A stretch of DNA of 7,904 nucleotides, taken from the IMG/VR virus record IMGVR_UViG_2531839127_000025. One strand, written 5' to 3'. Shown piece by piece: positions 1 through 7,904 of the stretch; within the stretch, counting starts at the first letter, position 1, and each line of letters begins with the position of its first letter. The notes beneath the pieces are model-generated. The model was not told the DNA's origin. It worked only from the letters and a program-made list of their open reading frames with translations, and did no database searches. The translations under genes were made by a program, and so were the position numbers. This stretch comes from a virus (taxonomy: Duplodnaviria > Heunggongvirae > Uroviricota > Caudoviricetes).

Positions 1-87
1 GTGCTGGATTACATTGACGCGGTGACGGCAATAGATACCAGCACCGCGCCTGATATTATTTGGCCTGTATTCCCTGAGACTGATTAA
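1..87 (+). CDS. Tail-fibre assembly protein (Tfa), C-terminal end only; 5' end lies outside the window
   Basis: Frame 1 from position 1 reads VLDYIDAVTAIDTSTAPDIIWPVFPETD with a TAA stop at 85-87. The DTSTAPDI-WP tail resembles the conserved C-terminus of lambda/e14-type Tfa proteins as I recall them. Position immediately before an invertase fits a tail-fibre/Tfa module. Confidence 0.65.
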   Translation: MLDYIDAVTAIDTSTAPDIIWPVFPETD

Positions 88-316
88 CCTCAATCAGTAT
101 TGGTTCGCCTTTCTCATTAATTGTTAGCTCCATGCCCTGAGGAATTTCTGTCATAGTAAAAAACCAGTTGTCCTCCGGTAATTCAATAGCCCCGGTCACG
201 TCATGAAGACCGGGGATTACTTCAGTCAAAGTAACTGGATTAAACAGGCGCACAATAAACCCTCCATGAAAAAGCATTTGATGATGGTCTGCCGTCGTAC
301 ATCTGGCAGCGGGCAT
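56..316 (-). CDS. Small 86-aa ORF in the silent cassette, downstream of the alternative fibre segment; possible non-canonical fibre chaperone, function unknown
   Basis: Minus-strand ORF with ATG at 316-314 and an in-frame TAA five codons upstream, so it cannot be longer. It converges on and overlaps the + strand Tfa end (56-87), as in convergent Sv-U / U'-S'v cassette layouts. No recognisable Tfa C-terminal motif and no strong Shine-Dalgarno. Confidence 0.35.
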   Translation of the reverse strand: MPAARCTTADHHQMLFHGGFIVRLFNPVTLTEVIPGLHDVTGAIELPEDNWFFTMTEIPQGMELTINEKGEPILIEVNQSQGIQAK

Positions 317-595
317 AAAAGCCGGTATTTGTTACCTGATCATCCACGATCATTGAAACGTGAACATTATTAGGTGTGCTCTCGTAATCCGTTCTTATTC
401 TTTCTGCGATACTGATAAAACGTGAAAGTTTAGGCAGTGCAATTGGGTAAACGACTTTAGCCAGTCCATTATCATTAGATCCACCGGTTCCAAATACTTC
501 TATTGCACCATCTGACCAGCGTACCCATGCACCATTGGCATTAGCTCCTCGCTGAATGACATATCTGGCTTCTCCCAAACCAACGTTTATGAAAA
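240..595 (-). CDS. Alternative (silent-orientation) tail-fibre C-terminal variable segment; start-less, would be fused to the constant fibre N-terminus after inversion
   Basis: Minus-strand frame is open from the crossover site down to a stop at 237-239 (ORF track 240..623; the ATGs at 623-618 lie outside the invertible segment and are probably not used). The frame runs straight through the 26-bp crossover site, encoding ...FINVGLGEA.... Gly/Asn/Ser/Trp-rich composition is typical of fibre tips. Assignment is by architecture, not by recognised homology. Confidence 0.45.
570..595. other. Serine-invertase crossover site (gix/cix/hix-like 26-bp imperfect palindrome)
   Basis: TTCTCCCAAACC-AA-CGTTTATGAAAA: two 12-bp half sites in inverted orientation around a central AA dinucleotide, following the TTnTCnnAAACC..GGTTTnnGAnAA pattern of hix/gix/cix sites. 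Lies 55 bp upstream of the invertase ATG and inside the fibre-segment reading frame. Confidence 0.7.
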
Positions 596-649
596 TGCAG
601 AAATAACGAGCAAATGGCATCATTCCTGCTTTTGTCAGAGGGATCCACT

Positions 650-1243
650 ATGCTTATTGGCTATGTACGCGTGTCAACAAATGACCAGAACACGGAATTG
701 CAGCGTAACGCGCTGGAGTGTGCAGGATGTGAGCTGATTTTTGAGGACAAAATCAGCGGCACGAAGTCCGACAGGCCGGGACTGAAAAAACTGCTCAGGA
801 CATTATCGGAGGGGGATACACTGGTAGTCTGGAAGCTGGACCGGCTGGGGCGTAGTATGCGGCATCTGGTCATTCTGGTTGAGGAGCTGCGCGAACGCGG
901 CATTAATTTTCGCAGCCTGACGGATGCCATTGATACCAGCACGCCGATGGGGCGTTTTTTCTTTCATGTGATGGGTGCCCTGGCTGAAATGGAGCGAGAA
1001 CTCATTGTCGAGCGGACACGCGCAGGACTGGAAGCGGCCAGAGCCAAAGGTCGTATTGGTGGCAGACGACAGAAACTCACCGCGAGTGAGTGGGAGCAGG
1101 CCGGGCGTTTGCTGGCTGCAGGGGAGCCACGTCAACGCGTGGCACTGATTTTTGATATTGGTCTGTCCACGCTCTATAAAAAATTTCCCGCCTCAGTGAC
1201 AAAAAATAAATTGTGTCATCCCTTAGCCAACCGGGACAAATAG
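650..1243 (+). CDS. Serine-recombinase DNA invertase (Pin/Gin/Cin/Hin family)
   Basis: Protein from ATG 650 begins MLIGYVRVSTNDQNTELQRNAL..., with the family's catalytic-serine N-terminus, the GDTLVVWKLDRLGRS and MGRFFFHVMGALAEMERELI(V)ERT blocks, and a C-terminal HTH region (RVALIFDIGLSTLYKK). AGAGGGA Shine-Dalgarno 9-15 nt upstream. The in-frame ATG at 614 has no SD and adds a non-conserved leader. Confidence 0.92.
   Translation: MLIGYVRVSTNDQNTELQRNALECAGCELIFEDKISGTKSDRPGLKKLLRTLSEGDTLVVWKLDRLGRSMRHLVILVEELRERGINFRSLTDAIDTSTPMGRFFFHVMGALAEMERELIVERTRAGLEAARAKGRIGGRRQKLTASEWEQAGRLLAAGEPRQRVALIFDIGLSTLYKKFPASVTKNKLCHPLANRDK
1212..1240 (+). promoter_or_regulatory. Candidate late-promoter activator box (imperfect dyad TTGTGTC ... 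GACAAA) upstream of FI
   Basis: Imperfect inverted repeat roughly 60-90 bp upstream of the FI start, overlapping the 3' end of the invertase ORF. P2 late promoters carry a TGT-N12-ACA dyad for Ogr; the spacing here does not match that consensus, so this is tentative. Confidence 0.2.
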
Positions 1244-1302
1244 CCTGACATCTCCGGCACAACTGAAAATACCACTCACCCATTAACCACGGAGTTAAAC
1301 GG

Positions 1303-2493
1303 ATGAGTGACTATCATCACGGCGTGCAGGTGCTGGAGATTAACGACGGCCCCCGCGTCATTTCCACCGTATCCACTGCCATTGTCGGCATGGTCTGCAC
1401 GGCCAGCGATGCGGATGCGGAAACCTTCCCCCTCAATAAACCTGTGCTGATTACCAATGTGCAGAGCGCAATTGCAAAGGCCGGTAAAAAAGGCACGCTG
1501 GCGGCATCGTTGCAGGCCATCGCTGACCAGTCAAAACCGGTCACCGTTGTCGTGCGCGTGGAAGACGGCACCGGCGACGACGAAGAAACGAAACTCGCGC
1601 AGACCGTTTCCAATATCATCGGCACCACCGACGAAAACGGTCAGTACACCGGGCTAAAAGCCCTGCTGGCGGCGGAGTCGGTAACCGGTGTTAAACCGCG
1701 TATTCTCGGTGTGCCGGGGCTGGATACCAAAGAGGTGGCTGTTGCACTGGCATCCGTCTGTCAGAAGCTGCGCGCTTTCGGGTATATCAGCGCATGGGGC
1801 TGTAAAACCATTTCCGAGGTGAAAGCCTACCGCCAGAATTTCAGCCAGCGTGAGCTGATGGTCATCTGGCCGGATTTCCTCGCATGGGATACGGTCACCA
1901 GTACCACCGCCACCGCGTATGCCACCGCCCGTGCGCTGGGTCTGCGTGCCAAAATCGACCAGGAGCAGGGCTGGCATAAAACGCTGTCCAACGTCGGGGT
2001 GAACGGTGTTACCGGCATCAGCGCCTCTGTATTCTGGGATTTGCAGGAGTCCGGCACCGATGCTGACCTGCTTAACGAGTCAGGCGTCACAACGCTGATT
2101 CGCCGTGACGGTTTCCGCTTCTGGGGTAACCGTACCTGCTCTGATGACCCGCTGTTCCTCTTTGAAAACTACCCCCGCACCGCGCAGGTGCTGGCCGACA
2201 CGATGGCTGAGGCGCATATGTGGGCGGTGGACAAGCCTGTCACCGCAACGCTGATTCGCGACATCGTTGACGGCATCAATGCCAAATTCCGTGAGCTGAA
2301 AACAAACGGCTATATCGTGGATGCGACCTGCTGGTTCAGCGAAGAATCCAACGATGCGGAAACCCTCAAGGCCGGAAAACTGTATATCGACTACGACTAT
2401 ACACCGGTACCTCCTCTTGAAAACCTGACCCTGCGCCAGCGTATTACCGATAAATACCTGGCAAATCTGGTCACCTCGGTTAACAGCAATTAA
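1303..2493 (+). CDS. FI: Contractile tail sheath protein (P2 gpFI-like)
   Basis: 396-aa ORF with GGAG Shine-Dalgarno 8 nt upstream. The MSDYHHGVQVLEINDG... N-terminus and overall sequence match my recollection of P2 FI. Followed immediately by the tube gene. Confidence 0.93.
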   Translation: MSDYHHGVQVLEINDGPRVISTVSTAIVGMVCTASDADAETFPLNKPVLITNVQSAIAKAGKKGTLAASLQAIADQSKPVTVVVRVEDGTGDDEETKLAQTVSNIIGTTDENGQYTGLKALLAAESVTGVKPRILGVPGLDTKEVAVALASVCQKLRAFGYISAWGCKTISEVKAYRQNFSQRELMVIWPDFLAWDTVTSTTATAYATARALGLRAKIDQEQGWHKTLSNVGVNGVTGISASVFWDLQESGTDADLLNESGVTTLIRRDGFRFWGNRTCSDDPLFLFENYPRTAQVLADTMAEAHMWAVDKPVTATLIRDIVDGINAKFRELKTNGYIVDATCWFSEESNDAETLKAGKLYIDYDYTPVPPLENLTLRQRITDKYLANLVTSVNSN

Positions 2494-2505
2494 GGAGCCT
2501 GACCG

Positions 2506-3024
2506 ATGGCAATGCCGCGCAAACTCAAGTTAATGAACGTCTTTCTGAACGGCTACAGCTATCAGGGCGTTGCAAAGTCCGTCACGCTGCCAAAACTGAC
2601 CCGTAAGCTCGAAAACTATCGCGGTGCGGGGATGAACGGCAGCGCACCGGTAGACCTCGGCCTTGATGACGATGCGCTGTCAATGGAGTGGTCGCTCGGT
2701 GGCTTCCCGGATTCGGTTATCTGGGAGCTTTACGCCGCAACCGGTGTGGATGCCGTGCCGATTCGTTTTGCAGGCTCTTACCAGCGCGACGATACCGGCG
2801 AAACGGTGGCCGTCGAAGTGGTCATGCGTGGACGTCAGAAAGAAATCGACACCGGCGAGGGTAAACAGGGAGAAGACACCGAGTCGAAAATCTCCGTGGT
2901 CTGCACCTATTTCCGGCTGACGATGGACGGCAAGGAGCTGGTCGAAATCGACACCATCAACATGATTGAGAAGGTGAACGGCGTCGACCGGCTGGAGCAA
3001 CACCGCCGAAATATCGGCCTGTGA
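2506..3024 (+). CDS. FII: Tail tube protein (P2 gpFII-like)
   Basis: 172-aa ORF with AAGGAG Shine-Dalgarno overlapping the FI stop. Size and position (sheath-tube pair) are typical of Myoviridae; sequence resembles P2 FII. Confidence 0.92.
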   Translation: MAMPRKLKLMNVFLNGYSYQGVAKSVTLPKLTRKLENYRGAGMNGSAPVDLGLDDDALSMEWSLGGFPDSVIWELYAATGVDAVPIRFAGSYQRDDTGETVAVEVVMRGRQKEIDTGEGKQGEDTESKISVVCTYFRLTMDGKELVEIDTINMIEKVNGVDRLEQHRRNIGL

Positions 3025-3030
3025 TTTTCA

Positions 3031-3051
3031 TCCGGTCAGCCTGGCTGACCG
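3031..3051 (+). other. Perfect 9-bp stem / 3-nt loop hairpin between FII and E
   Basis: CCGGTCAGC-CTG-GCTGACCGG lies between the FII stop (3022-3024) and the E Shine-Dalgarno. No U-tract follows, so it is not a classical intrinsic terminator. Confidence 0.5.
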
Positions 3052-3080
3052 GTTAACCCTGATTCAGAAGTGAGAAAACC

Positions 3081-3356
3081 ATGAACAAAGAAAATGTGAT
3101 TACCCTGGACAATCCGGTCAAGCGTGGTGAGCAGGTTATCGAACAGGTCACGCTGATGAAACCCAATGCCGGGACGCTGCGCGGTGTCAGTCTGGCTGCG
3201 GTCGCAAACTCCGAAGTCGATGCACTGATTAAGGTGCTGCCGCGCATGACGGCACCGATGCTGACCGAGCAGGAAGTCGCCGCGCTGGAACTGCCTGACC
3301 TTGTGGCGCTGGCCGGTAAGGTGGTCGGTTTTTTGTCGCCGAACTCGGTGCAGTAA
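3081..3356 (+). CDS. E: Tail assembly chaperone (P2 gpE-like), zero-frame product
   Basis: 91-aa ORF ending ...VVGFLSPNSVQ*. Sits directly upstream of the tape-measure gene, the conserved chaperone position. Contains the slippery heptamer near its 3' end. Confidence 0.9.
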   Translation: MNKENVITLDNPVKRGEQVIEQVTLMKPNAGTLRGVSLAAVANSEVDALIKVLPRMTAPMLTEQEVAALELPDLVALAGKVVGFLSPNSVQ

Positions 3357-3508
3357 CGTTCCCGAAAAATCTGTCGGTCGATGAGCTGATGGCGGATGTG
3401 GCAGTGATATTTCACTGGCCGCCATCAGAACTGTATCCCATGAGTCTGACCGAACTCATCACATGGCGCGAAAAGGCGCTCCGGCGAAGCGGAAACACGA
3501 ATGAGTAA
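3081..3508 (+). CDS. E': Tail assembly chaperone frameshift product (P2 gpE+E'-like), made by a programmed -1 shift at 3329-3335
   Basis: Slippery heptamer T TTT TTG at 3329-3335 in X XXY YYZ phasing relative to the E frame. The -1 frame is open from there to a TAA at 3506-3508, encoding ...VAELGAVTFPKNLSVDELMADVAVIFHWPPSELYPMSLTELITWREKALRRSGNTNE, and overlaps the T start codon at 3501. Confidence 0.8.
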
Positions 3509-5948
3509 CAATGTAAAATTACAGGTATTGCTCAGGGCTGTTGACCAGGCATCCCGCCCGTTTAAATCCATCCGCACAGCGAGCAAATCGCTGTCGGGGG
3601 ATATCCGGGAAACACAAAAATCACTGCGCGAGCTGAACGGTCACGCATCCCGTATTGAGGGATTTCGCAAGACCAGCGCACAGCTCGCCGGGACTGGTCA
3701 TGCACTTGAAAAGGCACGGCAGGAGGCCGAAGCCCTTGCCACACAGTTTAAAAACACTGAACGTCCGACCCGTGCTCAGGCGAAAGTGCTGGAATCCGCA
3801 AAGCGTGCGGCGGAGGACTTACAGGCGAAATATAACCGCCTGACGGATTCCGTTAAGCGCCAGCAGCGGGAACTGGCCGCTGTGGGAATTAATACCCGCA
3901 ATCTTGCACATGATGAGCAGGGACTGAAAAACCGTATCAGTGAAACCACCGCACAGCTTAACCGGCAGCGTGACGCGCTGGCGCGTGTCAGTGCGCAACA
4001 GGCAAAACTTAATGCAGTAAAACAGCGTTATCAGGCCGGAAAGGAACTGGCCGGAAATATGGCCTCGGTGGGCGCTGCCGGTGTGGGGATTGCGGCGGCG
4101 GGAACGATGGCCGGAGTTAAGTTGCTGATGCCCGGTTATGAGTTTGCGCAGAAAAACTCAGAATTGCAGGCCGTGCTCGGAGTGGCAAAAGACTCCGCCG
4201 AAATGACCGCACTACGCAAACAGGCGCGCCAGCTCGGCGACAATACCGCCGCCTCGGCGGATGATGCGGCCGGTGCACAGATAATCATCGCGAAAGCGGG
4301 TGGGGATGTTGATGCCATTCAGGCGGCAACGCCGGTCACGCTGAATATGGCGCTGGCGAACCGCCGCACGATGGAAGAAAACGCCGCCCTGCTGATGGGG
4401 ATGAAATCCGCCTTTCAGCTTTCAAACGATAAGGTCGCTCATATCGGGGATGTTCTCTCCATGACGATGAACAAAACCGCCGCCGATTTTGACGGCATGA
4501 GTGATGCGCTGACCTATGCCGCACCTGTGGCAAAAAATGCCGGTGTCAGCATTGAAGAAACCGCCGCAATGGTCGGGGCGCTGCATGATGCAAAAATCAC
4601 AGGCTCAATGGCGGGGACGGGAAGCCGTGCCGTGTTAAGCCGCCTGCAGGCACCGACGGGAAAAGCATGGGATGCACTCAAAGAGCTTGGAGTGAAAACC
4701 TCAGACAGCAAAGGAAACACCCGGCCAATATTTACCATTCTGAAAGAAATGCAGGCCAGTTTTGAGAAAAACCGGCTCGGTACTGCCCAGCAGGCTGAAT
4801 ACATGAAAACTATTTTCGGGGAGGAGGCCAGCTCAGCCGCCGCCGTGCTGATGACTGCCGCCTCAACCGGAAAGCTGGACAAACTGACCGCTGCGTTTAA
4901 AGCCTCAGACGGGAAGACCGCCGAGCTGGTAAATATCATGCAGGATAACCTCGGCGGTGACTTTAAGGAGTTTCAGTCCGCTTATGAGGCGGTGGGGACA
5001 GACCTGTTTGACCAGCAGGAAGGCGCACTGCGTAAGCTCACTCAGACGGCCACAAAGTATGTGTTAAAACTCGACGGCTGGATCCAGAAAAACAAATCAC
5101 TGGCGTCAACCATCGGCCTCATTGTCGGTGGCGCGCTGGCGCTTATTGGCATCATCGGTGCCATTGGTCTTGTAGCCTGGCCGGTTATCACCGGCATCAA
5201 TGCCATTATCGCGGCAGCAGGCGCAATGGGGGCAATCTTCATGACGGTTGGCAGTGCTGTTATGACGGCCATCGGGGCGATTAGCTGGCCGGTTGTGGCC
5301 GTGGTGGCCGCCATTGTCTCCGGGGCGTTGCTTATCCGTAAATACTGGGAGCCTGTCAGCGCATTCTTTGGCGGTGTGGTTGAAGGGCTGAAAACGGCAT
5401 TTGCGCCGGTGGGGGAACTTTTCACGCCACTTAAGCCGGTGTTTGACTGGCTGGGCGAAAAGTTACAGGCCGCGTGGCAGTGGTTTACAAACCTGATTGC
5501 CCCGGTTAAAGCCACACAGGACACCATGAACCGTTGCCGTGACACGGGCGTCATGTTCGGGCAGGCGCTGGCTGACGCGCTGATGCTGCCGCTTAATGCG
5601 TTCAACAAACTGCGCAGCGGTATTGACTGGGTACTGGAAAAACTCGGTGTTATCAACAAAGAGTCAGACACACTTGACCAGACCGCCGCAAGGACTCATG
5701 CCGCCACGTATGGCACCGGTGGTTACATTCCGGCGACCAGCTCTTATGCAGGCTATCAGGCTTATCAGCCGGTCACGGCACCGGCTGGCCGCTCTTATGT
5801 GGACCAGAGTAAAAACGAATATCACATCAGCCTGACGGGTGGTACTGCGCCGGGGACACAGCTTGACCGCCAGTTACAGGATGCGCTCGAAAAATACGAG
5901 CGGGATAAACGTGCGCGCGCCCGTGCCAGCATGATGCATGACGGTTAA
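3501..5948 (+). CDS. T: Tail tape measure protein (P2 gpT-like)
   Basis: 815-aa ORF directly after the E/E' chaperone pair. N-terminal region is rich in charged, coiled-coil-like residues; a long Gly/Ala/Ile hydrophobic segment is encoded around 5098-5340. Confidence 0.93.
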   Translation: MSNNVKLQVLLRAVDQASRPFKSIRTASKSLSGDIRETQKSLRELNGHASRIEGFRKTSAQLAGTGHALEKARQEAEALATQFKNTERPTRAQAKVLESAKRAAEDLQAKYNRLTDSVKRQQRELAAVGINTRNLAHDEQGLKNRISETTAQLNRQRDALARVSAQQAKLNAVKQRYQAGKELAGNMASVGAAGVGIAAAGTMAGVKLLMPGYEFAQKNSELQAVLGVAKDSAEMTALRKQARQLGDNTAASADDAAGAQIIIAKAGGDVDAIQAATPVTLNMALANRRTMEENAALLMGMKSAFQLSNDKVAHIGDVLSMTMNKTAADFDGMSDALTYAAPVAKNAGVSIEETAAMVGALHDAKITGSMAGTGSRAVLSRLQAPTGKAWDALKELGVKTSDSKGNTRPIFTILKEMQASFEKNRLGTAQQAEYMKTIFGEEASSAAAVLMTAASTGKLDKLTAAFKASDGKTAELVNIMQDNLGGDFKEFQSAYEAVGTDLFDQQEGALRKLTQTATKYVLKLDGWIQKNKSLASTIGLIVGGALALIGIIGAIGLVAWPVITGINAIIAAAGAMGAIFMTVGSAVMTAIGAISWPVVAVVAAIVSGALLIRKYWEPVSAFFGGVVEGLKTAFAPVGELFTPLKPVFDWLGEKLQAAWQWFTNLIAPVKATQDTMNRCRDTGVMFGQALADALMLPLNAFNKLRSGIDWVLEKLGVINKESDTLDQTAARTHAATYGTGGYIPATSSYAGYQAYQPVTAPAGRSYVDQSKNEYHISLTGGTAPGTQLDRQLQDALEKYERDKRARARASMMHDG

Positions 5949-5962
5949 GGAGGTGACGAAAA

Positions 5963-6442
5963 ATGATGCTCGCGTTAGGTATGTTTGTTTTTATGCGCCA
6001 GACGCTGCCACACCAGACCATGCAGCGTGAATCAGATTATCGCTGGCCGTCAAATTCCCGTATCGGCAAACGGGATGCCTTTCAGTTTCTCGGTGTGGGT
6101 GAGGAAAACATCACGCTTGCCGGTGTGCTTTATCCTGAACTGACCGGCGGAAAGCTGACGATGACCACGCTCAGACTGATGGCAGAGGAAGGCCGGGCGT
6201 GGCCGTTGCTGGATGGCACCGGCATGATTTACGGCATGTATGTCATCAGCAGGGTGAGTGAAACAGGGAGTATTTTCTTTGCAGACGGCACACCCCGGAA
6301 AATTGATTTTACGCTGTCGCTCACCCGCGTTGATGAATCACTGGCCGCGCTTTATGGCGATATCGGTAAACAGGCGGAATCGCTCATCGGTAAGGCTTGC
6401 AGTATGGCGACTAAATTCACGGGTATGACGGGGGCGGGATAA
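5963..6442 (+). CDS. U: Tail protein U (P2 gpU-like)
   Basis: 159-aa ORF with AAGGAGGTG Shine-Dalgarno upstream. Its stop overlaps the D start (TAATG). Conserved position after the tape measure. Confidence 0.88.
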   Translation: MMLALGMFVFMRQTLPHQTMQRESDYRWPSNSRIGKRDAFQFLGVGEENITLAGVLYPELTGGKLTMTTLRLMAEEGRAWPLLDGTGMIYGMYVISRVSETGSIFFADGTPRKIDFTLSLTRVDESLAALYGDIGKQAESLIGKACSMATKFTGMTGAG

Positions 6443-7605
6443 TGCTGGATGCACTGACATTTGATGCAGGCAGTACGCTGACGCCGGATTACATGCTGAT
6501 GCTCGACAGCAGGGATATTACCGGCAATATCAGCGACCGTCTGATGAGTATGACCCTGACGGATAACCGGGGTTTTGAGGCTGACCAGCTTGATATTGAA
6601 CTGAACGATGCCGACGGGCAGGTCGGGCTGCCGGTTCGTGGCGCTGTCCTGACGGTGTATATCGGCTGGAAAGGTTTTGCCCTGGTATGCAAAGGGAAAT
6701 TCACCGTTGATGAGGTAGAACACCGGGGCGCGCCGGATGTGGTCACCATCCGCGCCCGGAGTGCAGATTTTCGCGGGACGCTCAATTCCCGCCGTGAAGG
6801 CTCCTGGCATGACACCACGCTCGGTGCGATTGTTGAGGCGATAGCCTCCCGTAACAGGCTGGAAGCCAGTGTCGCGCCGTCACTGGCCGGAATTAAAATC
6901 CCGCACATCGACCAGTCGCAGGAGTCTGATGCAAAATTCCTGACCCGCCTTGCTGAACGCAACGGCGGTGAGGTGTCGGTAAAAATGGGAAAACTGTTGT
7001 TTCTCAAAGCGGGGCAGGGGGTGACGGCCAGCGGTAAAAAAATCCCGCAGGTCACCATCACCCGCAGCGACGGCGACCGTCATCATTTTGCGATTGCTGA
7101 TCGTGGAGCCTACACCGGCGTAACGGCAAAGTGGTTACACACCAAAGACCCGAAGCCGCAAAAGCAGAAGGTAAAACTGAAACGCAAAAAGAAAGAGAAA
7201 CACCTGCGCGCACTGGAGCACCCGAAAGCAAAACCGGTCACGCAGAAGAAAGCGCCAAAAGTACCGGAAGCGCGCGAAGGTGAATACATGGCCGGTGAAG
7301 CTGACAACGTTTTTGCCCTGACCACGGTATATGCCACAAAAGCGCAGGCTATGCGCGCCGCTCAGGCGAAGTGGGACAAACTGCAACGGGGCGTTGCGGA
7401 GTTCTCCATCAGCCTGGCTACTGGTCGGGCAGATATTTACACGGAAACGCCGGTCAAAGTGTCAGGCTTTAAGCGCGTCATAGACGAGCAGGACTGGACA
7501 ATCACTAAGGTGACACATTTTCTGAATAATAGCGGCTTCACGACGTCCCTGGAGCTTGAGGTCAGGCTTTCTGATGTGGAGTACGAAACAGAAGATGATG
7601 AGTGA
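6442..7605 (+). CDS. D: Tail protein D (P2 gpD-like)
   Basis: 387-aa ORF translationally coupled to U. Contains a Lys-rich basic segment (KDPKPQKQKVKLKRKKKEKHLRALEHPKAKP...) encoded at about 7140-7270. Last gene of the F operon in P2 gene order. Confidence 0.88.
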   Translation: MLDALTFDAGSTLTPDYMLMLDSRDITGNISDRLMSMTLTDNRGFEADQLDIELNDADGQVGLPVRGAVLTVYIGWKGFALVCKGKFTVDEVEHRGAPDVVTIRARSADFRGTLNSRREGSWHDTTLGAIVEAIASRNRLEASVAPSLAGIKIPHIDQSQESDAKFLTRLAERNGGEVSVKMGKLLFLKAGQGVTASGKKIPQVTITRSDGDRHHFAIADRGAYTGVTAKWLHTKDPKPQKQKVKLKRKKKEKHLRALEHPKAKPVTQKKAPKVPEAREGEYMAGEADNVFALTTVYATKAQAMRAAQAKWDKLQRGVAEFSISLATGRADIYTETPVKVSGFKRVIDEQDWTITKVTHFLNNSGFTTSLELEVRLSDVEYETEDDE

Positions 7606-7609
7606 TGTT

Positions 7610-7685
7610 TTATTTTATCTATTTGTTTTGTAAGGATAAATTAACTAAAATGGCACCATCAACAAAACCGGAAGAGGTGCTCGCG
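7610..7685 (+). promoter_or_regulatory. AT-rich intergenic region likely holding the ogr promoter and ribosome-binding site
   Basis: AT-rich stretch between the D stop and the ogr ATG, with TTGTTT/TTGTAA and TAAATT/TAAAAT hexamers and a GGAAGAGGTG purine tract 6-15 nt before the ATG at 7686. Exact -35/-10 not assignable by eye. Confidence 0.3.
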
Positions 7686-7904
7686 ATGTTTCATTGTCCT
7701 TTATGCCAGCATGCCGCACATGCGCGTACAAGCCGCTATATCACTGACACGACAAAAGAGCGTTATCACCAGTGTCAGAACGTGAATTGCAGCGCCACGT
7801 TCATCACTTATGAGTCGGTACAGCGATATATCGTGAAGCCGGGAGAAGTCCACGCCGTAAGGCCGCACCCGTTGCCATCAGGGCAGCAAATTATGTGGAT
7901 GTAA
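7686..7904 (+). CDS. ogr: Late-gene transcriptional activator Ogr (Cys4 zinc-finger, Ogr/Delta family)
   Basis: 72-aa product MFHCPLCQHAAHARTSRYITDTTKERYHQCQNVNCSATF... with a CxxC-N22-CxxxxC zinc-finger arrangement, matching Ogr as I recall it. Follows gene D as in P2. The stop codon is the last three bases of the window. Confidence 0.9.
   Translation: MFHCPLCQHAAHARTSRYITDTTKERYHQCQNVNCSATFITYESVQRYIVKPGEVHAVRPHPLPSGQQIMWM

Follow-up and report, generated by a model that had tools for sequence, protein, structure and literature searches.

A 26-bp sequence resembling the crossover sites of site-specific DNA invertases lies directly upstream of an invertase gene in the 7,904-bp stretch of DNA analyzed here (the window), which raises the question of whether the tail-fibre genes to its left can be inverted and, if so, where the second crossover site is found and what the inversion exchanges. 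We find that the window very probably holds the right end of a two-state invertible tail-fibre segment, of the e14 P and Mu G kind, in a P2-like prophage of E. coli.

The 7.9-kb window spans the tail half of a Peduovirus (P2-like) prophage in E. coli. Downstream of the invertase gene, Pfam families identify the sheath gene FI (1303-2493, Phage_sheath_1), the tube gene FII (2506-3024, Phage_tube), U (5963-6442, P2_GpU), D (6442-7605, Phage_GPD) and ogr (from 7602, Ogr_Delta); E/E' lies after FII and before the tape-measure gene T (3501-5948), which matches its expected Pfam family. The P2 gene order H-G-(hotspot)-FI-FII-E/E'-T-U-D-ogr is preserved with P2-type families throughout, and the switch locus is positioned between gene G and the sheath gene FI. 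Upstream of this region, a sister contig (L003) carries the P2 capsid and terminase genes, GPL, the lysis genes, and R, S, V, W, J and I. These upstream capsid, terminase and lysis genes argue for a phage, and the tailocin that the earlier note had offered as an alternative is unlikely.

An exact look-up of the invertase protein returned several assemblies in which the prophage occupies one chromosomal position beside pflB/focA; the chromosomal sequence flanking the near-identical loci matches pflB/focA of E. coli at 100% identity. The sister set used below consists of near-identical E. coli assemblies of the P0304777.x series (contigs L003, L005, L007, L008 and L009), which differ by a few SNPs elsewhere and are near-clonal, though not proven clonal. 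The best E. coli relative is a further contig, L001, which is 97% identical across the window and is laid out as H, tfa, two minus-strand ORFs, invertase and sheath.

The invertase gene (650-1243, plus strand) encodes a 197-aa serine DNA invertase of the Gin/Pin/Cin/Hin family with matches to Resolvase (PF00239, E 3e-52) and HTH_7 (PF02796, E 3e-12). The protein has the features of the invertase subclass, namely small size, an N-terminal resolvase catalytic domain and a C-terminal HTH. Over residues 1-182 it matches the Mu Gin structures 3UJ3 and 4M6F at an E value of about 1e-94 and about 80% identity, and over the first 180 codons identity is 88% to PinE and 81% to Gin; the stretches MLIGYVRVSTNDQ and VVWKLDRLGRS are identical in the invertase and Gin. 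Position 9 is the catalytic serine here and alanine in the 3UJ3 chain. NCBIfam yielded no specific model for the invertase, just sub-threshold matches to other serine recombinases. An inactivating change to the catalytic serine would have spoken against the switch proposed in the earlier note; the gene is full length and the serine is unchanged.

A fixed spacer (596-649) separates the invertase gene from the crossover site. It contains the invertase ribosome-binding site GAGGG (637-641), 7 nt before the ATG at 650, and from its position we prefer the start at 650 over the upstream ATG at 614. Two minus-strand ATGs, at 623 and 620, also fall in the spacer. A simple scan for an invertase promoter found no σ70-like match.

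The right-hand crossover site (570-595, without strand) reads TTCTCCCAAACC AA CGTTTATGAAAA, with the 2-bp core AA at 582-583, and occurs once in the window; none of 200 shuffles gave a chance match to the 26-mer. All 26 positions are identical to the site beside pinE in the e14 element of K-12 (L010, 4606-4631), and all 26 are likewise identical to the site of Peduovirus pro483. The site can also be aligned in register to the gix sites of Mu, whose positions coincide exactly with the annotated boundaries of the G segment, and 15 of the 16 bases of the e14 inverted repeat as published, CCTTCTCCCAAACCAA, match window 568-583 (PMC12529663). The gap between the site and the invertase ATG is 54 bp, equal to the gap in e14 and Mu; the spacing of 55 bp proposed from the sequence counts the ATG as the 55th nucleotide past the last base of the site. 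More generally, many Enterobacterales genera have a site with an AAACC-NN-(C/G)GTTT core 45-67 bp ahead of related invertase genes. The identity to the e14 site and the alignment with gix bear out the assignment of 570-595 as a crossover site.

The second site had been expected outside the window, as an inverted copy inside the tail-fibre gene upstream that would be found with 4-6 mismatches allowed. At three or fewer mismatches neither L001 nor the window showed a partner, and a generic search for inverted repeats missed it as well. With 5-6 mismatches allowed, the partner surfaced in L001, inverted and inside the tail-fibre gene H. This left site, TTCTCGCATACC TT GGTTTGGGAGAA, lies within H in L001, L003, L007 and pro483; it is also written TTCTCGCATACC TT GGTTTAGGAGAA and spans the H codons for YLGLGE. 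Its inner half and core are the reverse complement of the window's TTCTCCCAAACC AA, and the outer halves are unlike; the stringent search missed the partner because the outer half-sites differ. The two 26-bp sites are thus in inverted orientation, with cores AA and TT, and the window alone holds one of them. In near-identical sister contigs the left site begins 1,117 bp and ends 1,092 bp ahead of the first base of the window, and in L007 the left site is at 258-283 and the right site at 1944-1969 (window 570-595).

Comparison of the sister contigs reveals both orientations of the segment. Two of them, L007 and L009, are collinear with the window and differ from it by 6 and 4 mismatches, respectively, over 7,904 bp. 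For L003 and L005, the alignment of window 569-7904 is collinear at 99.95% identity and that of window 1-586 is reversed at 99.8%, and these two alignments overlap by 18 bp, within the site. L008 starts inside the segment and is collinear with L003, which places it in the flipped orientation. L007 equals L003 with a single clean inversion between the left and right sites: when we inverted L003 in silico at the 2-bp cores (1,688 bp), the product differed from L007 at 6 positions and from the window at 4. Every one of these mismatches falls outside the segment, and window 1-1243 was reproduced exactly. Both sites are carried on a single contig in each of L003, L005 and L007. Near-identical strains therefore carry the segment in opposite orientations; the breakpoints coincide exactly with the 2-bp cores, and the remaining sequence is at least 99.94% identical. 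Contig breaks were also considered as a sign of mixed orientation and rejected, as the breaks of L008 and L009 lie inside tfa genes, away from the sites. The tfa genes recur among prophages.

The invertible segment measures 1.69 kb, which settles the question of its size, and is wholly taken up by two cassettes. A search of L003 6500-10700 with the 14-nt inner half plus core, at three or fewer mismatches, found no third site. Two sites only, with two cassettes filling the 1.69 kb, indicate a two-state switch and no shufflon, and the multi-site shufflon that had been entertained for this locus is set aside. Among 5,426 complete E. coli genomes all four junction types are present; by counts that are approximate because they depend on the similarity of the constant parts, the small tip is silent in 70 genomes and expressed in 28, and the Collar tip is silent in 935 and expressed in 420.

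The inversion exchanges the 3' end of the fibre gene H. The first 280 residues of H, ending LLAYLGLGE, are identical and common to both states, and both fused reading frames are open. In the state of the window, H has 470 aa with a 190-aa Collar-domain tip, and a 201-aa Tfa is encoded next; the flipped state gives an H of 389 aa with a 109-aa tip and a 65-aa ORF after it. In sequence the two tips are unrelated. Phage relatives of the Collar tip number in the hundreds and include the side tail fibres of HK97 and HK106 (~54% identity). The 3' end of its tfa, the equivalent of P2 gene G in the currently expressed cassette, opens the window (1-87, plus strand; Caudo_TAP, E 2.5e-6), as the earlier note had recognized; the complete gene lies at 856-1461 in L007, and its 201-aa product matches phrog_105 ('tail fiber assembly') at E 1.7e-96. 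With the partner site in H, both orientations observed and both frames open, the proposed architecture of the Mu G, P1 C and e14 P type is upheld.

The currently unexpressed cassette occupies the minus strand to the left of the right-hand site. The alternative C-terminus of H (240-595, minus strand) is the 109-aa variable tip after the GLGE junction, and in L003, where the sister locus is flipped, H continues into it in frame. In the window, a minus-strand ORF (240-623) crosses the site, with the translation ...NVGLGEARYVIQ..., also given as ...FINVGLGEARYV... and containing NVGLGE. A silent minus-strand cassette at 56-595 with a frame running through the site had been noted from the sequence; the frame through the site stands, and the cassette is refined into two ORFs, the 109-aa tip and the 65-aa ORF. 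The tip matches the C-terminal end of phrog_2557, a virion-protein family (E 6e-22), and weakly Pfam Gp53-like_C (E 0.0033), with just three distant matches, all 'hypothetical', in 50,697 phage records.

The downstream partner of the small tip is a conserved 65-aa ORF (56-253, minus strand) that begins with a GTG start and MRLFNP. The identical protein is present on about 1,000 contigs, and its listed relatives come from Enterobacter, Salmonella, Citrobacter, Hafnia, Xenorhabdus and Erwinia (Enterobacterales). All 120 of these listed relatives, down to 59% identity, are 46-91 aa long, and the MRLFNP start and 15 columns are invariant among them. We rejected a recently truncated Tfa as an explanation, as the listed relatives across genera are all equally short. 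The ORF matches just the N-terminal half of phrog_5400 (function unknown); it has no match in Pfam or NCBIfam and no similarity to the 201-aa Tfa, NCBIfam returned nothing for the cassette proteins, and a single-sequence structure model reached a pLDDT of 50.8, too low to use. The Collar tip is thus followed by a clear Tfa and the small tip by a 65-aa ORF without Tfa signature. The inversion had been predicted to swap the fibre C-terminus together with its partner protein: the tip swap is confirmed, and the silent partner is not a recognizable Tfa. A role for the 65-aa ORF as chaperone of the small tip is a guess from position only.

Recombination by invertases of the Hin type depends on a 65-bp enhancer whose two ends each carry a Fis site and which normally lies about 100 bp away from one of the crossover sites; the enzymes cut both crossover sites through phosphoserine links, and the strands are exchanged by subunit rotation (PMC3798978). 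We searched for such an enhancer in the invertase gene as conservation of synonymous positions over 25 invertase genes with 73-88% protein identity. Conservation peaks twice, at about nt 662-697 and 710-760 (0.6-0.68, compared with 0.41 gene-wide), with near-invariant blocks at 671-693 and 721-759. Third positions are better conserved in codons 5-38 than in the remainder of the gene (Mann-Whitney p 1e-4). The best 34-codon block begins at codon 1, and translation-start effects may contribute to it. Conserved Fis-like G-N13-C 15-mers, one for each near-invariant block, are located at 671-685 and 720-734, their centres 49 bp apart, and the stretch between them corresponds to the AT-rich inter-Fis segment described for hin. 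Positions 671-734, within the invertase gene, are thus a candidate recombinational enhancer that is likely bound by Fis, and their geometry is consistent with that of Hin.

By analogy to Hin and Gin, the adjacent serine invertase would bind the two inverted 26-bp sites (570-595 and the site inside H), which would synapse on the Fis-bound enhancer at about 671-734. The enzyme would then cut the 2-bp cores (AA/TT), rotate the strands and flip the 1.69 kb. This would leave the first 280 residues of H and the late promoter of the fibre operon in place and exchange the C-terminal tip of H and the gene after it. Since the promoter of the fibre operon is upstream and fixed, the swap would concern coding 3' ends and involve no promoter flip. 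Virions released from a lysogen population would bear one of two receptor-binding tips. In this scheme the adjacent, cis-encoded invertase is the probable catalyst, Fis dependence is presumed from the related systems, and the exchange of tips would be expected to change the receptor and with it the host range.

Three other accounts of these observations bear on whether the switch is active, which enzyme drives it and what it is for. The differences in orientation could be assembly artefacts or old, fixed rearrangements of a switch that is now inactive, and L007, L008 and L009 do begin inside or near the segment, as would be expected if assemblers struggle in this region. This we regard as highly improbable, given that L003, L005 and L007 cross both sites in single contigs, that the shared inverted repeat is just 15-18 bp and thus far below read length, and that the breakpoints coincide with the 2-bp cores in otherwise nearly identical sequence beside an intact invertase; loci of the same kind, moreover, switch measurably in culture (PMC4272514; PMC12529663). 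An account with more in its favor, although we still think it rather unlikely, is that inversion is carried out mainly by a Pin-family invertase encoded elsewhere, such as pinE, pinQ or pinR of cryptic prophages, leaving the adjacent gene dispensable or minor. The e14 P segment can be inverted in trans by PinQ, an enzyme of prophage Qin whose effect is stronger than that of PinE (PMC12529663), and enzymes that act on e14 should act on the identical site here. Against this, the adjacent invertase is intact and conserved together with the site at the fixed 54-bp spacing across genera, and its gene carries the enhancer-like conservation. Catalysis in trans would alter which enzyme acts and not the nature of the element.

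The remaining account concerns the benefit to the lysogen, which may not be, or not only be, host range: the ORF of the silent tip might be expressed and protect the cell, for example by receptor masking. In both orientations a frame that starts at the fixed minus-strand ATG (623/620) stays open across the site and into whichever tip is silent, giving 127 aa in the window and 207 aa in L003, and this arrangement is that of stfE in e14, whose chimeric product StfE2 is reported to block T2 adsorption (PMC12529663). On the minus strand, however, a simple scan found no promoter-like site, and the AGGA directly against the minus-strand ATG is poorly spaced; the prophage has capsid, terminase, lysis and tail genes, and host-range switching explains enough. 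We therefore hold protection of the lysogen to be improbable. A broader proposal, that the 109-aa tip and its 65-aa partner form an uncharacterized minimal pair of receptor-binding tip and chaperone, and/or that the silent ORF acts as a receptor-masking defence of the lysogen, is hardly more probable, and we retain a two-state switch of fibre tips as the preferred reading.

A two-state switch of this kind would act as a bet-hedging device, in which a lysogen population releases phage with either of two tips. Typing or host-range engineering of E. coli P2-like prophages must account for the orientation of the segment, and the small tip with its 65-aa partner, found in roughly a hundred complete E. 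coli genomes, is a reasonable target for receptor identification. The locus also illustrates that programmed DNA inversion is recognizable from one site and its neighboring genes.

Among the characterized inversion systems, Hin/hix of Salmonella flagellar phase variation shares the invertase subclass and the 26-bp site, and the enhancer-like signal here is placed equivalently to the 65-bp Fis-bound enhancer in the 5' part of the hin gene. The two differ in what is moved: Hin flips a promoter and hin lies inside the segment, whereas the present invertase is encoded outside the segment and the swap concerns coding 3' ends. The G segment of Mu with Gin, and also P1 C with Cin, has the same architecture, the 54-bp spacing (Mu) and, in Mu G, a crossover inside the fibre gene that fuses constant and variable parts as found here. 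The gix sites and the present site have 17 of 26 positions in common, with the core GA in gix and AA here; the Mu G segment is about 3 kb, and the Mu tips are unrelated to those described here.

The closest relative is the e14 P segment with its invertase PinE in E. coli K-12, reportedly the subject of work by Plasterk and van de Putte in 1985 and by Mehta et al. in 2004 (cited in PMC4272514). The invertase-proximal 26-bp site and the 54-bp spacing are identical, the layout of fibre, tfa, convergent tfa-like gene, fibre tip and invertase is shared, the invertase is 88% identical over 180 codons, and one e14-type element (L094) bears the very same cassette pair next to pinE. The differences lie in the setting and at the edges: e14 is a lambdoid-type remnant whereas the present element lies in a P2-like myovirus prophage, the segment is 1.69 kb here versus 1,797 bp in e14, the outer half of the left site is unlike that of e14, and the 197-aa invertase has a C-terminal tail unlike that of PinE, the similarity to pinE stopping near nt 1040-1050. 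Inversion of e14 by PinE has been measured (PMC12529663).

Loci at the same genomic position, between G and FI, occur in other P2-like prophages (EPEC, Z/fun and pro483), which belong to the same phage family. In pro483 the sites are identical and the invertase region is 94% identical, and both pro483 and the contigs L002, L004 and L006 carry other tips and Tfa genes than the present locus. In the P2-like prophages of EPEC E2348/69, two-state and shufflon inversion was detected by whole-genome sequencing (Goldberg et al. 2014, PMC4272514), and one of those loci is a three-site shufflon where the present locus has two sites. Invertases with inverted neighboring genes have also been noted at the P2 Z/fun hotspot (bioRxiv 10.1101/2024.10.15.618418). 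Switches of this kind in P2-like prophages are thus already published, and the locus described here belongs to a system that is already known.

The cassette pair and crossover site of the window are also present in Escherichia coli STEC1575 (3197-5704 of its contig, L094), where they adjoin the invertase gene pinE; the element there is of the e14 type and has baseplate genes resembling those of Mu. This stretch is ~94% identical in nucleotide sequence to window 1-1035. The invertible module as a whole is thus exchanged among prophage families that are unrelated. In three prophages (L002, L004 and L006, ~8174-9945), an identical 197-aa invertase protein is encoded with a cassette pair that differs from that of the window (H of 373 aa with a Tfa of 142 aa vs. 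a Tfa of 197 aa with a 165-aa tip). The L004 prophage occupies a different chromosomal position, adjoining a cation-efflux gene and pfk.

DNA similarity between e14 pinE and the window's invertase gene ends near nt 1040-1050, while similarity to P2-like phages continues to 1300, and the window's invertase has a tail longer by 13 residues (window 1038-1243). Because similarity to pinE stops where that to P2-like phages persists, the helix-turn-helix (HTH) end and the longer tail are assigned to a lineage specific to P2. This tail extends into the short spacer preceding the sheath gene, the expected location of the late promoter that would drive the F operon in P2.

Comparison of the 109-aa alternative fibre tip (window 240-569, minus strand) with 50,697 phage records returned only three matches, all distant (32-36% identity), from Escherichia phage S164 (one record) and Xanthomonas phage DIBBI (two records). 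Despite this scarcity in phage records, the tip is found in ~100 complete E. coli genomes. It is always followed by a gene of a strictly conserved family of about 60-65 aa (window 56-253, minus strand), which ranges across Enterobacterales, including Xenorhabdus and Erwinia, and whose MRLFNP start is invariant among the relatives listed. Neither a Tfa domain nor an annotated function was found in this family.

Among L024 (1-66), L026 (1-76) and L016 (1-78), Kluyvera draft contigs begin within the crossover site that lies upstream of the invertase, and one Citrobacter draft contig ends no more than ~80 bp from the invertase start. Crossover sites seem to act as break points for assemblers; such breaks could be a cheap flag for invertible segments, a flag that does not in itself prove mixed orientation.

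Next after the tail assembly protein E ORF (window 3081-3356) comes a GpE-family ORF that overlaps it and is annotated as 51 or 39 aa in sister loci, and the gene arrangement of window 3081-3510 matches the usual E/E+E' programmed-frameshift layout of P2. Whichever tip is silent, an ORF of 127 or 207 aa, depending on orientation, begins at an ATG that lies outside the invertible segment and stays fixed (minus strand; window 596-623, or 9947-9971 in the flipped sister contig L003), and it remains open through the crossover site and into that tip. In e14, stfE shows a parallel arrangement, and its chimeric product reportedly blocks T2 adsorption (PMC12529663).

Follow-up and report, generated by a model that had tools for sequence, protein, structure and literature searches.

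Classical invertible tail-fibre cassettes of the Din family carry a gene for a full-length tail-fibre assembly protein (Tfa) on both arms. The locus described here raises the question of what the gene is that follows a silent fibre tip when it is much shorter than any such Tfa. Three possibilities had been put forward in the initial annotation, i.e., a minimal or new-family fibre chaperone, a remnant of a truncated Tfa, or a gene expressed only after inversion by coupling to the fibre segment. The whole stretch of DNA analysed (7,904 nucleotides, hereafter the window) covers the tail half of a P2-like prophage, and within it is the right-hand half of an invertible tail-fibre cassette of the Pin/Gin type. 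The genes recognized with Pfam were those for the sheath FI (1303-2493), the tube FII, E, E', the tape measure T, U, D and Ogr. From 56 to 600 the cassette shows 100% identity with E. coli Combat2C1. The wider region is ~91% identical to E. coli TW01221, with 96-99% protein identity for the sheath and the invertase, and the order annotated by PGAP in TW01221 is fibre, 201-aa Tfa, two minus-strand “hypothetical proteins” of 65 and 126 aa, recombinase and sheath. Two side observations concern the rest of the window. Near the end of gene E there is a slippery run (GGTTTTTTG, 3328-3336) followed by a start-less frame that matches Pfam Phage_P2_GpE (3353-3508), an arrangement that would fit the classical programmed -1 frameshift of P2 E/E+E'. 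The window ends with a 72-aa Ogr/Delta zinc-finger late-gene activator (7686-7904), of which a 100-aa ORF starting at a GTG (7602-7904) is an over-extension.

The cassette begins with the 3' end of a full-length Tfa (~201 aa) that belongs to the arm expressed at present; its final 28 codons lie at positions 1-87 of the plus strand. That a plus-strand Tfa is encoded here had already been pointed out, and this end does match positions 107-131 of the 131 of the Caudo_TAP profile (E 2.5e-6). The silent alternative fibre tip, Sv', is found at 240-583 on the minus strand (~113 aa counted from the crossover point, with a TAA stop at 240-242), the ATG of its ORF at 623 being fortuitous. It is joined to the 26-bp crossover site of the Gin/Pin/Cin/Hin type (570-595, plus strand, TTCTCCCAAACC AA CGTTTATGAAAA), which encodes LGLGE, the junction peptide common to the silent tip and the active fibres. 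This site is the single match in the window, none was obtained in 200 shuffles, and its core is identical to the published repeat of the e14 P segment (PMC12529663). The other crossover site belongs to the part of the fibre gene that precedes the window, and it is present in the related loci L001, L002, L014 and L015. The serine DNA invertase of the Pin/Gin family follows at 650-1243 of the plus strand (Resolvase E 3.9e-52, HTH_7 E 2.6e-12). Its ORF can be extended by 12 residues (614-649) from an ATG at 614, overlapping the fortuitous ATG of the tip ORF (623); homology and PGAP place the start at ATG 650.

The gene behind the silent tip had been described as an ORF of 86 aa on the minus strand (56-316) starting with an ATG and capped by an in-frame stop. 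The ORF is present and the stop is where it was said to be (TAA 332-334, five codons 5' of ATG 316), but the true gene has 65 aa and spans 56-253 of the minus strand, from a GTG start at 251-253 to a TAA stop at 56-58. The codon at 253 is exactly where the family starts to be conserved and where the full-length homologues have their N-termini; the window has GTG there and most relatives have ATG. Six bases 5' of this GTG is a Shine-Dalgarno sequence, GGAGGG (260-265, minus strand), that is encoded by the conserved ...SWRV... codons of the fibre tip. The 21 codons that extend the ORF to 86 aa (254-316, minus strand) are spurious and code only in the frame of the tip: their pN/pS was 1.08 (neutral) in the small-ORF frame vs. 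0.63 (constrained) in the tip frame, and 12 of 30 distinct relatives carry in-frame stops within them. PGAP (NCBI) calls the identical 65-aa CDS in E. coli relatives, and the product is identical to RefSeq WP_001440573.1, annotated as “hypothetical protein.” From the start of conservation, the Shine-Dalgarno site, the pN/pS values and stops of the extension and the PGAP calls, we have therefore revised the gene: it encodes 65 aa instead of 86 and has a strong Shine-Dalgarno. The previous length and the apparent lack of a strong Shine-Dalgarno both arose from taking the wrong start codon, since there is indeed none before ATG 316, whereas GGAGGG precedes the true start. Likewise, the overlap with the frame of the fibre segment, given before as 240-316 (77 nt), is reduced to the 14 nt (240-253) by which the start of the small gene overlaps the stop of the silent tip. 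Both GGAG(G/A)G at equal spacing and the 14-nt overlap are kept in nearly all of ~70 loci.

At the other end, the Tfa of the plus strand and the small gene of the minus strand converge with a 32-nt overlap (56-87), so that the last 10 residues of the small protein are the antisense of the C-terminal codons of the other Tfa. Similar tail-to-tail overlaps recur in S164 (20 nt) and L003, leaving no room for a terminator between the arms, and our scan for promoters and terminators around the cassette gave background level only. When the cassette of L001 was inverted in silico, an in-frame fibre of 389 aa ending in this tip was obtained, and the ON junction was found in 31 complete E. coli genomes. 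The sibling E. coli strains 61 and 64 are identical over 6.2 kb save for an exact inversion of 1658 bp between the crossover sites, and both encode the 65-aa protein of the window. This inversion indicates that the switch is active in natural E. coli isolates and that one of its states puts the small gene directly behind a complete fibre. The existence of ON-state genomes favors the proposal that the small gene is expressed only after inversion by coupling to the fibre, and so does the anatomy of the junction (the 14-nt overlap, the Shine-Dalgarno in fibre codons and no promoter-like site on the minus strand). The module formed by the tip and the small gene is mosaic, being identical to Combat2C1 whereas the sheath and the invertase around it match TW01221 at 96-99%. 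It was also detected beside pinE in ECOR29 (L002), where the prophage has other genes for tail and baseplate (GP46 family, baseplate J/gp47 family, YmfQ), and it therefore moves between unrelated tail types.

The origin of the small protein was not apparent from direct comparisons. Pfam gave no match to Caudo_TAP (PF02413) for the 86-aa ORF at E <= 1, and the small protein yielded nothing meaningful when searched against Pfam, NCBIfam and the PDB sequences, only chance matches to OXA beta-lactamases with E ~0.7. BLASTP against the neighbouring 201-aa Tfa detected no similarity, and the N-domains of the two proteins appear to be unrelated. There was a match to phrog_5400 (E 7.9e-25), a family of “unknown function,” in which residues 22-85 of the 86-aa ORF correspond to positions 1-66 of the 145 of the profile, and 81 homologues of the small protein were found in a set of 5.8 billion proteins. 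A family HMM made from 15 members and searched against 1.84 billion representative proteins recovered mostly proteins of 53-85 aa, but also others of 125-147 aa that matched over their first ~56 residues. In the matches of 129-132 aa it was the first 56 residues that aligned, with E values from 7e-12 to 3e-4. Three of these long proteins (P0093, P0099 and P0107) scored 73-98 bits with Caudo_TAP, well above the Pfam cut-off, and their C-termini have the canonical ...WKKYR..L.RVDT..P.WP motif; in P0100 and P0101 the same N-domain is joined to Phage_tail_APC. The comparison of the family with the 128-aa Tfa of Cronobacter phage JK004 by hhalign gave a probability of 97.9% (E 5.8e-13), columns 1-57 being aligned with residues 1-57.

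From the HMM and hhalign matches, the small protein is a tip-specific Tfa N-domain cut at the inter-domain linker. It stops 8-9 residues past the N-domain and is devoid of the helical C-terminal domain with the W..YR..L.RVD...P.WP motif, in keeping with the earlier remark that a C-terminal motif of the DTSTAPDI-WP type was absent. Like a Tfa, it has a homologous N-terminal domain and is encoded by a gene directly 3' of, and co-oriented with, a fibre tip. It descends from a Tfa but lacks two features that define Caudo_TAP proteins, the profile match and the C-terminal domain. Hence, of the suggestion of a “minimal or new-family chaperone” the first half holds, but not the second, the protein being homologous to the N-terminal domain of Caudo_TAP. 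The AF2 model of the small protein is all-beta, of moderate confidence (pLDDT 72, pTM 0.36), and matched no PDB fold, TfaMu (5YVQ) included. This is not surprising since the N-domains of Tfa have been described as non-conserved (PMC9608196). Our literature searches found no account of a short Tfa consisting only of the N-domain, and the databases describe these proteins as “hypothetical” or of “unknown function.” Such genes, present as “hypothetical protein” in hundreds of Enterobacterales genomes, could now be renamed.

The fibre tip that accompanies the small gene is equally characteristic. The AF2 model of the silent tip (pLDDT 80) was compared with Foldseek, and the matches were 4MTM (TM 0.66, rmsd 2.8 A, probability 1.0) and 6CT8, 6CXB, 6CL5 and 6CL6 (TM 0.60-0.63, probability 1.0), so that the tip is predicted to be a head with the lectin fold, like the “foot” of the R1 and R2 pyocin fibres and the head of AP22 gp53. 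The fold match agrees with the Pfam scores for Gp53-like_C (PF21882), although these are below threshold both in the window (18.4 bits for a cut-off of 24.9, E 0.0033) and in the relatives (18.8 to 23.4 bits). The small gene is almost always located behind such a gp53/R-pyocin-like lectin-head tip, and the tips 5' of it belong to one family throughout (...RGxNANGxWxxWSDG...FSWRVYxAPV). The distances between tips and those between partners are correlated (Mantel r 0.58, reached in none of 2000 permutations), a correlation that may come from co-inheritance, i.e., from linkage alone, rather than from co-evolution. The gp53 of AP22, a related head, has been crystallised as a trimer and a chaperone is never mentioned in that paper, which opens the possibility that this type of tip folds unaided.

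We have also examined the gene neighbourhoods of the relatives, classifying the downstream genes by tblastn. At least nine lineages of P2-like prophages have no invertase and, between the fibre gene H and the sheath gene FI, no gene other than the small one. Among these sole-partner loci (L006/7/70, L017 from Erwinia aeris, L046, L052/53, L054/55/57, L059 and L069) neither another Tfa nor an invertase is present, and in L006 a terminator-like hairpin with a T-run is located directly 3' of the small gene. Other arrangements were also observed. In L003-L005 (4186-5130), an E. coli P2-like prophage is locked ON for this tip and the small gene by the truncation of its invertase; the invertase gene, now without the N-terminal half, lies downstream together with the decayed remains of a second arm. 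In L047 (1-1300) and L048 there is an invertible P2-like cassette in which each arm consists of a lectin-head tip and then a short N-domain-only gene, of 61 aa (MRFFNP...) and ~71 aa (MWYWNP...), with no full-length Tfa anywhere in the cassette. Among deposited phage genomes, the DNA and protein searches matched only S164 and JK004, of which only S164 has the short form, located in its silent arm. A scan of a collection of species-representative genomes provided only 2 loci, the scans of viral contigs being far more productive. Cronobacter phage JK004 (L010, MZ188976), a 94-kb phage, has at 3240-5263 an array of several co-oriented alternative fibre-tip cassettes, with a AACGTTCGTTTAGGCGAAGC-like site before each cassette and a Tfa after only one of them, and it looks like a multi-cassette, shufflon-like fibre switch.

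The relationship between short and long forms can be followed in the MWYWNP sister subfamily. Here, one and the same tip subtype (...KGxNANGWYEIYSDGFKRVG...YVAEGY) is accompanied by a two-domain Tfa of 131-132 aa in L078-L086 and by a partner of 61-71 aa in L087-L091. In a neighbour-joining tree of the N-domains short and long forms are interleaved (for example P0092, of 58 aa, with P0093, of 131 aa), and the MRLFNP clade of the window contains short forms throughout. Assembly artefacts may account for some of the short entries from metagenomes; the DNA itself was checked for L047, L087 and L090. Given the interleaving in the tree, the C-domain has probably been lost more than once. As the strongly conserved small protein corresponds to the front half only, fibre tips of this kind seem able to do without the conserved rear half of the chaperone. 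Two ways by which a C-domain might be provided from elsewhere were considered and rejected. One is a split downstream gene, read-through or frameshifting: in the non-invertible loci only 125-330 nt separate the small gene from the sheath gene, and no match to the Tfa C-domain was found there. The other is the sharing of the C-domain encoded by the opposite arm, a gene that becomes antisense to the late operon after inversion; this was also discarded because some loci lack any full Tfa.

Our preferred interpretation, which we consider likely, is that the small gene is a minimal, translationally coupled Tfa, reduced to the N-domain and expressed only after inversion, whose product would bind the tip and act as a chaperone or cap. 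The invertase would flip a segment of ~1.6 kb at the 26-bp sites, fusing the Sv' tip in frame to the constant part (Sc) of the fibre gene and placing the small gene directly behind the complete fibre, and the late operon would then transcribe the Sc-Sv' fibre. Ribosomes ending at 240-242 could reinitiate at GTG 253, a possibility that derives from the Shine-Dalgarno in the last codons of the fibre and from the overlap of start and stop. The 65-aa protein would most likely bind the lectin-head tip, as the N-domains of Tfa do, and once bound it might aid the folding and trimerisation of the tip or stay there as a cap. Tfa proteins bind the fibre tip through the N-domain, whereas trimerisation is driven by the C-domain (PMC9608196), and the model of North et al. 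(2019), as presented in PMC9608196, situates the essential role in assembly in the conserved C-terminal domain. This model counts against a minimal Tfa, since the domain to which it assigns the key role is the one missing here. A more general proposal, that the C-domain is dispensable for lectin-head fibres and that an N-domain of ~60 residues, derived by repeated domain loss and maybe virion-bound, is their complete, self-sufficient partner, has in our opinion even chances of being right. If it is, no smaller chaperone or adaptor of tail fibres would be known, and the N-domain would be a convenient module when phages and tailocins are retargeted.

The most direct alternative to a minimal Tfa is that the small gene is a non-functional remnant, a full-length tfa' minus its C-terminal half that is hitch-hiking with the cassette. 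The homology confined to the N-terminal half of Caudo_TAP proteins would agree with that, as would a 3' tail that is mere antisense of the last codons of the other tfa and the occasional frameshifted copies. However, only 2 copies in ~70 loci are disrupted (L011 and L077), so that the ORF is kept intact in related cassettes, a point that the initial annotation had left to be checked. One of the two, L011 (E. coli CFSAN061761, 3517-4043), is frameshifted in its silent tip as well as in its small gene, marked as pseudogenes by PGAP, indicating that silent arms can decay in individual lysogens. The median dN/dS of the small gene in 40 distinct DNA sequences was 0.136, at saturated synonymous sites, and the pN/pS values of the two shifted frames were 1.2 and 2.0, i.e., purifying selection acts only in the frame of the small gene. 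The codons used for this analysis (6-56) overlap no other gene. The number of homologues (81) and the selection in this one frame go far beyond what chance would produce. In addition, the start, the Shine-Dalgarno and a length of 57-69 aa are maintained down to ~52% identity over several genera (the short form was found in Escherichia, Enterobacter, Salmonella, Erwinia, with Erwinia aeris, and Intestinirhabdus), and non-invertible prophages have retained it as the sole fibre-adjacent gene. The selection analysis largely refutes the idea of a remnant, which we regard as extremely unlikely. A truncated Tfa is correct as the origin of the gene, given the homology to the N-terminal half, a result that the initial annotation had named as refuting its view, but a pseudogene is not (dN/dS ~0.14). 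A functional small protein without any relation to the fibre, for example a moron expressed in the lysogen, an exclusion factor or a regulator parked beside the fibre gene, would be equally subjected to purifying selection, and the putative nature of the function, the lack of Pfam or NCBIfam annotation and the listing of phrog_5400 as “unknown function” leave some room for it. Nevertheless, the protein is homologous to the N-domain of Tfa, the gene occurs with one tip family only, its start overlaps the stop of the tip and its Shine-Dalgarno is inside the fibre gene. Besides, no promoter-like site was found on the minus strand for the silent state, and in P2-like late operons the gene sits at the position of gpG (Tfa). 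A role unrelated to the fibre is accordingly very unlikely in our view.

A third alternative accepts the association with the tip but not the chaperone activity. The small protein could be a subunit of the virion tip that remains attached to the lectin head once the particle is mature and contributes to the receptor-binding surface or tunes the host range, like the gp38 of T2 or TfaMu on the Mu fibre, with a tip that folds unaided. TfaMu and the Tfa of Ur-lambda have been reported to remain in virions, and the N-domain of TfaMu is bound to the distal part of the fibre (PMC9608196). The chaperone of pyocins co-purifies with the fibre, no chaperone is mentioned for the trimeric gp53 head, and the trimerising C-domain seems dispensable here, all of which points in the same direction. 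On the other hand, the most conserved residues of the small protein (W30, F31, F32, H17 and D18) are more suggestive of a core or an interface than of a receptor surface that varies, and binding and chaperoning are not mutually exclusive. We find a purely structural role rather unlikely, and keep the minimal Tfa as the preferred reading. Lectin-head tips that are transferred to phages or R-type pyocins would have to be accompanied by this gene of ~200 bp. A widespread lineage without C-domain also provides a natural test of whether the N-domain alone suffices for some tip folds.

The closest known proteins are the 128-132-aa members of Caudo_TAP (JK004 gene_1, QVJ82358.1, and those of the IMG/VR loci L078-L086), which have an N-domain of ~57 residues homologous to the protein of the window and are encoded directly after a gp53-like lectin-head tip. 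However, in them a P-rich linker leads to a helical C-terminal domain and they score above the Pfam cut-off, whereas the protein of the window stops at the linker. In gp25 of cyanophage Pam3 a small beta-sandwich N-domain is enough to grip the fibre tip (PMC9608196), but this protein was undetected in mature virions and retains the helical trimerising C-domain (PMC9608196). The Tfa of Mu (gene U; PDB 5YVQ), that of lambda and gpG of P2 resemble the small protein in that the gene is downstream of the fibre. These classical Tfa proteins are modular, with a variable N-domain dedicated to the cognate tip (PMC9608196; PMC7291167). They differ in their size (175-200 aa), in having a conserved C-terminal domain, proposed to drive trimerisation, and in their larger alpha/beta N-domains. 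In structure the tip of the window is best matched by the lectin-fold “foot” in which the fibre ends in the R1 and R2 pyocin pairs (PA0620/PA0621; PALES_06171 and its chaperone), and the likeness of their chaperones to the small protein is one of gene position and description, being encoded immediately downstream of the fibre. A good yield of soluble pyocin fibre depends on this Tfa-type chaperone, and the two co-purify (PMC6363177, PMC6116203).

The cassette as a whole is comparable to the Mu G, P1 C and e14 P segments. As in the Din family, there are a serine invertase and inverted 26-bp sites, one of them in the fibre gene, with both orientations in frame. An adjoining serine invertase, 26-bp sites that encode part of the fibre (LGLGE), two convergent arms each with a tip plus its partner, and the presence of both orientations in nature are common to all of them. 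In Mu, one copy of Tfa lies on each arm of the invertible G segment. By contrast, the window has an N-domain-only protein on one arm, L047/48 have one on both arms, and the partner genes of the window overlap tail to tail by 32 nt.

Follow-up and report, generated by a model that had tools for sequence, protein, structure and literature searches.

The minus-strand segment at 240-583 is very probably an alternative, unexpressed C-terminal receptor-binding tip of the tail-fibre gene H of a P2-like E. coli prophage, which would be switched by a PinE-like DNA invertase. This reading is carried by the anatomy of the sequence, an in-frame junction in the reconstructed inversion, the occurrence of both orientations in natural genomes and an intact invertase frame. 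In the Mu G, P1 C and e14 P systems, alternative fibre tips are flipped onto a constant shaft, which hedges the host range of the phage. The mechanism, its occurrence in P2-like prophages and the fold of the tip are all already known, and the evidence fits this textbook scheme. All positions refer to the window, the whole stretch of 7,904 nucleotides of viral DNA that was analysed, which by its gene content reads as the right arm of a P2-like prophage. Its features are as follows, with the evidence for each in brackets.

1-87, plus strand: 3' end of tfa, the assembly gene of the currently expressed tip, inside the invertible segment (Caudo_TAP)
56-253, minus strand: orf65, a 65-aa gene that directly follows the tip (ORF list)
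240-583, minus strand: very probably the variable C-terminal segment of the tail-fibre protein, parked, (V)GLGEARYV...CAPV, from the crossover point to the TAA at 242-240 (translation, fusions, pN/pS, model)
570-595, no strand assigned: 26-bp crossover site on the invertase side, TTCTCCCAAACC-AA-CGTTTATGAAAA; core AA at 582-583 (uniqueness, e14 identity)
596-623, minus strand: leader MMPFARYFC, outside the invertible DNA, in the spacer between site and invertase, with ATGs at 623-621 and 620-618 (translation)
650-1243, plus strand: 197-aa serine DNA invertase, a member of the Pin/Gin/Cin/Hin group whose Ser9 lies in MLIGYVRVSTNDQ (Pfam, PHROG, structure match)
668-739, plus strand: candidate recombinational (Fis) enhancer at the 5' end of the invertase gene (alignment to P1 cin)
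1303 onwards, plus strand: sheath FI, tube FII, E/E', tape measure T, U, D and ogr (ORFs; Pfam in sister loci)

In the proposed switch, about 1.7 kb of DNA would be invertible, with the tip at the end nearest the invertase. The invertase (650-1243) would pair the site at 570-595 with an inverted site in H that lies beyond the window, about 1.69 kb to the left. Both sites would be cut at the central AA/TT dinucleotide, and the intervening DNA would be inverted. After the flip, the constant N-terminal ~276 residues of H would be joined in frame to the 113-residue tip via the GLGE motif. orf65 would then lie downstream of H on the same strand, where co-transcription is possible, and the present collar-type tip would become the parked one, together with its Tfa chaperone gene. 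Virions of two types would result, which would differ in receptor specificity, as we infer for the two tips.

The parked frame, its crossover sites and the proposed inversion

The parked fibre-tip ORF in the ORF list of the window spans 240-623 on the minus strand and encodes 127 aa. The minus-strand translation of 650-240 is *WIPLTKAGMMPFARYFCIFINVGLGEARYV...WRVYCAPV*, and the tip frame runs uninterrupted through the 26-bp site at 570-595, where it reads MMPFARYFCIFINVGLGEARYV...CAPV*. The site covers codons I10 to E18, and its central AA forms bases 2-3 of the Val14 codon (584-582). A further 109 codons (A19 to V127) follow the site before the stop. The first-pass annotation had proposed a frame that is continuous across the site for about 110 codons and had placed two ATGs at 623-618. 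Both statements are borne out by the translation, and only its stop at 237-239 has to be moved by 3 nt to the TAA at 242-240, as bases 237-239 (gga) are no stop.

The 26-bp site, TTCTCCCAAACCAACGTTTATGAAAA, is single-copy in the window, and none of 200 shuffles matched it at three or fewer mismatches. The reverse complement of contig L006 matches the window exactly from base 1 onwards, which makes the window the end of the E. coli contig APYK01000118.1; hence the partner site falls outside the window. The contig probably stops at base 1 because contigs break inside the invertible segment, within which L005, L006 and L007 all terminate. The sister contig L004 matches window 1-1350 without a mismatch, shows 6 mismatches in 6620 nt and reaches 1374 nt further to the left. 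There, at window coordinate -1116 to -1091, it carries the partner site TTCTCGCATACC-TT-GGTTTGGGAGAA inside the P2-type fibre gene H. The partner is inverted with respect to the window site and has an identical inner half-site and core dinucleotide; of the 12 positions of the outer half-sites, 5 differ. An inverted partner with the core TT against AA and the same inner half-site is found in L004 and likewise in the loci of E. coli TW01221 (L001), E. coli FDN-9 (L010) and NCTC8623 (L011).

The left site, which differs at 5-6 of 26 positions, was located by inspection of the H sequence together with a Hamming scan. Exact or 3-mismatch searching yielded the right site alone and missed the left one, and a generic inverted-repeat finder reported neither of the two sites in TW01221. 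No third crossover site of the Min or shufflon type was found at eight or fewer mismatches in the 7994 nt of L004. In each of the nine loci compared, among them Mu, the core lies 68-69 nt from the invertase. A second locus, in a sister assembly (L007, reverse complement), is 100% identical to window 4-800; this stretch contains the tip and orf65, the site with its spacer, and the 5'-most 150 nt of the invertase gene. In that locus, a 184-aa invertase adjoins a SIR2-domain gene. With the window, this makes two identical cassettes and two invertases, which could cross-react.

The DNA between the cores was inverted in silico, with the partner site and H taken from the near-identical L004 and from related genomes. 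The flipped H reads ...GKDVAGLLAYLGLGEARYVIQRG...CAPV* in frame, with orf65 directly downstream; the short form of the junction, ...GLLAYLGLGEARYVIQ...CAPV*, is also in frame. The flip joins H codon ~275 to 583-243 through the junction ...CTCGCATACCTTGGTTTGGGAGAAGCCAGATATG..., and the core occupies codon positions 2-3 both in H (c/tt) and in the parked segment (g/tt). On the other side of the flip, the collar-type tip is joined to the MMPFARYFCIFINV leader.

The predicted arrangement also occurs naturally. E. coli FDN-9 carries it in a 389-aa H protein whose junction, LAYLGLGEARYVIQ, matches the reconstruction, and the order of its genes is H with the tip, orf65, tfa and then a collar-type tip parked beside the invertase. 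NCTC8623 has the same gene order, with the tip fused to a longer H, and E. coli W gave a full-length match to the reconstructed fused junction. The tip of E. coli TW01221 is parked, in the orientation of the window. Across 5426 complete E. coli genomes, the tip is present in 115; it is parked beside an invertase in 70 and fused to P2-type H in 31. It is also joined to at least three other N-terminal regions, always via (N/Y)LGLGE, and these include the e14-type 95-residue stub. The earlier suggestion that inversion joins a constant fibre N-terminus to this segment is supported by the L004 junction and by the natural H of FDN-9, and in the reconstruction H reads through the hybrid site into 583-243 without a change of frame.

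The leader and possible translation of the parked frame

The leader MMPFARYFC is not confined to this tip. It also precedes unrelated tips in proteins P0114 and P0116, and it precedes StfE of K-12. Its pN is 0.30 against a pS of 0.46, values that cover 7 codons only. At 615-623 on the minus strand, 12 codons before the core codon, the frame encodes Met-Pro (ATGCC, or GGCAT as read on the plus strand). Met-Pro with an open frame to the site was found in nine of nine loci, from Mu, Fels-2, Cartapus, Yersinia YP3, e14 and E. coli P2-like prophages, and the residues in between are not conserved. This conserved Met-Pro may serve parked tips as a start codon, or it may belong to the invertase promoter. 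A scan for sigma-70-like promoters detected none on the minus strand ahead of the ATGs, and no clear one for the invertase. A perfect TTGACA on the minus strand at 677-672, noticed by eye, was rejected as a promoter, having no acceptable -10.

The fibre form of the tip certainly does not use the two leader ATGs. The 127-aa ORF might in addition be a protein of its own, which would be made from ATG 623 or 620 while parked and, like StfE2 of e14, would block the adsorption of other phages in the lysogen. This is unlikely, though it keeps some credit, and it is compatible with the fibre-switch role. Kirigo et al. 2025 (PMC12529663) treated the parked e14 ORF StfE2 as a functional protein that blocks T2 adsorption. 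Reconstructed at 125 aa, StfE2 consists of the pinE-proximal leader (MPFACYFFIFINVGLGE) and a gp53-like tip; its leader is nearly identical, and its site identical, to those of the window. An own protein is also favoured by the in-frame Met-Pro and open frame in all nine loci, by an AGGA 3 nt before the second ATG and by PGAP, which calls these ORFs as CDS.

Against this, the effect of StfE2 was shown with plasmid expression, and the native promoter and start of stfE2 are not documented in that study (PMC12529663). The window tip is just 27% identical to StfE2, with the shared leader counted in. The minus strand gave no sigma-70-like promoter, the spacing of the AGGA is poor, and the conserved GGCAT could equally serve the invertase promoter. 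The leader is near-neutral, and its length and start position vary in Enterobacter relatives. Moreover, the parked S' segment does not count as coding by itself in the Mu record. The statement of the first-pass annotation that the ATGs at 623-618 are probably not the real start is therefore backed in part. It stands for the fibre form, and the near-neutral leader, the varying starts in relatives and the missing promoter agree with it; the conserved Met-Pro and StfE2 speak on the other side for the parked ORF.

A more specific proposal, which is less probable again and draws on the analogy with e14, is that lysogens of this intact P2-like prophage would use the Met-Pro as the start of the parked ORF. 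The product would be a free 127-residue receptor-binding domain that takes up a surface receptor and so excludes other phages. If this were true, one inversion would toggle the host range of the virion and the defence state of the host together, and translation would genuinely begin at the in-frame ATG kept from Mu to Fels-2, which would then not be a chance by-product of the invertase promoter. The conserved leader ATG offers a simple handle on whether parked tips are expressed in lysogens.

The invertase and related inversion systems

The gene at 650-1243 encodes a serine invertase that matches Pfam Resolvase (3e-52) and HTH_7 and the PHROG 'DNA invertase' (4e-100). It aligns to the Mu Gin structure 3uj3 with an E value of 7e-95, where Ser9 falls on chain position 9, and it is 88% identical to PinE of K-12. 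Judged from its sequence, the ORF is intact, with both the catalytic Ser and the HTH domain present. The 3' part of the gene (800-1243) is a mosaic in which identity to an e14-like copy drops from 100% to ~74% by position 1035. The protein has 197 aa against 184 aa in PinE, and its C-terminal tail (...SVTKNKLCHPLANRDK) is unrelated. The stretch at 668-739 aligns without gaps to the annotated enhancer of P1 cin (cin nt 19-90), with 57 of 72 positions identical; as this stretch is coding sequence, constraint on the protein could explain the identity, which is therefore no proof of an enhancer.

The e14 P segment of K-12 (stfP-tfaP-tfaE-stfE-pinE) resembles the locus in many respects. Its pinE-proximal site is identical to the window site at 26 of 26 positions, and its spacer and leader peptide are nearly identical. 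The crossover lies in the same GLGE motif at the same codon phase, and the parked tip reads away from the invertase, as it does here. The two loci differ in the constant part, which is a truncated 95-aa remnant in e14 and a full-length P2-type H in an apparently complete tail cluster here. The tips are different members of the gp53-like group, 27% identical including the leader. The downstream partner of the tip is TfaP in e14 and a 65-aa ORF here, and the invertase differs from PinE at its C-terminal end, being 13 aa longer.

The gene order of the Mu G segment with Gin (Sc, gixL, Sv U - U' S'v, gixR, gin) is identical to the order here. gixR aligns to the window site without gaps, and each of the two sites lies 68 nt before the invertase start. 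The parked S'v of Mu reads away from gin, in the direction seen here, and has no annotated start of its own. In contrast, gix and the window site differ at 9 of 26 positions, the core is GA/TC in Mu and AA/TT here, and the fibre tips and chaperones of Mu are unrelated to those of this locus, whose host is a P2-like myovirus. The P1 C segment with Cin, and Min of p15B, share 26-bp sites, the AA core and a near-identical inner half-site with the window, although the annotated cixL and cixR of P1 have 7 of 26 mismatches to the window site. In P1, the enhancer is annotated inside the 5' end of cin, where the invertase gene of the window aligns. P1 cin reads towards its segment, with cixL overlapping its 3' end, whereas the invertase here reads away from it, as in Mu. 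Min of p15B acts in a system of six sites, and this locus has two.

A shared architecture is found in other P2-like prophages, namely Fels-2, prophages of EPEC E2348/69 and phage pro483. In these the insertion lies, as here, between the fibre-assembly gene and the sheath gene FI, and the order H - tfa - tfa' - parked H' - invertase is the same; the parked tips differ. One EPEC prophage has three sites and four variants, whereas this locus has two sites. Inversion in the P2-like prophages of EPEC has been demonstrated by sequencing (PMC4272514), and inversion of e14 has been demonstrated experimentally (PMC4272514, PMC12529663). By analogy with the identical e14 site, we infer that inversion is active in this strain.

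It is very unlikely that the segment is instead a relic of an earlier inversion system that has ceased to recombine in this prophage. In favour of such a relic, 5 of the 12 positions in the outer half-sites are mismatched, and many cassettes of this sort lie in defective prophages, e14 among them. However, the invertase ORF is intact in its catalytic Ser and its HTH domain, and the core dinucleotides and inner half-sites match exactly. Close relatives with the same sites show both orientations, and the parked tip is under purifying selection, with a pN/pS of 0.14. In addition, the e14 site, which is identical, is experimentally active (PMC4272514, PMC12529663).

The tip, its downstream gene and the surrounding prophage

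The selection value for the tip came from its homologues in TW01221 and FDN-9, which are 9% diverged and show 29 nt against 9 aa differences. A protein search returned 133 database homologues of the tip, full-length fibre fusions among them, and relatives at ~60% identity occur in Enterobacter and Xenorhabdus. The tip frame is taken as a genuine coding sequence because of this pN/pS and these homologues.

The AF2 model of the tip is an eight-strand β-sandwich with a pLDDT of 86.6. The best PDB matches of this model in Foldseek were 6ct8, 6cxb, 4mtm and 6cl5, with TM scores of 0.62-0.64 and E values of 1.6e-4 to 1.6e-3. The profile of the tip homologues matched the R1 pyocin fibre 6cxb weakly (E 1.7e-4), and in phrog_2557 it is the C-terminal end (positions 399-528 of 534) that aligns to the tip. 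The Pfam family PF21882 (Gp53-like_C) scored 18.4 bits on the tip, with an E value of 0.0033, which is below its gathering threshold of 24.9, and NCBIfam gave no match. On the strength of the model, the tip is predicted to share the fold of AP22 gp53 and the R-pyocin fibre foot, and membership in a curated family is not implied. The first-pass annotation had looked to known fibre-tip or receptor-binding domains for comparison, and the closest solved structures are indeed the R1/R2 pyocin fibre foot (6cxb, 6ct8, 6cl5) and AP22 gp53 (4mtm). The β-sandwich is common to these and to the tip, all of them are distal fibre domains of P2-type contractile tails, and sequence identity is only 16-18%. 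From the fold and profile matches it follows that the tip would be a distal receptor-binding domain, of the kind known on P2-type contractile tails. That the frame merely crosses a repeat by chance and has no coding function can be dismissed: its sole support is the lack of a curated family match above threshold, and it is ruled out by the 133 homologues with full-length fibre fusions, the confident fold model that resembles known fibre tips and the pN/pS of 0.14.

The tip is followed at once by orf65. This gene starts with GTG at 253-251, 7 nt after a GGAGG at 265-261, overlaps the stop codon of the tip and was called as a 65-aa gene in every related locus. It belongs to a family of 57-65 aa proteins that is conserved across Enterobacterales, with the consensus MRLFNPxTxTEVIPGxHDxxGAIELPEDNWFF... 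and with members in Escherichia, Enterobacter, Salmonella, Hafnia, Xenorhabdus and Erwinia, none of which has an annotated function. It matches phrog_5400 at 8e-25, and no Pfam or NCBIfam family was matched. A comparison of orf65 with the neighbouring Tfa by hhalign gave a probability of 0.1%, that is, no similarity, and the single-sequence structure model of orf65 was unusable (pLDDT 51). From its position after the tip alone, orf65 is presumed to be the partner or assembly factor of the tip. Full-text literature searches found no description of the tip-plus-orf65 cassette, and both genes are labelled "hypothetical protein" in ~115 complete E. coli genomes. The annotation would be corrected by naming the tip and orf65 together as a receptor-binding cassette. 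As a compact module of a tip and its partner with a pyocin-foot-like fold, the cassette may also be of use for retargeting P2-type phages and tailocins.

Two chimeric proteins contain parts of the tip. In P0109 of E. albertii, the leader and the first ~40 tip residues are joined to a collar-type C-terminus, which suggests recombination inside tips. P0036 consists of the N-terminus of a P2 capsid protein, the last part of the H constant region and the tip, and it is probably a deletion remnant.

At the left end of the window, the tfa fragment matches Pfam Caudo_TAP (E 2.5e-6) over profile positions 107-131 of 131, and the complete tfa gene, of 201 aa, is present in L004. The 3' ends of tfa (plus strand, stop 85-87) and orf65 (minus strand, stop 56-58) overlap convergently by 32 nt. 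The G+C content is 43-46% across the invertible segment (window 1-600) and 56-60% in the tail genes (1350-2400), a contrast that is consistent with a horizontally exchanged cassette. Among the tail genes, gene E (3081-3356) has a slippery TTTTTTG run close to its end, at 3329-3335. From this run the -1 frame stays open to ~3508 (3332-3508) and encodes a GpE-family peptide; Pfam PF06528 matches a 39-aa ORF called in L004. The slippery run and the open -1 frame are the classic programmed frameshift of P2 E/E+E'. An Ogr-type zinc-finger late activator (MFHCPLCQHAAHARTSRY...) is encoded at 7686-7904 on the plus strand and ends on the last base of the window.

Follow-up and report, generated by a model that had tools for sequence, protein, structure and literature searches.

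Gene content and layout of the locus

The stretch of DNA analysed here (the window; 7,904 nucleotides of a Caudoviricetes virus, IMG/VR record IMGVR_UViG_2531839127_000025) corresponds to the late region of a P2-type prophage and comprises the end of a tail-fibre assembly (tfa) gene, two minus-strand open reading frames (ORFs; 56-253/316 and 240-623), a serine recombinase gene, FI, FII, E/E', T, U, D and ogr (Table 1). The complete 201-aa tfa gene (tfa201) is visible in two sister assemblies, at positions 856-1461 of L009 and 8743-9348 of L005. It converges with orf65, one of the two minus-strand ORFs, and the 3' ends of the two genes overlap by 32 nt at 56-87, which complicates dN/dS estimates for the last orf65 codons. 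No Rfam family was found in the window. A promoter scan of positions 1-1400 gave nothing beyond shuffle expectation and revealed no promoter-like site for the minus strand, and the terminator-like hits of the 1-1400 scan fell within the invertase coding region and are probably due to chance.

Table 1. Features between the left end of the window and the tail sheath gene.
Feature	Positions	Strand	Remarks
Tail-fibre assembly gene, 3' end, ON orientation (equivalent of P2 G and Mu U; 201 aa in full)	1-87	+	Pfam Caudo_TAP, E = 2.5e-6, profile positions 107-131 of 131
orf65, 65-aa gene accompanying the silent tip (in the place of Mu U')	56-253	-	Mechanical ORF extends to 316
tipA, alternative C-terminal (putative receptor-binding) part of H, 109 codons, silent orientation	240-569	-	In-frame fusion to H in L005 and L007
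Right 26-bp crossover site, TTCTCCCAAACC-AA-CGTTTATGAAAA	570-595		Single copy in the window; inverted partner within H
Spacer from crossover site to invertase start	596-649	+	Supplies the start codon (620-623) of the annotated 126/127-aa ORF
Serine DNA invertase, Gin/Pin/Hin/Cin family, 197 aa	650-1243	+	Resolvase and HTH_7 domains
F-operon promoter region, P2-derived	1206-1302	+	Maps to the P2 activator-binding site (~1206-1234) and transcription start (~1277-1279)
FI, tail sheath gene, right edge of the slot	1303-2493	+	396 aa, 98-99% identical to P2-type sheaths

The recombinase matched the Pfam families Resolvase (E = 3e-52) and HTH_7 (E = 3e-12), the structure of Gin (PDB 3uj3, E = 7e-95) and phrog_125, annotated as 'DNA invertase', and over its first 180 residues it shares 81% identity with Mu Gin and 89% with a PinE-like protein. 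The catalytic-serine motif YVRVSTNDQ is present, which places the protein among the small serine recombinases. Third-position conservation over codons 15-60 of four invertase genes gave no clear footprint of a Fis enhancer; Fis sites are too degenerate for a pattern test. The last ~18 codons (1189-1243) have no counterpart in PinE or Gin and cross the pF activator-site region of P2 (Table 1), and the invertase stop codon is separated from FI by only 59 nt without a terminator-like site.

Homology to P2 (97%) starts at window position 1223, equivalent to position 17572 of the P2 record and thus within the annotated pF activator-binding site. According to the same record, fun(Z) is encoded on the minus strand of P2 between G and the F promoter. 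Since P2 homology begins within the pF site and fun(Z) lies between G and that promoter, the invertase occupies the fun(Z) position. Further downstream, a GGTTTTTTG run at ~3327-3336 matches the annotated -1 frameshift site for E/E' of P2 (P2 record position 19685), so that the E+E' frameshift appears to be conserved. Gene callers differed on ogr, which was called either as a 99-aa ORF with a GTG start at the D stop codon (7602) or as a 72-aa ORF starting at ~7686.

Base composition and codon usage

The original prediction held that the DNA from about 90 to 600 is more AT-rich than the genes from 1303 onward, and this was borne out by a GC content of 0.434 for 90-600 (0.436 for 88-649) relative to 0.561 for the F operon (1303-7605). 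Among all 562-bp intervals within 1303-7605, the minimum GC content was 0.528 (mean 0.562, sd 0.015), which places 88-649 ~8 sd under the F-operon mean. In a sliding plot, GC remained at 0.42-0.45 from ~1 to ~700 and then at 0.50-0.61 up to ~7400. A second low-GC zone at 7400-7904 (0.44-0.46; 0.462 over 7606-7904) spans ogr and the DNA past D, and is a separate matter of the ogr gene and the prophage end.

The deviation extended to synonymous positions. GC at third codon positions (GC3) was 0.33 for tipA and 0.43 for orf65, compared to 0.64 ± 0.05 for F-operon blocks of equal size, and a synonymous-codon score trained on the F operon gave z = -8.4 and z = -5.6, respectively, with every F-operon block scoring higher. 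The null blocks for this score lay within the training set, which slightly flatters the null, but the gap was far larger. Deviation of the invertase gene was mild (GC 0.535; GC3 0.57, z = -1.8; codon score z = -3.3). Because this gene is not AT-rich, the step in composition lies at ~650-700 and not at 1243; comparison of GC and codon usage between 1-1243 and 1303-7605, the check proposed at the outset, thus found strongly deviant DNA up to ~650-700 but no AT-richness in 650-1243.

Crossover sites and orientation of the segment

The site at 570-595 (TTCTCCCAAACCAACGTTTATGAAAA) occurs once in the window, where shuffled sequences predicted 0 copies. It is identical to the site beside pinE in strain ECOR29 (L003) and matches Mu gix at 17/26 positions. 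An inverted-repeat search found no second inverted site within the window; the left partner, TTCTCCCAAACC-AA-GGTATGCGAGAA, was found in the sister loci, inverted and inside the fibre gene H, at L009 258-283 and L005 8235-8260, and reads TTCTCCCAAACCAAGGTATGCGAGAA on the opposite strand. The two sites have identical inner half-sites and an asymmetric AA core in common, so that with the left site taken from the sister loci there are two inverted 26-bp sites with a matching core. In a further P2-type locus, TW01221 (L002), the left site was overlooked by the repeat finder because of mismatches and was recovered by fuzzy search. Homology to other invertase-bearing P2-like phages begins abruptly at 568/569.

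Sister assemblies were identified via the exact invertase protein and belong to the accession series APYM-APYR, at least two of them being named E. coli P0304777.x. Five loci (L005, L007, L009, L010 and L011) represent the same prophage beside pflB/focA and are over 99.9% identical to the window. Both L009 and L011 are in the orientation of the window, while L005 and L007 carry window positions 1-586 as the reverse complement. Comparison of L005 with L009 places the breakpoint of the inversion at 569-586, and the sequences flanking the two sites on the inside trade places exactly between both forms. Contigs L009-L011 start in or beside the segment, which is the usual behaviour of assemblers with a population of mixed orientation. 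Both orientations of the segment thus occur among these assemblies, and from their difference we infer inversion. As neither the left site nor the constant part of H falls within the window, the switch was reconstructed from the sister assemblies.

In L005, H encodes 389 aa and tipA is read in frame past the constant part, the same DNA being inverted in L005 and L007. The constant part ends ...KDVAGLLAYLGLGE and continues ARYVIQRGANANG..., which is the minus-strand translation of window positions 569 to 240, and orf65 follows directly. In L009, which has the orientation of the window, the constant part is joined to a Collar-domain tip of 190 aa (tipB), and after it comes the 201-aa Tfa that ends at window positions 1-87. 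The junction in H is thus ...LLAYLGLGE followed by ARYVIQ... (tipA) in L005 and by GSALPVG... (Collar tip) in L009. Constant H is therefore found fused to either of two tips, each with its helper gene (orf65 or tfa201), and the two pairs are convergent. Because H is fused to tipA in the flipped sister assembly, the AT-rich stretch is identified as a silent alternative, tipA plus orf65.

Selection on tipA and orf65 and their predicted products

The dN/dS ratio was 0.07-0.14 for tipA and 0.12-0.23 for orf65, and these low values indicate that both are maintained genes. In contrast, the leader at 570-620 had a dN/dS of 0.73. RefSeq-style annotation places a 126/127-aa 'hypothetical protein' across tipA, the first 17 residues of which are the translated crossover site and spacer and are variable or missing in homologues; conservation among tipA homologues begins exactly past GLGE. 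Given this N-terminus and its dN/dS, the 126/127-aa ORF is a gene-calling artefact on a promoter-less fragment. In turn, orf65 was called by PGAP as a 198-nt gene in L002, L003 and L093.

These ratios also bear on whether the segment might be a fossil, that is, a once-invertible cassette that became frozen and is decaying, with its AT-richness resulting from relaxed selection. The prophage could be defective, and two relatives (L086 and L088, see below) retain convergent tfa/tip cassettes without an invertase beside FI. Nevertheless, such decay is highly improbable here, as both ORFs are under purifying selection, the invertase is intact and has its catalytic motif, neither crossover site is damaged and their AA cores match, and both orientations are present among near-identical sister assemblies.

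The tipA product matched phrog_2557 (E = 6e-15) as well as tail-fibre PHROGs, and aligned to the Pfam family Gp53-like_C (PF21882) with E = 0.0033 and 18.4 bits, below the cut-off of 24.9. An AlphaFold2 (AF2) model built from 15 homologues was all-beta and of medium quality (pLDDT 64), and its top four Foldseek matches in the PDB were C-terminal domains of R2/R1 pyocin fibres and AP22 gp53 (E = 5e-3 to 4e-2, TM-score 0.41-0.49). These lines of evidence are concordant, if not conclusive, and suggest that tipA encodes a receptor-binding knob.

The product of orf65 matched phrog_5400 (E = 3e-25), the function of which is unannotated, and its homologues formed 77 clusters from Enterobacterales, nearly all of 46-90 aa and mostly of 65 aa. 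A Pfam search returned no domain and no Caudo_TAP (PF02413) match for orf65, and the protein stops short of the conserved C-terminal ...VDTSTAPDIEWP motif of that family. Residues 6-59 aligned to the N-terminal part of small Tfa proteins in a sensible but weak manner (hhalign probability 14%, E = 0.0019), which makes orf65 as a truncated Tfa a lead rather than a result. In the case of the AF2 model (pLDDT 75, pTM 0.36), Foldseek searches of the PDB found no fold match, only chance-level WW-domain-like hits. By its gene position and by analogy with Mu, P1 and e14, orf65 would serve as a helper or chaperone.

Contents of the G-FI slot in related phages

The original prediction had described the G-FI interval as a hot-spot for cargo in P2 (Z/fun), which agrees with the P2 record, with our survey of relatives and with published work. 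The Z/fun hotspot has been described as hyper-variable: fibre and assembly genes are swapped there, and a DNA invertase is 'often' present with adjacent genes inverted (bioRxiv 10.1101/2024.10.15.618418). Briefly, 80 IMG/VR loci encoding a sheath protein at least 86% identical were collected, 76 of which had at least 1.5 kb upstream of FI. An invertase was present in the slot in 16 of these 76 relatives, always at -653 to -63 from FI and accompanied by varied convergent tfa/tip cassettes; 13 had a nearly empty slot (123-353 nt), and the other 47 held 1.1-4.4 kb between the tfa gene and FI, with a GC content mostly of 0.32-0.41 and up to 0.45. Alignment of the slot across relatives thus recovered more than one module. 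As composition deviates and slot contents vary, neither a composition shared with the F operon nor one identical module in all related phages, which together would have spoken against the original prediction, was found.

Most slot cargo in relatives was more AT-rich than either 88-649 (0.436) or the invertase gene (0.535). None of the 80 IMG/VR relatives carried the tipA/orf65 pair, and tblastn found no fun(Z) homologue in these loci. Two 186-like members of the group of 47, L086 and L088, had reversed or convergent tfa/tip cassettes with no invertase adjoining FI; these could be fossil segments or could be flipped in trans by another Pin-type invertase. In L026, a 95%-identical fragment of constant H lies reversed at -1675 to -1139 from FI, immediately upstream of the invertase, and could reflect an inversion that used another pair of sites, or else an artefact of assembly on this short contig (6.8 kb). 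An extra ORF of ~250 aa without a Pfam match was observed between an S-like gene and the baseplate gene V in L004 (4049-4789) and L008 (4034-4789), but not in L005 or L007, and its position is probably another variable slot.

The prediction also held that an inversion module fills this slot in place of Z/fun. An inversion system is indeed present, but the AT-rich DNA belongs to the fibre genes, and it is only the invertase that sits in the fun(Z) position. Moron cargo would be a self-contained, non-structural gene that lies between the V-operon terminator and pF and brings its own expression signals; the AT-rich ORFs are instead fibre parts lacking a start codon and promoter of their own, and the invertase stands alone in the slot and is part of the switch. 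True moron or accessory cargo, such as a defence or lysogenic conversion gene comparable to P2 fun(Z) and expressed by itself from the prophage between the fibre genes and FI, would fit the map position, the AT-richness of the stretch, the 'hypothetical protein' labels of both ORFs in RefSeq and the 1.1-4.4 kb of AT-rich cargo that 47/76 relatives do hold. We nonetheless give almost no credence to this explanation, since the ORF at 240-569 becomes the C-terminus of H after inversion, its annotated N-terminus is translated crossover site and spacer with a dN/dS of 0.73, the minus strand has no promoter-like site, the cargo of relatives is mostly far more AT-rich, and tipA resembles phage fibre and structural families.

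Spread and mosaicism of the invertible segment

The cassette at 88-568 was found in 116 of 5,426 complete E. coli genomes (about 2%), annotated either as a phage tail protein plus a hypothetical protein (fused) or as two hypothetical proteins (silent); the two forms of annotation indicate that both orientation states occur in other genomes as well. Four loci illustrate its distribution. In Combat2C1 (L093), a 186-type prophage, window positions 1-595 are 100% identical, while identity is 61% over 596-649, 51-84% along the length of the invertase and 62-70% in the sheath gene; the drop from 100% to 61% occurs at base 596, at the crossover site. In NCTC9064 (L094), also 186-type but with the cassette ON, the whole segment (L009 267-1969) is 99.2% identical and the flanks are 73-86% identical. 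ECOR29 (L003), a Mu/e14-type tail module with pinE, matches 1-595 at 97-100%, including the low-GC tipA/orf65 cassette at 97-98%. In the P2-type locus TW01221 (L002), the backbone is 96-100% identical and the cassette 84-91%. At the left end of the Combat2C1 locus (L093 1-269), just upstream of the baseplate gene V, lies a gene for a TIR-domain protein, probably defence cargo in a different slot.

An identical 197-aa invertase was found beside different cassettes in L004, L006 and L008, and the invertase tracks the P2 backbone while the cassettes vary. Taken together with the identity breaks bounded by the crossover sites, this indicates that the exchanged unit is the invertible segment. Exchange also affects parts of the segment: over 596-649, identity of the spacer is 91% to the e14-type L003 but only 61% to the P2-type L002 and the 186-type L093, and this e14-like spacer marks an additional mosaic junction at about base 650. 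The proposal that cassette and invertase had been acquired horizontally and independently can thus be kept for the segment, which is mosaic and exchanged independently of the invertase, but not for the invertase, which follows the P2 backbone. Acquisition of a low-GC block including the invertase as one module was likewise rejected, as both the composition and the phylogeny of the invertase follow the backbone.

Codon-score deviation was present throughout the segment (z of -5 to -9; tipB, z = -9.1; tfa201, z = -5.0) and did not extend to the constant part of H (z = -1.4). Low GC could, however, be intrinsic to receptor-binding tip domains instead of marking horizontal acquisition, if it arose from constraints on amino acids or structure or because variability is selected for. 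In Mu, the G segment (0.452) is likewise below the baseplate genes (0.523), and all other invertible segments examined, including those of L001-L004, had a GC content of 0.45-0.49 relative to ~0.56 in their flanks. Low GC alone accordingly does not prove foreign origin, and a general property of tip domains could contribute. As the whole explanation we consider it improbable: synonymous third positions deviate most (GC3 0.33), and amino-acid content is no explanation there, the sister cassette in the same segment has a GC content of 0.50-0.52, and segments that are 99-100% identical in phage backbones only 62-86% identical are direct evidence of transfer.

The only loose ends are the tipA/orf65 pair and the sharply site-delimited exchange junctions. 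Two more novel readings, which we regard as unlikely, concern these. In the first, tipA/orf65 would be a distinct minimal tip module, consisting of a pyocin-fibre-like knob of ~109 aa and a 65-aa helper that lacks the canonical C-terminal domain of Tfa. In the second, the 26-bp sites could be portable junctions for swapping whole segments between unrelated phages, either mediated by the invertase or through micro-homology. If the first were true, it would imply a different mechanism of assembly or attachment, or that orf65 is not a chaperone.

A proposed switch in tail-fibre specificity

We conclude that positions 56-595 are very probably the silent half of an invertible tail-fibre segment of the Gin/Pin type, which would govern host range in a P2-like prophage of E. 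coli. The constant 5' part of H lies outside the segment, upstream of the window, and ends at the 26-bp site, which encodes ...LGLGE. The segment of ~1.7 kb holds two convergent cassettes, each consisting of a tip and a helper gene. In the orientation of the window, H continues into the Collar-domain tip and is followed by the 201-aa Tfa, and both would be expressed from the late operon, while tipA and orf65, being reversed and having neither a start codon nor a promoter of their own, would be silent. Recombination of the two inverted sites by the invertase encoded just outside the right site would flip the segment, fusing H to tipA with orf65 next to it and thereby changing receptor specificity. 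The low GC content would reflect membership of a pool of fibre-tip cassettes that pass promiscuously between unrelated phages, in which the whole segment is swapped with breakpoints at the crossover sites and the invertase stays with the P2 backbone. At the level of sequence comparison, the anatomy of the segment, its occurrence in nature in either orientation and the selection acting on both ORFs are well established. The logic of expression, the effect on host range and the dependence on Fis are those of Mu, P1 and e14, and by analogy would hold for this prophage.

Comparison with known invertible segments

A host-range switch of this kind is already known, as are invertases and fibre swapping at this hotspot, and the locus opens no new question. 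In its recombinase, its pair of inverted sites, its two orientations and its convergent pairs of tip and helper genes, it shows the hallmarks of Gin/Pin-type fibre switches. Its value lies in correcting the annotation of two RefSeq 'hypothetical proteins', present in about 2% of complete E. coli genomes, to a silent tip and its helper, and in providing a clean natural case of en-bloc exchange of receptor-binding cassettes among P2-, 186- and Mu/e14-type phages, which is relevant to host-range prediction and to the engineering of tailocins and phages. In the early 1990s, Haggard-Ljungquist and Sandmeier reportedly proposed that P2, Mu, P1 and e14 exchange fibre parts horizontally.

The layout is the same as that of the Mu G segment with Gin (S/U and S'/U') and the P1 C segment with Cin, in which the fibre gene has its constant 5' part outside the segment, a 26-bp site marks the junction of constant and variable parts, two convergent pairs of tip and assembly genes lie inside, and the second site is followed by the invertase just outside. 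The order in Mu is Sc/[Sv-U-U'-Sv']/gin, and GC content of the segment is below that of the flanks in both Mu and this phage. The segment described here is shorter than that of Mu (1.7 kb versus 3 kb), and its site has an AA core and matches gix at the 17/26 positions given above. Relative to both Mu and P1, the orf65 helper is a 65-aa protein without Caudo_TAP, and the host phage is a P2-type myovirus.

The e14 P segment of E. coli K-12 with PinE, and e14/Mu-like tail modules, share an identical right-hand site and an 89%-identical invertase with the window, and the module beside pinE in ECOR29 carries the same tipA/orf65 cassette at 97-98% identity. Their backbone, by contrast, is unrelated, with Mu-like baseplate genes and no P2 F operon, and the window's invertase gene extends further 3' than pinE, into the pF promoter region of P2.

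P2-like (Peduovirus) phages and prophages with an invertase between the fibre genes and FI, such as pro483, S164, the 'P2' prophage of O157:H43 T22 and prophages of EPEC E2348/69, have the same order of H - tfa - tfa' - tip' - invertase - FI. The invertase-FI junction of these invertase carriers is 94% identical to that of the window, although the contents of their cassettes differ; within the phage collection, tipA and orf65 had only a distant counterpart, in S164 (36% and 64% identity, respectively). Databases already list invertase-bearing P2-like phages under this annotation, pro483 being one example, and inversion in P2-like prophages of EPEC has been shown experimentally (PMC4272514). 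Compared to P2 itself, the invertase shares the map position of fun(Z) and replaces that gene exactly up to the pF activator site. Whereas fun(Z) is a free-standing, non-structural and AT-rich gene, the AT-rich DNA of this prophage is structural fibre sequence and the gene that occupies the slot is not AT-rich.

Follow-up and report, generated by a model that had tools for sequence, protein, structure and literature searches.

The promoter of the F operon in this P2-like prophage very probably overlaps the 3' end of the DNA invertase gene that precedes it. The window (the whole 7,904-nucleotide stretch of DNA analysed here) covers the tail-gene region of a P2-like (Peduovirus) prophage, and along it lie an alternate tail-fibre segment, a Gin/Pin-type invertase, FI-FII-E-T-U-D and ogr, in that order (Table 1). 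We propose with high confidence that 1211-1302 is the orthologue of P2 PF, the promoter serving FI-FII-E-E'-T-U-D, that it is activated by Ogr, and that 33 bp of it, 1211-1243, are both coding sequence and promoter. Because the annotated P2 activator site and transcription start map to 1206-1234 and 1277-1279, invertase codons 188-197 and the TAG that follows them appear to be promoter DNA in current use. An earlier note on this DNA had suggested that any late promoter for FI must lie partly inside the invertase 3' coding sequence, and both the homology to PF and the transferred activator site bear this out. The note had also viewed the invertase tail as a read-through extension into former promoter DNA; codons 188-197 are indeed colinear with P2 PF, but the promoter they extend into is most simply read as a current one and not a former one.

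Table 1. Features of the window and the basis for each assignment
Feature	Position	Strand	Basis
Alternate tail-fibre assembly gene and alternate tail-fibre C-terminal segment	56-623	minus	
Gin/Pin-type crossover site TTCTCCCAAACCAACGTTTATGAAAA, invertase-proximal	579-604	.	Read from sequence
Serine DNA invertase (Gin/Pin/Cin/Hin family), 197 aa	650-1243	+	Pfam, Gin structures, homologues
Invertase C-terminal tail VTKNK + LCHPLANRDK, non-conserved, outside domains	1196-1240	+	Pfam and Gin alignments end earlier
Equivalent of P2 pF Ogr/Delta activator-binding site	1206-1234	+	P2 annotation transferred
Proposed dual-use segment: PF-homologous promoter DNA and invertase codons 188-197 plus TAG	1211-1243	+	P2 homology
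Putative core activator box TGTGTCATCCCTTAGCCA, TGT-N12-CCA	1212-1229	+	P2 PF/PO form and position
Conserved ACAAATAGC block, about -42 to -34, with TAG 1241-1243 as invertase stop	1236-1244	+	Alignment
-10-like hexamer GAAAAT	1265-1270	+	GAnAAT kept in 20/20 aligned promoters
Equivalent of P2 F-operon transcription start	1277-1279	+	Annotation transfer via gap-free alignment
FI ribosome-binding site GGAG	1291-1294	+	Read from sequence; ACGGAGTTAAACGGATG conserved in all relatives
FI, tail sheath gene, first of F operon	1303-2493	+	ORF list; tail sheath in pro483, P2 annotation
F operon, FI FII E E' T U D	1303-7605	+	
ogr, late-gene activator	7686-7904	+	72/72 aa identical to P2 Ogr (7686-7901)

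The relationship to PF is close and has a sharp upstream edge. Positions 1211-1302 align with P2 17560-17651 without a gap, through to the FI ATG, and are identical at 86 of 92 positions; five of the six mismatches fall at 1216-1222, inside the N12 spacer of the activator box. The 40 nt directly upstream of 1211 match P2 at nine positions, which is a random level, and downstream the FI products are identical at 388 of 396 residues. The same edge recurs widely. In a blastn search of phage genomes with 1180-1460, the invertase-less P2, Wphi, R18C and many others are homologous from query position 32, which is 1211, and the breakpoint is at 1211 also against the invertase-less PSP3 and P24A7b. 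It is seen again in hundreds of E. coli prophages, where a spread sample of 1676 matching records has half of its rows starting at query 212, again 1211. The gap-free alignment allows coordinates to be transferred directly (window = P2 - 16349) from the P2 record NC_001895, in which the pF activator-binding site is annotated at 17555-17583, the F-operon transcription start at 17626-17628 and the FI ATG at 17652. Within the transferred activator site only 1211-1234 is homologous to P2, and 1206-1210 reads ATAAA in place of P2 GGTGG.

[quoted passage not shown] The box that we propose matches this consensus at five of six positions, and its centre is 57.5 bp upstream of the transferred start. 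Alignment with the P2 late promoters places it in the same form as PF and PO: the PF box TGTGCTGTCGATTAGCCA is centred at -57.5 and the PO box TGTGTCAGTGATAAGCCA at -55.5, both being TGT-N12-cCA, while PP uses the PO site in reverse, and in PSP3 the alignment columns of the window box are occupied by a perfect TGT-N12-ACA. The bare motif TGT-N12-MCA is not above chance in the window, with five matches against 8.5 expected, and the significance of the box comes from its gap-free homology to a mapped promoter and from its position, and not from motif statistics. The earlier note had offered instead an imperfect dyad, TTGTGTC...GACAAA, with a spacing that did not fit the consensus. Its left arm does share the TGT at 1212-1214, but the right half-site is CCA at 1227-1229 and not GACAAA, and with this half-site the misfit resolves as TGT-N12-CCA. 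The dyad itself (actually 1211-1217 and 1235-1240) has a perfect core of only 4 bp, TGTC/GACA, and was not reported by an inverted-repeat search with a seed of 6; the right arm is part of the conserved ACAAATAGC block, outside the activator box.

The box in the window departs from its relatives at the outer edge of the left arm. The full (G)GTTGT is absent, the window reading AATTGT with an A at 1210 as against an invariant G in ten of ten invertase-less promoters, and the outer GG of the P2 left arm is also gone; the box may be somewhat weaker through these two changes. Membership of the class is unaffected, because the literature consensus defines it by the TGT core only. Downstream of the box, the ACAAATAGC block is invariant in P2, Wphi, PSP3, P24A7b, pro483 and the window, and is present in most of the invertase-bearing and invertase-less promoters. 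The invertase stop codon within it falls at about -37 to -35, past the downstream end of the activator site. A sigma-70 consensus scan of 550-1500 found no promoter; GAAAAT sits 7-9 nt upstream of the transferred start, and we interpret it as the probable -10 element.

The invertase is in other respects an ordinary member of the Gin/Pin family. Its true start is ATG 650 (MLIGYVRVS...), as most of the 120 listed homologues begin with MLIGYVRVS, and the upstream start in the ORF list, ATG 614, is not one that homologues use. A Resolvase domain (PF00239, E 3e-52) spans residues 3-135 and HTH_7 (PF02796) residues 138-181, and the Gin structures 3uj3 and 4m6f align collinearly to residues 1-182 only (E 7e-95), with the YVRVST motif matching Gin. 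Serine invertases such as Gin, Pin, Cin and Hin control tail-fibre or flagellin switching. The window contains one crossover site together with the inverted alternate fibre and assembly genes, and the distal site is beyond the window. The site at 579-604 lies within the minus-strand alternate tail-fibre C-terminal segment, where ORF 240-623 renders it as FINVGLGE, and from its resemblance to the hix/gix/cix/pix consensus we take it to be of the Pin/Gin/Hin type.

The family-conserved part of the protein stops at residue 181-182, and the tail beyond it reads ...KKFPASVTKNKLCHPLANRDK, with codons 188-197 being TTG TGT CAT CCC TTA GCC AAC CGG GAC AAA (LCHPLANRDK). Among the 120 closest protein clusters, the tails after ...FPA range from 0 to ~30 residues and are mutually unrelated; Pin-like proteins finish ...FPVGDK (184 aa), and Fin has 185 aa. 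A comparison of C-termini with Gin and Pin, as the earlier note had suggested, does place the tail past the conserved domain, but the difference from Gin in length is only 4 aa (197 aa against 193 aa), and the length of the protein is not unusual. Tails of the LCHPLANRDK type are nonetheless numerous, and the protein clusters that bear them comprise more than 2000 member sequences.

The conserved appearance of this tail can be accounted for largely by the promoter. We aligned ten diverse invertase-bearing promoters with ten diverse invertase-less promoters, including IMG/VR loci, and both sets keep (G)TTGT at 1210-1214, CCAAC at 1227-1231, GA.AAATAG at 1235-1243, GA.AAT at 1265-1270 and the ribosome-binding-site region. 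The per-column entropies of the two sets are correlated (Spearman 0.58, p 4e-4, for 1211-1243, and 0.69 for 1211-1302), and TGT, C1227 and C1231 are invariant in all 20 promoters. The same bases are conserved in the invertase-less phages, where they are non-coding, and the L-C...N-x-D-K-stop pattern of the protein would then be explained mainly by promoter bases (TTGTG, CCAAC and GACAAATAG). One could suppose instead that L-C-x4-N-x-D-K is a functional invertase peptide, conserved at the protein level and with its likeness to a promoter secondary, although we consider this unlikely. Within the overlap, second codon positions have an entropy of 0.31 bits in the invertase-bearing set versus 0.88 bits in the invertase-less set, with 1215, 1218, 1221 and 1230 invariant, and Cys189 is invariant in ten of ten, both points in favor of such a peptide. 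However, the ten coding sequences are phylogenetically closer to each other, which inflates their conservation, and the extra constraint at second positions may reflect either an added coding constraint or only this closer relatedness. The nucleotides concerned are conserved in P2, Wphi, PSP3 and six other lineages that have no covering ORF, and the invariant bases include G1213 and C1231, both at third codon positions. Spacer codons also change non-synonymously within E. coli (A to T in pro483, L to S in L096), and the tail seems dispensable for the family, since most members end 0-5 residues past FPA and Gin aligns only to residue 182.

Transcription from upstream has to be considered alongside a promoter at 1211-1302. 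The gap between the invertase stop and the FI ATG at 1303 measures 59 bp (1244-1302), as had been stated previously, and the accompanying observation that it contains no terminator-like hairpin also holds: a terminator scan found none in 1244-1302 and none on the + strand in 1-1302, and RNA folds are no more stable than those of shuffled sequences (z -0.05 for 1170-1302 and z -0.50 for 1236-1302). No known RNA family was found in the window with Rfam. Three terminator-like matches, all inside the invertase coding sequence, compare with 1.4 expected, and we regard them as chance. In P2, Wphi, PSP3 and P24A7b, a GC-rich hairpin followed by TTTTCTTT lies immediately upstream of the box. In folds, this hairpin comes out strong for Wphi (-17.9 kcal/mol, z -4.2) and PSP3 (-13.4 kcal/mol, z -4.4), both with a U-run, and weak for P2 (-11.3 kcal/mol, z -1.1), and the simple terminator scan missed the P2 hairpin. 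The window has invertase coding sequence in place of this hairpin. With no terminator upstream, invertase transcripts and upstream read-through are expected to continue into FI; we infer that invertase transcripts, and possibly those of the upstream V operon, run into FI, and part of FI expression could be derived in this way.

It is a considerably larger step to propose that the box is a decayed remnant and that FI is transcribed only by read-through, started either at the promoter of the invertase or in the V (tail-fibre) operon upstream, and we consider this very improbable. The lack of any predicted + strand terminator between the window start and FI would allow it, and the loss of the G of GTTGT in the window lineage could be taken as a sign of decay. 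However, TGT, CCAAC, AAATAG and GA.AAT are kept in invertase-bearing lineages whose sequence in this region has otherwise drifted to about 60-70%, and the conserved columns match those of the invertase-less phages. In addition, an internal deletion has made a pseudogene of the invertase in phage 613R3 but has left intact the 3' end that carries the box. These patterns favor a PF orthologue in present use.

The overlap is found well beyond this phage. Over 600-1500 the window is matched best by prophages of E. coli and by phages including S164 and pro483 (95%). E. coli HB-Coli0 also matches, at 99.8%, and ~581 of 5426 complete E. coli genomes (about 11%) carry the junction, as defined by a match over at least 80% of the probe. 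Relatives in Enterobacter lignolyticus, Atlantibacter and Citrobacter, together with metagenomic ones, have invertases 79-81% and FI 82-86% identical to those of the window. Their tails read LCHTPTNSDK in Enterobacter lignolyticus (P0035), LCKTQTNPDK in Atlantibacter (P0036), LCQTQTNPDK and LCQTPPNPHG in Citrobacter (P0069 and P0116, respectively) and LCQSQTNPDK in Logan/ENA assemblies (P0015 and P0101). In every case the DNA of the relatives includes an invertible tail-fibre segment, an invertase of 197-198 aa, a 58-bp spacer and the sheath gene, and the invertase ORF crosses GTTGTG(C/T)...CCAAC...GACAAA and ends at the TAG of AAATAG. In Ca. Pantoea varia (L041), which has a different FI lineage, a 207-aa invertase crosses a perfect TGTATCAGACACCGCACA and ends 48 bp short of FI, and this is an independent overlap.

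Other arrangements without an overlap are found in the same position. The invertase stop precedes a perfect box in the Fels-2-like Fin locus (L014) and in a Dryocola prophage (L025), and in Cartapus about 48 bp separate the two. A scan of GTDB species yielded 80 invertase loci, most of which have other neighbours or lie at a contig end, and only four more precede FI. P2-family phages with an invertase before FI mostly set it hard against the F-operon promoter, and overlap is one frequent outcome; the overlap is old and common to several genera and not a local accident. The proposal that it is a recent lineage-specific accident, either a stop-loss or a module-junction deletion with no history of selection, takes some encouragement from P0005, the closest non-P2 invertase (185 aa, in a non-P2 context), which ends ...FPASTKS-TAA with its TAA aligned in frame with codon 187 AAA directly before the box, such that a single stop-loss would yield exactly this extension, but the same frame and stop in Enterobacter, Citrobacter and Atlantibacter phages with ~80% identical invertases, and the abundance of the junction in complete E. 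coli genomes, make a recent accident highly unlikely. A TAA-to-AAA change as the origin of the extension, at whatever date, is speculative.

With P2 as the guide, the PF orthologue would be expected to work as follows. Late in infection Ogr, a zinc-finger protein, would bind TGT-N12-CCA and, by contacting the alpha subunit, bring in RNA polymerase; the promoter itself would have a weak -35 region, with GAAAAT as its -10, and transcription of FI-D would begin at the equivalent of the P2 start; we infer both Ogr binding and a start near 1278 from P2 biology. The invertase frame, lacking a stop of its own, crosses the entire activator box and ends at the TAG of ACAAATAGC in the -35 region. A more elaborate proposal is that the overlap is used and not merely tolerated, either by coupling fibre switching to late transcription, with the frame kept open over the Ogr box in several genera, or through a tail that has gained a function, and this we regard as doubtful. 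There are several ways in which it might operate. Ogr bound at the box may act as a roadblock that ends full-length invertase mRNA once tail synthesis begins, or constitutive invertase transcription across the box may set the basal level of the F operon or alter Ogr access. The promoter-encoded tail may also have acquired a role in the invertase, for which the conservation of second codon positions is a hint.

We favor the simpler conclusion that the overlap is a tidy and ordinary piece of genome compaction, common in nature, in which an orthologue of a classic mapped promoter meets an ordinary invertase. In the searchable literature we found no prior description of an overlap between the invertase and PF. 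The current view of P2 late regulation is unchallenged by these observations. The F-operon promoter of very common E. coli P2-like prophages appears to sit inside DNA that is annotated only as a recombinase gene, and what looks like a conserved C-terminal motif of the recombinase is largely a shadow of promoter bases. Regulatory constraint can mimic protein conservation, and it would be a mistake to interpret tails of this sort as functional motifs. The upstream edge of the P2 variable region, which runs from the tail-fibre genes to FI, also falls within a base or two of the activator box, and variation at this module boundary offers a natural deletion series for the minimal promoter. Deletions of PF from the 5' side are reportedly active to about -69 and inactive to about -64, and the 1211 breakpoint, at about -67, would presumably fall at the functional edge of the promoter.

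Three groups of known systems resemble parts of this arrangement. P2 PF shares with the window the position of the TGT-N12-cCA box, the ACAAATAGC block, GAAAAT, the leader, the ribosome-binding site and an identical Ogr. It differs in being non-coding DNA with a terminator-like hairpin before the box, downstream of the divergent fun(Z), whereas in the window an invertase ORF precedes and covers the box, and ATAAA replaces GGTGG, including the otherwise invariant G at 1210. The invertases Gin of Mu, Pin of e14, Cin of P1 and Hin have, like that of the window, Resolvase and HTH_7 domains and an adjoining crossover site, with alternate tail-fibre and assembly genes inverted upstream. In contrast to Gin, whose 11-residue tail is its own and unrelated, the window invertase takes its last ten residues and its stop codon from the downstream promoter. 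The nearest likeness in overall layout is found in the Fels-2-like (Fin), Dryocola and Cartapus loci, with an invertible tail-fibre segment, an invertase, a late promoter and a sheath gene. There the FI ATG follows a perfect TGT-N12-ACA box at a distance of about 90 bp, and unlike in the window a gap of about 12 to 48 bp is left between the invertase stop and the box, so that gene and promoter adjoin without overlapping.

The predicted Ogr-activator box of the F-operon late promoter (PF box) overlaps the 3' end of the invertase gene, and the outer bases of its left arm depart from those of related promoters. The window's lineage has A at position 1210, where G (as in GTTGT) is invariant in all ten invertase-less PF promoters compared, and the arm reads AATGT in another invertase-bearing lineage (L168, 613R3). 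Loss of these outer promoter bases may be a cost of the coding context. The nearest invertase outside P2-like phages, from a Salmonella locus (P0005, L177), has the C-terminus ...FPAS-TKS-TAA, and its stop aligns in frame with window codon 187, AAA, directly 5' of the box. Speculatively, judging from this alignment, a single T-to-A stop-loss would yield exactly the 10-codon invertase extension.

Features of the invertase-FI region, the ogr start and two compared loci
Feature	Position	Strand	Detail
Alternate tail-fibre C-terminal ORF	240-623	minus
Presumed crossover site	579-604		TTCTCCCAAACCAACGTTTATGAAAA
Invertase start, rejected	614	+	ATG (MASFLLLSEGST...)
Invertase start	650	+	MLIGYVRVS
Terminator-like hairpin	1126-1143		GCCACGTCAACGCGTGGC, then ACTGATTTTT (tail to 1153)
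Invertase codon 187	1208-1210	+	AAA
PF box (predicted)	1212-1229		TGT-N12-CCA
ogr start, rejected	7602	+	GTG, overlapping D end
ogr start	7686	+	ATG
L175 (vB_EcoM-613R3), invertase pseudogene	894-1240
L041 (Ca. Pantoea varia), invertase-FI junction	~2040-2175		TGT-N12-ACA box TGTATCAGACACCGCACA

Other invertase-FI junctions show several arrangements. In Escherichia phage vB_EcoM-613R3 the invertase is a pseudogene with an internal deletion and a frameshift, annotated as a 104-aa 'DNA invertase', and its 3' end is intact with the PF box and the conserved AAATAG block, FI lying directly downstream. Ca. Pantoea varia is an independent case of the overlap: a perfect TGT-N12-ACA is read through by a 207-aa invertase that stops 48 bp 5' of a Fels-2/186-type sheath gene. 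The Pantoea allii (L039) and Mixta tenebrionis (L044) junctions leave 69-80 bp between the invertase and FI downstream of it, but nothing resembling TGT-N12-ACA can be seen at the distance where a box would be expected. The late activator of these phages may differ in specificity.

The ORF list places the invertase start 36 nt too far upstream, as homologues and Gin begin MLIGYVRVS; N-terminal extensions resembling 614-649 also occur in several database gene calls. The listed ogr start was likewise rejected, the real 72-aa Ogr being identical to P2 Ogr. What we take to be a Pin/Gin/Hin-type crossover site lies within the minus-strand tail-fibre ORF, where it is encoded as FINVGLGE; it is the one site within the window, the distal partner lying beyond it.

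The terminator-like hairpin within the invertase coding sequence, ~100 nt upstream of its stop, is probably a chance occurrence, because the scan found three such matches against 1.4 expected. Intrinsic terminator prediction on the + strand of 1-1302 returned none from the end of the tail-fibre assembly gene (~86) through the inverted segment and invertase to FI, and transcriptional read-through into the F operon from upstream therefore looks possible. Unlike the window, with no terminator predicted there, the invertase-less phages P2, Wphi and PSP3 carry a hairpin and U-run directly before the PF box.

Follow-up and report, generated by a model that had tools for sequence, protein, structure and literature searches.

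The stretch of DNA analysed here, referred to below as the window, comprises 7,904 nucleotides of the IMG/VR record IMGVR_UViG_2531839127_000025 and is, judged by its gene content, the FI-FII-E-E'-T-U-D-ogr tail operon of a P2-like (Peduovirus) prophage. Its Pfam domains follow one another in the order sheath, tube, Phage_TAC_7, tape measure, GpU, GpD and Ogr/Delta, which is the order of phage P2 (NC_001895). Identity to P2 over window positions 2651-7904 amounts to 97%, and to 98-99% in the frameshift region with which we are concerned here. The 531 bases around the frameshift site (window 3030-3560) are 95-99% identical to those of 74 Peduovirus records, P2 included, and 100% identical in prophages of E. 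coli ATCC 8739 and QEC11-421; of 5426 complete E. coli genomes, 1583 (29%) carry the frameshift region. FII (tube) and T (tape measure) flank the E/E' pair (Table 1).

The two ends of the window merit a separate remark. Positions 1-1243, upstream of FI, resemble an invertible tail-fibre cassette, and the homologous place in E. coli ATCC 8739 is annotated with tail protein and tfa on the plus strand, tfaE and tail protein on the minus strand and a recombinase on the plus strand. P2 lacks this invertase/tail-fibre cassette and carries other cargo upstream of FI. At the opposite end, the mechanically called ORF of ogr starts at GTG 7602 and has 100 aa (window 7602-7904); the start compatible with the Ogr/Delta domain, and with the gene as annotated in P2 and RefSeq (219 nt), is ATG 7686, with a Shine-Dalgarno (SD) duplex of -7.1 kcal/mol. 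The window ends exactly with the ogr stop codon.

Table 1. Features at and around the frameshift site, with window positions except in the last row, which gives locus positions.
Feature	Position	Strand	Basis
Further ORF beside the invertase cassette	56-316	-	PHROG 5400
Tail-fibre C-terminal segment	240-623	-	PHROG 2557/2712
Hin/Gin-type DNA invertase	614-1243	+	Resolvase + HTH_7, PHROG 125
Sheath	1303-2493		Pfam
FII, tail tube gene; upstream neighbour defining the chaperone position	2506..3024	+	Pfam Phage_tube, E 2.3e-60
Gene E, 91-aa tail assembly chaperone (standard decoding)	3081..3356	+	ORF; Pfam Phage_TAC_7; PHROG 103
SD-like AAGGTGG, possible modulator (putative), 4-5 nt 5' of heptamer	3318..3324	+	Anti-SD duplex, conservation
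Slippery heptamer T_TTT_TTG (P site UUU, A site UUG)	3329..3335	+	In phase; same site as P2 misc_feature
E' segment, 57 codons in the -1 frame + TAA; predicted to be translated only as C-terminal extension of E	3335..3508	+	Translation, Pfam, PHROG
E+E', 142 aa	join(3081..3335,3335..3508)	+	Translation
ATGAGTAA, T start overlapping the E' stop; candidate termination-reinitiation junction	3501..3508	+	Sequence
T, tape measure gene; downstream neighbour	3501..5948	+	Pfam PhageMin_Tail, E 2.4e-45; annotated T in P2
Heptamer-variant loci among relatives	L016 652-658; L015 634-640; L018 628-634; L028, L083 695-701; L057 692-698; L065 ~690-700

Bases 3329-3335 read TTTTTTG, i.e., the slippery heptamer T_TTT_TTG in gene E. 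Position 3330 is the start of an E codon ((3330-3081) mod 3 = 0; zero-frame codons GGT TTT TTG) and the heptamer is, therefore, in exact X_XXY_YYZ phase. Read from G3335, the -1 frame contains 57 sense codons (VAELGAV...RSGNTNE; VAELGAVTFPKNLSVDELMADVAVIFHWPPSELYPMSLTELITWREKALRRSGNTNE) and stops at the TAA at 3506-3508. On its upstream side it is closed by a TAA at 3317-3319, 9 nt 5' of the heptamer, and it is open from 3320; no ATG, GTG or TTG start codon was found in this frame between 3320 and 3389. In the zero frame, six sense codons of E (SPNSVQ) are left after the heptamer before its stop codon TAA at 3354-3356. The T start and the E' stop overlap by 8 nt, the TAA starting at base 6 of T. 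The phasing of the heptamer and the run of 57 codons overlapping the T start had been put forward in an earlier note on this DNA; recomputation of coordinates and phase and translation of the -1 frame bear out both. Its remark that a simple ORF track misses the extended chaperone also holds, as an ORF listing at 40 aa shows nothing there and RefSeq has only a 39-aa fragment.

The plus strand genes of the window (2236 codons) contain seven in-phase X_XXY_YYZ heptamers, of which only the one at 3329-3335 is followed by a long -1 run (57 codons versus 0-33) and only this one lies within 7 codons of the end of its gene. From the stop frequency in this frame, the chance of a -1 run of at least 57 codons is approximately 0.026. 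Since an open run of this length is not very rare by composition, the case for a frameshift rests on homology and conservation.

The closest known system is that of phage P2 (Christie, Temple, Bartlett & Goodwin 2002, J Bacteriol 184:6522; NC_001895; NP_046780.1/NP_046781.1; O64312 TAPFS_BPP2). Besides E, the record NC_001895 carries a CDS joined as E+E' ([quoted passage not shown]), and it marks the homologous base of the heptamer as "site of -1 translational frameshift". With its junction GFL-VAE, the P2 version of the fusion is identical to NP_046780.1/O64312 (Tail assembly protein E'), and the junction peptide ...VVGFL/VAELGAV... predicted in the earlier note has the same junction as this protein. 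P2 and the window have in common the operon order, an E of 91 aa, an E+E' of 142 aa, T_TTT_TTG at the same codon, the junction GFL/VAE and the ATGAGTAA overlap with T. The fusion of the window differs from that of P2 in two residues (N29 vs S and E103 vs D), and the stop codon of E is TAA in the window vs TGA in P2 (window 3355 A, P2 G). For P2 it has been described that the 142-aa product is made from the E start via a -1 shift at TTTTTTG, the products having 91 and 142 aa (PMC3091744, PMC3931495).

The domain content of the fusion agrees with this assignment. Its E part matches Pfam Phage_TAC_7 (residues 7-85, E 1.5e-12) and its -1 part Pfam Phage_P2_GpE (residues 104-139, E 1.2e-21), both above the gathering threshold, and the PHROG matches are PHROG 103 tail protein for E (E 2.6e-45) and PHROG 1756 for E' (E 1.8e-27). 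The exact E protein occurs on at least 1000 contigs. All defining features of the P2 E/E+E' system that can be assessed on sequence are present here. Thus, the site is the already known programmed -1 frameshift of P2, in which E and E+E' arise from one start codon; it is ordinary and not new, and conservation of the P2 E/E' frameshift, as proposed earlier, is upheld in that site, frame and junction are those annotated for P2. In the experiments on P2 by Christie and co-workers in 2002 the fusion was reportedly detected, the frameshift efficiency is said to have been about 10%, and E' reportedly proved essential.

To assess conservation, relatives of two kinds were compared, i.e., 17 diverse phages (31-82% identity, P2 included) of Klebsiella, Salmonella, Yersinia, Burkholderia, Ralstonia, Halomonas, Aeromonas, Vibrio, Acidovorax and Arsenophonus, and 80 prophages from different species-level genomes, the loci of which were found in genome contigs by an E' alignment search. 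An in-phase slippery heptamer, mostly T_TTT_TTG, is kept in 96 of these 97 relatives, and the protein of the -1 frame is conserved in all 97, ending at or near the T start. The earlier note had named a lack of the -1 ORF in relatives as evidence that would speak against a frameshift; instead, ORF and heptamer are conserved together in 96 of the 97. A tblastn search with the fusion matched 418 phage records, of which 401 covered at least 80% of it, and among the 60 matches listed each full-length match consisted of two pieces, one per frame. The -1 product is conserved across phages of Enterobacterales, Burkholderia, Ralstonia, Vibrio, Aeromonas and Acidovorax.

All 17 diverse phages have an in-phase heptamer near the end of E, which is T_TTT_TTG in 14 (incl. 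P2), T_TTT_TTC in two and A_AAT_TTT in P88_4B11. Their -1 ORFs have 53-71 codons and share the motif ADIAxIFHWPPSE...WRE.A..RSG, whereas the zero-frame tails after the heptamer (2-22 aa) are unconserved and mutually unrelated. For the 80 prophages the heptamer is in phase as TTTTTTG in 76, as TTTTTTA in two and as TTTTTTC in one; it is broken in one, and E' has 57-62 codons in all. The relatives with T_TTT_TTC are VHML, Aeromonas 59.1 and Serratia sp. H1w, and those with T_TTT_TTA are prophages of Yersinia frederiksenii and Rouxiella aceris. The broken site, that of Enterobacter sp. EA-1 (L065), has five T only, which puts E' beyond the reach of a -1 shift, so that this locus represents either a defective prophage or a homopolymer error.

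The pattern of substitutions also bears on the decoding of the site. In 78 relatives the heptamer codons GGT, TTT and TTG are 97-100% fixed, and the three synonymous positions of the heptamer 96-100%, against 34-90% for the other degenerate codons of E, except for the AAG GTG upstream of the heptamer (see below). In the stretch that belongs to E' only, i.e., from the E stop to the T start, changes relative to six relatives are concentrated at the third codon positions of the -1 frame and are mostly synonymous in that frame only; for Kp4886-2, for example, there are 8 synonymous and 6 non-synonymous changes in the -1 frame vs 1/14 and 1/13 in the other frames. This stretch is, therefore, protein-coding in the -1 frame, though without a start of its own.

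RefSeq/PGAP deals with the region differently, splitting it between a "phage tail assembly protein" of 91 aa and a "GpE family phage tail protein" of 39 aa (window 3389-3508; 4760-4879 in locus L099). Taken literally, this makes E' a separate small gene translated from the internal ATG 3389 with no frameshift involved. A 39-aa ORF starting with ATG does exist; it is annotated in this way in E. coli ATCC 8739 and carries this name on at least approximately 1000 contigs. However, ATG 3389 has no SD sequence (-2.4 kcal/mol, which is the background level), and the 18 codons of the -1 frame that precede it show conservation at the protein level (F, P, L, V, D, D and L at 87-100%) with normal synonymous variation. 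Moreover, distant relatives in which heptamer and ORF are preserved have V, E, A, W, I or T in place of its Met. The fixed synonymous sites of the heptamer, and the P2 reference and UniProt, which give the fusion, also argue against an independent start of E'. We consider translation from ATG 3389 very improbable, and the annotation as a 39-aa "GpE family phage tail protein" is spurious. A related observation concerns the hypothetical GTG start of E' that has been discussed for P2 (PMC3931495): the A at window position 3355 changes this GTG to GTA, a silent substitution in the E' frame, and consequently the hypothetical start is removed in the window.

Alternatively, the frames could be joined by transcriptional slippage, with RNA polymerase adding one U on the T6 run and the edited mRNA encoding ...GFFVAE.... 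The site is indeed a homopolymer run, and variants fused in frame do occur in public assemblies, viz. GFFVAE (QTN08932.1) and GFVAE (P0039), which may be sequencing errors. But a T6 run is short compared with the runs of approximately 9 A or T for which efficient bacterial slippage is described (PMC5009743). The 3' G of the heptamer is kept in 76 of 80 loci and the flanking GGT in 100%, features that matter for the re-pairing of tRNAs but not for slippage of the polymerase, and the relative P88_4B11 uses A_AAT_TTT, which is not a homopolymer yet a proper X_XXY_YYZ. In addition, the junction residue of the reference protein is Leu, not Phe. Taken together, this makes transcriptional slippage barely credible at this site. 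With respect to the fused assemblies as such, GFFVAE (142 aa) needs T7 and GFVAE (141 aa; 22 member sequences, Logan assemblies) needs T4, and these and other in-frame fusions (P0016, P0039, P0042 and others) are most simply homopolymer length errors, although they could be fused mutants or traces of slippage. Finally, stop-free -1 runs of at least 57 codons do arise by chance in this GC-rich operon (4/139, P ~0.026), but a mere coincidence of composition without function is ruled out by the Pfam/PHROG matches of the -1 product, its broad conservation and the frame-specific substitutions.

The reading that we retain is a -1 ribosomal frameshift at T_TTT_TTG, by which this P2-like prophage would, on the strength of its sequence almost certainly, make the tail chaperones E and E+E'. 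Ribosomes translating E would reach GGU UUU UUG with the P-site tRNA-Phe paired to UUU and the A-site tRNA-Leu to UUG. The majority would stay in frame, add SPNSVQ and terminate at 3354-3356, yielding the 91-aa E. A minority (reported as ~10% for P2) would slip back by one base, the two tRNAs re-pairing on UUU UUU, for which the sequence is suitable, as both the P-site UUU and the A-site UUG can be matched one base back on UUU UUU. Decoding would then resume at GUC (3335) in the -1 frame and continue for 57 codons, resulting in the 142-aa E+E' (...VVGFL-VAELGAV...), with the junction peptide ...VVGFLVAELGAVTFPK expected from ribosomal -1 slippage. Translation of E+E' would end at TAA 3506-3508 inside the start of T, and ribosomes terminating at this stop may reinitiate at the overlapping ATG of T, which itself is almost devoid of an SD sequence. 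By analogy with lambda G/GT, the shared E part would coat the tape measure protein and the rarer E' part would recruit the tube protein, so that a fixed ratio of E to E+E' would be set by recoding; on the same analogy neither E nor E+E' is expected in the virion. We infer both this chaperone mechanism, which is transferred from lambda, and the coupling of E' to T.

The comparison with lambda G/GT and the tail frameshift of long-tailed phages (Levin, Hendrix & Casjens 1993; Xu, Hendrix & Duda 2004, 2013, 2014) needs some qualification. The likeness consists in the position of the genes, flanked by the major tail/tube gene on one side and the tape measure gene on the other, and in a -1 shift at a heptamer close to where the first ORF ends, which gives a minor, longer product with the same N-terminus. 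The proposed role, to provide a fixed ratio of two chaperones, is also shared; in lambda G/GT the short product binds the tape measure and the extension the tube protein, with neither of them in the virion (PMC5009743). Unlike lambda, the host of the present site is a contractile-tail phage, and the frameshift efficiency in P2 and its relatives is reported to be 2-3-fold above lambda's roughly 1:30 (PMC5009743).

At the level of sequence and structure, no PDB sequence match for the fusion was obtained at E <= 1, and no Pfam match beyond Phage_TAC_7 and Phage_P2_GpE. An AlphaFold model (pLDDT 85, pTM 0.74) had no significant fold match in the PDB, the best Foldseek match having an E of only 0.96, in a PDB-wide search that was not a direct comparison to lambda G/GT; fold matches in BFVD were only to E-like and tape-measure-chaperone predictions. 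Since neither sequence nor fold leads to a solved homologue, the link with lambda G/GT is one of analogy and synteny and not of shown homology. The suggestion that the site conserves lambda G/GT thus stands for gene position and recoding logic, but similarity in sequence or fold to solved chaperones was not found. The heptamers also differ, that of lambda being G_GGA_AAG and that of the window T_TTT_TTG. In lambda, furthermore, the T ORF ends before gene H and has no start overlap of the ATGAGTAA kind.

We also searched for elements that could stimulate the shift. Downstream of the heptamer, sequences of 50-70 nt fold like their shuffled versions (z ~0, 0.1-0.3), and no shared downstream RNA structure was found among 18 relatives. 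The absence of a 3' structure agrees with statements made for P2 (PMC3091744). Two candidates were rejected. A 5-bp hairpin, CGCCG/CGGTG, lies 2 nt after the heptamer, which is too close, and is a by-product of the Ala GCC and Gly GGC codons. Folds of 100-110 nt have a modestly lowered z (-2.2 to -2.9), owing to a 10-bp perfect inverted repeat in E' (3386-3395/3420-3429; CTGATGGCGG / CCGCCATCAG), ~51 nt 3' of the heptamer; as a conserved stimulator this repeat was discarded, since none but the closest relatives retain it, and in others the same MADIA codons give rise to different local stems. As far as the sequence can tell, there is no canonical stimulator here that would account for the efficiency.

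On the 5' side, the 16 nt before the heptamer pair with the 3' end of 16S rRNA at -8.4 kcal/mol in the window, and in 76 relatives the median is -7.7 kcal/mol vs -1.7 for other 16-mers of the same genes. This duplex, formed by the SD-like AAGGTGG, is as strong as those of the real ribosome-binding sites of this operon. The synonymous sites of its AAG and GTG codons are 98% and 96% fixed in 78 relatives, against no more than 90% for the other degenerate codons outside the heptamer, and AAA is the usual Lys codon in the remainder of E. Among distant lineages, Fels-2, Ralstonia and Acidovorax have the element, and VHML, P88, phiT5282H and Halomonas lack it. The conserved AAGGTGG is apparently an unreported detail and may be new, but it is a minor one.

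The frameshift cassette of E. coli dnaX and the IS3 family, composed of a 5' SD-like stimulator, a heptamer and a 3' stem-loop, offers a comparison for this arrangement. Tandem -1 slippage on X_XXY_YYZ and an SD-like sequence upstream are common to both. However, nothing here corresponds to the stable stem-loop or pseudoknot that dnaX/IS3 have at 5-9 nt downstream of the heptamer (z 0.1-0.3; none shared among 18 relatives), and the heptamer is U-rich instead of A_AAA_AAG. The spacing of the SD-like sequence is also different, i.e., 4-5 nt here and ~10-14 nt in dnaX/IS3. In dnaX the stimulating spacing is 10-14 nt, and Larsen and colleagues are said to have put the distance between SD and heptamer at ~10 nt in 1994.

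With regard to the start of T, the earlier note had stated that this gene lacks a strong SD, and this is confirmed: the anti-SD duplex of T (-3.5 kcal/mol) is the weakest of the operon and about at background (mean -3.0 kcal/mol), compared with -5.0 for E, -6.1 for FI, -8.4 for FII, -8.6 for D and -13.4 kcal/mol for U. The T SD is weak in 77 of 78 prophages, in all of which the E' stop overlaps the T start. In 64 of 79 prophages the ATG of T precedes the E' stop by 5 nt, and most of the others have ATGAGCAATAA. In three distant phages (L015, L017 and L018), where stop and start are separated by a gap of 25-52 nt, also given as 38-52 nt, the T SD values are -5.8, -8.3 and -9.4 kcal/mol, so that it is strong (-8.3 and -9.4) in two of the three, a small sample. 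It is plausible, and reasonable to deduce from these sequences, that the overlap with E' explains the weak SD of T, and that termination-reinitiation would couple T to the frameshifted minority of ribosomes.

A more far-reaching proposal would be that the SD-like AAGGTGG is an unrecognised 5' cis-element tuning P2-type frameshifting, with the corollary that reinitiation at ATGAGTAA by ribosomes that have frameshifted would be the main gate for T. We regard this as speculative and rather unlikely. If it were true, the element might, for example, hold the ribosome over the U-run, helping to explain the 2-3-fold higher efficiency relative to lambda without a 3' structure, and the gating of T through reinitiation would tie the dosage of the tape measure to that of E+E'.

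The importance of the site lies mainly in annotation, as the frameshift product is routinely left out in E. coli genomes; as a consequence of the split annotation in RefSeq, the 142-aa E+E' is missing from most proteomes. What our analysis adds to the known picture is limited to the comparative numbers and the minor observation on the SD-like sequence. For the biology of these phages, the E/E+E' pair represents a clean and very widely conserved example of recoding that would fix the ratio of two assembly chaperones.
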